Source: Gammaproteobacteria bacterium (lineage in GTDB: Bacteria; Pseudomonadota; Gammaproteobacteria; Chromatiales; Chromatiaceae). From it: 64,000 nucleotides of DNA. Position 1 is the first letter of the stretch, and every line of letters begins with the position of its first letter. Shown piece after piece: positions 1 through 64,000 of this stretch. Made by a program: the position numbers and the translations under genes. The notes beneath the pieces are model-generated. The model was given only the letters and a program-made list of their open reading frames with translations. It searched no databases and was not told the origin of the DNA. Where the stretch lies: assembly GCA_038144195.1 (NCBI GenBank), contig JAYQNH010000001.1, positions 39,295-103,294 on the forward strand, read 5' to 3'.

Positions 1-877
1 ACATTGTGAGTTCACGCAGCATTTTTGGCAGTACTACAGTGCTGTTTGATAAGTACCTTGTGCGCTCTGGGATTCAAACAAGCTATGCCGATCAGTCAGA
101 TGTGGACAGTTGGCGCGTAGCTATCACGCCACAAACCAAGTTGTTGTTTGTGGAGACACCGTCAAACCCGTTAACCACGTTATGTGACATACAAGCACTT
201 GCCGATTTGGCGCATGAGCATGATTGTTTGTTAGTGGTGGACAACTGTTTTTGTACACCGGCTTTGCAAAAGCCTTTAGAGCTTGGTGCCGATATCGTGA
301 TTCATTCGGCGACCAAATATCTTGATGGTCAGGGGCGTGCCTTGGGTGGTGCTGTTTGCGGTAGCCAGACATTAGTCGGAGAAGAGGTGTTTGGCTTCTT
401 GCGTACCACTGGTCCAACGATGGCGCCATTCAATGCATGGGTCTTCCTCAAGGGCTTGAGACCTTATCGCTACGTATGAAGGCACACTCAGCGTCAGCTC
501 TTGAGCTTGCTCAATGGTTAGAAGCACACCCATCTATCGAGAAAGTTTACTACCCGGGATTGCAATCCCATCCGCAGCATGAACTTGCCCAGCGTCAGCA
601 GAAAACTGGCGGCGGTATCGTTGCCTTTGAAGTGAAAGGTGGCAAAGAGGCGGCTTGGTCGGTGATCGATGCGACGCAGATGCTCTCGATTACCGCCAAT
701 CTTGGTGATGCGAAAACCACGATTACCCATCCTGCGACCACCACGCATGGTCGTTTGACTGATGAGCAGCGGGAAAAAGCGGGTATTCAGCGGAACTTGG
801 TCCGCGTCGCTGTGGGTCTTGAATCTATTGAAGACATCAAAGCAGATCTGGCTTTGGGGCTGGATCGCCTGAAATAA
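1..877 (+). CDS. metZ: O-succinylhomoserine sulfhydrylase (Cys/Met-metabolism PLP enzyme). The 5' end lies outside the window and the frame is broken near 455.
   Basis: ORFs 6..479 and 437..877 are consecutive parts of one protein. It has the PLP-lysine motif SATKYLDGQGR and the C-terminal ITANLGDAKTTITHPATTTHGRL. The junction reads AWVFLKGL/ETLSLRMKAH, consistent with one missing g in ggcttGagacc. Confidence 0.85.
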
Positions 878-1013
878 GGCGGAATAAGGGTTTCGAGGTC
901 TCTCGAAACATGAAAAATATTAATTTTTCTAGGACCTGCGCCTTTGTTAAGGTGCTGCGCACTTGCGGTGCAGTCTATCTGTGCCTACCAGAAAATCAGC
1001 TAAAGGATTGATT

Positions 1014-3617
1014 ATGTTAGAAGCTTATCGCGCTCACGTTGCAGAACGTGCTGAACAAGGTGTACCACCGCTGCCATTGTCAGCTGATCAGGTTAACGGC
1101 CTGATTGAATTGCTGAAAAACCCGCCAGCAGGTGAAGAAGATGCCTTGATGGATCTGTTGATCAATCGCGTTCCACCGGGTGTTGATGATGCAGCTTACG
1201 TTAAAGCCGCTTTCTTGGCCGCTGTTTCGAAGGGTGAAGCATCGTCTCCTTTAGTGAATAAAGAGAAAGCCGTTGAGTTGTTGGGCACCATGTTAGGTGG
1301 TTACAACATCCAGCCAATGATTGATTTTTTGGATGATGCTGACCTTGGTGGTTTGGCCGCAGAGCAGCTGAAGTACACCTTATTGATGTTTGATGCATTC
1401 CACGATGTGAATGAGAAAGCAAAAGCGGGTAATGCCAATGCGAAGGCCGTGGTTGAGTCATGGGCGAATGCTGAATGGTTCACCCGTAAAGCGGATCTCC
1501 CAGCAGAAATTAAGCTGACCGTTTTCAAAGTAACGGTTGAGACAAACACTGATGATTTATCGCCTGCACAAGATGCATGGTCACGCCCTGATATCCCTGT
1601 TCACGCACTCGCCATGTTGAAGATGGAGCGTGAGGGCATTGTTCCTGATGACAGTGGTAAGACTGGTCCCATCACACTCATTGACGAATTAAAAGCTAAG
1701 GGCAATCCACTGGTTTATGTGGGCGACGTTGTCGGTACGGGCTCTTCACGTAAGTCAGCCACTAACTCTGTGCTATGGCATATGGGTGATGACATTCCTT
1801 TCGTACCGAATAAGCGTTCAGGTGGTGTTGTGTTGGGCGGTAAGATTGCACCGATCTTCTTCAACACGGTTGAAGACTCAGGTGCATTGCCAATCGAATG
1901 TCCTGTTGAGCAAATGAACATGGGTGATGTGATCACAGTTAAGCCTTATGAAGGTGTGGTCACTAACGAAGCTGGTGAGGTGATCTCTGAGTTCTCACTG
2001 AAGACCGATGTTATTTTGGACGAAGTGAAAGCGGGTGGTCGTATCCCATTGATCATCGGCCGTTCATTGACTGAAAAAGCACGCGAAGCTTTAGGTCTTG
2101 ATGCGACTGATACTTTCCGTCGTCCTGTCGATCCTGCAGATACGGGTAAAGGCTTTACCTTGGCACAGAAGATGGTCGGTAAGGCGTGTGGCGTAGACGG
2201 TATCCGTCCAGGTACTTACTGCGAGCCACGTATGGGCACAGTCGGTTCACAAGACACCACAGGTCCAATGACCCGTGACGAATTGAAAGAGCTTGCCTGT
2301 TTGGGTTTCTCTGCTGACTTGGTGATGCAGAGCTTCTGTCACACAGCAGCGTATCCAAAGCGTGTGTATATCAATACACAACACACCTTGCCAGAGTTCA
2401 TTCAAAATCGTGGTGGTGTGTCTTTACGTCCTGGTGACGGTGTTATCCATAGCTGGTTGAACCGTATGTTGTTGCCAGATCAAGTCGGTACTGGTGGTGA
2501 TTCACACACCCGTTTCCCATTAGGTATTTCATTCCCAGCAGGTTCTGGCTTGGTCGCATTCGGTGCGGCACTAGGTGTAATGCCTTTGGATATGCCTGAG
2601 TCAGTTCTGGTTAAGTTCAGTGGTGAAATGCAGCCTGGTATCACCTTGCGTGACTTGGTTAACGCGATTCCACATGAAGCACTGAAGCGTGGTTTGTTGA
2701 CTGTTGAGAAGCGCGGCAAAAAGAACTGCTACAACGGACGTATCTTGGTGATCCAAGGCTTGCCAAACCTAACTGTTGAGCAAGCGTTTGAGTTGTCAGA
2801 TGCATCAGCAGAGCGTTCAGCAGCGGGTTGTACCATCGATCTTTCAGAAGAGTCGGTTGCTGAATACTTGCGTTCAAACATCATTATGTTGCGCTGGATG
2901 ATTGAGAATGGCTACGATGATGCTCGTACCCTTGAGCGTCGCGCACGGGCAATGGAAGAGTGGCTAGAGAATCCAGTGTTGATGCGTGCAGATGCTGATG
3001 CGGAATACGCAGAAGTGATCGAAATCAACATGTCTGAGATCAAAGAGCCTTTGTTGGCATGTCCAAACGACCCAGACGATGTGAAGACTTTGTCAGAAGT
3101 GGCAGGCGATAAGATTGATGAAGTGTTCATCGGTTCTTGTATGACTAACATTGGTCACTTCAGAGCGGCGGGTAAGTTGTTGCAAACAGCCGGTAATACG
3201 TTGCCAACACGTTTATGGATTGCACCACCAACCAAGATGGACGAGCAGCAATTGATGGAAGAAGGTTACTTCAACATCTACGCGCAAGCCGGTGCACGTA
3301 CTGAGATGCCAGGTTGTTCGTTGTGTATGGGTAATCAGGCACGTATTGCGGCCAACTCAACGGCAGTATCAACCTCAACGCGTAACTTCCCAAACCGTCT
3401 GGGTCAGGGCGCTAACGTGTACTTGTCGTCAGCAGAACTCGCTTCGATTGCAGCGATCATGGGTAAATTACCTACGGTTGCTGAGTACATGGAGTACGCA
3501 ACTAAGATCGATAGCATGGCGCCTGAGATCTACCGCTACCTCAACTTCGACAAAATGCCGGAGTACGTCGAGTCTGCGGATAAGGCACAAGAGATTATCG
3601 TAAAGTTAGCGATCTAA
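1014..3617 (+). CDS. acnB: Aconitate hydratase B (bifunctional aconitase / 2-methylisocitrate dehydratase), intact.
   Basis: The ORF is 963..3617. The likely ATG at 1014 gives [22 protein letters not shown], a typical AcnB N-terminus, preceded by aaagga. Motifs are [41 protein letters not shown] and IGSCMTN. Length is about 867 aa. Confidence 0.95.
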
Positions 3618-3632
3618 ATTTCGCCAAACGAG

Positions 3633-3657
3633 GAAGCCCGCGAAAGCGGGCTTTTTT
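3633..3657 (+). terminator. Rho-independent terminator after acnB.
   Basis: The stem gaagcccgc / gcgggcttt has a gaaa loop and is followed by a T-run. Confidence 0.7.
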
Positions 3658-3721
3658 GTGTTTGCTAAGTTAGAAAATAGGCATAAAATTTATTTTTAAT
3701 AGAAATTTTTTAAGGCTACAC

Positions 3722-5328
3722 GTGAAGTCAATCCCGTTTTGGACGAGCTCTCGACTCGTTATATTGTTTTCGGTTTTTGTGACAGCTGTGGCAAATGTCA
3801 CGATGTTCGAGAAACTCTTTGCTTGGCAGTCAGCGTCGGGTTCTGAATTTTTCTATGTCATGTCATTAATCCCATTTCAAGCATTGCTTTTAATGTGGAT
3901 TATTTCATTCCTGACTTTTCACAGTGCGTATAGGTATGTCCTTTCTCTTCTACTCTTAATGACAGCGTTAAGTAGTTATTTTTCTGATGCTTACGGTGTC
4001 GTTATTGACAGGGGAATGTTGATAAATGCGATGGAAACTAATACCGCTGAAGCACGAGACTTAATGTCGTTGCAGTTATTGCTTTATGTGTTAGGTATTT
4101 TTGTCTTGCCAACACTGTGGCTATTTAGGATTAATGTTCGTGAGCAGACCTTCATAAAAAGAATAGGCGCACATTTCATCACGGGAATCACAGCATTGAT
4201 AATTGCAGTGCTAATTGTACTTTCCTTGAGTTCGTTTTATGCCTCTTTCTTTAGGGAGCAAAAAGCGATTCGAGCTTATTCGAATCCATTGGCGAGCTTG
4301 TATGCGAGTTATCAAATCTTACGTAAAGATGTTTTCACTCCTGCACCTAAGGAACTTAAAAAATAGGACAAGATGCCAAGGTTACCCAAGGGGATGTTGA
4401 CCGTGAATTAGTGATTATGGTTGTTGGTGAGACGGCGCGCGCAGATCATTTTTCCCTGAATGGTTATACGAGAAAAACTAATCCTCTCTTGGAAAAGCAG
4501 GCGGTGGTGAGTTTTACGGATGTGGACTCTTGTGGAACCAGTACGGCCCGTTCTGTGCCATGTATGTTTTCGATTAAGACTCGTCAGGAATTCTCCACGA
4601 GTGAGGCAAAATATGAGGAAAATGCACTGGATGTACTACAGCGAGCTGGAGTGAGCATTATTTGGCGAGATAACAACTCAAGTTCCAAAGGTGTTGCAGA
4701 CCGTATTCCGTATCAGGACTTTAGAACACCCGAGGTAAATCCACTCTGTGATCCTGAGTGCCGTGATGTGGGTATGCTGTCAGGACTAGATAAATACATT
4801 CAAGATAATCCTAAAGGCGATATTCTGATTGTTCTTCATAAAATGGGTAGTCATGGGCCCACTTATTATCAACGCTACCCAAAGGAATTTGCGATTTTTG
4901 GGAAGGGCTGTGAAACGAATCAGCTTGATCAGTGCTCTGCCGAACAAATCGCAAGTAGTTACGATTCAACGATTCTTTATACCGATTATTTTCTTAATGA
5001 AACTATCGAATTCTTAAAGAAATATGATCAATCCTTTGAGACCGCAATGTTTTATGTAAGCGATCATGGCGAGTCTCTTGGAGAGGGTGGGCTTTACTTG
5101 CATGCGATGCCTTACACTATAGCGCCGCGATCACAAACTAATGTCCCTGTGATTTTGTGGATGGGTGCTCAACATCATGATTATGACGTCCAACGTATAC
5201 GTAAAGAGAAAGACAATAATTACAGCCATGATAATGTCTTTCATACATTACTTGGCTTATTTGAGATTGAGTCTGATATCTATGAGCCTAGTATGAATTT
5301 AATTCGCCAAAGTCAAGTCAGTCATTAA
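3722..5328 (+). CDS. Phosphoethanolamine transferase, EptA/sulfatase family (N-terminal multi-TM domain plus periplasmic sulfatase-like domain). The frame is broken at an A-run.
   Basis: ORFs 3722..4366 (5 predicted TM segments) and 4411..5328 (VVGETARADHFSLNGY, HKMGSHGPTYYQRYP, VSDHGESLGE). The frames rejoin as KELKK/IGQDAKV if the A6 run at 4358-4363 is read as A7. Confidence 0.8.
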
Positions 5329-7935
5329 CGCGCCGTTGGTTTTTTCATTTGGCTACGCGTTTGTTCGGCTCTTATAGCCAGAGAGCCTAAGCTGATGCCT
5401 TGCGCGATATGGTTAGCATCAGTGATGTTGCCGAGTGTTTTCCAAAGAGCGCTGCTCTTGACCTTGCCATCAAGCAGTTGTTGATAGCCATGAACGATTT
5501 TTTCAACCTCTTCAGCCGGCTCATCGACAAGCTCAATCCGCCAGTGTGATATGCCAGCTTTAACTAATCGATCTGAATAGGTTGCAGCTGATTGCGCTTG
5601 TGCATTGAAGACAGTATTTCGACATCCAACATCCGCTAAAACTAGATGATCGTGTTGACCGGGATCGCGCAGATGAACGATATGATGCTCGCAAGGGCGG
5701 CCACAGTCTTTATAGGAATTTCCATGTGACATGAAGCGAGCAAAGACGCAGTGCTCAGTATGGAAAATAGGTAAGTGGTGATGCGCAATCAATTCAAGTT
5801 TGTCGCGATAAGCTTGAGGTAGATGCTCCGCTAATGCAGCGACTTGTTCGGCATTAACATCATGTGTCAGCGATAGTCGACTCAGGCCTAAGTCAATCAA
5901 TTGATGAGCCGCGAGTTGATTGCTGGCATTGAGTGAGAAGTCCCCCAAAGCTCAGGCAGTGGTATGTTTTCTTCTTCGAGCAGCGCTTGTGTCTTCTCAG
6001 AATGTTTAAGTTGCCAAAGTAAGCCTGTTGAGCGAATCAAAAGTGCATCTGGTCTCAGTTTGAGTAGATAGCGAACTAGTCGTTCTTCACCTGGCTTGAA
6101 GATGCGAGGTGCGGCTACAACGAGTTTGCGACCTTTTGCTTTTACTTCTTCACACGCATCTTTGAGCCCATGAACCTCTAGGAAGTCGACGATGATGGTG
6201 CTGAGAGAGTCAATTTTTAAGGCGGCATTAACTTGAGCTTGAGTTCGGCAAAGCAGGGATAGCTCAGGCTTAATTTGTTTAACCGGCTCGCCGGTAAGCA
6301 GGAGACTTTCTAACACTGAGCGTTCGCTTAGGTCTTTATCACGCTGATGCGTAATGATCTGTTGGCTGAATGTCTCAACGGCATCACGTCGAGCCTGTTT
6401 AAGCTGACTGACAGGAACGAAGCAATTTTCATCGAGCGTTATTGTCAGCTGATTCAATTCGAGCGAGGTGTCGCCTAAAGTGCCGATTGCCTTGGTGACT
6501 GATTCTTTGTCCAGCGCGCGTTTTTGAGCGGCTTCAACAAGCGTTTCACTCTGAAAGCAGAGGTTATGACGATGGCTCGAAAGTTCGATGGTTATGGGTT
6601 TCCCAATAACGAGACTAACGTGAATATCGGTAGAGAGTCCGCCAAGACGTGTTTCACGGGAAAGATTAGGGCCAGAATCCATGCGCGTATCTTTGGTGCG
6701 CCAAACGATATCGCCAACATGTACATGATCAAGTCGAACATGTTTTGCAAAGGTCAGGGTAACTTCACCAGAGTCAATCTCGTCAGATACGGGTTTATCT
6801 TTGCGTAAGAGTGTAAAGACATTGCCGCCGGCTTCTTTGCCTTGTGGATTACCTGAATCAAATACAACGCCGTCACCTGCTTTGACAGGATTGTTGAGCG
6901 TGAGCTCTACACCTTGATCGGTGATGTTAGAAACCGTGCCTAGATAAAGACCGCGATGACGAGGGTTTCGGCCAATCACCAATTCTTGATGGTGGGGACC
7001 ATTCAAAAAACCCGGTGTTAATCCATCGGCATGTTTACCTTGGCCACGCGAGAAAACCTGGGCTAATCGACGACGCTGTTCTTCAGAGGGCTCAGTGTCT
7101 TTAAGTGGGTTTTGAGAGAGGTGCGCATCCCATGCGCGATCAACCGCGTAGCGATACGCTGAGATGGTGCTGAGTACATACTCGGGGCCTTTCAAGCGTC
7201 CCTCGATTTTGAAACAACTCACACCGGCTTGTATTAGTTGTGGCACCTGTCCAAGTGCCATGAGGTCTTGCGGTGACAGCAAGTAATTCATGTCACCTTG
7301 TTGCTGGATTTTGCCATCCACTAATAAGCCATAAGGTAGTCGACAGGCTTGCGCACATTGGCCTCGATTTGCCGAGCGTCCGCCCCAGGCTTCGCTAGAA
7401 AAACATTGACCGCTGTAGCTCACACAAAGGGCGCCATGCACAAAGGCTTCGATCTCAATGCTGGTTTTAGCTCCAATCTGGCTGATCTCTTCAATCGATA
7501 GCTCACGACCGACAACAATGCGTTCAATGCCAAGTGATTCAGCAAAGGCGACGCCTTCAGCATCGGTAATCGACATCTGAGTACTGCCATGCAGAGGAAG
7601 GTTAGGGGCAATTTGTCGAGCAAGTTGAATAACACCGATATCTTGCACAATCAATGCATCGACACCACAACATGCCGCGAGTCGAATATGTTTTTCGACC
7701 TCTTCGAGTTCTTCATCAAATACAAGGGTGTTAAGCGCAAGATAACCTTCAACACCATGACGATGAAGTTGCTGCATAACAGTTTCGAGTTCGCTAGGCG
7801 GGATACCGATAGCGCGTGCACGTGCGTTAAAACTGGATTGCAGTCCAAAGTAGACGGCATCTGCACCAGCGTGTATCGCGGCATCGATTTGGCTTGGCCG
7901 CCAGCGGGAGCTAAGATTTGAGGTTTGTGGTTCAC
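5325..7935 (-). CDS. Large U32-family protein with two U32-like modules (putative Fe-S, O2-independent hydroxylase family; formerly called collagenase-like peptidase). Two frame breaks.
   Basis: The N-terminus VNHKPQILAPAGG (frame of ORF 7651..7953) joins PSQIDAAIHAGADAVYFG near 7895. The Cys motif is CVSYSGQC-x15-CAQAC. A second break at the C5 run 5942-5946 joins PLPELWG/DFSLNAS. The second module carries HCVFARFMSHGNSYKDCGRPC. The GTG start overlaps the upstream stop (GTGA at 7932-7935). Confidence 0.8.
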
Positions 7936-8471
7936 GCTGGATCTTTTGGCCAAAGCTGTGAGGCAGCAACCCCATCTTCAGCGAGTGAGTGACAGGTGTT
8001 CATAAATTCAACGGGTGGAGTGTGATCAGTACCCTCATGCTCACCACGCCAGGCATAAACAGTTTGTACAGCGGTTGTGGCCACTGGGCCTAAAAGCTCA
8101 GCGATATGTGTGCAGCCTCGTGTGCCACCGATCAGTAGACGAACCTTAGCGGTCCAGCCAGGTGCAATGGTTTCACCAATTAACTTTTTGTAGTGATCGG
8201 GGATGTGCGGACATGCGGGATAAGGGGCTTTCTCAGTATGCACAAGCAGATCGGTGACAAGGAGGTCGCTATCGACCGTCATGCGTATCCACATTTCATG
8301 CAGATGCTCGCCGGGTGAAATATCACCACGACCAAAGGTGCTGATAATTTCACTGCGGGTATCAATCAAACAGCCTTCGATATCCCATAAGCCATCTTCA
8401 CGCAAATATCCTTGGCAGGTGATCTGGCGTTGATGTTGTGGCTTACGAGAAGAAGCAGGAGGTAAGGGCAT
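7932..8471 (-). CDS. DUF2889-like protein.
   Basis: Intact 179-aa ORF. The motif GGTRGCTHIAELLGPVATTAVQ matches my recollection of the DUF2889 GCTH signature. It is translationally coupled to both neighbours. Confidence 0.6.
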   Translation of the reverse strand: MPLPPASSRKPQHQRQITCQGYLREDGLWDIEGCLIDTRSEIISTFGRGDISPGEHLHEMWIRMTVDSDLLVTDLLVHTEKAPYPACPHIPDHYKKLIGETIAPGWTAKVRLLIGGTRGCTHIAELLGPVATTAVQTVYAWRGEHEGTDHTPPVEFMNTCHSLAEDGVAASQLWPKDPA

Positions 8472-8474
8472 TAT

Positions 8475-8705
8475 TTAGCGTCGCTCAGAGCCTGTCTGTC
8501 CGTAAGCGATCTTGCCAATCAAAATTACCCAAGGCGTGCCATGCATCAGCAGGTCAAAAATATCGATAGGCTTACTCAACGTGCCATCTGCGAGCATTTT
8601 TAGTTTTTCCCATACATGCGGTTCGGGTACAAAAGGGGCTAGGCCCAATAACAGGCTAAAGATGACCGCCATTTGAAACGGTATTTTGGCGAGTAGGTCG
8701 CGCAT
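8475..8705 (-). CDS. Small conserved membrane protein (a family often mis-annotated as RND transporter).
   Basis: 76-aa ORF with a hydrophobic N-terminus and the motif LGLAPFVPEPHVWEKLKML...PIDIFDLLMHG. Its stop lies 3 nt before the DUF2889 start. Confidence 0.55.
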   Translation of the reverse strand: MRDLLAKIPFQMAVIFSLLLGLAPFVPEPHVWEKLKMLADGTLSKPIDIFDLLMHGTPWVILIGKIAYGQTGSERR

Positions 8706-8826
8706 CAGTTTTTCCCAAAATGTCTTAGATGGCGTGATTTTAACAGTGTTTAGGCGACTAATATCGTGTGGTTTGAGCGTGGTCTTGCTAAAATCGCCGG
8801 CTGTTTTTAGATCGTTTTATTGAGTC

Positions 8827-10230
8827 ATGTCTGTAAAAACTCGTTTCGCTCCAAGTCCTACCGGTTACCTGCACGTTGGTGGTGCCCGTACGGCGTTATT
8901 TTCGTGGTTGTATGCAAGAAAGCATGGCGGCCAGTTCGTTCTGCGTATCGAAGATACCGACCTAGAGCGCTCTACCCAAGAGTCTGTGGATGCCATCCTT
9001 GAGGGCATGCAATGGCTTAATCTCGATTACGACGAAGGTCCGTTTTATCAGACCAAGCGATTTGATCGTTACAACGAAGTGATTGATCAGTTGATTGAGA
9101 AGGGTATGGCGTATCGCTGTAGCTGTTCTAAAGAGCGTTTGGATAATCTGCGCGAAGAGCAGATGGCTGCGAAACAAAAGCCGCGTTATGACGGTCATTG
9201 CCGTCATGACGATGTGAGTGCGGATGAGCCACACGTGATCCGTTTTCTGAACCCAACAGAGGGGTCACTCAAATTTAACGATTTGGTGAAGGGTGATATC
9301 GAAGTTTCGAATAACGAGCTCGATGACTTGATTATTCGTCGTACCGATGGCTCGCCTACTTACAACCTTACAGTAGTTGTAGATGACCACGATATGGAGA
9401 TCACGCAAGTGATCCGTGGCGATGACCATATCAACAATACGCCACGTCAGATCAATATGTACGAAGCGATGGGCTGGTCAGTGCCTGAATATGCCCACTT
9501 GCCGATGATCCTTGGTGATGATGGTGCTCGACTATCTAAACGCCATGGTGCGGTATCTGTGATGCAGTATGCCGATGACGGTTATCTACCAGAAGGCTTG
9601 TTGAACTATTTGGTACGTTTAGGTTGGTCGCATGGCGATCAGGAACTGTTCAGTCGCGAAGAGATGATTGAGCTGTTTGAGCTTACCAATGTGAATCGCG
9701 CACCTTCGGCATTTAATACCGAAAAGCTGAATTGGTTGAATGCGCATTACATCAAAGAGGCGAGTCCTGCGGATCTAGCTCCCTTATTGCAAAAGCATTT
9801 AAAGCAGTTGGATATAGAAGCAACTGATCTTGCGGTCTTGGCGCAAATTGTCGAGGCACAGCGTGAGCGCGCATCAACTTTGGTTGAGTTAGCCGAGATT
9901 TCTGCTTTCTACTTTAATGATCCAGAGGGTTATAGCTCAAAGCCAGCGAAAAAAGCCCTCGTTGAAGAGGCTATCTCGCCATTAACTTATGCTCGAGACG
10001 CCTTAGCTCAGTTAGCGGCTTGGGAGCGTGAGCCCATCCATCAGTGTATTGCTGACTCTGTCACCGCGCTTGAGATCGGTTTTGGTAAGTTGGCGATGCC
10101 ACTACGAATATCGGTCACTGATGGTGCGCCATCTCCGGATCTTGATCTCACTTTATATCTTGTCGGTCGTGAAGCGACCTTGCGTCGTATCGATAATGCG
10201 ATTGCCTTTATTCAGGAGAACGCGTCATGA
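8827..10230 (+). CDS. gltX: Glutamate--tRNA ligase.
   Basis: Intact 467-aa ORF with the HIGH-type motif [14 protein letters not shown] and the KMSKS-type motif RLSKRHG. Confidence 0.95.
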
Positions 10231-11879
10231 GTGATGCGCCCACAAGTAACTTTATTCGTCAGATTATTGATGGCGATTTAAAAACCGGGAAGCACAATAC
10301 GGTTGTGACACGTTTTCCGCCAGAGCCCAATGGCTTTTTGCATATCGGCCATGCCAAATCGATCGTGCTCAACTTTGGTATCGGTGATGATTACAAAGGC
10401 GCGACAAATTTGCGCTTTGATGACACTAATCCGGCTAAAGAAGAAGCCGCATTCGTTGAATCGATTAAGGCTGACGTCGAGTGGTTAGGCTTTGGTTGGA
10501 AAGAGTTACGTTTTGCTTCGGATTATTTCGAACAAATTTATGACTTTGCCGTTGAGCTGATCAACGCAGGTAAAGCCTATATATGCGACCTGAATGCCGA
10601 AGAGGTGCGTGAGTATCGCGGCACTCTCACTGAGGCAGGAAAGCCAAGTCCTTACCGTGATCGTAGCGTTGAAGAGAATCTCGATTTATTCCAGCGTATG
10701 CGTGATGGTGAGTTTGATGACGGGGCAAAAACTTTACGTGCCAAGATCGATATGGCTTCACCCAATATGAATATGCGTGACCCGGCGTTGTATCGCATTC
10801 GTAAAGGCCTTCACCACCATCAAGTGGGTGATGCATGGAGCATCTACCCGATGTATGACTTCACACATCCCATCTCGGATGCAATTGAAGGCATTACCCA
10901 TTCGCTCTGTACCTTAGAATTTGAAGCACACCGTCCTCTTTATGATTGGGTGCTCGATAACATCTCTATTGATTGTCATCCGCAGCAAATTGAATTTGCG
11001 CGTTTGAATCTTGAATACACCGTGATGAGTAAGCGTAAGCTCACTCAGCTGGTAGATGAGAAGCACGTTTCGGGCTGGGATGATCCACGTATGCCGACCA
11101 TTGCTGGTTTGCGTCGTCGTGGGTACACGCCAAAGTCAGTGCGCGACTTCTGTCACATGATTGGTGTGACTCGTGCCGACAGTACCGTCGAGATGGGTAT
11201 GCTCGAAGCCGCTATCCGTAGTGACCTTGAGGCGGTAGCACCACGTCGTATGGCAGTGCTGAATCCATTGAAAGTGGTCATCACTAATTACCCAGAAGAT
11301 CAGGTAGAAACCCTTCAAGGTCCTAATCATCCAAAAGATGAATCGATGGGCTCACGTGAGCTTAAGCTAACCCGTGAAATCTTCATTGATGCAGATGACT
11401 TCCGTGAAGAAGCGAACAAGAAGTACAAGCGTTTAGTTCTGGGTGGCGAGGTTCGTCTGCGTAATGCCTATACTATTCGTGCCGATGAGATTATTCGCGA
11501 TACGTCTGGTGAAATTACCGAGATCCACTGTACCTATGATCCTGCGACGCTGGGTGTGAATCCAGAAGGTCGTAAGATTCGAGGTGTTATCCACTGGGTT
11601 TCAGCGAGCGAGGGCATACGTGCGGATGTGCATCAATACGACCGCTTGTTCACTGTGCCGAACCCGGGTGCAAAAGGTGATTTCTTGTCTGACTTGAATC
11701 CGAACTCACTCAAAGTTCTCCAAAATGCCCTGGTTGAACCATCATTGGCGACGGTTGAGGCAGGGGAGAGATTCCAGTTCGAGCGGGAAGGTTACTTCTG
11801 TCGAGATAGTGAGTCATCAAGCGATGGAAAGCCTGTGTTTAATCAAATTGTAGGTCTGCGAGACTCATGGGGTGGATGA
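10227..11879 (+). CDS. glnS: Glutamine--tRNA ligase.
   Basis: Intact 550-aa ORF with [14 protein letters not shown] and VMSKRKL. Its ATG overlaps the gltX stop (ATGA at 10227-10230). Confidence 0.95.
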
Positions 11880-11924
11880 ACCAAAAGATTGGTCATAAAA
11901 GGGAAATAAATCGCCCTGAAGGGG

Positions 11925-11953
11925 TAGACATCAAGTCCTCAAATCCCTAATAT
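11925..11953 (+). promoter_or_regulatory. Sigma70-type promoter for the tRNA pair.
   Basis: The -35 is tagaca (11925-11930) and the -10 is taatat (11948-11953), with a 17-nt spacer. A GC-rich discriminator acgcgctccc follows, as is usual for stable-RNA promoters. Confidence 0.55.
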
Positions 11954-11966
11954 ACGCGCTCCCTGA

Positions 11967-12042
11967 GGGGCCATAGCTCAGCTGGGAGAGCGCAACACTG
12001 GCAGTGTTGAGGTCAGCGGTTCGATCCCGCTTGGCTCCACCA
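11967..12042 (+). tRNA. tRNA-Ala (anticodon GGC).
   Basis: GGGGCCATAGCTCAGCTGGGAGAGCGCAACACTGGCAGTGTTGAGGTCAGCGGTTCGATCCCGCTTGGCTCCACCA folds as a cloverleaf. The anticodon loop is CTGGCAG and the CCA end is encoded. Confidence 0.95.
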
Positions 12043-12064
12043 AACAATTTGCAAAAAGGTTTCT

Positions 12065-12140
12065 GTCCCGTTCATCTAGAGGCCTAGGATCCCAGCCTTT
12101 CACGCTGGTTACAGGGGTTCGACTCCCCTACGGGACGCCA
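12065..12140 (+). tRNA. tRNA-Glu (anticodon UUC).
   Basis: GTCCCGTTCATCTAGAGGCCTAGGATCCCAGCCTTTCACGCTGGTTACAGGGGTTCGACTCCCCTACGGGACGCCA is closely similar to the canonical bacterial tRNA-Glu. The anticodon loop is CTTTCAC. Confidence 0.95.
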
Positions 12141-12148
12141 CATAGAAA

Positions 12149-12179
12149 AGCCCGATCTCACCTGAGGTCGGGCTTTTTC
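12149..12179 (+). terminator. Rho-independent terminator after tRNA-Glu.
   Basis: agcccgatctcacctgaggtcgggct is followed by ttttt. Confidence 0.7.
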
Positions 12180-12517
12180 TTTGTCTGTCGCACAAAAAAG
12201 TTAACCCCGCCGGAGCGGGTTGTGACTAGAAAGAACAGATGCCGACAAAAGTGATTTCCGGTAGCCGCTGTGATCCTGGTCATTACCTCATTGGTTAAAG
12301 TCGATAAGAGTTAAATGCGCATTCAGCTGCAATTTCTTTACGTTAAATTTCCCAAGTGAAGACCTATCACACGGCGAGTTTCTATCAGGAAGCTCGTGCC
12401 GTTCTGCACTTTGAAATCTAGTCCGGATTCCAACTTTTCCCAATTAAATTTTCTAATTTGTAGGGATAAGAAAAATTACATAGCGATTTCAGTGCGTTTG
12501 AATTCGCCATCGATAGA

Positions 12518-13144
12518 TTAAGCCATTGCTTCCAAGCCAATGCTGATCGCAAAGTAGAAGAAAAATAACGCTACAGCAATAGACAATATTCGTCGCCAAA
12601 CCGATTCAGCGTGTAAGCGATCTTTGAAGAATAAAGTGCTGCCAATCAGGCCTGCGAGATAAGTTTGGCTGATGACCTGAACGATAATGAACATGCTGAT
12701 GTAAGTGGCCCAATGATTGGGGTAGGTGGGATCTATAAATTGCACAAAGAATGAGGCAAAAAAGAGGATCGCCTTTGGGTTAACTAGACTGATCGCAAGC
12801 GCTGAGCGATAGGGGGTTCGAGTAGATCGTGATGGCTCATCACCGAGTTTTTTCTGGCGCAAGCTGAGTAACAGTTGAATGCCTAACCAGGTGAGGTATA
12901 GCGCGCCAATCATTTTGATGGCGTTAAACAGGCTAGGGTAGCCATGCACGAGTGTCGCAGCGCCAGCTATCGCTAAAACCATCAAGATAGCATCACCTGT
13001 AAAGATGCCGGCAGCGCCCTTAAAACCTGCTGCAGCGCCACGGTGAGAGGTGACAAGTGCGACATAGAGAGAGTTTGGGCCGGGTAGTAACACAATGATG
13101 ATTGTGCCAATCACAAAGGTTAAAAGATCAGTGATGCCAAACAT
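12518..13144 (-). CDS. LysE/RhtB-family amino-acid exporter.
   Basis: Intact 208-aa ORF with six hydrophobic segments and the N-terminal LLPGPNSLYV signature. Confidence 0.85.
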   Translation of the reverse strand: MFGITDLLTFVIGTIIIVLLPGPNSLYVALVTSHRGAAAGFKGAAGIFTGDAILMVLAIAGAATLVHGYPSLFNAIKMIGALYLTWLGIQLLLSLRQKKLGDEPSRSTRTPYRSALAISLVNPKAILFFASFFVQFIDPTYPNHWATYISMFIIVQVISQTYLAGLIGSTLFFKDRLHAESVWRRILSIAVALFFFYFAISIGLEAMA

Positions 13145-13211
13145 GCGGTAATAGGTCTCGATGAGCGCTAGCTGTTAGACTCAGTTTACTTGAGAAGCCT
13201 TAGGTGTAGTT

Positions 13212-13424
13212 ATGCATAAAGTTGGTGTTATCGGCGTTTGGATCGGAATCATTTTGACCGTGATTGGTTTGTTTGTTGGCTTTCCGATGATGTTTATGGA
13301 GCACCCGATGGCCTTAGTTGTGCTGATGGTGGTTCCGTTTGGCTTTGTCTTTGGTTTTGGTGGTTTAGTCACTGTTTTGATGACAGCGCCAGATACAAAA
13401 CGGACTAACTCAAATCTGGAGTAG
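13212..13424 (+). CDS. Possible small membrane protein (70 aa, two TM segments).
   Basis: A Shine-Dalgarno-like aggtg lies 5 nt before the ATG and the sequence is strongly hydrophobic. I recognise no homology. The opposite-strand ORF 13181..13372 is K/P/T-rich and looks spurious. Confidence 0.35.
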   Translation: MHKVGVIGVWIGIILTVIGLFVGFPMMFMEHPMALVVLMVVPFGFVFGFGGLVTVLMTAPDTKRTNSNLE

Positions 13425-14539
13425 CGCGAGGGATGTCGCTCTCTTTCTTTTTCTTCTCGACAGGCTTTTCGATCGGCGCTTCTTCAACAGGCGCAGGCGT
13501 CTCTTCAATGACCTCTGGTTTAGGTGGCTCATAGCGAAGCGCGGTGAGTAATACGCCAACTCGTGGATGATCGATGTACTGAAGTTCTTCACTGCGCATG
13601 CGGCGATTCAATTGAATAGGGTGCGCAAGACCTGTCTCGCGATCGCTGAAAACAAGATCTGTCGCAAAGTGTAGGTAGCGACCAAGATTCACGCGTACTA
13701 AACCATAGAGCTGATCATCACCAATGCGATACCAGTTGTCGGTATCACGTGGCGGGGTTGCTTGGCGCCAACGTTGATGAGCATGAACCGTATAGCCATC
13801 GCGAGTTAGCTTTTTTACTGCACCATTAAGAACAAATTCGGAAGGTGGACGACGCTGGGCAAAGTCACCTTCAACATCATCGTTATTCAAACCGCCGTTT
13901 GCATCATCAGGATCTGGCTCGCTGACCACCTCGGGTAATATCTCAGGGTCGCCGGTCTCAAAGTTCTTACCGGGTGGGTAGGAAAACAACACCACCTCGA
14001 AATCGAACCAATCAGACTCTGGCAGACTCGTATCAAGCTCATCCCAGTTTGGTTCAGGGATAAAGAAGGGATCCAACTCTGGCGGCAGCTCGCTATCAGT
14101 CAGGAAAAGCGGCTCGTCGTTCTCAACCGGGGTGATGGTCTCGGTAGGTGTGGCAGTCGGCTCGAGAAATAAGGGTTCTGGATTACTCGCAGGCGTTATT
14201 GCTTGAGTAGGCTCAATGAAAAGCGGCTCAGCAGTCTTGGGTTGAGCTTCTAGGAACAAAGGTTCGGCAGGCTCAGGTGTAACTACTGGTGGATTGGTGG
14301 CTTGAACGGGGCTCAGTCCACGCGTGAATTCAATACGCAAAGGCTCAGGAGAGTTCGAAGGTGCATATTCATTTGGAATGACATTGAGATCGTTAATCTG
14401 GCGCAGGTGTCGAGCGTTGCCAAATGCGTAATTCTGGTGCGCGTTCATTAGTTGTACCGGCATTTACCACAGGCGCTGGCTCTTGCGCATGTGTTGCGCA
14501 AGCCATCAATAATCCAGTGGTGAATAGCAGCTTTCTCAT
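13405..14539 (-). CDS. CsiV/DUF2803-like periplasmic protein with a Pro/Glu-rich repeat region. One frame break follows the signal peptide.
   Basis: The ATG at 14539 gives the signal peptide MRKLLFTTGLLMACATHAQE, and the frame is lost near 14460. The main ORF 13405..14463 ends with GLVRVNLGRYLHFATDLVF...NRRMRSEELQYIDHPRVGVLL, which I recall as the CsiV family signature. It lies 17 nt downstream of mfd. Confidence 0.6.
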
Positions 14540-14556
14540 CAGTCCATTGTGCCTGT

Positions 14557-17500
14557 TCAGGCAGCATCCTCCAATAGGATGTGATTGAGCAGCTCGACAA
14601 CCCGAGCAATACGCTCTTCAGGGGTGCCCATATCGGCATCAAATTTAAATTTCTCAGCACCTTCTAGCTTGTAATGCTGTGGTTGAGTTTGAATCAACTG
14701 AATGATCTTGCCTGGGTCGATCTGTGGGTCTTTATCAAACAGAATGCGTCCATTGCTCGGGCCGGCTTCAATCTTTTTGATGCCTTTATTCACAATGCGC
14801 AGTTTCATCTGGGTGATATCGAATAAGGTTTTTGCCGCCTCTGGTAGTAAACCAAATCGATCAATCATCTCGATCTTCAGCTCTTTGAGCATCTCAGCAT
14901 CTTCAGCTGAGGCAATGCGCTTATACAGCACCAATCGACTGTGAACATCGGGGATGAAGTCATCGGGCAGCAACGCAGGGATATGCAGATCAATCTCAGC
15001 GCCGTGATCCAGTGGTCGATCAAGCTCAGGTTGCTTGCCAGATTTAATCGATTGCACAGCACGCTCAAGCATCTCGGTGTACAAGGTGTAACCAATCTCA
15101 TTGATTTGGCCACTTTGCTCATCACCCAGCAGCTCACCGGCGCCACGAATCTCAAGATCGTGGGTGGCGAGGGTAAATCCGGCGCCAAGTTCTTCGAGTG
15201 ACTCGATGGCTTCTAAACGTTTACGGGCATCAGCAGTTAAGGCTTTGATTGGTGGAGCAATCAGATATGCATAAGCACGGTGATGTGATCGTCCAACGCG
15301 ACCGCGTAGCTGATGAAGCTGCGCAAGACCGAGTTTGTCTGCACGGTTAATGATTATGGTGTTAGCCGATGGCACATCGATACCAGATTCGATAATGGTG
15401 GTTGCGATCAGGATATTGAAGCGTTGGTGATAGAAGTCACGCATGATCCGTTCAAGATCGCGCTCACGCATCTGACCATGCGCGAACTCAACGCGTGCAT
15501 GAGGTAATAGCTCTTGGATGTTATGTGTCATCTTCTCAATGGTGGCGACATCGTTGTGTAACAGATACACCTGACCACCACGTCCAATTTCACGCTGACA
15601 AGCCTCACGAATTTGTGAGTCACTCCACTGAGTAACAAAGGTCTTAATCGGATGACGTGCAGCGGGTGGTGTGGCAATGATCGATAGATCACGAATACCC
15701 GACATGGCCATGTTGAGCGTTCTGGGAATCGGTGTTGCGGTGAGCGTTAAGATATCGACTTCAGCGCGCAGTGCTTTTAGGCGTTCTTTGTGACGTACAC
15801 CAAAGCGATGTTCCTCATCGATGATCACTAAGCCAAGTCTTTAAACTTGAGCTCTTCGCTAAGAATCTTGTGTGTACCAACTACGATATCGACAGTGCCT
15901 TCAGCAAGACCTTGCGAGATGTCTTTCACTTCTTTCGCCGAACGGAAGCGTGAGAGGCCGGCAATCTTGATCGGCCATTCGGCAAAACGATCAATAAAGT
16001 TTTGATGATGTTGCTGTGCAAGCAGTGTGGTGGGTACCAAGACTGCGACTTGTTTACCGGCATTTGCGGCAACAAAGGCTGCGCGCATTGCCACTTCGGT
16101 TTTACCAAAGCCCACATCGCCACAGATCACACGATCCATCGGATTCGGTGATGTCAGATCATTGACCACCGAATAAATGGCAGCTGCCTGATCAGTGGTT
16201 TCTTCAAACTCAAACTCACTCGCAAATTGGCGGTATTCATCTTCAGGTGCGGGTAGCGCAACACCTTGGCGGGCTTCGCGTCGCGCATAGATATCTAGAA
16301 GTTCTGCAGCGACATCCCTGACGCGCTCAGCAGCTTTACGCTTGGCTTTTTCCCATTGGTCGCTACCTAATCGATGTAAAGGTGCTTGATCCGGAGATGC
16401 GCCGGTATAACGACTGATGAGATGCAGCGATGAGACCGGTACATACAGTTTGTCGTTCTTGGCATATTCCAAGGTCAGGAACTCTTGCGTCATACCGCCG
16501 ACATCAAGTGTTTGTAGCCCCAAGAAACGACCAACGCCATGCTCTTCATGGACAACCGGTGCACCTATCTGTAATTCGGTCAGGTTACGAACAATCAGAT
16601 CTGCATCGGTTTTCTTTTTCGCGCGACGATTCTGCTTAACGCGCTCACCGAGCAGTAAAGCCTCGGGAATAACCGCGATATCGGGATCAGTTAACCACAG
16701 TCCATTTTCAATCGGTGCGGTTGTAATGCAGGGTGATTGATCGCTGTCTAGAAAATCTTGCCAGCTTGGTAATGTTTTCGGACGAATGCCAAAACCACCT
16801 AATGTATCGATGAGTGATTCACGACGACCCGCGCTTTCTGCAAGGAACAACACGCGTGATGAATTATTTAAGAAGCTTTTAATGTGTCCAGCAGGATCGG
16901 TTGCTTTGGCTTGAATGCCTAACGGAGGCAATTTGCGTACTTCAAGGTTACTGCCATCTTCGCGTTGAAAGTGGGCAAAAGCGATTCGAGGGTGCCGCTC
17001 TAATTGGCTAAGCATCTCTTCGCTATCAAGGAACAACGTGGTGGGTGGCAACAAAGGGCGTTCAATGTCATGACGACGCTGCTCATAACGCTCAGCAATG
17101 CTGTTGGCGTGAGCTAGGCTTTCTTGTGGCAGCTCATTGTCATGCACCCAGATGGCATTGTTGGGGATGTAATCAAACAAGGTTGCCATGCCATCAAAGA
17201 ACAGTGGTGAGTAATACTCGATACCGCCCGGCATTTGGCCCTCGCTGACATCGCGATATATCAGTGAGCGTTGTGGATCACCTTCAAAGGTCTCGCGATA
17301 AGCGGTACGAAATTTTGTTATCGCTTGTTCGTCGACCGGAAATTCATGTGCCGGCAGCATCTCGAAATGCTCGATCTTCTCTTCAGTACGTTGAGTTTCT
17401 GGATCAAAGGTGCGAATCGAATCGATTTCATCATCGAACAGATCAATCCGAAGCGGAGTATCAGCGCCCATAGGAAAGAGATCTATCAGAGAGCCACGTA

Positions 17501-18018
17501 CCGCAAATTCGCCGTGCTCCATCACTTGCGAGACCGCTTGATAGCCCGCTTGTTCGAGCTGACGACGAAAGGTATCAAAATTCAGTTGATTGCCAACTCT
17601 TAGCTCAAAACAGTTTGCGTCTAACCAGTCTTTTGGCAATAAGCGTTGCATCAGGGTCGAGATCGGCACAATCAAAATGCCGTGACTCAGTTTATTGATC
17701 TGACGTAGTGTTTATAGACGCTGAGAAACGAGCTCAGGTAAGGGCGAGAAGGTGTCATACGCCAGTGTTTCCCAATCTGGCAGGCTGATGATTGGTAGAT
17801 CAGTGCCGTGACTGAAAAAGGCGATCTCTTCGCTCAGATGGTTTGCCATCTGGATATCGGCCGCGACCACAATCAGCGGTTTCTCGAGCTTTTGAGCAGC
17901 ATTGCTCAGCGCAAGGCTTGAGACTTGCGCCATGTGCACCACTCCAGAGTACGGTCTGGCTAGCGTTTTGAGGAAGATCGGGAGAAAAGGGTGACGGCAC
18001 TGCAAATAGGGTCAACAA
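14557..18018 (-). CDS. mfd: Transcription-repair coupling factor. Two frame breaks plus one in-frame TAA.
   Basis: ORFs 14557..15828, 15828..17675 and 17712..18005 (with 17800..18018) are colinear with Mfd. Motifs include DEEHRFGV, TATPIPRTL and FPDWETL-like PDWETLAYDTFSP. The breaks are KDL(G)LVIIDEE at about 15833 (ccc read as cc), an in-frame TAA at 17712-17714, and a shift near 17935. The start codon is uncertain. Confidence 0.9.
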
Positions 18019-18082
18019 GTAAAAGCGTATTTTCGCATAGCCTGACCTAGAGGGTGTGCTTTAGGTCCTGAAAAACAGGCAT

Positions 18083-18109
18083 AAAAAAAGCGGTCGCTTA
18101 GCGACCGCT
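18083..18109 (-). terminator. Rho-independent terminator after the rhodanese gene.
   Basis: The palindrome agcggtcgc tta gcgaccgct is preceded on the plus strand by A7, which is a T-run on the minus strand. Confidence 0.65.
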
Positions 18110-18170
18110 CGAATTAAGTACGTGAGTACTTAGACTTGACCTGAGTTTTTATAACTCAGTGAGTCTGTGA

Positions 18171-18812
18171 TTACTTCGCAGTGTTCAGACCAAGGATTTC
18201 CCAGTTCTGCATACCACCACGGTACCACTTGATTTTGTGAGATGGGTAACCCAACGCCAACAAGTCTTTGATGTTTGTTGGAGACTGGCCACACCACATA
18301 CCGTTACAGTACATAACCAAGGTCTTAGCGTTTGAATAGTTGTACAAGGTACCGTCGTCGTTAACTTTCACGTCGAATTTCTTCAAAGTGCTTGCCAACG
18401 CGTCAGCGTCCATGTTCTTCATTGCGTTCTTGATCAAAGTGAAAGGTAGGTTCTCAGCACCTGGGATTGCGCCGCGGCCAACCCAATCAGGAGTACGTGA
18501 GTCGATAACTTTTATTGAGCTATCGCCTTCTTTCATTGCTTTAACGTAAGCAATCATTTCGTTCTCAGCGATGGTTTCAACACCTGGAGCCAAAGTAGAT
18601 GGCTGGATGCAGAAAGGTGGGCAAGGACGTGAAGTCTTTGCGAACGCTGGGTTGACAGTGTTGTTGTTGTCTTGGTTACGAGAGAAGGTAACGTTACCTG
18701 CTTTCACTTCCAACTCACCAGCAGTAGAGATACCAACTGGCTTTGCGAATGACGCAGTAGTGGTCATTGCGATTGCCGCTACAGCGGTCAAAGCTAACGC
18801 TTTTAATTTCAT
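18171..18812 (-). CDS. Periplasmic rhodanese-domain sulfurtransferase.
   Basis: Intact 213-aa ORF with the signal peptide MKLKALALTAVAAIAMTTTASFA and the rhodanese active-site loop YCNGMWCGQS. An additional Cys pair occurs in RPCPPFCIQP. A strong RBS (aggagg) precedes the start. Confidence 0.8.
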   Translation of the reverse strand: MKLKALALTAVAAIAMTTTASFAKPVGISTAGELEVKAGNVTFSRNQDNNNTVNPAFAKTSRPCPPFCIQPSTLAPGVETIAENEMIAYVKAMKEGDSSIKVIDSRTPDWVGRGAIPGAENLPFTLIKNAMKNMDADALASTLKKFDVKVNDDGTLYNYSNAKTLVMYCNGMWCGQSPTNIKDLLALGYPSHKIKWYRGGMQNWEILGLNTAK

Positions 18813-18850
18813 CGTGATTTCCTCCTAGGCAGAAATATTTTGATGATTTG

Positions 18851-18880
18851 AAAAAACCATGCGGGTTGCCCCGCAGGTTT
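18851..18880 (-). terminator. Terminator-like hairpin between the small peptide gene and the rhodanese gene.
   Basis: The minus strand reads aaacctgcggggcaacccgcatggtttttt: a GC-rich stem with a bulge followed by T6. Confidence 0.5.
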
Positions 18881-18920
18881 GGTCAAGTCTTGTTATTGTT
18901 ATTATTAAGTCTTTAAAAAA

Positions 18921-19082
18921 TTAATCGCACTCTGGCTCTTCTTCGCCAGCGCCTTTCTTCTTTTTACCATGGCCATCAAAAACCATTTCCTGATCTGCAG
19001 CAGAAATGCCAGCAAGAGCAGTGGTAGATACGGTAGATAGAGCAAAAGCTAAGATCATCATTAAGATAGTTAGGTAACGCAT
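18921..19082 (-). CDS. Unannotated 53-aa secreted peptide (below the 60-aa cutoff of the ORF track).
   Basis: My own translation is MRYLTILMMILAFALSTVSTTALAGISAADQEMVFDGHGKKKKGAGEEEPECD. AGGAGG lies 9 nt upstream of the ATG. It has a clear signal peptide, and the mature part is highly charged with a single Cys two residues from the C-terminus. Confidence 0.55.
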   Translation of the reverse strand: MRYLTILMMILAFALSTVSTTALAGISAADQEMVFDGHGKKKKGAGEEEPECD

Positions 19083-19360
19083 TTTGTATTGCCTCCTAAA
19101 AGCAATGCGGGTTTTGTCTCTTGGAACAAATACCCAAAATGGGAGTAACTCTTTGGTTACGTGACTACATTCCCTCGGACATTTCTTTTATGGAAAACCC
19201 GAATTGAGGCTTACTATATCCAAGACAACTAGAAAATCAACAACCATAAGTCCCTGCTAATAAATGAATTTATATTGCGCTGCAACAGGCATTGCAGAAA
19301 CTTCTCAAGCTCATGTCACTCTTACTCATAACAAAAAAGATAGATTCTTAGGAGAATGTG

Positions 19361-20146
19361 ATGAAAATCCTTTCATCTCTTGTCGCACTCAGCGCTTTAA
19401 CGCTCAGCACTTGGTCATTTGCTGAACGTTCACCGGATATTGAGCGTGAATTGCGTATGAAAGCTGAAATTGTCGATGCCATCATGGACGGAGAGCCGGT
19501 TGAACTAGAAGCGGATAATCACACATTTATGGGTATCTTTACCGAGGCTGAGAAGCCTAAAGGTACTGTCGTAATTGCTCATGGTCGTGGATTTCACCCA
19601 GATTGGCCAACGGTTGTTCAACCTTTACGCGTGGGTTTAGTGGAGCGCGGTTGGAATACGTTGAGCATTCAGATGCCGGTTCTCGAGAAGTCAGCCAAGT
19701 ATTTTGATTATGTCGAGATCTTTGATGCCGCCGGTCCACGCATAGAGGCTGCGATTGCTTATGCCAAAGAGAACGGTGGCGACAATGTGGTGTTGTTTGC
19801 TCACAGCTGTGGATCACATATGGCGCAGCGTTGGATCTTAAATAAAGGTGAAGAGGCTACTAAGCAATTCTCGGCCTATATCGGCATGGGTATGGGTGCA
19901 ACTGACTATAAGCAACCGATGGTTGAGCCATTCCAGTTGAATAAGATGAAGATGCCGATTTTGGATTTGTATGGCGAGGATGATTATCCAGCGGTCGTTC
20001 GTATTGCGCCTGAGCGCGACATGATGATCGCCGAAGCAGCTAACCCTAAATCAAAGCAAATCAGCGTGAAGGGTGCGACGCATTATTTTGTGGATAAAGG
20101 TGATGTGTTGGTTAAAACCGTCGCCGATTGGCTAGATACCTTGTAA
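19361..20146 (+). CDS. Secreted alpha/beta-fold hydrolase (DUF3530-like).
   Basis: Intact ORF with aggag 6 nt before the ATG at 19361 and the signal peptide MKILSSLVALSALTLSTWSFA. It has the nucleophile-elbow-like AHSCGSH. Confidence 0.7.
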   Translation: MKILSSLVALSALTLSTWSFAERSPDIERELRMKAEIVDAIMDGEPVELEADNHTFMGIFTEAEKPKGTVVIAHGRGFHPDWPTVVQPLRVGLVERGWNTLSIQMPVLEKSAKYFDYVEIFDAAGPRIEAAIAYAKENGGDNVVLFAHSCGSHMAQRWILNKGEEATKQFSAYIGMGMGATDYKQPMVEPFQLNKMKMPILDLYGEDDYPAVVRIAPERDMMIAEAANPKSKQISVKGATHYFVDKGDVLVKTVADWLDTL

Positions 20147-21589
20147 TTAACGTTTAGCGGTCGGGTCGACCCAGACCTGACCGTCTTCCACTTTCACTTT
20201 ATAAGAACAGATTGGCTCATCTGCGGGTTCGTCATCAGGTGCGCCTGTGGCTAAGTCAAAATAGCTGCCATGCAAGGAGCATTTGATTCGATTGCCTTTA
20301 ATGCAGCCTAGCGCCAGTGAGTAGTCTTCATGGGTGCACATTTCGTCCACCACATAAAACTCGCCATTGGCATTCACCAACAATAAGCGACGACCATCGT
20401 GCTCAAACGCTTTCATCTCATTGGCATGCAGTTCGTCTGCGGCGGCGATAGCAATGAAGTTACTCATTAGCGAACACGCTCTGGCGGCTTTGCCAGAATC
20501 CAAGATGCTGCGGAGTTGATCTGCTGCAGCTTTCAATGAATCGGCTTTACCTAGCTGGCTCATGATGATCGCCCCGGTATACACCAGTGAGTCGTAGGTC
20601 GCGCCTTTCTCACCACGCAATGCCGCCATGCCCATCTCAGCAGCGCGTTGCGCACCAATCTTGATGTCGGTCACGGTAATCGCGCCTTCGCCTTTAGCGG
20701 TTTGAGGGACATCCTCAGGGATCGGTACACAGCGTGCTTCTTGGCTAATGCCAATCTCTTGTGGATTGATATCCACGCCCACTTCTTCACCGAGATTTTC
20801 ATAGGCAAAATATTTACCAGCCTGACGCAGTGAAGGAATCACGCCGCCTTCAACGCCACGAATGATGATCGCGTTATCAAAGTTAGCGAGACGCGCTAGA
20901 TCGCAATACACCGGTGGGTAAGGCTTATGCACATAGCCTGTAACAAAGTGAGTTTTGTTTTTGCCGCGAATAGGATTGGCAAGCACTTCAACGGTGGTGA
21001 TGACCTGACGCTTAATGATCTTTTGACGTAGCTCCATCATGTTGTGGAGCTTGTTGTTAAAGCTCGCTTGGTCAACATAGGCCCAACCCAGTGATGGGTC
21101 ACTCAAACGCTTAGCGGCTTCAGCTGAGCTTAAGTTCACATCGACACCGGCAGCTTCGAGTACATGACGGAAAGTGATGCCGTATTTAGGACCCACTTTA
21201 TCAAGACCGTGGCTGACGAGGTGCAGGCCAGCTTCTGCGAGCAGAGGGCCTAAGAAAGGTGATGCAGGAATGGTGCGGTTGTAACCGTCGTATGGGTCAG
21301 CCAGTTCGATAACTTCATCAACATCAGCTGTCACACGATCGGTGGTATCCAAAATCGCTTGTAGGATACCGCGGTTCTCTTCGCGAGACTCTCGTTTCAT
21401 GCGCAAAGCAATTAAAAAGATCGCTGCACGAACTGGATCTACAGCATCTTCGAGTAGTCCCAACATGCCAAGGCGTGCCTCATCAAAGTCGATGTCTTTC
21501 GACAGGTCAGGGCCTGTGGCGATGCGCTGGATGATTGAGATCATGGTCTGATCAAGCTCGTCGCGGTTGAGATCTACTGCTTTGTTCAT
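20147..21589 (-). CDS. Fusion protein: a divergent TrpD-like (glycosyltransferase family 3) domain plus a C-terminal Rieske [2Fe-2S] domain.
   Basis: Intact 480-aa ORF with aaggag before the ATG. The N-terminal ~370 aa align in spacing with anthranilate phosphoribosyltransferase, but DPYDG replaces the GTGGD loop. The C-terminus has CTH-x16-CSLH. Confidence 0.75.
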   Translation of the reverse strand: MNKAVDLNRDELDQTMISIIQRIATGPDLSKDIDFDEARLGMLGLLEDAVDPVRAAIFLIALRMKRESREENRGILQAILDTTDRVTADVDEVIELADPYDGYNRTIPASPFLGPLLAEAGLHLVSHGLDKVGPKYGITFRHVLEAAGVDVNLSSAEAAKRLSDPSLGWAYVDQASFNNKLHNMMELRQKIIKRQVITTVEVLANPIRGKNKTHFVTGYVHKPYPPVYCDLARLANFDNAIIIRGVEGGVIPSLRQAGKYFAYENLGEEVGVDINPQEIGISQEARCVPIPEDVPQTAKGEGAITVTDIKIGAQRAAEMGMAALRGEKGATYDSLVYTGAIIMSQLGKADSLKAAADQLRSILDSGKAARACSLMSNFIAIAAADELHANEMKAFEHDGRRLLLVNANGEFYVVDEMCTHEDYSLALGCIKGNRIKCSLHGSYFDLATGAPDDEPADEPICSYKVKVEDGQVWVDPTAKR

Positions 21590-21654
21590 TCGGTAACTCC
21601 TTGAATTCAGACGCGGTCTGAATGAATAGGGGTGGAGTATAAGGAAACTCTGAT

Positions 21655-21687
21655 GAAAAATAACCGGATAAAACGCCTTTTATCCGG
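21655..21687 (-). terminator. Rho-independent terminator after aguB.
   Basis: A 10-bp stem ccggataaaa / ttttatccgg with a cgcc loop is followed by a T-rich tract on the minus strand. Confidence 0.65.
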
Positions 21688-21723
21688 CAAATCAACGATC
21701 GTTTTGGACGTGATAGCGCTAAA

Positions 21724-22611
21724 TCAGTCGATAAAGCGTTTAGTGATCTCGTTGTAGCTATCGATACGACGGTCACGCAAGAAACGGCCAAATACGACGA
21801 ACATCCTCGCTGCGACTCAGAGAGACCTCAGCGGTAAGCACAGTGGCATCAATATCGGCTTTAGCCAACAGTTCGCCTTGTGGGCCGGCAATGAATGAAT
21901 TACCCCAAAACTCGATGCCGGGATCGCCTTCGGTTGGTGAAGCTTCGTAAGCCGACACGGATTACACACCAGAACCGGTAATCCATTAGCAACCGCATGG
22001 CCGCGTTGAACAAGCTGCCATGCGCCTAGTTGGCGTTGTTGTTCATCTTCATTATCGGTGCGGTCCCAACCAATCGCAGTGGGATAGATCAATAGCTCAG
22101 CACCGGCGAGCGCCATCAAGCGAGCGGCTTCTGGATACCATTGGTCCCAACACACGAGCACACCGAGCTTGCCAAGTGAGGTCTGAATCGGAGTAAAGCC
22201 AAGATCACCGGGGGTGAAGTAAAACTTCTCGTAGAAGCCTGGATCGTCAGGGATATGCATCTTGCGGTACTTGCCGGCAATGCTGCCATCGCTATCAATG
22301 ACCACAGCGGTGTTGTGATACAGACCTGCTGCGCGGCGTTCAAACAAAGAGGTGACGATCACCAGCTTGTGTTTTTTCGCCAACTCGGCAAAGAAGTTGG
22401 TGCTTGGGCCGGGGATGGTTTCGGCCAGATCAAACGCGTCGGTGTCTTCGCTTTGGCAGAAGTAATGCGCGTTATGCAGTTCTTGCAGCACGATCAGCTG
22501 AGCGCCATTACCTGCATGCGTGATGATTTGTTCGGCGATGTACGCTTGATTCTTAAGTGCGCCACCTTGGTTAGCGTGTTGAATCAGGGCAACGTTGATC
22601 GAGTGGCTCAT
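21724..22611 (-). CDS. aguB: N-carbamoylputrescine amidase (CN-hydrolase family). Two frame breaks.
   Basis: ORFs 21817..22611 and 21773..21958, plus the tail WPFL/RDRRIDSYNEITKRFID recovered by shifting at about 21778. The catalytic-Cys region is GVLVCWDQWYPE. A second break lies near 21955. Confidence 0.85.
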
Positions 22612-22639
22612 CGTGACAATCTCTAAAAGTGATATCTAA

Positions 22640-23675
22640 TTATAGAGCGAGTTGAGCAGGGTATTGCATGGTTAAACAATGCAGGCTGCCATTTTGCTCG
22701 ATGATGCGTCGACAGTTGATTGGAATGATCTCGCGATCAGTAAACAGATCCTGAAGCACTTTGATGGCTTTTTCATCGGCATCGACACCATATACAGGCA
22801 AGTAAAACAGCGCCATTGATAATTAAAAAGTTCGCGTAACTGGCTGAGAGTCGACGACCGTCTTCGTCATAAAGCTCGCCAGCGGGTGGCAGTGCATGTA
22901 AGCGATAAGGTGCACCGTTGAGACTGGTGAACACCTGCAGTTCTTTCTGCATGGCATGTAATGGCCAGTAGTCTTCATCACTGGGGTCGGCTGTGGTGAA
23001 CACAATGTCATTAGATGAGGTGAAGCGCGCCAAGACATCGATATGCGCATCCGTGTCATCACCGGTCATCTCACCTTCGCTTAGCCAAAGGTAACGGCTA
23101 AAGCCAAAGCGTTTCGTTAACTCCGCTTCCATGGCTTCTTGAGATAAGTCGCCATTGCGATTGGTATTCAAAATGCTCGAAAGGGTCGCAAGCAAGGTGC
23201 CTTGGCCATCGGTTTCGATTGCGCCACCTTCAAGCACCAGAGGCGAGGGTGAATGCGAACCCTTGAGTACCTGTTGATCGATCAAGGCTTGGGTGATTTG
23301 TGTATCGAGCTCAGCGGGATATTTATTACCCCAGCCATTGAAGACAAAGTCGTTAATGATCGGCTGCTCGTTCTCATCGATAGCTGTCAGCGCGCCATGA
23401 TCTCGTGCCCAGGTGTCGTTACAAGGTGCTTGTGCAAAGCGGGTTTTCTTAAGATCGGCACCTGCGTCCGAGAGAAGCTGTTTCACCTGTTCGGCATGTG
23501 TATCGTTATTCACAACGCATAGCAATGTCTCAAAGCGCGTCACTGCAGCACCAATCTGTGCAAACACCGGCAAGGTATCAGCTAGGTTGTCTGCCCAATC
23601 GGTGCCTTCATGTGGCCAGGTGAGTTGAACGGCAGATTGTTCTTCCCATTCAGCCGGTAATCGAGGTGTGCTCAT
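22640..23675 (-). CDS. aguA: Agmatine deiminase. One frame break near the 3' end.
   Basis: The start gives MSTPRLPAEWEEQSAVQLTWPH at 23675. An extra base at about 22789 cuts off the C-terminus. The shifted frame gives LPVYGVDADEKAIKVLQDLF...NGSLHCLTMQYP, which contains the catalytic Cys. Confidence 0.85.
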
Positions 23676-23792
23676 CGAAACATCTCTAGTAAATGATGCG
23701 CGCAGTCTATGGCAAAAAGCCAAGCTCGGGAATGATTCGCCAGGACTTAGGTCAGATAAAACATCTGAGTCTGAATATGATGTAATGCCGCC

Positions 23793-25041
23793 ATGTTTAA
23801 ACCTTTGTCACTGTTTGTTGGTCTGCGCTACACACGTTCGCGCCGTCGCAATCATTTCATCTCCTTTATCTCAGGCTTTTCAGCACTGGGTATTGCGTTA
23901 GGTGTGATTGCGTTGATCACAGTGCTTTCGGTGATGAATGGATTTCATAAAGAAATTCAAACGCGCATTCTTGGGATGGCATCTCATGGTGACATTAAAG
24001 GTTACGAAGGAAATTTAAGCGACTGGCAACTCGCGCTACAGAAAGCTAAAGAGCATCCGCGTGTTTTAGCAGCAGCACCTTATATCGAAGCTCAAGCCAT
24101 GCTGAATAGCGGGGGTGATGTCTCTGGTGCCATGGTGCGTGGTGTCAATCCTAAGCTTGAGAAAGATGTCATCGATGTTGCTGAGCACATGAAGTTTGGC
24201 TCACTCGATGACCTTGCGAAAACCCGTTGGGGCATCATTTTGGGTGCTGAATTGGCGGCTAAATTAGGTGTCAGTATTGGTAGTGAGCTGACCATGGTGG
24301 TGCCACAGATGACGGTTACTATTGCTGGCAGCGTACCGCGCATGAAGGCCTTCACTGTAGTGGGTATCTTTGAAGTCGGCATGAATGAATACGATCGCGG
24401 TGTCGCGCTTGTCCATTTGCCGGATGCCGCCAAGTTACTGCGAATGAAAGACGATGTCTCTGGCGTGCGTATTCGCATTGATGATGTTTGGGATGCGCGT
24501 GAGGTGTCGTTAGAGCTGGCGAACTCATTGCCCGGTCGTTATCGCGTACTTAACTGGACGGACTATCACCGTAACTTTTTTGCGGCGCTGAAGATGGAAA
24601 AGCGCATGATGGGTTTGTTGCTGTTTTTAGTTGTTGTGATTGCAGCGTTTAACATCATCTCAACGTTAGTGATGATGGTGGTGGATAAACAAGCTGATAT
24701 CGCGATCTTAAAAACCTTTGGCGCAAGTCCTGGCTTTATCTTGCGGGTGTTTGTGGTGCAGGGCGCCGCTTTGGGTTTCTTTGGTACCTTGGTGGGAACC
24801 TTCTTGGGCGTGTTGCTTGCTGCAAATGTCGACTCTGCAGTCGCTTGGATTGAGCAAGCCTTTGGTCTGCACTTTATTGACCCTAATGTGTATTACATCA
24901 GTCAGTTGCCTTCGGATGTGCAGTTGCCTGATGTCTTGTTAGTGTCGATCGGTTCTTTCGTGCTTGTCATTATTAATGACGCTTTATCCGGCATGGAAGG
25001 CGTATAAAACTCAACCTGCAGAGGCATTGCGTTATGAGTGA
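23793..25041 (+). CDS. Lipoprotein-release ABC permease, LolC/LolE family (the only copy at this locus). One frame break near the 3' end.
   Basis: ORF 23793..25007 has MacB-like topology (FtsX domain). An extra g at about 24966 is present. The shifted frame gives [25 protein letters not shown], and its stop overlaps the lolD start. Confidence 0.85.
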
Positions 25042-25711
25042 TGTGATTCTGCAAGCCAAAGGGTTATCCAAAAACTTTGCCTTGGGTGAGCAACAGGTTG
25101 ATGTGTTGCGCGATATTAATCTTGAGATTCATCGCGGCGAACATGTGGCGATTGTGGGTAGCTCAGGCTCGGGTAAAAGTACCTTGCTGCATTGTTTAGG
25201 TGGCTTAGATGCGCCAAGTGCAGGCTCGGTATCTTTATTGAATCGTCCGTTTGATGATCTACCCGAGGTACAACGTAGCGCGGTGCGTAATCGCCATCTT
25301 GGTTTCATTTATCAGTTCCATCATTTATTACCTGAGTTCACCGCACTCGAGAATGTCTCGATGCCGCTATTAATTCGTGGTGATTCAGTACAAGCAGCCA
25401 CGGCAAAAGCGATGGCATTGCTCGAGCGTGTGGGCTTATCAGGTCGCACAGCACACAAGCCCTCTGAGCTATCCGGTGGTGAGCGTCAGCGTGTGGCGAT
25501 TGCGCGTGCCTTAGTGCTCAATCCAAGCTGTGTTTTAGCGGATGAACCAACCGGTAATCTGGATAGTGTGACAGCTGAATCCATTACCCAACTGTTACTT
25601 GAGATGAGTCGCGAGATTGGAACCAGCTTTATTATCGTGACCCATGATCAGGGTTTAGCTCAGCGATGTGATCGCACTTTGCAGCTAAAAGATGGTGCGT
25701 TAAGTCTCTAA
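25034..25711 (+). CDS. lolD: Lipoprotein-release ABC ATPase.
   Basis: Intact ORF with Walker [10 protein letters not shown], signature [15 protein letters not shown] and Walker [13 protein letters not shown]. Confidence 0.9.
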
Positions 25712-26223
25712 TCAGCGCCAGCTTCGAGAGCGGTGCTTCTTAACAATATAGTAGCGCCAATACCAGCGAATCGCTAAAGTAGCCAACTACGCCTGAGACA
25801 ACGCCAACAACAAAGCTACCAAAGTAAAGATGTACCAGTTGTTTTCGGCGAGGTGACTAACCATTCCAAGCTGGCTTCAAACTGTGGTGAGTTTTCGGGC
25901 TCACCTAAGATCCATGTTCCAACGAGGTAATTGAAATAAAACATGGGCGGCATGGTGATCGGGTTAGTAACCCAAACCAAGGCAACTGAGATGGGCAAGT
26001 TAATGCCGCGAATGAGTAATGCCGTAATGGTGGCAGCCACCATTTGAACGGGCATCGGAATCATTGCCCAAAAAAGCCCAGATAAAAACGCATTCGCAAC
26101 TGAGCGACGATTCATATGGAAGAGATTTGGATCTTCTAAGAAGCGTGCAAAGATTTTCAGATATTTATTCTGACGTAACTCAGCAGGATCTGGGATATAG
26201 CGTTTAAGCAGCTTCTTCGGCAT
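25712..26223 (-). CDS. DUF2062-family membrane protein. About three frame breaks fall in the last 150 nt.
   Basis: ORF 25816..26223. The C-terminal segments HLAENNWYIFTLVALLLAL, VVGYFS and AIRWYWRYYIVKKHRSRSWR are recovered in alternating frames down to the stop at 25712. Confidence 0.65.
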
Positions 26224-26349
26224 ATCGTGATGGAGAAAAGATTAATTGCACTGCATTTGAGCACGATGCCCCTAAATTGACTAGCCATTAACCGATGAAA
26301 GGTAAGAAAGCCGTAACATAGCAGGTTTCACCTTTAGCTCCCTCGGAGC

Positions 26350-27006
26350 ATGCCGTATCATCGGTCTCAGAATAACGAACTCAGGAAGACGGTTTTGTAC
26401 GAGTTACTTTTAGCGGGCGGCTGGATCATGGCGCCTATCCTGTTGAGCTCCATTTTCGCGATGGCCATTGTGATAGAGCGCCTAACCGTGTTGCGTGATA
26501 ACAAAGTTATCCCGGAAGGTTTGGTGAATAATATTTGGCACCTGCATGCTAAAGGCGAGATCACGCAAAAGAATGTTGCGGCGATTCGTCAAAGCTCTCA
26601 TCTCGGTCGTGTGTTGGCCACAGCCTTAGCGAATCGCACACATGAGCGTGAAGCGATTAAGCAAGCGGTAGAAGAAGAGGGTCGTCAGGTGGTGCATGAG
26701 CTAGAGCGTTACTTCTCAGCGCTAGGCACGATTGCGGCGATAACCCCATTGCTCGGTTTGCTTGGTACCGTGGTTGGCATGATCAAAGTCTTCTCGGCGA
26801 TTACGACTGCCGGAGTTGGCGATCCGTCGGTGCTTGGAGGTGGTAACTCAGAAGCCTTGATTACAACGGCAGCGGGTTTGTGCGTGGCGATACCGGCTTT
26901 AATTTTCCATCGTCACCTCAACGCTAAAGTCGATCGTTATGCGCTGCAAATGGAAGAGCAGGCGGTCAAGCTGGTTGATGTTCTAAAGGGTCAGCGCGAG
27001 CAATAA
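26350..27006 (+). CDS. exbB: MotA/TolQ/ExbB-family proton channel protein.
   Basis: Intact ORF with the conserved C-terminal GLLGTVVGMIKVF...EALITTAAGLCVAIPALI. The true start may lie internally, near 26395. Confidence 0.8.
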   Translation: MPYHRSQNNELRKTVLYELLLAGGWIMAPILLSSIFAMAIVIERLTVLRDNKVIPEGLVNNIWHLHAKGEITQKNVAAIRQSSHLGRVLATALANRTHEREAIKQAVEEEGRQVVHELERYFSALGTIAAITPLLGLLGTVVGMIKVFSAITTAGVGDPSVLGGGNSEALITTAAGLCVAIPALIFHRHLNAKVDRYALQMEEQAVKLVDVLKGQREQ

Positions 27007-27007
27007 C

Positions 27008-27433
27008 ATGCAGCTTCGACCTAAGTCATCTAACGAACCTAAGATAGAGCTCACGCCGCTGATTGATGTGGTGTTTTTGATGCTGATCTTTTTTATGGTC
27101 TCAACCACCTTCGATAAGCAAACTGAGCTGAAGGTTCAGCTACCGAATGTGATGCAGCAAGAAGCGCCGACCGATGCGCCATTGCGTATCGATATTGTGA
27201 TTGATCGCCAAGGCAAGCTGTATGTGAACCAGGAGGAGTTACTGCGCAGTGATGCGCTGACCTTGCGACGTGTGCTTGAAAAGATTGTGGCAGAACAAAC
27301 CGATGTGCCGGTGATGGTCACGGGCGATAAACAAGCACCACTGCAAGCGATGATGACCGTGATGGATGTCACCGCTCAGCTTGGACTGCAAAAGCTGCAT
27401 TTCTCAGCCAATCAGATGGGACAAGCTAAGTGA
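27008..27433 (+). CDS. exbD: ExbD/TolR-family biopolymer transport protein.
   Basis: Intact 141-aa ORF with the N-terminal motif ELTPLIDVVFLMLIFFMVSTTF. Confidence 0.8.
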   Translation: MQLRPKSSNEPKIELTPLIDVVFLMLIFFMVSTTFDKQTELKVQLPNVMQQEAPTDAPLRIDIVIDRQGKLYVNQEELLRSDALTLRRVLEKIVAEQTDVPVMVTGDKQAPLQAMMTVMDVTAQLGLQKLHFSANQMGQAK

Positions 27434-28438
27434 AACTCAATTACCCCGACTTTTGGCAAGATAAGACAGCGATCAGCTATGTCTTGTTGCCATTTACTGG
27501 GTTATTTATTGCGCTGACTGCTTTGCGTCGGTTGATGTATCGCTTGGGCGTGTTTAGCACCTATAAAAGTCAGTTGCCGGTGATTGTGGTGGGCAACATC
27601 ACCGTCGGTGGTTCGGGTAAAACACCTTTTGTTATTTGGTTAGTCGCTCATTTAAAAAAGCTGGGTTATAAGCCTGGCATCGTGTCACGTGGTTATGGTG
27701 GAAGGGCCTCTTCTTGGCCACAACAAGTGCGTGTGGATAGTGACCCTGAAACCGTGGGTGATGAAGCGTTGTTATTAGCGCTGCGATGTCATTGCCCGAT
27801 GGCGGTAGCACCTAAGCGTGCTGATGCGGTGCGTGCGCTAGAGGCTGATGGTCAGGTTGACATCATCATCTCGGATGATGGCTTGCAGCATTATGCGATG
27901 GGTCGTGATATCGAGATCGCGGTTGTCGATGGTGTGCGTCAGCAAGGTAATGGCTTTATGTTGCCAGCAGGTCCCTTGCGCGAGCCGGTGTCGCGCCTCG
28001 ATAGCGTTGATCTGTTGATTACCAGTCAGGCTAAGCTACGTCGCCAACATCACATGGAGATGATGGAGCCTCGGATCTATCCGATAACTGATCCACAATC
28101 TCGCCAGCCACTCAGCGCTTGGGATGGTCAGCAGGTGAGAGCGATTGCCGGTATTGGTGATCCGCAGCGATTCTTTGACATGCTCAGATCACACGGCTTA
28201 TCGGTTATCGACGTGGCATTTCCTGATCATCATCCCTATCAGCCATCCGATTTACAGTTTGATGATGCGATTCCGCTGCTGATGACCGAGAAAGATGCCG
28301 TAAAATGTCATCCATTCGCACCGAGCCCAAACGTGGGTGGTGAGCATCGATGTGGAGCCTGATGAGCCGTTTAAGCATCGATTGAGTCTGCTACTAAATG
28401 ATGTCGCAGCTGAAAAACAAACATCCGAGGAAGATTGA
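27430..28438 (+). CDS. lpxK: Tetraacyldisaccharide 4'-kinase. One frame break near the 3' end.
   Basis: The P-loop is [13 protein letters not shown]. The break is near 28325. The shifted frame gives [24 protein letters not shown] and ends at a TGA that overlaps the next ATG. Confidence 0.85.
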
Positions 28439-28623
28439 TGGATAGTAAATTACTCGACATTCTGGTGTGTCCGAACTGTAAAGGTCCGCTAGTTCATAAC
28501 AAAGACGCCAAAGAGCTGATCTGCAAACCCTGTCGTTTGGCATATCCGATTCGTGATGACATCCCAGTGATGTTGGTTGAAGAAGCTCGTGAGCTGCCAG
28601 CCGATGAAGAGGTGCAAGGCTAA
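28438..28623 (+). CDS. ycaR: Trm112/YcaR-family small zinc-ribbon protein.
   Basis: [14 protein letters not shown]...[20 protein letters not shown]. It sits between lpxK and kdsB, as in E. coli. Confidence 0.75.
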
Positions 28624-29378
28624 TGGCTTACCGTGTGGTCATTCCGGCGCGTTATGCCTCGACGCGATTTCCCGGAAAACCACTGATCGATATTCAAGGC
28701 AAGCCAATGATTTGGCATGTCTATCAACGTGCGCTCGAAAGCCACGCAGATGAAGTTGTTGTCGCAACCGATGACCAACGTATTGCCGATGCGGTGATGG
28801 CCTTTGATGGCTATGTCGTGATGACCCATGAGCACAACAGCGGTACGGATCGCATTGCTGAGGTGTCTAACTCGCTGGGTTGGCCTGATGACACCATTGT
28901 GGTCAATCTGCAGGGCGATGAGCCACTGATACCTCCTGAGCTGCTTGATCAAGTAGCGAACACCTTAGCTGAGCAACCCAAGGCATCTATGTCGACTTTG
29001 GCGGTACCGCTAGATGAGCATCAGGTGTTCGATAGCAATGCGGTGAAAGTAGTGACCGATAAAGATGGTCTTGCGTTGTATTTTAGTCGTGCTGCTATCC
29101 CGTGGCGCCGGGGCGAGTTTGAAAAGGGCGTTGAGAATGCCTTAGGCTTGTATCGCCACTTAGGCTTATATGCCTATCGCGCTGATTTTTTGAAGCGCTA
29201 TGTCACCTGGGATATGGCGCCTATCGAAGCGGCTGAGTCTTTAGAGCAACTGCGTGTGTTGTGGCAAGGCGAGCGCATTGCGGTGTCGATCGCGGATCAA
29301 TCACCACCAACAGGTATTGATACCGAAGAAGACTATCATCGTTTACTTGAGCAGCTAAACGCCGTCTCGGTGGAATAA
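28623..29378 (+). CDS. kdsB: 3-deoxy-manno-octulosonate cytidylyltransferase.
   Basis: Intact 251-aa ORF with VIPARYASTRFPGKPL and NLQGDEPLIPP. Confidence 0.9.
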   Translation: MAYRVVIPARYASTRFPGKPLIDIQGKPMIWHVYQRALESHADEVVVATDDQRIADAVMAFDGYVVMTHEHNSGTDRIAEVSNSLGWPDDTIVVNLQGDEPLIPPELLDQVANTLAEQPKASMSTLAVPLDEHQVFDSNAVKVVTDKDGLALYFSRAAIPWRRGEFEKGVENALGLYRHLGLYAYRADFLKRYVTWDMAPIEAAESLEQLRVLWQGERIAVSIADQSPPTGIDTEEDYHRLLEQLNAVSVE

Positions 29379-29648
29379 CTATTTCACGCGGCCTTGTAGC
29401 AACAGCATCAAGGCATCACTAAACCCGAGATTATCCTCATCAGAGATGGGTAGTGAGACCGTCTCAGGGATACGTCTTTTTACCTCTCCATATTGCGAAC
29501 TCTGTAAAGGATTGGCATCCTCAGGCTTATGACGTTGCAAAACCACTTGGTCGTCGTCGTACAGAATGTCGATCAACACCCAATCGTCAGACAAATAACG
29601 AAAGCGCGTGCCACGCAGTTGTTCGAGCTTTTGATGTAATGGATTCAT
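29379..29648 (-). CDS. Hypothetical protein (about 89 aa).
   Basis: ORF 29379..29720. The internal ATG at 29648 (MNPLHQKLEQL) avoids overlap with the divergent ptp gene. I recognise no motif. Confidence 0.4.
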   Translation of the reverse strand: MNPLHQKLEQLRGTRFRYLSDDWVLIDILYDDDQVVLQRHKPEDANPLQSSQYGEVKRRIPETVSLPISDEDNLGFSDALMLLLQGRVK

Positions 29649-29674
29649 AGATAACGAAGTTAGGTGATAAGCAG

Positions 29675-30151
29675 ATGGTAAAGGTTCTTTTCGTGTGTAT
29701 GGGTAATATTTGTCGTTCACCCACCGCGCATGGCGTTTTCCGTCACCTCGTCGAGCAAAACCAGTTAACCGACCATATCGAGATCGACTCAGCCGGTACG
29801 CATGCCTACCATGTGGGAAATCCCCCCGATTCGCGCTCAGCGACGACCGCGCTAGAGCGGGGGATTGATCTGTCTGATCTACGTGCGCGTCAAGTCACCG
29901 TCGATGATTTTGCAACCTACGATTATGTGATTGCGATGGATCGCGAAAATCACGGCAACCTGATGCGTCTCTGTCCTGAGAACTATCGAGAGCGAATCCA
30001 TATGTTTATGGACTTTGCGCATGATTGGTCAAACGCAGAAGTACCAGACCCTTACTATGGTGGAGCCAGCGGGTTTGATCGTGTTTTCGACATGGTTGAG
30101 TCGGCATCACTGGGATTGCTTGCGCAAATCCAGCGAAAAAATCACATGTAA
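29675..30151 (+). CDS. Low-molecular-weight protein-tyrosine phosphatase.
   Basis: The CX5R(S) loop is VCMGNICRSP and DPYYG provides the Asp loop. The ORF is intact. Confidence 0.85.
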   Translation: MVKVLFVCMGNICRSPTAHGVFRHLVEQNQLTDHIEIDSAGTHAYHVGNPPDSRSATTALERGIDLSDLRARQVTVDDFATYDYVIAMDRENHGNLMRLCPENYRERIHMFMDFAHDWSNAEVPDPYYGGASGFDRVFDMVESASLGLLAQIQRKNHM

Positions 30152-30157
30152 AGACAT

Positions 30158-30186
30158 AAAAAAACCGGGCTTAGCCCGGTTTTCTT
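30158..30186. terminator. Bidirectional terminator between ptp and rne.
   Basis: aaaaaaccgggc tta gcccggtttt is flanked by A- and T-runs. Confidence 0.6.
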
Positions 30187-32465
30187 TTAGTCAGCACTTG
30201 GCGTGCTGGATTCAACTGGTTTGCTCGGTGGCGTTGTGTCACTGGGCTTTTTTGTTTCTACCTGACGAAGCTTAGGTGCTTCTGGCTTTGATTCGGTAGC
30301 TGCAGGTTTTGCCGCTTCTGGCTTTGGCTCAGCTGCTGCCGCTTTAGGCGCTTCAGTAGGTGCAGGCTTGTTAGTTTCTGCTGGCTTGTTATTAGCCTTA
30401 GCTGCAGGTGCTTGCGCTTTTGCTTCAACCGCAGGCTGATTCGCTTGTGGCTTTGTCTCAGATTGAGTATTCGACGGATTGTTTTGTGTGTTGTTATCCG
30501 TGTTGTCACCTGACTTGTTATTACGGCGACGACCACCGCGACGACCGCGACGTGCTTTCTTAGGTTGATCTTCGCCTTTCTGCTCATCTTTTGGGCCATT
30601 CGATTTTGCTTGATTAGGCTTGTTGTCATTGTTGTTGTCGTCGTTGTTCTTTGCGTTACGACCACGACCGCGACCACGGTTGCTACCTTTGTTGCGATTG
30701 TCATTATTGCGGCCACCACGACCACCACGGGTATTTTTACGTTTTGGTTTCTCGTCTTCTATCTCTTCGTCTTTTGACGAGAAGATCGAGCTGAATAAAC
30801 GTTTGATCAAGCCGGTTGGCTCACTCTTGCCTTTGTCTTCTTCGGTAGGCTCTGGGCGAACCGGTGCAGGAGTAGCGGGCGCAATGTTCTTAACGGCCGC
30901 TTGCTCAGGCTTGCGACGAGGCTCAGTGGTTTCGACTGACGCTTCGTTGGTTTCGTAATAGGCGACGGTTTCGTAGCTTAATGAATCATCGTCATCATCT
31001 TGCAAGCGAACACGTTGGATCTCGTATTTTGGTGTTTCGAGATGACGATTCGGGATCATCACCACTTCACAATCTTGACGCTCCTCAATAGCGGCGATCA
31101 TGTCGCGTTTTTCATTGAGCAGATAAGTTGCGATATCGACTGGCAATTGCGCCACGATGCGAGAGGTGCCTTCTTTTAAGGTTTCCTCTTCGATGATGCG
31201 CAAGATCGAAAGGGCTAATGAGTCAACACTGCGAATAAAGCCATGGCCATCACAACGTGGGCACACGTGGTGCGATGAGTCGCCCAATGATGGACGCAAA
31301 CGCTGACGTGACATCTCCAGAAGACCGAAGCGAGAGATCTTGCCGATCTGCACACGAGCACGGTCTTCTTTCATTTCTTCTTTGAGACGGTTTTCCACTT
31401 CACGCTGATTACGCGCAGGGCCCATATCAATGAAGTCGATAACGAATAAACCACCTAGGTCACGCAGACGTAGCTGGCGCGCAATTTCGGTTGCCGCTTC
31501 AAGGTTGGTATTGAAGGCGGTTTCTTCGATGTCAGAGCCTTTGGTCGCACGCGACGAGTTGATATCGATAGAGGTCAGCGCTTCGGTGTGGTCGATCACA
31601 ATCGAGCCACCTGAAGGCAGACGTACTTCACGCTGGAAGGCTGATTCGATTTGGATTTCGATCTGGTAGCGCGAGAACAAAGGCACCTTATCGGTGTAAC
31701 GCTTCAACTTGCGCTCGTTGTGCGGCATGACTTGTTTCACAAACTGAACAGCTTGGTTGAAGGTCGATTCATCGTCGATCAGCACTTCGCCGATATCTTG
31801 ACGCATGTGGTCACGAATCGAACGGATGATGACGTTACTTTCTTGGTAAATCAGGAAAGGTGCAGGGCGGTTAGCCGCTGACGATGAGATCGCGGTCCAG
31901 AGTTGGTTCAGGTAATCGAGGTCCCATTGCAGTTCTTCGGTGTTTTTACCGATGCCTGCGGTACGCACGATCAGACCCATGTTCTCAGGCACTTCGAGAT
32001 CAGCCATCGCATCACGCAGCTCGCTGCGATCTTCACCTTCGATGCGGCGAGAAACACCACCAGCACGCGGGTTATTTGGCATCAAAACGAGGTAACGACC
32101 AGCGAGTGACAAGAAGGTGGTGAGGGCTGCGCCTTTATTGCCGCGCTCTTCTTTTTCCACCTGAACGATGATCTCTTGACCCTCTTTCAGTTGGCTTTTG
32201 CCTTGCTTGCCATCTTCGTTTTTTCGTTGGTGAAGTACTCACGCGCGATCTCTTTCATCGGCAAGAAACCGTGACGTTCTGCACCGTAGTCGACAAACGC
32301 AGCTTCAAGCGAGGGCTCGACGCGGGTAATGCGACCTTTATATATGTTGGCTTTCTTGAGTTCTCGACCAGGAACTTCGATGTCGAGGTTGAATAGACGT
32401 TGTCCGTCTACGATAGCGACACGCAACTCTTCAGGCTGAGTGGCGTTGATCAGCATACGCTTCAT
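30187..32465 (-). CDS. rne: Ribonuclease E. One frame break.
   Basis: The N-terminus is [24 protein letters not shown] (ATG at 32465) and the catalytic core includes FVIDFIDM. The C-terminal half is Arg-rich and Asn/Asp/Pro/Ala-rich low complexity. The break is at the T6 run 32219-32224 (A7 expected on the coding strand), giving [30 protein letters not shown]. Confidence 0.9.
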
Positions 32466-32786
32466 GTTGTGTATTCCGTTGTCAGGATCAGTTGATGATT
32501 TAGCGCATTGCATTGCTGCCAGTCGTTCGGCGCAAAGCGTGCTGCTTTTGTCATCAGCTCATCGTGTTGTTTGTTTACCCGCAGTTTTATCAACTGTTGA
32601 TAGAGATTCTGTTCGTCATGGGTGTCTGTGTCGGTTAGCATGTCGGTCTTAAATCAACATGAGTGGCGGTGCGTCAGATGAATTGCCTAGGCACCTTGAC
32701 AATCAGTCACTTACAGGACGATGACCGTCGGAAAATACACTAATTTATCCGCACGCGCATCATTTTTCGCGAACTGAGTGGATTAA
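32466..32786 (-). promoter_or_regulatory. Long rne leader/promoter region, shared with divergent rluC.
   Basis: There are 320 nt without a plausible ORF upstream of rne. E. coli rne has a 5' UTR of comparable length that is used for autoregulation. No structure was verified here. Confidence 0.4.
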
Positions 32787-33730
32787 GTGGCTAATAGCAG
32801 CGATTCTGGCGCCAAAGTGCAGTATCTGACCGTGGACGAGAACGCTGAAGGCCAGCGTATCGATAACTTTTTGATGGCACGACTAAAGGGTGTACCCAAA
32901 AGTTGGGTGTACCGTGTTTTGCGTAAAGGTGAGGTGCGCGTCAATAAAGGGCGAGCAAAGCCCACCCGAAAACTCGAGATTGGTGATGAGGTCCGCGTAC
33001 CACCGGTGCGTCGCTCGGACGACAAAGCCCTTATCCCAGGTGCGGGTATGCAGCAGGCGATCACCGACAACATTCTTTATGAAGATGACCTGCTCCTGAT
33101 TGTGAACAAACCGTCGGGTATGGCGGTGCATGGTGGCAGTGGTGTGTCGCATGGGGTAATCGAAGCGCTGCGTGCAGCTCGCCCCGAAGCTAAATTTTTA
33201 GAACTCGCGCATCGACTCGACCGCGATACCTCCGGTTGTCTGATGTTGGCGAAAAAACGCAGTGCGCTAAAAGAGCTGCAACGATTGCAGGTGACCAATC
33301 AGGTCGATAAACGCTATCAAGCTTTATTAGATGGTCGTTGGCGCAAGGGAAAGCAGACGGTGGATGTGCCGCTGCAGAAAAACACCCTGAAATCTGGCGA
33401 GCGTATGGTGCGGGTTGATCCTGAAGGAAAAAGGCGATCACCCATTTCACGGTGCTGCAGCATTTCAGCTCATCGACCTTGGTTGAGGCCAAACTGGAAA
33501 CGGGTCGGACGCATCAAATCCGTGTGCATGCGCAATATGCTGGCACGCCCATTGTCGGCGATAACAAATACGAAACACCTGAAGCCTTGGCTTACTGGAA
33601 TGAGCAGGGCGCAAAACGGTTGTTTTTACATGCTTGGCGTTTGAGCTTCCCGTGGGAAGGTAAGCGTTTTCAGATTGAAGCGCCGCTGCCGGCTGAGTTG
33701 CAATCTGTTTTAGAAGGAATTGCTGAATGA
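32787..33730 (+). CDS. rluC: 23S rRNA pseudouridine synthase, RluC type (RluA family with an S4 domain). One frame break.
   Basis: The catalytic motif is HRLDRDTSG. The break is at the A5 run 33428-33432, and the shifted frame gives [33 protein letters not shown]. Confidence 0.85.
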
Positions 33731-34380
33731 AACCTTATGATCTGATCGTGTTTGACTGGGATGGCACGGTGATGGATTCGGAGCATCGCATCGTGACCTG
33801 TATGCAACGTGCCGGTGCGGATACTTTATCGAGTATTCCGACCGATGCGGAAGTGCGCGAGATTATCGGCTTAGGCATGCAAGAAGCGGTGGCGCGCTTG
33901 TGGCCAGAAGCTGATGATGATGCTGTGCAAAAGATTATCGAGGCTTACCGTGTGCATTGGTTGGGTGATCAGATCCCAGACTCTGAGTTATTTGAAGGTG
34001 CAACAGAAACCATTGAGGCGCTGACTGATCGCGGTTATCTGTTAGCGGTGGCAACCGGTAAAAGTCGTCGTGGGTTAGATCGCGTACTCGATGAGAGTGG
34101 CTTAGGTCGATACTTTCACATGACACGATGTGCGGATGAAGCGCATTCAAAACCGCATCCACAAATGTTGCAGGACATTTTGACCGACCTGAACACGGAA
34201 CCGAACAAGGCGCTTGTGGTCGGAGATACTGAATACGATATTCAAATGGCCGCTAATGCCAAGGTTGATGCCGTTGGTGTTAGCTATGGTGCGCATGATC
34301 AACAACGTCTAATTGATTGTGGCGCAAAAACAATTCTTCACTCTCTAACTGAATTGATTGATTGGTTAGAAACGCAGTAA
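33727..34380 (+). CDS. HAD-IA family hydrolase (phosphoglycolate-phosphatase-like).
   Basis: Intact ORF with the DxDxT motif FDWDGT and the distal GDTEYD. It occupies the same position as the HAD gene after rluC in Pseudomonas (from memory). Confidence 0.75.
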   Translation: MKPYDLIVFDWDGTVMDSEHRIVTCMQRAGADTLSSIPTDAEVREIIGLGMQEAVARLWPEADDDAVQKIIEAYRVHWLGDQIPDSELFEGATETIEALTDRGYLLAVATGKSRRGLDRVLDESGLGRYFHMTRCADEAHSKPHPQMLQDILTDLNTEPNKALVVGDTEYDIQMAANAKVDAVGVSYGAHDQQRLIDCGAKTILHSLTELIDWLETQ

Positions 34381-34390
34381 TAGGTGATGT

Positions 34391-35343
34391 ATGTCTGAAC
34401 AACATGATGATCAATGGTCAAAGAAGCTGATTAAAGAGTTAGCAACCGATGCGCTTAAAGAGCGTCGTCGTTCACGTCGCTGGGGCATCTTCTTTAAGAC
34501 CTTAACCTTCGCTTATCTGATTGGTTTGTTGTATGTCGCAATGCCCGACACCTTTGATTTTGATGATGAAGCATGGCAAAGAAAGATCATGTGGCTATGG
34601 TCGACCTTGAAGGCGAGATCAGTACCGAAGAAGGTGAGAATGCCGAAGGTGTGGTGAAAGGTCTGCGTGCTGCTTATAAAGATGATCACACCAAAGCGAT
34701 CATTATTCGTATCAACAGCCCAGGTGGTTTGCCAGTACAAGCGAGCTACATGCAAAAAGAGATCAAGCGTTTAAAAGCTAAGCATCCTGATATCCCTGTG
34801 TATGCGGTGGTGCAAGACATGGCAGCATCAGGTGGTTATTACGTGGCAGCGGCGGCGGATAAGATTTATGTCAATGAGTCGAGCTTAGTGGGTTCGATCG
34901 GTGTGATCATGAACGGCTTTGGCTTTACCGATGCGATGGATAAGTTAGGCATCGAGCGTCGCATGCTAACTGCAGGTAAGAACAAAGGCATCCTTGATCC
35001 ATTCAGCCCCATGAGTGATGAGCAACGTGCGCATGCACAAGCTACATTGAATGAATTACACGAGACCTTTATTAATGTAGTGAAAGAAGGTCGTGGTGAT
35101 CGTTTAAGTGATGATCCTGATCTGTTCTCAGGTCTTTTCTGGTCTGGCAAGAAAGCCATTGAATTAGGTCTTGCAGATGATATCGGCAGTGCGGGAACGG
35201 TAGCGCGCGATGTGATTGGTATCGATGTGGTGAAGAACTTCACACCTGAGCAAGATCCGATCGAGCGTTTAGCGCAGCGCTTTGGTGCATCCGTCGGGCA
35301 GGGTTTGGGTAAGGTGTTTGGCGGAAATTTATCCATTAAATAA
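34391..35343 (+). CDS. sppA: S49-family signal peptide peptidase (SppA 36K/SohB type). One frame break.
   Basis: ORFs 34391..34657 (TM anchor) and 34573..35343, with INSPGG and the Ser-nucleophile region MAASGGYY. The break is near 34570. Confidence 0.8.
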
Positions 35344-35360
35344 CAATGACTTATATGATT

Positions 35361-35387
35361 AAAGCGGCCATATGGGCCGCTTTTTTT
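35361..35387 (+). terminator. Rho-independent terminator after sppA.
   Basis: aaagcggcc atat gggccgc is followed by T7. Confidence 0.7.
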
Positions 35388-35412
35388 ATGCCTTATGTTA
35401 GAAAAATGACTT

Positions 35413-35434
35413 CTGTCACAGAGCTGTCACATTG
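35413..35434 (+). promoter_or_regulatory. Pho box (PhoB binding site) upstream of pstS.
   Basis: CTGTCACagagCTGTCACattg is two direct CTGTCAC heptamers with 11-bp periodicity, matching the E. coli consensus CTGTCATA(A/T)A(T/A)CTGTCA(C/T). It lies about 100 nt upstream of the pstS ATG. Confidence 0.7.
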
Positions 35435-35534
35435 CCCATGCACACTTCTCATCACTGAATAGGGCAGTTTCACAAGAGAGGCTGCACTTAAGTGAAATGA
35501 CATTGTGTCTTAATCCATTAAGGAGTTTTCTTAG

Positions 35535-36659
35535 ATGAAAAATTCAATCATGTTGGCAGCGGCTTCGGCAATTGCGCTATCAAGTGTTAACTCAGTAGCT
35601 CTGGCCCGTGATCACGTTGAGATTGTCGGTTCTTCAACGGTATATCCCTTTGCAACAGTTGTTGCAGAACAGTACGGTCGTAAATCAGGCAGCACCCCAA
35701 AAATTGAATCAACCGGTTCAGGCGGTGGCTTGAAGTTATTCTGTAATGGCATGGGTGCAAATACACCTGACATCACCAATGCATCTCGCCGTATTAAGCA
35801 ATCTGAGATAGACAAGTGTGCCAAGAACGGTATTAAGGACATTATTGAGGTTCGTATTGGATACGACGGTATCGTGGTTGCGAACTCAAAACAGGGCGCT
35901 AAGTTTGATTTGACTACAAAAGACTTAGCGTTAGCACTAGCTAAACAGGTGCCCGGTAAAGATGGCAAGTTGATTGATAACCCTTACAACAACTGGTCGG
36001 ATGTCCGTAAAGGCCTTCCAAATCTTGCAATTGAAGTATTAGGTCCACCACCATCATCTGGTACGCGTGATGCATTTGTTGAGTTGGCTTTAGAGTCTGG
36101 CCTTAAATCTTATGCTGATTTTAAAGCGTTACGTGGTTCTAAAGATGAAGCTGAAATCAAAGTCTTGATGGAAAAGCTGGGCATTCCTGCTTCTGCCTTT
36201 AATAATAAAGGTAAAAAAGTCTTTAAGAAAGTTGCGCATGCAATTCGTGAAGACGGCAAGTACATCGAAATGGGTGAGAATGACAATCTGATCATTCAGA
36301 AGTTGATTGCAAATCCAAATGCATTAGGTGTGTTTGGCTTCTCATTCCTTGATCAGAATGCGGACAAAATCCAAGGTGCCCCGATTAACGGGCAAGAGCC
36401 TACCTTTGAGGCAATTGCTGATAGCTCTTACCCCATCTCGCGTCCACTGCAGTTTTATGTAAAGAAGGCACACGTGGGTAAGATCCCAGGTATTGATGGG
36501 TTCCTAGCTGAGTTCACTTCTGAGAAAGCATTTGGTGAGGAAGGGTACTTGTCAGATAAGGGTTTGATCCCAATGCCAGCGGCAGAGCGCGAGTGTAACC
36601 GTGCGGCTGCAACCCAATTGATTCCGATGAAAGGTAATGCCTACGCGTGTGCTAAGTAA
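35535..36659 (+). CDS. pstS: Phosphate ABC transporter substrate-binding protein.
   Basis: Intact 374-aa ORF with a signal peptide and VEIVGSSTVYPFATVVAE...TGSGGG, typical of PstS-family PBPs. An RBS aaggag precedes it. Confidence 0.9.
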   Translation: MKNSIMLAAASAIALSSVNSVALARDHVEIVGSSTVYPFATVVAEQYGRKSGSTPKIESTGSGGGLKLFCNGMGANTPDITNASRRIKQSEIDKCAKNGIKDIIEVRIGYDGIVVANSKQGAKFDLTTKDLALALAKQVPGKDGKLIDNPYNNWSDVRKGLPNLAIEVLGPPPSSGTRDAFVELALESGLKSYADFKALRGSKDEAEIKVLMEKLGIPASAFNNKGKKVFKKVAHAIREDGKYIEMGENDNLIIQKLIANPNALGVFGFSFLDQNADKIQGAPINGQEPTFEAIADSSYPISRPLQFYVKKAHVGKIPGIDGFLAEFTSEKAFGEEGYLSDKGLIPMPAAERECNRAAATQLIPMKGNAYACAK

Positions 36660-36680
36660 TCTGAATTGATAATCAGTAGA

Positions 36681-36714
36681 ATGATGGTCGACCTTATCGT
36701 CGGCCATCATTTTT
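36681..36714 (+). terminator. Hairpin plus T-run between pstS and pstC (a likely partial terminator/attenuator).
   Basis: atgatggtcgac cttatc gtcggccatcat is followed by tttt. Confidence 0.55.
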
Positions 36715-36734
36715 GTGTGTAAGTAGATTTATTT

Positions 36735-38123
36735 ATGTCATTGTCCGTCTTAATTGCCTTTGTGTTGATGATTATGGCCTTGGGTTATCACTTGGGCCGT
36801 AAACGTGCGCTGGTGGCCGTTGACGGTGTCAAGGGCGTTCGGTTTTTGCACTCTTTACCGAATTACTACGGGTTATATGTGCTGATGTGGGCTGCACTGC
36901 CTGCGGTAATCGTCATGCTGATATGGGGGTTGGTGCAAGAGAGTGTCTTGACGTCAATTCTGCTGTCACACATGCCATCTGAGTTGACAGCCGTCTCTGC
37001 AGACCGACTCAGCTTGTTAGCCACAACGATTAAGAATGTAGCGCTAGGTAAAATTACTGCGGGTGAGATAACGCCTGCGATGCAAGCGGCTGCAGATGAG
37101 TATTCTCGTTATTTACAGACGGCTGAATTAGCTAAATCGGGTTTAACGCTGACGTTAGCCACGTTATTAGGCTGGGTAGCATGGCGAAAGATTAATCCAA
37201 AGATGCGTGCGCGTAATCGCGTCGAGGGGATTGTTAAAGCCTTATTAATTCTCTCATCAGCTATCGCCATCCTTACTACCGTCGGTATTGTTTTCTCAGT
37301 GCTCTTTGAATCAATTAGATTCTTTGAAAAGGTGCCATTCTTTGACTTTGTCTTTGGTCTTGAGTGGAGTCCACAAACCGCAATCCGAGCAGATCAAGTC
37401 GGCTCTGAAGGTTTGTTTGGTTCAGTACCGCTATTCGCCGGAACGATGTTGATCTCATTGATTGCGATGACGGTTGCTGTACCCATTGGTTTGATGTCAG
37501 CGATTTATCTTGCTGAATATGCAGGACCAAAGGTACGTGCTTACGCAAAACCGATACTTGAGATCTTGGCAGGTATTCCAACGGTCGTTTATGGCTTCTT
37601 TGCTGCGCTTACAGTGGCGCCAGCGATTCGTGATTTCGGTGTGGATCTGGGCTTAAGTGTTTCGTCTGAAAGTGCTTTAGCCGCTGGTTTGGTAATGGGC
37701 GTGATGATTATTCCGTTTATCTCATCATTATCTGATGACGTCATTAATGCCGTGCCACAATCTTTGCGAGATGCTGCGTATGGTTTGGGCTCGACTCGAT
37801 CGGAGACGATAAAACAGGTCATTATCCCTGCGGCATTGCCAGGCATTATGGGCGGTGTTCTTTTAGCAGTTTCTCGCGCTATTGGTGAAACGATGATCGT
37901 GGTGATGGCAGCTGGCTTGAGCGCCAACCTAACCGCGAATCCTTTAGAAGCAGTAACAACGGTGACAGTTCAGATCGTTACGTTGCTGACCGGTGACCAA
38001 GAGTTCGATAGTGCTAAGACCTTGGCAGCGTTTGCCTTGGGATTGATGTTGTTTGTTACGACCTTGGCATTAAATATTGTGGCGTTACGTATCGTGCGTA
38101 AATACCGTGAGCAATATGATTAA
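36735..38123 (+). CDS. pstC: Phosphate ABC transporter permease PstC (long form).
   Basis: Intact 462-aa ORF with the EAA-loop region LRDAAYGLGSTRSETIKQVIIPAALPG. Confidence 0.9.
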   Translation: MSLSVLIAFVLMIMALGYHLGRKRALVAVDGVKGVRFLHSLPNYYGLYVLMWAALPAVIVMLIWGLVQESVLTSILLSHMPSELTAVSADRLSLLATTIKNVALGKITAGEITPAMQAAADEYSRYLQTAELAKSGLTLTLATLLGWVAWRKINPKMRARNRVEGIVKALLILSSAIAILTTVGIVFSVLFESIRFFEKVPFFDFVFGLEWSPQTAIRADQVGSEGLFGSVPLFAGTMLISLIAMTVAVPIGLMSAIYLAEYAGPKVRAYAKPILEILAGIPTVVYGFFAALTVAPAIRDFGVDLGLSVSSESALAAGLVMGVMIIPFISSLSDDVINAVPQSLRDAAYGLGSTRSETIKQVIIPAALPGIMGGVLLAVSRAIGETMIVVMAAGLSANLTANPLEAVTTVTVQIVTLLTGDQEFDSAKTLAAFALGLMLFVTTLALNIVALRIVRKYREQYD

Positions 38124-38132
38124 GAGGCCGAT

Positions 38133-39443
38133 ATGAGTGATTCAATAGATAGTTTAGCGGCCTCAACTAAAGCGATTCATAAAGTTGAGCATTCACTTAA
38201 GCGTCGTCGCGTGCAAGAGCAGCGATTTAAGCGACTGGGGTTGTTTGCTGTATTACTGGGCTTGTCGTTTGTGGCTTTGCTTTTCATCAACATTGTAAGT
38301 AAAGGCTACAGTGCCTTTGTTGCTACGCACATCGCGATTGAGGTTAACTTTTCGCAAGAGGTTCTCGATCCAGCTGGTTCCCGTGACCTAAAAGTCATTG
38401 GTAATGCGGATTATCGACAGTTGTATCGTGAACCCTTACGAGCATTATTTCCTGATGTTTCAGGTCGTAAAGACAAACGTGAGTTATATCGGATGATTAG
38501 CTCATCAGCAGATTTTAGTTTGCGCGATATGGTGTTAGCTGATTCAGCCTTGATTGGACCAAACCAAAACAATTTGGCTTTTAGCTGATGATGAAATCGA
38601 TATGGCATTCAAAGGCACTTTGTCGCGAGAACTGCCGGAGTCCGAAAGGCCTGTGAGCGACAAAGAGTTTGCGTGGATTGATCAACTTAAATCACAAGGG
38701 AAAATTGACATTCTTTTTCAACTGGGGCTTCTTTACCAATGGTGATTCTCGTGAGCCAGAGCAGGCCGGTATTGGCGGTGCGATTGCAGGCTCATTTTAT
38801 ACCTTGCTTATTACTTTGATGCTGTCCTTCCCAATTGGTGTGGCTGCTGCGGTTTATCTTGAGGAGTTTGCACCAACCAATAAATGGACTGACATGATCG
38901 AGGTAAATATCAATAACCTCGCGGCTGTGCCATCGATTGTGTTTGGCTTGCTCGGTTTGGCGATGTTTATCAACTTCTTTGGTATGCCGCGTTCGGCGCC
39001 TTTGGTTGGTGGCTTAGTGCTGACCTTAATGACATTGCCAACCATCATTATTGCGAGTCGTGCAGCACTTAAATCTGTGCCGCCTTCAATTCGAGAGGCG
39101 GCTTTGGGGATTAGGTGCTTCACGTATGCAAACGGTGACTCACCATGTGTTGCCTTTAGCCTTGCCCGGAATGTTGACCGGCACCATTATCGGTATGGCG
39201 CAAGCGTTAGGTGAGAGCGCGCCTTTGCTGATGATCGGTATGGTGGCTTTCATTGTTGATATTCCATCAGGCCCGATGGATCCAGCGACTGTATTGCCGG
39301 TTCAGGTGTTTTTGTGGGCGGATAGTCCTGAGCGAGCATTTGTTGAGAAAACATCTGCAGCGATTATGGTGCTGCTCGGCTTCTTGATTTTAATGAATTT
39401 AATTGCGGTATTACTGCGACGTCGTTTTGAGCGTCGTTGGTAA
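38133..39443 (+). CDS. pstA: Phosphate ABC transporter permease PstA (long form). Three frame breaks.
   Basis: ORFs 38133..38588, 38554..38745, 38669..39214 and 39051..39443 are colinear pieces. The breaks lie near 38560, 38712 and 39112. The EAA loop is [27 protein letters not shown]. Confidence 0.85.
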
Positions 39444-40280
39444 GTCATACGCCTGTTGAGGATAGTCCTTTGGATAAAGAATTAACGTCTGACTTCAAAA
39501 CAATCGGAAATGTTCGGAGTAAAAAGCCGCGCATGAGTGCTACCGATGTGAATGTCTATTACGGTGATAAGCATGCCATTCAAAACGTTTCACTGGATGT
39601 GGGTGAGGGTGAAGTCTTGGCAATGATCGGTCCGTCTGGCTGTGGTAAGTCAACCTTCTTGCGAACGCTAAACCGTATGAATGACACCATTGATATCTGT
39701 CGAGTGACAGGTGATATTCGTTTGGATGGTGAAGATATCTACGATGATGAAACGGACCCTGTGTTGCTGCGCGCACGCGTGGGCATGGTGTTTCAAAAGC
39801 CAAATCCATTCCCAAAATCGATCTACGACAATATTGCCTATGGGCCACGTATTCATGGCTTAGCGTCGAACAACGAAGAACTCGACGAAATTGTTGAAAG
39901 CTGTTTGAAAAAAGCCGGTTTATGGAAAGAGGTTAAAGATCGTTTGGATGCGCCGGGCACAGGGCTATCGGGTGGTCAGCAGCAGCGTTTATGTATCGCC
40001 CGCGCTATTGCGGTTTCGCCAGAAGTGATTTTGATGGATGAGCCATGTTCAGCGCTCGATCCAATAGCAACAGCGAAGGTCGAAGAGTTGATTGATGAGC
40101 TTCGTCAAAACTACAGCATTGCAATTGTTACTCACTCAATGCAACAAGCAGCGCGAGTGTCACAAAAAACAGCTTATTTTCATTTAGGGACATTTGGTTG
40201 AGGTGGGTGAGACCGAGCAGATCTTTACCAACCCTCGCCATTCATTAACAGAAGACTACATTACGGGGCGTTTCGGATAA
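39437..40280 (+). CDS. pstB: Phosphate ABC transporter ATPase. One frame break near the 3' end, and the start codon is uncertain.
   Basis: Motifs are GPSGCGKST and [15 protein letters not shown]. An extra a near 40190 is present, and the shifted frame gives [29 protein letters not shown], ending at 40280. Confidence 0.9.
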
Positions 40281-40284
40281 GCCA

Positions 40285-40989
40285 ATGGCATCGACACACG
40301 TTTTAGTTGTTGAAGATGAATCATCAGTACGAGAGTTGCTGGGTTCAACGCTGAGTACAGCTGGCTTTCAGGTGAGCTTTGCACCTGATGGTTTGAGTGC
40401 GCGTAATTGGTTGGACGAAAACGTACCCGATATTGCATTGATTGATTGGATGATGCCGGGTTTGTCTGGTTTGGATCTGACGCACTGGATGAAGCGCGAC
40501 GAGCGCTTAGCGGATATTCCTATCATTATGTTAACGGCGCGTGATGGCGAAGATTATAAAGTTCAAGGTCTAGAAGCGGGTGTTGATGATTATGTCACCA
40601 AGCCTTTCTCAACCCGCGAGTTAGTCGCTCGTGTTAAAGCGGTCATGCGTCGGAGCGGTCAGGAAGAAGATGTCTTGCTTCATTTTGATAATGGTTTGGA
40701 ATTGGACCATGTTCAGCATCGAGTGACCTACCAGTCGCGTCCGATTTATATTGGTCCGACAGAATTTAAGCTGCTTAAATTTTTTATGAGTCACCCTGAA
40801 CGTGTGTATAGCCGAACACAGTTGCTTGATCTCGTTTGGGGTCGAAATGTCTATATTGAGGAGCGTACGGTAGATGTTCATATTCGTCGTTTACGTAAAG
40901 CGCTCTCTGTAGAACACATTGAAGAACTTATCCAAACCGTACGTGGCGTAGGTTACCGCTTCTCTGAAAAACAGGATGGTGCAGCATGA
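40285..40989 (+). CDS. phoB: Phosphate regulon response regulator.
   Basis: Intact ORF with a receiver domain (VLVVEDE, IDWMMPGLSG, KPF) and an OmpR-type winged helix (TVDVHIRRLRKAL, VRGVGYRF). Confidence 0.9.
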   Translation: MASTHVLVVEDESSVRELLGSTLSTAGFQVSFAPDGLSARNWLDENVPDIALIDWMMPGLSGLDLTHWMKRDERLADIPIIMLTARDGEDYKVQGLEAGVDDYVTKPFSTRELVARVKAVMRRSGQEEDVLLHFDNGLELDHVQHRVTYQSRPIYIGPTEFKLLKFFMSHPERVYSRTQLLDLVWGRNVYIEERTVDVHIRRLRKALSVEHIEELIQTVRGVGYRFSEKQDGAA

Positions 40990-42280
40990 TGCGTAACTGG
41001 GTCTCAGAAGAGTTCACGCGATTATTTTGGGTGCTTTGCGTTGGTGGTGTTTATGGGCTGGCTACTTGGCTATTCTTTGATCGGATTGTTTATTGCTGTT
41101 GTCGCTTACCTTGCTTATGTGGTTAATCAGCTCATTCGAGTGAATCGATGGATTTCGCAACCTAAACGATATGATATCCCTGCCGGCTTTGGTTTATGGG
41201 GCGCTGTTTATACAAATGTTAAGCGCTTAAAGAGCCGGTCAAAGAAACGTGAGCGATATCTGAAAAAACGTCTTGCGGAATATCAGGCGCCAGCGTTAGC
41301 ACTACCAGATGCCGCAATAGCACTCAATCAACGGGGTGAGATCCGATGGATGAATGGAGCGGCGGAAAATTTATTTAACCTGAATGCTAAGTCGGATGTG
41401 GGTGAGAACTTTGCCAATTTGGTTCGATTGCCGCAGTTAGTGGATTATTTAAAGACAGCTGATTATTCAGAAGATCTACAGGTCACTTTGCCGGGGCTGA
41501 TTGAGAAAACCTTGCTTATTCGTGTAGCGAAATATGGAAAAGGGCAGTTAGTGCTATTGGCTCAGGATATTTCAGCTCGCATTCGCGCTGAACAATCGAA
41601 GCGTGATTTTGTTGCAAATGTGTCACATGAGTTACGTACGCCGCTGACGGTCATCAGTGGCTACTTAGAAAACATGATCGATTCTGGTGAGATCCCAGAG
41701 TCGTTTGAGCGTCCATTAACCTTAATGGAGCAACAATCTCTTCGGATGCGTCACATCATCGAAGATCTCCTTACGCTTGCCAAACTCGATGGCGCTAAAG
41801 CTGATATGGAGGAAGTAATTGATGTGCCGGCATTGTGTGAGAAATCTGTCGCTGAGGCGCGTGCCATATCGGGTGAGCATGAATTTAAGTTAGCCATGCT
41901 TACGCAACAGAAAATGTATGGTGATGTTAAGCAGATTCATATGTTGCTATCGAATCTATTAACTAATGCGATTAAATATTCTGGCGCAGAAGGATTGATA
42001 ACGATTTCTTGGCAAAAAGAACACCAGGGTTATCGTCTTTCAGTGACTGATTCGGGTGAAGGTATTGCGCCTCAACATTTGTCGCGCCTTAACCGAGCGT
42101 TTTTATCGTGTGGATAAAGACCGGTCACGTGACCAAGGCGGCACAGGTTTGGGTTTAGCTATTGTTGACTCAATTCTGCAGCAGCATGATGCACATCTTA
42201 CCGTTGAAAGTGAAATTGGAGTTGGCAGTACCTTTAATTGCCACTTCCCAGAATCTCGTGGTGTTACAACTAATACCTAA
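40986..42280 (+). CDS. phoR: Phosphate regulon sensor histidine kinase. Two frame breaks.
   Basis: The ATG overlaps the phoB stop (ATGA). The H-box is [10 protein letters not shown], the N-box is [13 protein letters not shown] and the G-box is [10 protein letters not shown]. The breaks lie near 41040 and 42100. Confidence 0.85.
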
Positions 42281-42304
42281 TTAATAAGGCATACAGGATT
42301 TATT

Positions 42305-43018
42305 ATGAATGGAATAACAGATCACACGTCGTCATCTTTTAATTCTGACATAGAGCATGTTCGTTCTTCGGTTCTAGAAATGGGCGGGCTGATTGAGTCG
42401 CAATTAGATAAAGCAATAACGGCTTTACGCGACTCCAATATTGCCTTGGCAGAAGAGGTTGTTGTTAATGACGCACAAATCAATCGTTACGATGTAATCA
42501 TTGATGAAGGCTGTACGCGAATTTTTGCACTGCGTGCGCCAGCAGCAGGTGACTTACGCTTGGTTCAAACTGTATTAAGAACGACGACAGACCTTGAGCG
42601 TATTGGGGACGAGATAAAGCGAGTTGCCAAGATGGCTATTAAAAACTCAAAAGGTGCAGCAGATGCGAGCTTGTATAACCGAGTTGAGCATTTAGGTAAT
42701 TCAGTAAAAGCGACCCTTAATCGTGCATTAGATGCCTTTGCGCGTATGGATGTTAATGCGGCGATTGAGGTTGCAGGTGAAGATAAACGAATTGATCAAG
42801 AATACGAAAGTATGATGCGTCAGTTAATGACCTACATGATGGAGGATCCTCGTTCGATTCCACGTATCCTCGATATTATGTGGGCAGCGCGTTCTCTAGA
42901 GCGGATTGGCGATCGTTGTCAAAATATCTGCGAATACATTATCTACTTCGTTAAAGGTAAAGACGTTCGCCACACCAGCTTGGATAGCATTCGTGCTGAA
43001 TTTGGCGATGATGCCTAA
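42305..43018 (+). CDS. phoU: Phosphate signalling complex protein PhoU.
   Basis: Intact 237-aa ORF with two PhoU repeats (DLERIGDE and SLERIGDRCQNICE). Confidence 0.9.
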   Translation: MNGITDHTSSSFNSDIEHVRSSVLEMGGLIESQLDKAITALRDSNIALAEEVVVNDAQINRYDVIIDEGCTRIFALRAPAAGDLRLVQTVLRTTTDLERIGDEIKRVAKMAIKNSKGAADASLYNRVEHLGNSVKATLNRALDAFARMDVNAAIEVAGEDKRIDQEYESMMRQLMTYMMEDPRSIPRILDIMWAARSLERIGDRCQNICEYIIYFVKGKDVRHTSLDSIRAEFGDDA

Positions 43019-43077
43019 ACCGATTGGGTTGATTGCTGACTAGATCGTGTTGCGGTGAGGCTAGCTGACGTTTGGTT

Positions 43078-43099
43078 TTGTCATATTCTTGTCATTTGA
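43078..43099 (+). promoter_or_regulatory. Candidate Pho box upstream of the small ORF at 43139.
   Basis: TTGTCATattcTTGTCATttga has two direct heptamers with an 11-bp period. A -10-like tatttt follows about 7 nt downstream. Confidence 0.55.
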
Positions 43100-43138
43100 T
43101 GCAGCTATTTTGAATCAAATATCCGATCAGGTGAGAAA

Positions 43139-43324
43139 ATGACAGTAAAAACACATAACTCTGATGCCAAATTGCAGAGAAAAGATCTCAATGAAGAAGC
43201 TGTGTATCTAGAAGAGCGTATCAAGCAAATGGGCTTTGAAGGCGATTGTGCCTATGAGCGTGCAATGTATACCTTCTATCTGGATCGTCTTTGCGAGCTT
43301 CGTTCTCAAATGACCGTTAATTGA
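43139..43324 (+). CDS. Small hypothetical protein (61 aa), possibly Pho-regulated.
   Basis: Intact ORF with ggtgag before the ATG. The sequence is MTVKTHNSDAKLQRKDLNEEAVYLEERIKQMGFEGDCAYERAMYTFYLDRLCELRSQMTVN. I recognise no family. Confidence 0.5.
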   Translation: MTVKTHNSDAKLQRKDLNEEAVYLEERIKQMGFEGDCAYERAMYTFYLDRLCELRSQMTVN

Positions 43325-43363
43325 TATCAATAGATATTGCGGCTATCCATGTCGGATAGAAAA

Positions 43364-44477
43364 CTAACTAAGACCTATATTGATTAAAGCTTCAATGAGT
43401 TTTCTTTCATCGTATAGCTCATTGTTGGAGCCTCGAAGATCCCTATCAATCAGTTGAATGTGATTCTCTGACAAATAATCGGTGAAGGCATTGTCGATAT
43501 CGGATCGTAGGCTGCTATCAGTCAGCACAATATCAATCGCTTTACTTTCTTTGCGCTCAGACAGGTCTTTGTTGATGGTTTGATTGAGCAGTTCAATTTG
43601 TTCGATCAAACTGGTGTCATGGAGCTCAGGGTCAATGCCAAGATTTGGGATGAATACCTTGAGGTTATTGCTGGCGTGAATCGCATTGCCCACACCCTTA
43701 GGTAGTAGGTTTGCGATCACGCTTGAGAAGAAGCTGCCTGGTGGGAAAACAATCAGATCCGCATCACTGATTAAGGCATGATTTTTTGCATCGAGTGTTG
43801 AGCTGGGGCCAGAAAGCGTTAAGTCGATTATCTTCTGGCCTAAGGGGCGCGTTTCTTTTGCGGTGATCTTGTGTTGGCCGCTCACTGTTGTGCCATCGAG
43901 CAGTGTGGCGATGAGCTCTAGATCGTCATCGATTGTTGTACGCACAATGCCAAGCGAATGAACAACTTCGCTGATTTGATCAACCACATGGTGTCAAGGT
44001 GTGTTGATTATTGAGATACCCGCCTGTGATCACCAAGTTACCGACACTGGCGCCACGGTAATCAAAGTCATCAGGCACCTGATCAAGGAACGCTCGTAGG
44101 TTGTTTTCAATCAGTTGTTTGACGGTGCCTGAGGTGACCTCAATTAAGGGATGCTCACCTGATTGTAGTTTCTCAACGAGTGATTTAAGCGTTGCTTGCG
44201 ATTGATCGGTGGGTAAGCGATAACGGAAAAGCGCTACCGCCTCTGGATGGCCTGCTAATGAATCATCAGCAATCGCCATCAGGCGTGCTCGCAAATCACC
44301 CACGGCAGGCATATTGAAAGCTTTGCGAAGTTTTGCCGAGCTGCCGCCTGAGTCGAATGGAGTTAGTAGGTGAATGCTGTTGTGGGTGTATTTGGTGAGT
44401 AGTGATGAAGTCTTGTCCAGCGCTGAGCCGCCTGAGAAAAAAGGAGCGAAGGTCCATTGGCTGGATCCGCGAGACAT
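43364..44477 (-). CDS. CofD/YvcK-superfamily (UPF0052, 2-phospho-L-lactate-transferase-like) protein. One frame break.
   Basis: ORFs 43980..44477 and 43364..43987. The N-terminus has FFSGGSAL...LTPFDSGGSSAKLR, and the core LIVFPPGSFFSSVIANLLPKGVGNAI...KVFIPNLG parallels the YvcK/CofD GPGSLYTSI.PNLL region. The break lies near 43985. Confidence 0.75.
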
Positions 44478-44499
44478 TGCTCGATGTGACTATGCTCAC

Positions 44500-45742
44500 T
44501 CATGCATCACGCTCATCGATAAAGACTTCAGCGGCATGTGGGTGCGAGAGAAAATCCTTGGGGCTGGCGCTAGCGCCATAAGCACCTGATTGCATGACCG
44601 CAACCACATCGCCAACCTGCGCCTGTCCGATAGTATGTTTAGCCGCCAGTATGTCTAACGGTGTACAGAGAGGGCCGGTGATACTGACTTGAGTTCGATC
44701 ACCTTGGTTGACATGCAATGGGTTAACCACAGGGTAGTTTTTACGAATGATCTGACCGAGGTTACCGCTTGCCGCTAAGTGATGATGCATGCCGCCATCG
44801 CAAATCCAGAAAGTTTCACCGCGTGAGGTTTTGCTATCGAGGATGCGTGTGAGATATACGCCGGCTTCACCGACCAAATAGCGACCAAGCTCAATCACGA
44901 TATCTACATTAGGCTGCAGTGCGGCAAAGTCATCAATGACTTCACTGAGTTCTGCGCCAAGCGTTCGGATATCTAAGGGTTGCTCGCCAGGGAAGTAGGG
45001 AATACCAAAGCCGCCGCCTAGATTGATCTCAGATAGACAAAGATTAAAGGTATCGATCAGTTCAAGCGCGAGATCTAGGCTAGCTTTTTGGGCATCAACG
45101 ATAGCTTGCGCATCAAGACACTGCGAGCCTGCGTAGATGTGTAGACCATCGATAACGAGCTTATGTGCTTGCGCTGCATGTAACACATCATCGAGTTGGT
45201 CTTTATCAATGCCAAAGGGTTTAGCGCTGCCGCCCATCGCCATGCCTGACCCTTTGAGATCAAAGTCTGGATTGATGCGAATCGAAAGACGCGGCGGCTG
45301 ATGACCTTCGGCAAGTGATGCAATGCGATTGAGTTCGCCTAACGATTCAACATTGATGCGAATGCCAGCGTCGATAGCAGCGAGCAATTCTTCATCGCGC
45401 TTCCCGGTCCTGCAAAGCTGATGTCTTGCGGGTTGATGTTTGTTTTCAGCGCGAGTTGAAGTTCGCCCTGTGAGGCGATATCAAAGCCATCCACATGCTG
45501 CGCCATAAACTGCACTAGTTGAGCATGTGGATTCGCTTTTAAGGCGTAATGTAGCTTGATGTCTTCAGGTAGATGTTCGCGTAACGTACGAATCGTATTT
45601 GCAATAACAGCAGCGTCATACAGATAACACGGCGTGCTTAACCCTTGTTGCAGGTGTTCGTAACCGACTTACCCCCAATGATGAGTTGATCATTGCTGAT
45701 CGGGAATTGGGTGATCGCTGAATGTGTGGGCATTTCGCTCAT
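44500..45742 (-). CDS. Fold-type III PLP-dependent decarboxylase (Orn/DAP/Arg decarboxylase family, DAP-decarboxylase-like). Two frame breaks.
   Basis: ATG at 45742. The PLP lysine motif HYALKANP is recovered in the shifted frame. Other motifs are GGGFGIPY, CDGGMHH and GPLCTPLD. The breaks lie near 45665 and near 45395 (GPGK/RDEELL, aaa read as aa). Confidence 0.8.
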
Positions 45743-45749
45743 GGCGAGA

Positions 45750-47203
45750 TTATCGCAAGGGATACTGTGCTTTTGCGAGCGCGCGATCTAATTTGCCGTT
45801 GGCGCTAAGCGGTAGGGACGGATGTTGCTCAATAAAGCTAGGCTGCATATAATTCGGAAGCTCGTGTACAAGGTGCTGTTTAAGCGCGTCCACAGAAAGA
45901 TCACCTTGGTATAGCAGAATGATATTTTCGCCAGCGTTAAAGCAAACAGCTTGCTCAATACCTTTCAATGCGAGTGCGGGCAGTTCAATCTCTTGAGGAC
46001 TGATGCGATAGCCGGAGACCTTCATCATCTCGTCATCGCGACCTATAAAGGTAAACAGTCCATCGGCTGAGCGTTTAACCGTATCGCCTGAACGTACATA
46101 GTGAATGCCATCCTTGTCGCTACCAAAGCGTTGTTCAGTAAGATCCGTGTGATTCCAATAACCTAAAGCCACTGTGTCGCCAGCGTGAATAAGCTCACCC
46201 GCATGATCATCAGCGCAATCATTACCTTGCGCATCAATTACACGTAATGTGGCGCCGGGAATCGCGATACCCATACTGTCGGGATGAGTGAGTCGTAAAT
46301 CGGCGGGCAGGTAGGTTGAGCGAAACGCTTCGGTTAGGCCGTACATCAAGATGATGTCAGTGGAAGGCAGAGCTTCATGCAAAATCTGTTAGACGGGCTC
46401 GGCAAGATGACCACCAGAGTTGGTGATATATCGCAGATGTTGTTTTGCATCTGTTGACCAATCGCACCGGGTGAGTTGTTGCCAAATCGGTGGCACGCCA
46501 GCTACGCCAGTTACCTTGTAGGTGTCGATGGCTTTGATGATCTCGCAAGGTAACAGATAGTCGAATAACACCAGCTCGGCACCGATAAGTAAGCTGCTGA
46601 TCAGTTGGTTAAGACCATAGTCAAAACTCAGTGGTAAGACGCCAAGTAACACATCATCTGAAGTGTTATTTAAATATTGAGTAACCGCTTCTGCGCCAGC
46701 AATGAGATTACGATCGCTGAGCATCACGCCCTTCGGTAAGCCGGTACTTCCTGAGGTATATAAAAGACAAGACAGGTTGTCTGGCGAGATGAGTGAGCTC
46801 TTGAGCGTAAGGATTTCTGTTTGATCGATTGCGTATCGACCTGAAGTAGTAAGCCTATATCCGCTTCGTTGATATCAACACGTTGTGAATGAGTGACCAG
46901 TAGCTTAGCTTGCGTGTCACGAAGGATGTGATTGAGCTGCGGGATTTTGAGTAGGGGGTTGATGGGTACGAATACCGCACCTATCGCATTGGCTGCTAAT
47001 AGATACACCACCAGATCGATATTCTTCTGCAGATATAGCGCAACGCGATCCCCTTTGATGACACCAAGCTCACCCAATTGTTGTGAGGCTTGATTAACGC
47101 GATCGAGTAGCTCCGGGTAAGTTAGTGCGTCGTTTTTATGTCTTAACGCAACACGAGTAGATGCGCGTTCAGCTTGCTGATGAAGTAAATCAAACGGGTG
47201 CAT
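45750..47203 (-). CDS. Adenylate-forming enzyme (AMP-dependent synthetase/ligase, ANL superfamily). One frame break plus one in-frame TAA.
   Basis: ORFs 46724..47203, 46389..46727 and 45750..46382. The core motif (L/Y)TSGSTGLPKGVMLSDRNL spans the break near 46727. Other motifs are YGLTEA, SGDTV...GRDDEMMKVSGYRISPQEIE and the terminal SANGKLDR. The in-frame TAA is at 46389-46391. Confidence 0.8.
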
Positions 47204-47206
47204 TGT

Positions 47207-48007
47207 TTATGCGATGAGATAGAAGATAAAAGCGCCAAGTGCCAAGCGATACAGCACAAAGGGCCACATGCCAATGCGTTCAATGAACTTAAGGAAGTAG
47301 TGAATGCATAAATAGGCTGAGATGGCAGATAACACCACGCCAAGAACAATCGCGTTCCAATCGACGGCTTCGGTTGTTTCAAGCAGGTCAAAGGTGATCA
47401 GTGCTGATGAGGCAAGCACGGTAGGGATCGCCAGCAAGAACGAGAAGCGAGAAGCAGCTTCACGCGTCAAACCAACCCATAAACCTGCGGTCATGGTGAT
47501 GCCGGAGCGAGAGGTGCCTGGAATAAGAGCGAGAATTTGCGCAAGACCAACAATGATTGCGTCTTTGAGGGTGATGCTAGTGAGGTCGCGTTCGCGCTTT
47601 GCACTCCAATCCGCTTGCCATAACACCAAGCCAAAGAAAATGGTGGCAGCACCAATGATCCAAGGCTCACGGAACTGACTTTCAATCAGGCTTTTTAACA
47701 GTAAGCCTGCGATTACTACCGGGATTACGCCGACGATCACTGCCCAGCCTAGACGTGCTTCAGGGTTGCTTGGTGCGCTTGGCGTTAGGGCGCGGAACCA
47801 GCCATTAAAAATAGCAACTACATCGCGCCAAAAGTAAGCCACGATGGCAATCAGCGATCCAAAGTGAACGGCCACATCTAAACTCAAACCTTGATCGGCA
47901 AAGCCAAAGATATGTGGCGCCAAGATGAGGTGGCCAGAGCTAGAGATGGGTAAGAACTCGGTTAGACCTTGAATAACCGAAAGAATGAAGACGCTGAGTA
48001 TGTCCAT
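47207..48007 (-). CDS. uppP: Undecaprenyl-diphosphatase.
   Basis: Intact 266-aa ORF with the BacA family motifs GLTEFLPISSSGHL and PGTSRSGITM. Its stop lies 3 nt before the ligase ATG. Confidence 0.9.
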   Translation of the reverse strand: MDILSVFILSVIQGLTEFLPISSSGHLILAPHIFGFADQGLSLDVAVHFGSLIAIVAYFWRDVVAIFNGWFRALTPSAPSNPEARLGWAVIVGVIPVVIAGLLLKSLIESQFREPWIIGAATIFFGLVLWQADWSAKRERDLTSITLKDAIIVGLAQILALIPGTSRSGITMTAGLWVGLTREAASRFSFLLAIPTVLASSALITFDLLETTEAVDWNAIVLGVVLSAISAYLCIHYFLKFIERIGMWPFVLYRLALGAFIFYLIA

Positions 48008-48056
48008 AAAGGGTTTCTATCCTTAACGCGTATCGCCCGACGATGATGTCCTTGGC

Positions 48057-48685
48057 TTATGTGATCGTATGATATGCCAATTTAGGTGCTGAAGCTTGTC
48101 GCGGCCAGGCTACACAGCCCATCAGATCGCTGGGTAACTTAAGCTGGGCATGCTGAAGCTCAATGTCAGGATCGAGTTGATCGAAGATGCCTATGCCGAT
48201 GCACTTGTGACGTGCTTCGAGTTGGGTCCATTCTTCATAAAAACGCGATCTGAATCCTCGGCAGCTTCTATACGGGCAATGGCATCTTCAGGCATAACGC
48301 GTTTAGCGATCGCCAAGCGATTGGCTTGCGGGCGAAAACGTTCGATATCCACCCCCAAGGGTAGTTGGCTTATAGCAAGTAGGCCGTAACGACCGGTGTG
48401 TGACAGGTTGAATTCAAAGTTTCGCTCAGCCAAGTAGGGCTTACCGCCATCTTCAATCCAAATCGGCACTTCAGATGGAGCTAGATGCAGCAGCTGACCT
48501 AAAATTGACCGCATAACGGTACGCATCACGGCATAATGATTCGATCGATGTTTCTCGGCCCGTTGTCGCTCGTCATCACTCAGTACATTCAGGTCAGCGT
48601 TCTGCTGATCGAGATCGATCTGATACAGGTCGATCCACTGATCTGAGGGTGGTGAGAAGGCTTGTCTGGGATTATCGGACATCAA
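48057..48685 (-). CDS. Sfp-type 4'-phosphopantetheinyl transferase. One frame break.
   Basis: Motifs are GGKPYL, FNLSHTG and GVDIER. After the shift at the A5 run 48239-48243 (T6 expected on the coding strand), the frame gives FYEEWTQLEARHKCIGIG. Confidence 0.75.
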
Positions 48686-48729
48686 AATTTACTTAAGAAT
48701 AAATCTTAACCTATTGTTTTTATTTAATT

Positions 48730-50456
48730 ATGTCGATCAAGCTCATTCAGCGTCGCGAGCCTAAAGCGATCTCCAGTGAATTATCCGGTTTGTCGCCCTT
48801 GCTGCAACGCTTGTATGCCAATCGCGGCGTTGAGCTGGCGTCTGAGATTGATGCGTCGTTAGCACAGCTTATCCCTGTGGAGTCGATGGGTGGCTTAAGT
48901 GAAGCACTAGAGGTCTTGGTGCCAGCCGTCGAACAAGGTCAGCGCATTTTGATCGTGGGTGACTTTGATGCTGATGGCGCGACCAGTTGCGCGCTCGGCA
49001 TGTTGGCGTTTCGTGCTTTGGGTCATCAGGCTATCGATTTTCTGGTGCCGAATCGCTTTGAGTACGGCTATGGCTTAACGCCAGAGATTGTTGAGCTCGC
49101 CAAAACGCGTCAGCCTAATCTGATTATTACCGTGGATAACGGGATCGCGAGCCTTGCGGGTGTGGCGGCTGCTAATGAGCTGCCGGTATCCCGGTGATCG
49201 TGACTGATCACCATTTACCGGGAGATGAGTTGCCCGACGCGGCCGCCATTGTGAATCCCAATGCACCGGGGAACGATTTTCCTTCAAAGGCACTCGCAGG
49301 GGTGGGTGTGTTGTTTTATGTGTTACTTGGTTTACGCAGTGCTTTGAGAGTTAAGGGTTGGTTTGAGCAGCAATCGATCGAAGAGCCGAACATGGCGCAA
49401 TTTCTCGATATCGTTGCGCTAGGTACGGTTGCCGATGTGGTTCCCTTAGATGCCAACAATCGCCGTTTAGTGCATCACGGTCTGCACCGTATTCGAGCGG
49501 GTCATGCACGTCCGGGTATCGCAGCCTTACTCGAAATCGCGCGCCGTGATTACCGTCGGGTTAAAGCCAGTGATATGGGCTTCTTTGTTGGTCCGCGTTT
49601 GAACGCAGCCGGTCGCTTAGATGACATGACTTTAGGTATTCAATGTTTGATCGAAGACGATCCGCTTCGCGCACGTGAGCTGGCAACTCGATTGGATATT
49701 TGGAATAAACAACGCCGTGAAATTGAATCAGACATGCAGGCCGATGCTGAGCATATGTTGGCTGATTTACCGCAAAGCGATGCGGCATTAACGGGTGTGT
49801 GTTTATTCAATCCGGACTGGCATCAGGGTGTGATCGGTATATTGGCCTCACGCGTAAAAGAAGAGCTACATCGTCCCGTGGTGATCTTTGCGAAAGGCGA
49901 TGAGGGTTGGATCAAGGGCTCAGCGCGTTCTATCCCTGGTTTTCATATCCGGGATGCCTTGGATGTGATCTCCAAGCGATATCCAGATCTTTTCGATAAG
50001 TTTGGCGGCCATGCGATGGCGGCGGGCATGACGATACGAGAAAAAGATTTTGAGCAGTTTGCCCAAGCGTTTGATCAAGTGGCACGTGAGCAGTTATCTG
50101 ATGATCAATTGCAGGCAGTGTTGCTCAGTGATGGTGAGGTGCCTGCAGATCAATTGTCTTTAGATATGGCGGCAGAGCTGACCCAAGCGGGCCCTTGGGG
50201 GCAGAATTTTCCAGAGCCGTTATTTGATGGTGAGTTTGATGTGGTCAGTGGTCGGATTGTGGGAGAGCATCATTGGAAGTTGGTGCTGCGCCCGAGTGGT
50301 AGTCAGCAGACCATCGATGCGATTGCGTTTAAGACCGTGGAGCAATTTCCGCAGCTGCCGGACAAACTCAAAATTGCATATCAGCTCGATATTAATGAAT
50401 GGCAGGGGCGACAATCGTTACAATTGCGCGTCGACTATATGGAAGCGGTAGCGTGA
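48730..50456 (+). CDS. recJ: Single-stranded-DNA-specific exonuclease RecJ. One frame break.
   Basis: ORFs 48730..49197 and 49194..50456. Motifs are the DHH motif VTDHH, GDFDADGATS and GGHAMAAG. The break lies near 49188 in a C-run. Confidence 0.9.
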
Positions 50457-50971
50457 AAGAACGAGAGTATGACGAAAATGGTCGGGTTATCCGTCCGAAC
50501 AAAACGGCTTTAAAGCGCGATCTTGCGGATCGTTCGGAGCTGCTCGATAAGATGACGCAGCTCAGTGATGCCGAGATGGAAAAGATTGGTGTCGACCCGG
50601 ATGTCATCGAAGAGGTGGCGAAAGTCCGTTCGGTGAAAAAGGGTGGAGCGCGCAATCGTCAGTTGAAGTATTGCATCAAAGTCTTGACCGGTGTCGATCT
50701 CAGTGTGGCTGAAACCTATATAAACGATCGAAATTCACACCAATTAGCAATCAACCAGGCCTTTCACTTGCTCGAAAAATGGCGCGACCGTCTGATCGAA
50801 GAAGGTGATGAGGCGATGGGTGCGGCGATGGATGAATGGCCCCAGATGGACCGCCAGCAATTGCGTCATTTGGTCCGCGATGCCAAGAAAGAACACGAGT
50901 CTGGCAAGCCGGCAGGTGCCAAGTAGAAGCTGTTCCAATTCCTGCGCACCCTGAGTGAACAAGAGGCTTAA
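50453..50971 (+). CDS. yjgA: YjgA/DUF615 ribosome-associated protein. One in-frame TAG.
   Basis: The GTG start overlaps the recJ stop. The sequence is colinear with E. coli YjgA (RNRQLKYCIKVL, WRDRLIEEGDEAM, MDRQQLRHLVRDAKKE). The TAG is at 50924-50926, and the same frame continues as KLFQFLRTLSEQEA. Confidence 0.75.
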
Positions 50972-51055
50972 TGCCCCCATCCAAAACCCGAATCTAAGCC
51001 GTCCCTGAGCCGTGATAGAAAGAGCGCAGTGTTACTCAGTAGTAAAGGTGTAAAG

Positions 51056-52144
51056 ATGAGTGATTCGGAAGATCAGGGCGTTCGTGAGATTCGTATCGAC
51101 CCGATAGTGCCTACCCAGTCAGTGCTTGTAGCAACCGCTCGGGGTATGCGTCCAAAGAAAGACGAAGATCGTATCGATCGAGATAATCGTAGCCACGTAG
51201 AAACCTGTCCTTTCTGTCGTGGTAACGAAGAAAGAACTCCCCCTGAGATTAAAGCCTATCCCGACCCGAAAGAATGGGATATCCGCATCGTTCCAAATCT
51301 CTATCCTGTGTTAGGTGATGATGAAGCTAAGCCAAATCTCGCCTTAGGTTTGCAGCAAGTTATCGATGGCTATGGTCGTCATGAGGTCATCATTGATAAC
51401 CCGAATCACGGCATCTGTGTGCATGAGATGACACAGGATCACCTAAAGAATTTATTCACCGTGTATCAGCAGCGCATGGCTGAGTTGTATGCGTCGGATA
51501 AACGTTTGAAGTATGTCTTGGTGTTTAAGAACTTTGGACCTGCCGCAGGCGCCAGTATTCCGCACACGCACAGTCAAATCATTGCGACACCGGTTGTGCC
51601 AGAGAACGTGCAGAACGAGGTGACCTACAGCAAGCAATATCATGCCAAGCATGGCCAGTGTGTTTTCTGTTCCTTAATTGACGAAGCATTGACCTATGAA
51701 GCGACGATTTACGATCGTGAGTCCGGTGAGATTCGCCGTAAGATCAATGTCGGTCAGTACGTGGTTGAGCGTGGTAAGAAGTTTGTTGCGATCAAGCCCT
51801 TCGCTAGTCGCTATGAGTGGGAGATTCATATTCTGCCACTGCAACACGAATCAGACTTCCTAGAAGCAACCGCTGAAGATCTCGAAGACTTTGCCAATGT
51901 GCTGAAGCGCACGATGGCGCGCTTAGATAAGGTTGTGGGTGGAGTGCAATACAACTACTTCCTGCATTCAGCGCCACATGGTGACACCTTTGGCGATTGC
52001 TCGGATAGTTATCATTGGCATCTCGAAATCTGCCCACGTACCAGCATTCCGACAGGCTTTGAGTTAGGTTCTGGTTTGTTTGTGAGTACAGTCAGTCCAG
52101 AATCAGCCGCGCAAGCCTTGCGTGAGGTTGAAATCGACGATTAA
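51056..52144 (+). CDS. GalT-like HIT-superfamily nucleotidyltransferase/phosphorylase (galactose-1-phosphate uridylyltransferase family).
   Basis: Intact ORF with the zinc-knuckle CPFCRGNEERTPPE and the active-site HTHSQI (HxHxQ). No gal genes lie nearby. Confidence 0.7.
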   Translation: MSDSEDQGVREIRIDPIVPTQSVLVATARGMRPKKDEDRIDRDNRSHVETCPFCRGNEERTPPEIKAYPDPKEWDIRIVPNLYPVLGDDEAKPNLALGLQQVIDGYGRHEVIIDNPNHGICVHEMTQDHLKNLFTVYQQRMAELYASDKRLKYVLVFKNFGPAAGASIPHTHSQIIATPVVPENVQNEVTYSKQYHAKHGQCVFCSLIDEALTYEATIYDRESGEIRRKINVGQYVVERGKKFVAIKPFASRYEWEIHILPLQHESDFLEATAEDLEDFANVLKRTMARLDKVVGGVQYNYFLHSAPHGDTFGDCSDSYHWHLEICPRTSIPTGFELGSGLFVSTVSPESAAQALREVEIDD

Positions 52145-52174
52145 GTCAAATCCATATAAGCCATCTCGAATATA

Positions 52175-52203
52175 CCTTGGACAAATTCGTTTTTGTCCAA
52201 GGG
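52175..52203 (+). terminator. Strong hairpin after the GalT-like gene (no clear T-run).
   Basis: ccttggacaaa ttcg tttttgtccaagg has a stem of about 10 bp. Confidence 0.4.
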
Positions 52204-52351
52204 TGGCTCATATTTCACCTGCTACATTGAAAGAACTTATGTGACCCATGCTAGTGCAGCGTGTAGTTTTCGCCTACACAAACACTATGTTAGTGCGCAT
52301 GTCTCATATGAAACATGAGCACGGTTTCTTTCAACTAGACCAAAGGCGGAT

Positions 52352-52732
52352 ATGAAAACTTCAACCCAACGTCCGGTTCATTTGAACCTGCTGAAGATTC
52401 GGCTTCCGATCGGGGGCATCATGTCGATCATTCACCGTATTACCGGTGTGGCGATGTTTGTTGCGATTCCCGTGCTTATTTACCTTCTTGATTTGTCATT
52501 GCGTGACGCTGCGTCATATCAAGCTGCCGGCGAGATGGTTCGTTCACCCCTTGGCGTGATTCTGCTGTTTGGTTTGATATGGGGTATTTCACATCACCTG
52601 TTGGCGGGCATCCGTTATCTTTTAATTGATGTTCACATGGGTGTTGAGAAAGAGACTGCACGTAAAACCGCTTTGTTGGTCACCGTGGTTGCTCCTGTGA
52701 TTGGTGCTTTGTTGCTGTGGGGTTTGCTATGA
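52352..52732 (+). CDS. sdhC: Succinate dehydrogenase cytochrome b556 subunit.
   Basis: 126 aa with three TM segments and RPVHLNLLKIRLPIGGIMSIIHRITGV. Confidence 0.85.
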   Translation: MKTSTQRPVHLNLLKIRLPIGGIMSIIHRITGVAMFVAIPVLIYLLDLSLRDAASYQAAGEMVRSPLGVILLFGLIWGISHHLLAGIRYLLIDVHMGVEKETARKTALLVTVVAPVIGALLLWGLL

Positions 52733-53070
52733 GTCGTAAAGCTTCTGTTTTAAAGGCGTGGGTTATCCAGCGCGTAACGGCGATCTACATTGCTGTGTTC
52801 TCTATTTATCTCGTCGGTGCTTTGATCACTGATGCGCCAATTAACTACGCAGAGTGGAAAGGTTGGTTTGCCGGTTCCGTGATGAGCGTGGCGACTCTGC
52901 TGTTCGTACTCTCTGTGCTGATGCATGCGTGGGTTGGCGTGCGTGATGTGCTAATTGATTACGTTTGGAATACCTCGCAGCGCGTAATTGCGTTGTCGGT
53001 GGTAGCAACAATTTTGGTGGCTTGTGCGATTTGGGCGACACAAGCGTTAGTTTTGGCGAGGTTGGTTTAA
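52729..53070 (+). CDS. sdhD: Succinate dehydrogenase hydrophobic membrane anchor subunit.
   Basis: The ATG overlaps the sdhC stop (ATGA). It has three TM segments, with HAWVGVRDVLIDY. Confidence 0.8.
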   Translation: MSRKASVLKAWVIQRVTAIYIAVFSIYLVGALITDAPINYAEWKGWFAGSVMSVATLLFVLSVLMHAWVGVRDVLIDYVWNTSQRVIALSVVATILVACAIWATQALVLARLV

Positions 53071-54824
53071 TGGCACTGAATAAACGTCGATTTGATGCAC
53101 TGATTATTGGTGCAGGTGGCGCGGGTCTTAATGCTGCTGTTCAATTTGCTAACACCAATGCGCGCGTTGCCGTGGTATCTAAGGTTTTCCCAACCCGCTC
53201 GCATACGGTTGCAGCTCAGGGTGGTGTAAACGCTGCATTGGCGAATGTCATGCCGGATAACTGGCACTGGCACATGTTCGATACCGTAAAGGGTTCGGAC
53301 TACCTAGGTGACCAAGACTCCATTGAGTACATGTGTCGTGAAGCGATCCCTACGGTATATGAGCTTGAGCACAATGGTGTGCCTTTCTCTCGCTTAGATA
53401 ACGGCAAGATCTACCAGCGTGCATTTGGTGGTCAGTCACAAAACTTTGGTGGCGCTCAAGCGGCGCGAACTTGTGCTGCAGCTGACCGAACTGGTCACGC
53501 GATTTTGCACTCGCTCTATCAACAGAATGTTCGTGCACGTACGCATTTTTTTGATGAGTATTTCGCGATCGATTTGATTCGCGATAACGAAGGCGCGATT
53601 TTGGGTGCTTTGGTACTTGAGATCGAAACCGGTGAGCCATTGCTGATCGAAGCCAAATCAACCGTACTGGCAACCGGTGGTTGTGGTCAGGTCTTCCGTA
53701 CCACTTCGAATGCGCACATCAATACCGGCGACGGTATGGCAATGGCATTGCGTGCAGGTGTGCCGTTGATGGACATGGAGTTCTACCAATTCCACCCAAC
53801 CGGCATTGCAAGTAAGGGCATGTTGATCACCGAAGGTGTGCGCGGCGAGGGCGGTTATCTTCTGAATAAAGATGGCGAGCGCTTTATGGAGCGTTATGCC
53901 CCAAATGCTAAAGACTTGGCATCTCGTGATGTTGTGTCACGCGCGATTGTTACTGAGGTGAAAGAAGGTCGTGGTTGTGGTCCGAATGGCGATCACGTCT
54001 TACTGAAGCTCGATCACTTGGGTGAAGACATCATCCAAAAGCGTCTGCCGGGTATCCGTGAGAGTGGAAAGATCTTTGCTGGCGTTGATGCGGCGGTTGA
54101 ACCATTACCGGTATTCCCAACGGCTCACTATGCAATGGGCGGTATCCCAACGGATCGTTATGGCCGCGTTATCGTTCCACATGGTTCGGGCGAAGAGATT
54201 GTTCAAGGCTTGTATGCCGCAGGTGAGGCTGCGTGTGTATCTGTACACGGTGCGAACCGCTTAGGTGGTAATTCACTTCTCGATATCTTGGTATTTGGTC
54301 GTGCAGCAGGTCTTCACGTGTTGGATAACATGGAAGAGCATCACCGCCCAATGAACGAAGACAGTGTTGATCAAGCGATGCAAAGCTTGCAGCGTTGGGA
54401 TCGTAAAGGCGATGGTCTATCGGTACGTGAGCTACGTGATGAATTCCGTAAAACGATGGAAGATCACGCAGGCGTATTCCGTACTGAAGAAATCATGTCG
54501 GAAGGTGTTGAGAAGATCAAAGACCTTCGCAAGAAGATGGATGACGTTGTGTTGACCGACCACTCAAAGGTCTTCAATACCGCGCGTATCGAAGCGCTTG
54601 AGCTTCAAAACTTGATGGACTGTGGTGTTGCCTTGGCGGCGTCGGCTCTAGCGCGTAAAGAAAGCCGTGGTGCTCATTCACGTCCGGATTACCCAGACCG
54701 TAACGACACGGAATGGATGAAACACAGTTTGTATTACCTCGAAGGTGATCAAATGGACTTTAAGCCGGTTCAAACTAAACCGCTTACGGTTGAGACTTTC
54801 CCGCCTAAAGAGCGTGTCTACTAA
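53070..54824 (+). CDS. sdhA: Succinate dehydrogenase flavoprotein subunit.
   Basis: The ATG overlaps the sdhD stop (TAATG). Motifs are IIGAGGAGL, RSHTVAAQGG (the FAD-linked His) and HPTG. Confidence 0.95.
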   Translation: MALNKRRFDALIIGAGGAGLNAAVQFANTNARVAVVSKVFPTRSHTVAAQGGVNAALANVMPDNWHWHMFDTVKGSDYLGDQDSIEYMCREAIPTVYELEHNGVPFSRLDNGKIYQRAFGGQSQNFGGAQAARTCAAADRTGHAILHSLYQQNVRARTHFFDEYFAIDLIRDNEGAILGALVLEIETGEPLLIEAKSTVLATGGCGQVFRTTSNAHINTGDGMAMALRAGVPLMDMEFYQFHPTGIASKGMLITEGVRGEGGYLLNKDGERFMERYAPNAKDLASRDVVSRAIVTEVKEGRGCGPNGDHVLLKLDHLGEDIIQKRLPGIRESGKIFAGVDAAVEPLPVFPTAHYAMGGIPTDRYGRVIVPHGSGEEIVQGLYAAGEAACVSVHGANRLGGNSLLDILVFGRAAGLHVLDNMEEHHRPMNEDSVDQAMQSLQRWDRKGDGLSVRELRDEFRKTMEDHAGVFRTEEIMSEGVEKIKDLRKKMDDVVLTDHSKVFNTARIEALELQNLMDCGVALAASALARKESRGAHSRPDYPDRNDTEWMKHSLYYLEGDQMDFKPVQTKPLTVETFPPKERVY

Positions 54825-54834
54825 GGAGAACAGC

Positions 54835-55525
54835 ATGAAATTTCGAATTTCACGATACAACCCAGATGTAGATAGCGAACCATACATGCAGGAGTTCGAT
54901 ATCGAAGTATCTCGCGGCATGATGTTGCGCGATGCTTTGTTAGAGGTGAAGCGTCAGGACGAAACCTTCAATTTCCGTCATTCTTGTGGCGAGGGTGTGT
55001 GGTTCTGATGGCGTAAACGTTAACGGCACGAATAAGTTAGCGTGTGTTACAGCCATCGCAGACTTAAAAGAGCCTGTTGAGGTTCGTCCATTCCCAGGTC
55101 GCCCCATCATCCGTGACTTGGTTGTCGATATGAGTCAGTTCTATCAGCAATACAAAGCGGTTGACCCATGGTTGGTGCGTGAAGATCCAATGCCTGAGCA
55201 AGAGATTCTTCAATCGCCAGAAGATCGCGATAAATTGGATGGTCTGTACGAGTGCATCATGTGTGGTTGTTGTTCAACCTCATGTCCTTCGTTCTGGTGG
55301 AACCCTGAGAAGTTCCACGGTCCACAGGCCTTGTTAAGCGCATGGCGCTTCTTGGCGGATAGTCGTGACCAAGCGACTGATGAGCGTTTGGATAAGCTTG
55401 AAGGCCCTTACAAGCTGTTCCGTTGTCACACCATCATGAACTGCGTTGAGGTTTGTCCAAAAGGCTTGAATCCAACGCAAGCGATCGGCAACATCAAGAA
55501 TTTGATGTTGAAGAAAGCAATCTAA
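54835..55525 (+). CDS. sdhB: Succinate dehydrogenase iron-sulfur subunit. One frame break.
   Basis: aaggag lies 7 nt before the ATG at 54835. Motifs are SCGEGV/CGSDG, CIMCGCCSTSCP and CHTIMNCVEVCPKGLNP. The break lies near 54997, where a gt unit appears to be lost from a (gt)n tract. Confidence 0.9.
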
Positions 55526-55765
55526 GTGGACAATGATATTGAGCGTCTCCGCTGGCAGTGCCGGCGGGGACTTTTAGAACTCGACTACCTCTTCGCTGAT
55601 TATCTCGATCAGCAATATGCCAAGGCTTCCGCTGAAGAGCAGGCGGCTTTTCGTGCCTTGCTCGATCAACAAGATCCCGATTTGCAACATTGGTTGATTA
55701 ATACCGATGAACTGCCTCCTGAGCCAGAGATGGCTTCTCTCGTAAAGAAACTGAGACAACGTTAA
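55526..55765 (+). CDS. sdhE: FAD assembly factor SdhE (DUF339).
   Basis: 79 aa starting at GTG, with the RGxxE motif in CRRGLLELD. Confidence 0.8.
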   Translation: MDNDIERLRWQCRRGLLELDYLFADYLDQQYAKASAEEQAAFRALLDQQDPDLQHWLINTDELPPEPEMASLVKKLRQR

Positions 55766-56841
55766 ATGTCGACTTATCGTATTGCGGTCATCCCGGGTGA
55801 TGGCATCGGCACTGAAGTGATGCCTGAAGGTTTGCGTGCTTTAGACGCGGTAGCAAAAAAGTTTGATCTCTCGCTGCAGTTTGATCATTTCGATTTTTCA
55901 TCATGGGATTACTACGAGCGTCATGGAAAGATGCTGCCAGATGACTGGAAAGAGCAGATCGGTGGGCACGATGCGATCTTTTTTGGCGCAGTCGGTTGGC
56001 CCGACAAAGTGCCAGACCATATTTCTCTTTGGGGCTCATTACTTAAGTTTCGTCGTGAGTTCGATCAGTACATCAATCTACGTCCTGCGCGTTTGATGCC
56101 GGGTGTGCCTTCACCTTTAGCAAATCGTCAGCCAGGTGAGATCAATATGTGGATAGTGCGCGAGAATACCGAAGGTGAGTACTCATCGGTCGGTGGCAAG
56201 ATGTACGAGGGCACTGACCGCGAGATCGTCATGCAAGAGACGGTGATGAGTCGTCATGGTGTTGATCGCGTATTACGTTATGCCTTTGAGATGGCTTAAA
56301 AGACTAAGCGCCAACAGCTCACCTCGGCAACCAAATCGAATGGTATTTCGATCACTATGCCGTATTGGGATGAGCGCGTTGAAGCGATGGCGAAAGATTA
56401 TCCCGAGGTCGAAGTAGACAAATATCACATCGATATTCTGACTGCGCAGTTTGTGATGAACCCGGATCGTTTTGATGTGGTGGTTGCGTCTAACTTGTTT
56501 GGCGACATACTTTCTGATTTGGCACCTGCTTGTACAGGCACCATTGGTATTGCGCCATCGGCGAATATCAATCCAGATGGCACCTTCCCATCCTTGTTTG
56601 AGCCGGTGCATGGCTCAGCACCGGATATCGCGGGTAAGGGGATAGCTAACCCAATCGGCCAGGTGTGGTCGGGTGCGATGATGCTGGATCATCTTGATCA
56701 CGCAGATGCCGCTGCCTGCATGCCTGCATCCTTGATGCAATCGAAAAGGTCTTGGCTGACCCAGCAAGTCGCACAGCTGACCTCGGAGGTCAGGCGACTA
56801 CCGAGCAATGCGGACGCGCGATTGTTGAGGCGATAGGCTAA
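55766..56841 (+). CDS. Tartrate dehydrogenase/decarboxylase or D-malate dehydrogenase-like enzyme (isocitrate/isopropylmalate dehydrogenase family). One in-frame TAA plus one frame break.
   Basis: Motifs are IAVIPGDGIG, VRENTEGEYS, TSATKSNG and SNLFGDILSD. The TAA is at 56297-56299. The break lies near 56715, and the shifted tail reads LDAIEKVLADPASRTADLGGQATTEQCGRAIVEAIG. Confidence 0.8.
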
Positions 56842-56894
56842 GTCTTCGCTCGCGCTGATTTGATACCATGAGATAAAGATCTTGAGGGTTTCAG

Positions 56895-57257
56895 ATGGCT
56901 AAAACAGGCAACACCGGTCTAACGCGTATTATTAAAGCGGCTGGCTATTCCAAGCAGGGCTTGCAAGCAGCTTGGGCAAATGAAGCGGCTTTCCGTCAAG
57001 AAGCCTTGTTGGCCTTAATCATGATTCCAGCAGCCTTCTGGGTAGCGGAAAACTCGATAGAGTTGATTCTGCTGATTTCAGTTGTGTTCTTGGTCTTGAT
57101 TGTTGAATTACTTAACTCAGCTGTTGAGGCTGTTGTTGATCGTATTGGTGATGAGCACCATGAACTTGCAGGCCGTGCTAAAGATATTGGTTCCGCGGCT
57201 GTATTTATATCGCTTGTGCTCACAGCAGTTATCTGGGCGATTATTGTTTTGTCATAA
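56895..57257 (+). CDS. dgkA: Diacylglycerol kinase (prokaryotic DgkA type).
   Basis: Intact 120-aa ORF with three TM segments and ELLNSAVEAVVDRIG. Confidence 0.85.
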   Translation: MAKTGNTGLTRIIKAAGYSKQGLQAAWANEAAFRQEALLALIMIPAAFWVAENSIELILLISVVFLVLIVELLNSAVEAVVDRIGDEHHELAGRAKDIGSAAVFISLVLTAVIWAIIVLS

Positions 57258-57301
57258 AACGGTAAAACAGACTTTCTAAACTAGATGTATTTGGATGAGT
57301 T

Positions 57302-58306
57302 ATGACCATTCGTGTAGGTATTAATGGATTTGGCCGCATGGGGCGTTTGGGTCTTCGTGCGGGCTGGGTTGACCAGTCGTATCAGGTAGTTCGAGTTAAC
57401 GAGATCTCAACCGATGCGATAGGTTCTGCACATTTGCTTAAATTTGATTCAGTGCACGGCACATGGCATCAATCAGTGTCTGCATCTGGCAACACGATGG
57501 ATGTTGAAGGTGCGCAGATCGCACATACCTCGAATAAAGAGATTCATGAGACCGATTGGTCTGATTGCGACATCGTGATTGAGGCAACGGGCAAACATCA
57601 TAAAAAACCCGAGACGCTACAGAACTATTTTGATCAAGGTGTTAAGAAGGTCATCGTTGCCGCACCGACAGAGGGTGCGCTGAATATCGTCTACGGTGTT
57701 AATCATCATCTTTATTCAGCTGATGAGCATCACTTAGTGACAGCAGCCTCATGTACAACGAATTGTTTGGCACCGGTGGTTAAAGTGATGCACGAAAAGG
57801 TGGGCATTAAACATGGCAGCATGACCACCATCCATAACATCACCAATACGCAGACTATTATCGATAAAGGTCATAAGGATCTTCGACGTGCGCGCTCATG
57901 TGGCACTTCCTTGATACCTACTACGACAGGCTCTGCGAAAGCGATCACTAAAATCTTCCCTGAACTGGAGGGAAAGTTGAACGGTCATGCGGTACGGGTA
58001 CCTCTCACCAATGCCTCACTGACAGACTTTGTGTTTGAAGCAGAGCGTTCAGTAACGGTGGAAGAGTTAAATGCGTTATTTAAACAAGCCGCTGAGGGTG
58101 AGTTGGCCGGTATCTTGGGCTACGAAGAGCGACCTTTGGTTTCGATTGATTATATGAATGATCCGAGATCATCGATTGTCGATGCTTTGTCGACTATGGT
58201 GATAAACGACACTCAAGTGAAGATCTATGCTTGGTATGACAATGAGTGGGGCTATGTGAATCGAATGATGAACATCACCGATATGGTAGCTCGCTCTATA
58301 AGCTAA
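57302..58306 (+). CDS. gap: Type I glyceraldehyde-3-phosphate dehydrogenase.
   Basis: Intact ORF with INGFGRMGR, the catalytic [10 protein letters not shown], and WYDNEWGY. Confidence 0.9.
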
Positions 58307-58317
58307 TTAATGAGCAT

Positions 58318-58345
58318 AAAAAAGCCGCCTTTCGGCGGCTTTTTC
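58318..58345. terminator. Bidirectional rho-independent terminator between gap and pit.
   Basis: aaaaaagccgcc tttc ggcggcttttt. Confidence 0.75.
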
Positions 58346-58347
58346 GA

Positions 58348-59917
58348 TTAAGGCATCATAAAGCCTCGTAGGGTGAAGTAGAGGAAAGCGGCCATCGTGC
58401 CAGAGGCTGGTACGGTAATCAGCCAAGCTGCGATGATCTTCTTAAAGGCTGAACGTTTAACCAACTCATTCTTATAAACCTTCTTCAAGCTCTTACGCTC
58501 TTTCTTTGAAAGCTCAGCTTCGTCTTTCTTCGCTTTCATCTCTTTCAGCATGATGCCTTTTTGGATGACAGATGCTTTTGTGAAGCGCTCTAGGAAGGCA
58601 TTGACTTCAGCTTCGTCTTCACCTTGGTGGTGCTCACGGATCTCATCGAGCATCTTCTGGTAGCTACGCTTGAGATATTCACGAAGGAAGCCAACGCCAA
58701 ATACCAGCACCAACCGCAATGTGCGTTGATGACACGGGCAAACCAAGCTGGCTTGCAATAATCACGGTAATCGCCGCAGCCATTGCGATTGTAAAGGCGC
58801 GCATTTGATCCAGTTCGGTGATTTCACTACCAACGGTCTTAATCAGTTTAGGGCCATACAAGGCCAGACCGATCGCAATACCAATAGCGCCAACCAGCAT
58901 TACCCAAAGTGGGATAGCTGCTTTACTGTGGTAGCCGCCATGTAATAAGGCGTCATTGATCGCAGCGAGTGGGCCAACAGCATTTGCCACATCGTTTGCG
59001 CCGTGAGCAAAGCTCAAGAGTGCTGCTGCGAAGATCAGAGGTGCAGTAAACAATGCATTCACTCCACCTTTAGAGTTTTCTAGCGATTCACCTTGTTGTG
59101 CAATCTTCACTCGGGTGAAGAAATAAACCAGTACGGCAATACCAAAACCAATCAGCGCTGCTGTAGTGAAATCGAGCTTGATCAGCTTCTTCACGCCCTT
59201 GAGTGCTAAATAGGTTGAGAAAGCCCATGCCATCAATGCGAGCAGAATAGGCACAACCTTGAGTGCAGCCGCTCGCATATCATCTTGGTATGTAATTGTT
59301 CGCTTGATGATCATTAAGAAGGTGGCTGCAATAACACCACCTAAGACAGGTGAGATAACCCAACTTGCCGCAATGGCACCCATGGTGCCCCAGTTGGCGA
59401 TACCCATACCGCCAGCGGCAATGCCAGCACCTAAAACACCGCCAACAATAGAGTGGGTTGTTGAAACAGGTGCGCCAAGCGCGGTAGCAATGTTTAACCA
59501 AATCGCACCAGCAAGTAGAGCGGCCATCATCAACCAGATAAAGGCATTCGGGTCGCCGATCACGGATGGATCGATGATGCCCTTTTTAATGGTACTAACC
59601 ACGTCACCACCAGCAATGATGGCGCCAGAGGCTTCAAAGATGGCAGCAATGATAATGGCGGTTGTTAATGTCATGGCGCGTGAGCCCACTGCGGGGCCAA
59701 CGTTATTGGCCACATCATTAGCGCCAATATTCATTGCCATGTAGCCACCGATCATTGCGGCAGCAACCAACATATAATGTTGGTTAATGGTGTCGAGGGT
59801 GATGCTGGCAAACAGCATGATCGCCACTATGAAGAGTGTCGCAATGCCGATTCGAACCACTTCACTTGAGTTGAAACGTGCTGCATCTTCAATTTGATTT
59901 ATGTTCTTTAAATCCAT
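58348..59917 (-). CDS. PiT-family inorganic phosphate transporter. One frame break.
   Basis: ORFs 58679..59917 and 58348..58758. The repeated GANDVAN signature is present (GANDVANNVGP and GANDVANAVGP). The break lies near 58720, and a charged cytoplasmic loop precedes the last TM segment. Confidence 0.85.
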
Positions 59918-60057
59918 GCCTACAGGGTCTTAAGTTGCTAAATAATGTAGGCAGTCTACACATCTGAATAAGAATTTCAGCCTCAATTGAGCCTATTTAA
60001 GGCAGGGTGGCGAGAGGTTATATAAGTATTTTAAAAACAGTAGCTTAGCTGAAAGTA

Positions 60058-61576
60058 TTAGCTAATAGACAAGGTGAAATTGAGCTTTTCCCAAGCCGAA
60101 ATTTCTGAATTTAATTCCGCTTCATTAAGGGGATGTTCGCTGAGCCAGTTTTCAGGGAATGTGAGGCTGATATTTTCCTTATCGATTTTTTTGATATCGA
60201 CCTCGATTTTCGTATCGGGTGTTCGACTACGATGAAGAATAATGGCTAAGCGCAGTAGCAAGATGAGCTTCTTGGTTGAGTCGCGGTGATATTTAGGCAG
60301 TTCTTTGATCGCGGTTGAACTGATTTTGCGACGTTGAAAACGAACGATTGTTGAAAGCTGTTGTTTCTGTTGGTTGGTGAAGCCTGTGAGATCTGCATTC
60401 GACAGAATGTAAGCACTGTGTTTGTGGAAGCTGTTGTGCGAAAGGCTCAAACCAATTTCGTGCGTAGCAGCAGCCCAACGCAACAACTTGGCATCTTGGC
60501 GCTCGTCGAGTTTCCAGTCACTGGCGATTTGTGAGAACAGGCGCATCGCCAAATTGGTGACTTGCTTTGCATGAGCAACATCAACTGCAAAACGTTGCTG
60601 TAGTGATTCAATCGTGGTTTCACGAACATCGGTGCGGCTTATTTCACCGATTAGCTCATATAAGAGACCTTCGCGGAGGGCAAAGCTAGAGACATGAAGC
60701 TCTTCGATGCCCAAGCTATTAAAAACAGCACTCAATACAGCAACGCCGCCAAAAAATACCGGTCTGCGCTCATCTGATAGACCTTCAAAGTCGAGCGCAT
60801 CGATGCTGCCGATTTTTATCATTCGCTTGCGTAGCTTTTTAAGGCAGCTAGCGCTTATGACTTCACCCTCACAGCCCATGGCATTCATGACTTTTAAAAT
60901 GGCTTTGATGGTGCCGGAGCTACCAATCGCCATATCCCAGTTGCCTGGCTGATAGCTTTCACGCACAGCACGGATCTCTAATGCGCCACGCAAGATGGCT
61001 GAGTTCATTCGTTGCTCGCTAATCTCACCTGAGCCAAAGAAGGTTTGTGTCATTGTGACGCAACCCATATTGAGGCTGTCGCGCTGTCCGGCAGTCTTGT
61101 TTTTACCCAGTATGACTTCGGTGCTACCGCCACCGATATCAACCACCAGACGACGTTTTTCTTCGGAGGCAAGGCCATGGGCAACGCCGAGATAAACTAA
61201 GCGTGCTTCTTCTGAGCCAGAAATCACATCGATTTCGTAGCCAAGTGCTTCGGTCGCGCGGGTAAAGAATTTGTGATCAGGCGGCAGCTGTCTGAGGGTA
61301 TTGGTGCCAACAACACGCACCTGATGCGCTGGAATGCCAGCTAAGCGTTGACCAAAACGCGCTAAGCATTCAATCGCGCGATCTTGAACATGAGGCAACA
61401 AGATCTTTTTTGACTAAGCCTTCGCTCAAGCGAACGGCTTCACGCATGCGATCAACAACAACAAGTTGGCCGTTCTCTTGGCGGCCAATGATCATGTGGA
61501 AGCTATTGGAGCCTAGATCGATTGAGGCAAACGTTAAGTCTTCAATCGTTTCTAGTAGGGTGGCGTTATCTGACAT
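60058..61576 (-). CDS. ppx: Exopolyphosphatase / Ppx-GppA family phosphatase. One frame break.
   Basis: ATG at 61576. Motifs are ASIDLGSNSFHMII and DIGGGSTE. The break lies near 61400. Confidence 0.85.
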
Positions 61577-61757
61577 AAAGGTTTTGAAATTATTTTTCGT
61601 GATCGTAATCGTAAACATCGATTGGGTACACCCAATCATGACAAAAAAAAGTTACACAATCGTAATTAAAGTAGTGGGGAGATACTGAAGCTAATAAAAT
61701 AATGCTAATATGGTCAATAACACATTGTTATCCAATAACTTTTCCAGAGCCCTATAA

Positions 61758-63893
61758 ATGCCCATTGAGTTAGATTCGCACGAATTTTTCTTGAACCGAG
61801 AGCTGACTTGGCTGTCGTTTAACTCGCGGGTGCTCCATGAGGCTGCTGATGAGCGTAATCCGCTTTAGAGCGTTTAAAGTTCTTAGCGATCGTAAGTTCA
61901 AACCTCGATGAGTTTTTCATGAAACGCATCGGTAGCCTTAAGCGTAAGGTTGCGGCTGGGATTCAAGATAAATCAACGGACGGTTTAACTGCGCAGCAAC
62001 AAATTGATGCTTGTTATAACGCTATTCGCGAACAAGAGTTGCGACAACGTGAGCTATTAAAGGTTCTGCGTGAGCAGTTGGTGACACATAATATTAAGAT
62101 CGTCTCGTATGACGACGTCCCCACTGATCAAGGCATTTGGTTGCGTGAGTATTTCTACAGCGAAGTCTTTCCGCTGATTACACCGCAGTCATTTGATCCG
62201 AGTCATCCGTTTCCCTTTATTTCTAATTACTCGCTTAATTTACTGGTCAAAGTGAAGAAGCAGGGTGAGTCGGCTGGTGATTCATTTGCCTACACGCGCA
62301 TTAAGATGCCCTTAGGTGAGGGGCTGCCGCGTTTTGTGCAAATTCCCGATACTTTTCATTTTCTTCCTTTAGAAGAATTGGTGAAGAAGCATCTCTATAT
62401 GTTGATGCCGCAGGTTGAGGTTGAAAATGCAGCCTTGTTCCGAGTCACAAGGAACATTCAAGCCGCGCGCGATGTAGATGAAACTGATGACTTGCTAGCG
62501 ATGATCCAAAGTGAGCTGCGTGATCGTCATTTTGCGTCGATCGTGCGTGTTCAAGTTCAAGATGAAATTGATAGTACGGCACGTGGCATGTTGGCGGCTG
62601 AGCTTGGTCTTGATGAGCAATCTGATGTATTCAGTACCGGCTCAAGCTTAATGGCGCTGCGTGATCTTTTTGAGATTGCCGGCATTGATCGACCAGAGCT
62701 GCAAGAGAAACCTTTTAAGCCGCTCGATCCACCACAGTTTTCGCAAGCGACGAATATCTTTCATGCGATCCGTAATGATGGTCCTTTCATGGTTCATCAT
62801 CCTTATGATTCCTTCAAAACCTCGGTTGAGCGTTTCTTAAAAGAAGCAGCGCATGATCCGAAGGTGAAAGCAATCAAGATGACCTTGTATCGCACCTCAA
62901 GTGATACCAAGGTCGTTGATTACCTGATTCAAGCAGCACAAAACCGTAAACAGGTTGCTGTGGTGGTGGAGTTAAAGGCGAGTTTTGATGAAGCGGCCAA
63001 TATTCGTTGGGCAACGCGCTTAGAAGAGGCAGGCGTGCACGTTACATACGGTGTTATTGGTCTTAAAACGCACTCGAAGATCACTTTGGTTGTTCGAAAA
63101 GATTACAACGGTCTGCAACGTTATCTACACATTGGTACGGGTAACTACCATGCGGGCACGGCGCGTTTGTATACCGACTTGGGTATTCTGACCAATGACA
63201 AACAGATGGGCATTGATGCCACTGAGTTATTCAACTACCTAACAACCGGCTTTACGCCAGATCGTTTCTATCGCGAGTTACTACCTGCACCTAAGGTGCT
63301 AAAGACTGCCTTACTGGCACGTATCGAGCGAGAGATTAAGCATCACACAACAGAATCGCCAGGTTTGATTCAGTTTAAGGTGAATGCTCTTGAAGATGCC
63401 GATATTACAAAGGCACTTTACCGAGCGTGTCAGGCGGGCGTGTCAAGTTAATTTGATTGTGCGTGATAGCTGTCGTTTCTTGCCTGGCATTCCTGGTGTC
63501 TCGGAAAACGCCACGGTGATCAGTATTGTTGGGCGCTTCCTTGAGCATGCGCGTATCTTTTACTTTAAGAATAACGGTGATGAGGAATACCTCATCGGAT
63601 CTGCCGATGCGATGCAGCGTAATCTTGAAAGCCGTGTTGAGGTGGTTGCTCCGGTTAAAGCGCCAAAGCTACGTGAGGAGCTGCGCTTTATTCTTGATAC
63701 ACAGTTAAACGATTATCGCCAAGCGTGGGAAATGCGCGTTGATGGTACCTATGTGCAACGTCAACCTAGAAACAAAGACGAAGAGGTTGGCTGTCATCAG
63801 CGCATGATAGATCGCTATACCGAGCGCAATAAAAAAGCCAAACGTTTCCAAACGGGTAAAACGCTTAAAAAGGTTGGCTCGGTTAAAGAGTAA
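61758..63893 (+). CDS. ppk: Polyphosphate kinase 1. Two frame breaks.
   Basis: The N-terminus FLNRELTWLSFNSRVLHEAADERNPL joins LERLKFLAIVSSNLDEFFMKRIG near 61865. Other motifs are LKTHSKITLV and GTGNYH. The second break lies near 63440 (AGV/QVNLIVRDSCRF). Confidence 0.9.
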
Positions 63894-64000
63894 CTACACT
63901 TTATGATTCGATAGCTTGAGGTAAACCGCAGGCACTACAAATAGTGTAAATAGGGTGCCGATGCCTAAGCCAGTGATAATCACCAAGCCAATACCATAAC
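63894..64000 (-). CDS. 3' end of an RND-type efflux transporter (partial, running off the window).
   Basis: The minus-strand translation is YGIGLVIITGLGIGTLFTLFVVPAVYLKLSNHKV*, which resembles the last TM helix of the AcrB family. Only about 35 codons are visible. Confidence 0.5.
   Translation of the reverse strand, partial: YGIGLVIITGLGIGTLFTLFVVPAVYLKLSNHKV

Follow-up and report, generated by a model that had tools for sequence, protein, structure and literature searches.

An amino-acid ligase-decarboxylase pair and an orphan CofD-like gene at a probable junction of two gene modules

The transfer of Glu or Asp to an acyl carrier protein (ACP) through the side chain, followed by decarboxylation, has been described as a biosynthetic logic (PMC11350588). 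Aminoacyl-carrier-protein decarboxylation modules include BtrJ/BtrI/BtrK (butirosin), VinN/VinL/VinO (vicenistatin), FlvN/FlvL/FlvO (fluvirucin), and CtaD/E/F. In the exosortase A (PEP-CTERM/EpsH type 1) system, a ligase and a decarboxylase are represented by the families TIGR03098 ('exosortase A system-associated' acyl-CoA ligase) and TIGR03099 (PLP decarboxylase, exosortase A system-associated). At exosortase A/PEP-CTERM polysaccharide loci this pair, which is accompanied by an ACP and two alpha/beta hydrolases, would serve to decorate a polysaccharide. The GAK system consists of an ATP-Grasp protein (TIGR04356), an Amphi-Trp protein (TIGR04354), an HprK-related Kinase B (TIGR04355), and a CofD-like protein (TIGR04357). 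A literature search returned no papers under 'GAK system' or under the exosortase-A-associated family names, and no functional study of the pair was found.

The locus considered here lies in a 64-kb stretch of DNA, referred to in its entirety as the window, and combines a ligase, a decarboxylase, and a CofD-like gene. An earlier note on this DNA had proposed that the three form one pathway and had recognized no known pathway that unites them. The second statement holds insofar as no published experimental pathway was found, but all three proteins have curated NCBIfam models; the trio are ordinary members of known families, with predicted functions. The reading that we favor, with a probability of about 0.7, is that two evolutionarily independent modules meet in this region, rather than forming one pathway.

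Gene layout and the condition of this copy

The three co-directional, minus-strand genes at positions 43364-47203 are present with the motifs quoted in the earlier note, and its family calls were right, i.e., PF00501 for the ligase (ANL superfamily), PF02784 and PF00278 for the decarboxylase, and PF01933 (CofD/YvcK superfamily) for the CofD-like protein. The co-directional string extends upstream of the trio, as genes for a 4'-phosphopantetheinyl transferase (PPTase) and UppP lie directly 5' of the ligase (Table 1). The intact PPTase homologue in the related locus L001 has 208 aa and contains PF01648. The uppP gene is the only uninterrupted member of the string; it is 97% identical to its L001 counterpart over the full length and in a single frame, and its stop codon lies 3 nt ahead of the ligase start. 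The 7-nt gap described between the ligase and the decarboxylase is present. The 22-nt gap described between the decarboxylase and the CofD-like gene is in reality a 4-nt overlap (ATGA), the apparent start at 44477 being due to a deletion of 1 nt at about 44445. The lengths of about 484, 414, and 370 aa given earlier were approximately right, the intact homologues having 483, 411, and 379 aa for the ligase, decarboxylase, and CofD-like protein, respectively.

Table 1. Features of the cassette and its edge, in window coordinates
Feature	Position	Strand	Remarks
PPTase, Sfp/EntD-type 4'-phosphopantetheinyl transferase	48057..48685	-	PF22624 and HetI/AcpT-type NCBIfam matches; first gene of the string
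uppP (BacA), undecaprenyl-diphosphate phosphatase	47207..48007	-	NF001393, 369 bits vs cutoff 284; intact
VinN-like amino-acid adenylating ligase (predicted), TIGR03098 type	45750..47203	-	Best profile match TIGR03098; stop codon 45750-45752; broken
BtrK-like fold-III PLP decarboxylase (predicted), TIGR03099	44500..45742	-	TIGR03099 above cutoff; ATG at 45742, stop codon 44500-44502; broken
Orphan 'GAK system CofD-like protein', predicted YvcK-like fold	43364..44503	-	TIGR04357 above cutoff; ATG at 44503; broken
Small conserved ORF, 61 aa	43139..43324	+	Between the CofD-like gene and phoU; belongs to neither module
phoU	42305..43018	+	Convergent with the cassette; far edge of the variable slot

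Gene calls in L001 include the small ORF, and L012 has a counterpart with 87% identity; the ORF is absent from L002, and searches of Pfam and NCBIfam gave no match for it. Within phoU, at about position 42446, the similarity to relatives shifts from 91% to about 75% at the nucleotide level.

The lesions were located by comparison with L001 and L012, two relatives in which the genes are intact. The ligase gene carries 1-nt insertions at 46813 and 46800 and a CAA to TAA change at codon 271 (46389-46391), while the decarboxylase gene has 1-nt deletions at about 45658 and 45402. In the CofD-like gene the deletion mentioned above is accompanied by a 1-nt insertion at about 43993, and the PPTase gene is frameshifted by a 1-nt deletion at about 48242. 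The interruption of the reading frames reported earlier is borne out by seven single-base indels and one nonsense codon in the trio; the cassette has eight single-base indels in coding sequence and one nonsense substitution across 5.4 kb. Because dN/dS in the indel-corrected window genes is still low (0.07-0.12, equal to that of the intact L012), the interruptions are either very recent decay or assembly errors.

It is possible, although we lean away from it, that the whole cassette is a decaying relic in this organism, with true pseudogenes rather than assembly errors. The number of lesions in 5.4 kb points in this direction, as does the location of most indels outside homopolymers. Moreover, six frame changes and one nonsense codon per 5.4 kb in the cassette compare with about seven frame changes per 14.3 kb in calibrated flanks (rough Poisson P of about 0.02). 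However, core genes are damaged alike, namely pstA (three times), pstB, phoR, recJ, and sdhB, the cassette shows neither large deletions nor insertion-sequence elements, and the dN/dS values are those of an intact locus.

The ligase and decarboxylase and their predicted chemistry

Based on profile searches, TIGR03098 exceeds all other families as a match for the ligase by a factor of two. The score is 520 bits for the window protein and 522 bits for the intact L001 protein, neither of which reaches the cutoff of 592.35, and 636 bits for the ligase of the relative L092, which is above it. The position of this lineage's ligase below the cutoff (520-522 vs 592) counts against our best explanation. 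The best full-length PDB matches are adenylation (A) domains of nonribosomal peptide synthetases (NRPS), and the substrate-binding core is nearest to that of VinN (PDB: 3WV4; 74.7 bits, the next match having 51). In a gap-free alignment with 3WV4, the ligase segments SFDYGL, TNSGG, and TEAFRS pair with SWDFGL, TNSAA, and TECKRI, respectively.

The roles of the VinN residues have been reported (PMC11253843). Side-chain-activating (beta-amino acid) adenylating enzymes of the VinN type are marked by Asp230, which binds the amine, a bulky residue at position 231, Ser299, and a basic residue in a shortened beta13-beta14 loop (K330/R331), and each of these features has its counterpart in the ligase. 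D230, S299, and R331 are kept, together with the amino-group-binding FD motif and the length of the beta13-beta14 loop; Tyr stands in place of F231, and Lys330 is replaced with Phe. The core of the ligase is thus closest to that of VinN, a side-chain-activating Asp-type:ACP ligase.

The frame-corrected decarboxylase has 536 bits with TIGR03099 (cutoff 478.45), and the decarboxylase of L092 has 595. Among the PDB entries, BtrK (2J66/7RU7) has the highest score (271 bits) in an alignment that spans residues 29-405, the next distinct protein being 6KNH (189 bits), the deposited name of which is probable DAP decarboxylase; Aquifex LysA has 163 bits. The motif CTPLD resembles the CTPED of BtrK, while Aquifex LysA (2P3E) has CETGD. 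The nearest characterized homologue is therefore a carrier-protein-dependent enzyme, L-glutamyl-[BtrI ACP] decarboxylase; a dedicated carrier-protein gene alongside is lacking in the 64-kb window. An identity with LysA itself (TIGR01048) was rejected, as the score of 254 bits is below the cutoff of 297.9 and CTPLD occupies the place of C-E-(S/T)-G-D.

In the proposed route, the ligase would adenylate an Asp- or Glu-like acidic amino acid through its side-chain carboxylate and load it onto a phosphopantetheinyl carrier protein. The PLP decarboxylase would then strip the alpha-carboxylate, which would leave a carrier-bound omega-aminoacyl thioester of the beta-alanyl or GABA type. Judging from the gene context, the product might decorate an envelope or exopolysaccharide product that depends on undecaprenyl phosphate. 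Both the substrate and the product of the pair are predicted from homology only. The earlier suggestion that the pair activates a carboxylate and forms an amine on the way to an amide-linked or envelope product agrees with the nearest characterized relatives, VinN and BtrK.

The ligase gene is immediately upstream of the decarboxylase gene in 53-62 related loci, and canonical loci of the pair include an ACP (26 loci), two hydrolases, an AsnB-like gene, and PrsK/PrsR. A tblastn search with representatives of the exosortase A/PEP-CTERM neighbours (ACP, hydrolases 1 and 2, AsnB-like, EpsH, PrsK/PrsR) gave no match in the 64-kb window, L001, L002, L005, L012, or L092. The relative L176 keeps three exosortase A-type neighbours, and in its slot before phoU there are AsnB-like, polysaccharide deacetylase, and Wzy_C genes. 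That carrier-protein (ACP-like), hydrolase, and exosortase genes are all missing from the window and the syntenic loci counts against our best explanation.

The same lack of an ACP gene would be expected if the pair needed no carrier protein and acted on small molecules in free form, in the manner of the siderophore citryl-amino-acid decarboxylases (FslC), and yielded a soluble amide-linked amine. We regard this as unlikely. There are weak matches to FslC-type models and to 7KH2 (N-citrylornithine decarboxylase), and the second-best PDB match, 6KNH, is one which we take to be SbnH, a citryl-amino-acid decarboxylase. However, BtrK scores far higher, the ligase is a VinN-like, NRPS-type A domain, unlike the NRPS-independent siderophore (NIS) synthetases, a PPTase heads the operon, and an ACP adjoins the canonical members of the families.

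The CofD-like gene and the junction

The CofD-like protein has 413 bits with TIGR04357 (cutoff 340), and its homologue in L005 has 477. The intact homologues have 377-379 aa and are 71-94% identical. All family-invariant residues are kept, whereas about 27 N-terminal residues are missing and the C-terminal third is highly variable. The AF2 model (pLDDT 90.8) gave Foldseek TM-scores, normalized by target length, of 0.82-0.83 with the best YvcK/UPF0052 structures and of 0.55-0.69 with CofD/FbiA, so that the predicted structure is nearer to YvcK than to CofD. An identity as CofD/FbiA 2-phospho-L-lactate transferase was rejected on these TM-scores, on a Foldseek identity of 10-12%, and on a sequence search in which no CofD/FbiA chain was matched at E<=0.01. 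Likewise, YvcK/GlmR (TIGR01826) was rejected with 112 bits against a cutoff of 196. The phosphotransfer of the CofD type that the earlier note had read into the trio is accordingly weakened, the protein being nearer to the YvcK type than to CofD/FbiA.

Co-occurrence of the genes was surveyed across related loci. A ligase and decarboxylase within 10 kb of a CofD-like gene were found at 1 of 80 species-level genome loci, and a CofD-like gene near the decarboxylase at 1 of 82 decarboxylase loci (80 metagenome loci plus L092/L093); both belong to the window's own lineage. GAK genes were near none of the 82. Of 62 CofD-like loci, 28 have at least five of the six GAK genes adjacent and 28 have none; CofD-like genes on their own turn up often, in a wide range of unrelated contexts. 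Genes for the GAK ATP-grasp, HprK-related kinase B, and amphi-Trp proteins are absent from the window, L001-L004, and L012. In the sister lineage L005/L006, which shares about 90% identity with the window lineage in ligase and decarboxylase, six oppositely oriented GAK genes stand between the decarboxylase and the CofD-like gene. In the more distant L092/L093 the order is recJ, PPTase-uppP-ligase-decarboxylase, gltX, with no CofD-like gene, and Thiosocius has uppP and further on ligase-decarboxylase, again with no CofD-like gene. The PPTase-uppP-ligase-decarboxylase string is an older one, found in relatives without any CofD-like gene.

The divergence between relatives changes at the same place. 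Between L001 and L002, dS is 0.39-0.55 for uppP, ligase, and decarboxylase and 1.11 for the CofD-like gene; between L001 and L005 it is 0.5-0.7 for the first three and saturated for the CofD-like gene and phoU. The C-terminus of the decarboxylase and the N-terminus of the CofD-like protein diverge exactly at the junction. We infer a recombination break there, the end-points of which would fall within the final few codons of the decarboxylase gene and the first 27 or so codons of the CofD-like gene, the two genes having been fused into the ATGA overlap. In this rearrangement the lineage may have lost the GAK genes, or it may have independently acquired an allele that contains the CofD-like gene only. 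In intact relatives the ligase-decarboxylase pair has a dN/dS of 0.06-0.10 and the CofD-like gene one of 0.12-0.19; the indel-corrected window genes behave the same.

According to the two-module reading, the first module would be the old co-directional PPTase-uppP-ligase-decarboxylase string, and the second the CofD-like gene, a member of the GAK system family with a predicted YvcK-like nucleotide(-sugar)-binding fold, left without its six partners. It is rather improbable that the three proteins instead catalyze one undescribed three-step pathway, for which the CofD-like protein would have been recruited after loss of the GAK genes, e.g., for coupling the amine to a phosphorylated or nucleotide-activated acceptor. 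The ATGA overlap in the window, L001, and L002, the conserved order in L003, L004, and L012, and an intact CofD-like gene that is under purifying selection in relatives and retains its invariant residues are consistent with such a pathway. Against this, the trio is limited to one narrow lineage, the two units are parted in the sister lineage, the string exists elsewhere without the CofD-like gene, dS is discontinuous at the junction, and lone CofD-like genes are frequent; the claim of one pathway is not supported, as the lack of co-occurrence in other genomes, which the earlier note had named as grounds for rejecting it, is largely borne out. The overlap and the purifying selection on the CofD-like gene would also be expected under operon recruitment, which counts against our best explanation. 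A related proposal, which we hold to be very doubtful, is that the orphan CofD-like protein, translationally coupled to the decarboxylase after GAK loss, was co-opted into a lineage-specific pathway that would join an omega-aminoacyl unit to an envelope precursor linked to a nucleotide sugar or to undecaprenyl phosphate. Scarcely credible is the alternative, raised in the earlier note for lysA and yvcK, that the genes are housekeeping orthologues (lysA, yvcK/glmR, and a fatty-acid CoA ligase) that simply happen to be neighbours: profile searches did give matches to models of lysA (254 bits), YvcK (112 bits), and long-chain fatty-acid CoA ligases, but these are weaker and fall short of their curated cutoffs (298, 196, and at least 476), scores for the specific families are roughly double, CTPLD replaces the CE(S/T)GD of DAP decarboxylase, and the ligase has the FD motif and a VinN-like pocket.

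Comparison with known systems

The ligase-decarboxylase pair is widespread in very many environmental Proteobacteria, and its kinship with VinN and BtrK suggests that it turns Asp or Glu into a carrier-bound unit of the beta-alanyl or GABA type, probably for the decoration of exopolysaccharide. The pair is under purifying selection without a polysaccharide locus, and the GAK-type CofD-like gene persists without GAK partners; therefore each is likely to serve a separate function. Neither the chemistry nor the separation of the two systems is specific to this damaged copy, or best studied in it.

With the exosortase A pair, the locus shares the best-scoring families for both proteins, the ligase directly upstream of the decarboxylase, and conserved catalytic motifs. 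In contrast, genes of the exosortase, PEP-CTERM, ACP, hydrolase, and AsnB-like types are absent from the window, the pair belongs to a PPTase-uppP string beside recJ and the pho regulon, and the ligase is about 30-45 aa shorter and below the family cutoff. With the natural-product modules it shares a decarboxylase whose nearest solved structure is BtrK, aligned almost over the full length, and a ligase pocket that is nearest to VinN in key residues and loop length; the biosynthetic logic set out in PMC11350588 also suits the pair. There is, however, no polyketide, NRPS, or aminoglycoside context here and no carrier protein in cis, and the predicted acceptor is an envelope polysaccharide rather than an antibiotic scaffold. 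The CofD-like protein has the PF01933 fold in common with YvcK/GlmR (UPF0052) and CofD/FbiA, but it reads FFSGGSA where YvcK has the N-terminal loop GGGTG, and no F420 genes were noted near it. By its TIGR04357 score it belongs to the GAK system family, and the nearest relatives outside its own clade occupy complete GAK clusters in the same chromosomal slot, whereas here the ATP-grasp, HprK-related kinase B, APH-like kinase, His phosphatase, metallophosphoesterase, and amphi-Trp partners are all absent.

Gene order and lesions of the cassette

Six-frame translation and ORF listing confirm the three co-directional minus-strand genes described in the earlier note, together with the motifs quoted for them. 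The gene string is longer than had been recognised, and runs from a 4'-phosphopantetheinyl transferase (PPTase) through uppP (undecaprenyl-diphosphate phosphatase) to an adenylating ligase, a fold-III PLP decarboxylase and a CofD-like gene. The 7-nt spacer between ligase and decarboxylase was borne out, but the reported 22-nt gap between decarboxylase and CofD-like gene is actually a 4-nt overlap (ATGA), the claimed gap reflecting a start codon in a shifted frame. Each of the three genes is split into pieces in the window. The lesions were placed by alignment with two intact relatives that are 91% identical at the DNA level, the JGI metagenome contig L001 and the Sedimenticolaceae MAG L012; intact homologues have 483 aa (ligase), 411 aa (decarboxylase), and 379 aa (CofD-like).

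Features of the window and lesions placed by alignment or found as frameshifts
Feature	Position	Observation
tRNA-Ala(GGC), tRNA-Glu(TTC)	11967-12140 (+)	tandem, far from the cassette
pho/pst region (pstSCAB-phoB-phoR-phoU)	35535-43018	identity breakpoint at about 42446, inside phoU
pstA	38133-39443	frameshifted three times
pstB	39437-40277	frameshifted once
phoR	41041-42280	frameshifted once
61-aa ORF	43139-43324 (+)	between CofD-like gene and phoU
Ligase, decarboxylase and CofD-like genes	43364-47203 (-)	each split into pieces
CofD-like lesions		1-nt deletion at about 44445; 1-nt insertion at about 43993
Decarboxylase lesions		1-nt deletions at about 45658 and 45402
Ligase lesions		1-nt insertions at 46813 and 46800; CAA to TAA at codon 271 (46389-46391)
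uppP	47207-48007	intact; stop codon 3 nt ahead of ligase start
PPTase	48057-48685	upstream of the trio; 1-nt deletion at about 48242
recJ	48730-50456	frameshifted once, 2-nt insertion at 49177
sdhB	54835-55522	frameshifted once

With the indels projected out, all five genes have dN/dS values of 0.07-0.12 against L001, the same as the intact L012, which makes the lesions either very recent or artefactual. The cassette is somewhat denser in lesions than its surroundings, with 6 frame changes and 1 nonsense codon in 5.4 kb where the calibrated flanks have about 7 frame changes in 14.3 kb (P about 0.02 in a rough Poisson test), and the indels lie mostly outside homopolymers. An ORF-adjacency heuristic for counting frameshifts over the whole window was too noisy for quantitative use. 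Since frameshifts also affect core genes beyond the cassette, the disruption is genome-wide and not cassette-specific, and pstS, pstC, phoB, phoU, uppP, DarP and sdhA are intact. On indel context, lesion density relative to the flanks and dN/dS, the cause may be either an error-prone assembly or incipient decay of the genome.

Identity between the window and L001/L012 is about 91% at the DNA level from the PPTase through the start of phoU, and then about 75% over pho/pst, where the proteins are 61-87% identical; L001 and L002 are 97-100% identical to each other there. The phosphate regulon thus looks like an allelic replacement by recombination. The 61-aa ORF is also a called gene in L001 and has a counterpart of 87% identity in L012; it is absent from L002 and has no match in Pfam or NCBIfam. 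The tandem tRNA genes were the only Rfam (gathering thresholds) or ARAGORN matches in the window, and a search for promoters and terminators over 42900-48900 yielded fewer hits than shuffled sequence did.

Family membership and genomic neighbourhoods

Pfam confirmed the superfamily assigned earlier to each of the three proteins. When the frame-corrected proteins were scored against NCBIfam, the decarboxylase matched TIGR03099 (PLP decarboxylase, exosortase A system-associated; 536 bits, cutoff 478) and the CofD-like protein matched TIGR04357 (GAK system CofD-like protein; 413 bits, cutoff 340), while the best family for the ligase was TIGR03098 (acyl-CoA ligase, exosortase A system-associated) at 520 bits, under the cutoff of 592. 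Given these best matches to curated families, the trio proteins are not orphans, even though each of the three families is a "hypothetical equivalog" with no experimentally established function. Housekeeping identities can be dismissed: the lysA model scores 254 bits (cutoff 298), with the active-site motif also against it, and the YvcK model 112 bits (cutoff 196). Literature searches under "GAK system" and the exosortase-A-associated family names found nothing, and no title or abstract in the PEP-CTERM/EpsH and floc-cluster literature indicated a functional study of the ligase-decarboxylase pair.

The earlier note had read the trio as a single undescribed pathway. Intact CofD-like homologues (71-94% identity) are present on contigs L001-L004, L012 and L094 in the order PPTase-uppP-ligase-decarboxylase-CofD-like, convergent with phoU-phoR-phoB-pstBACS, and conservation of the trio is restricted to this, the window's own lineage. 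An alignment-based scan for the CofD-like protein, one genome per species, gave 80 loci, and tblastn found the ligase and decarboxylase within 10 kb of the CofD-like gene in a single one (L012). Conversely, among the 82 decarboxylase loci (80 from a metagenome scan with the decarboxylase alignment, plus L092/L093) a CofD-like gene was nearby in L094 only, again of the own lineage, and GAK genes in none. As a rule the decarboxylase has the ligase directly upstream and is accompanied by an AsnB-like amidotransferase, two alpha/beta hydrolases, an ACP, glycosyltransferases and PrsK/PrsR, the make-up of the exosortase A polysaccharide locus. With co-occurrence in 1 of 80 and 1 of 82 loci, the single-pathway reading is not supported. 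In the region a detached exosortase-A-type ligase-decarboxylase pair meets an orphan member of the GAK system at a junction specific to this lineage, and both parts belong to families already curated.

The GAK system, the CofD-like protein and the junction

A sister lineage (L005/L006, two NCBI MAGs) is arranged differently. Identity to L001 is 96% for UppP, 91% for the ligase and 90% for the decarboxylase, and only 58% for the CofD-like protein (406 aa). Between decarboxylase and CofD-like gene lie six oppositely oriented genes, which complete a GAK system and encode an amphi-Trp protein (TIGR04354), a metallophosphoesterase, a histidine phosphatase, an HprK-related kinase B (TIGR04355), a GAK ATP-grasp enzyme (TIGR04356) and an APH-like kinase. 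In the 62 loci that extend 8 kb or more upstream, at least five of the six GAK genes adjoin the CofD-like gene in 28, some in 6, and none in 28; stand-alone copies occur in unrelated contexts in Halomonas and elsewhere.

The full cluster (L005:3917-11221; 28 of the 62 genome loci, among L013-L091) has a constant seven-gene composition, in which the ATP-grasp enzyme is RimK/MptN-like and the CofD-like gene is transcribed divergently, and is spread over Halomonas/Vreelandella, Marinobacterium, Marinobacter and others. No literature on the cluster was found, and it counts as an uncharacterised system of its own. A defence function was rejected, the three cassette proteins and the six GAK proteins giving 0 PADLOC matches.

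The earlier note had reasoned from CofD, which transfers a phospho-lactyl group, to phosphodiester or phosphotransfer chemistry. An AlphaFold2 model of the CofD-like protein built from a 50-sequence alignment (pLDDT 90.8, pTM 0.90) groups in Foldseek with YvcK/UPF0052 (best 2PPV, 2O2Z and 2HZB; TM 0.82-0.83 normalised by target length, 20-22% identity), while CofD/FbiA match clearly less well (TM 0.55-0.69, 10-12% identity) and CofD was not reached by sequence search. Transfer of the phospholactyl type is therefore not supported, and the safest statement is that the protein may have a nucleotide- or nucleotide-sugar-binding role. Purifying selection acts on its gene in the intact relatives (dN/dS 0.12-0.19), where every family-invariant residue is retained. 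The protein probably retains a function independent of its GAK partners, as would fit the roughly 45% of genomes that have it alone.

The PPTase-uppP-ligase-decarboxylase string is the older unit. In L092/L093 (decarboxylase 55% identical to the window lineage) it stands between sdhCDAB-DarP-recJ and gltX, without a CofD-like gene. L176 (uppP 72%) has recJ, PPTase, epimerase, uppP, a trypsin-like gene, ligase, decarboxylase, AsnB-like, polysaccharide deacetylase and Wzy_C-type genes and phoU-phoR, and Thiosocius teredinicola (uppP 66%) has recJ, epimerase and uppP, and further on ligase and decarboxylase, followed by unrelated small genes. The slot between decarboxylase and phoU thus varies: it is empty or holds polysaccharide genes, the GAK cluster or the CofD-like gene by itself. 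In L176 (10650-14759) its AsnB-like amidotransferase, polysaccharide deacetylase and Wzy_C/DUF5935 protein are all typical of exosortase-A loci, which suggests that in this family the pair stands at the eroded border of what was once an exopolysaccharide locus.

The window's lineage and the sister lineage diverge exactly at the junction, in the last decarboxylase codons and the first ~27 CofD-like codons. Between L001 and L005, dS is 0.5-0.7 for uppP, ligase and decarboxylase, and saturated for the CofD-like gene and phoU. We infer that a rearrangement fused the decarboxylase and CofD-like genes; loss of the six GAK genes would be the simplest course and is the presumed direction. Between L001 and L002 the flanking proteins are 93-100% identical and the CofD-like protein 75%, with only 30-48% in its C-terminal third, and dS is 1.11 for the CofD-like gene against 0.39-0.55 for its neighbours. 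Because of this low C-terminal identity and raised synonymous divergence, the comparison (L001:4314-5453, L002:7315-8448) favours a mosaic gene or a local hot spot of recombination over simple fast evolution. There is also evidence that the ligase-decarboxylase pair and the CofD-like gene can each persist without their usual partners.

Proposed chemistry of the ligase-decarboxylase pair

Part of what remains of value is a concrete, testable chemistry for the pair, which is predicted to make a carrier-bound beta-alanyl- or GABA-type unit. This fits with the PPTase heading the operon and the ACP in the canonical loci. Its weakness is the absence of ACP, hydrolase and exosortase genes from both the 64-kb window and the syntenic loci; a six-frame scan of the window for D-S-[LMIVF] and tblastn with the canonical-locus ACP gave nothing convincing. 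An acceptor in the envelope or in exopolysaccharide is suggested by the neighbouring uppP and by the polysaccharide setting.

The best solved relative of the decarboxylase is BtrK, the L-glutamyl-[BtrI acyl-carrier-protein] decarboxylase (271 bits, near full length). The next distinct protein, 6KNH, whose deposition names it a probable DAP decarboxylase, reaches 189 bits, and 2P3E, which is a true one, 163 bits. The active-site motif CTPLD resembles the CTPED of BtrK and not the CETGD of 2P3E. The full-length ligase has NRPS adenylation domains as top matches, and for its substrate-binding core (A4-A6) the closest match is VinN (74.7 bits; runner-up 51). In a gap-free alignment with VinN it keeps Asp230, an aromatic residue at 231, Ser299, Arg331 and the shortened beta13-beta14 loop, the features that allow VinN to bind 3-methyl-Asp or Asp as a beta-amino acid, i.e., with activation of the side-chain carboxylate (PMC11253843). 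Joining of Glu or Asp to an ACP via the side chain, followed by alpha-decarboxylation, is the route taken by BtrJ/I/K, FlvN/L/O and CtaD/E/F (PMC11350588).
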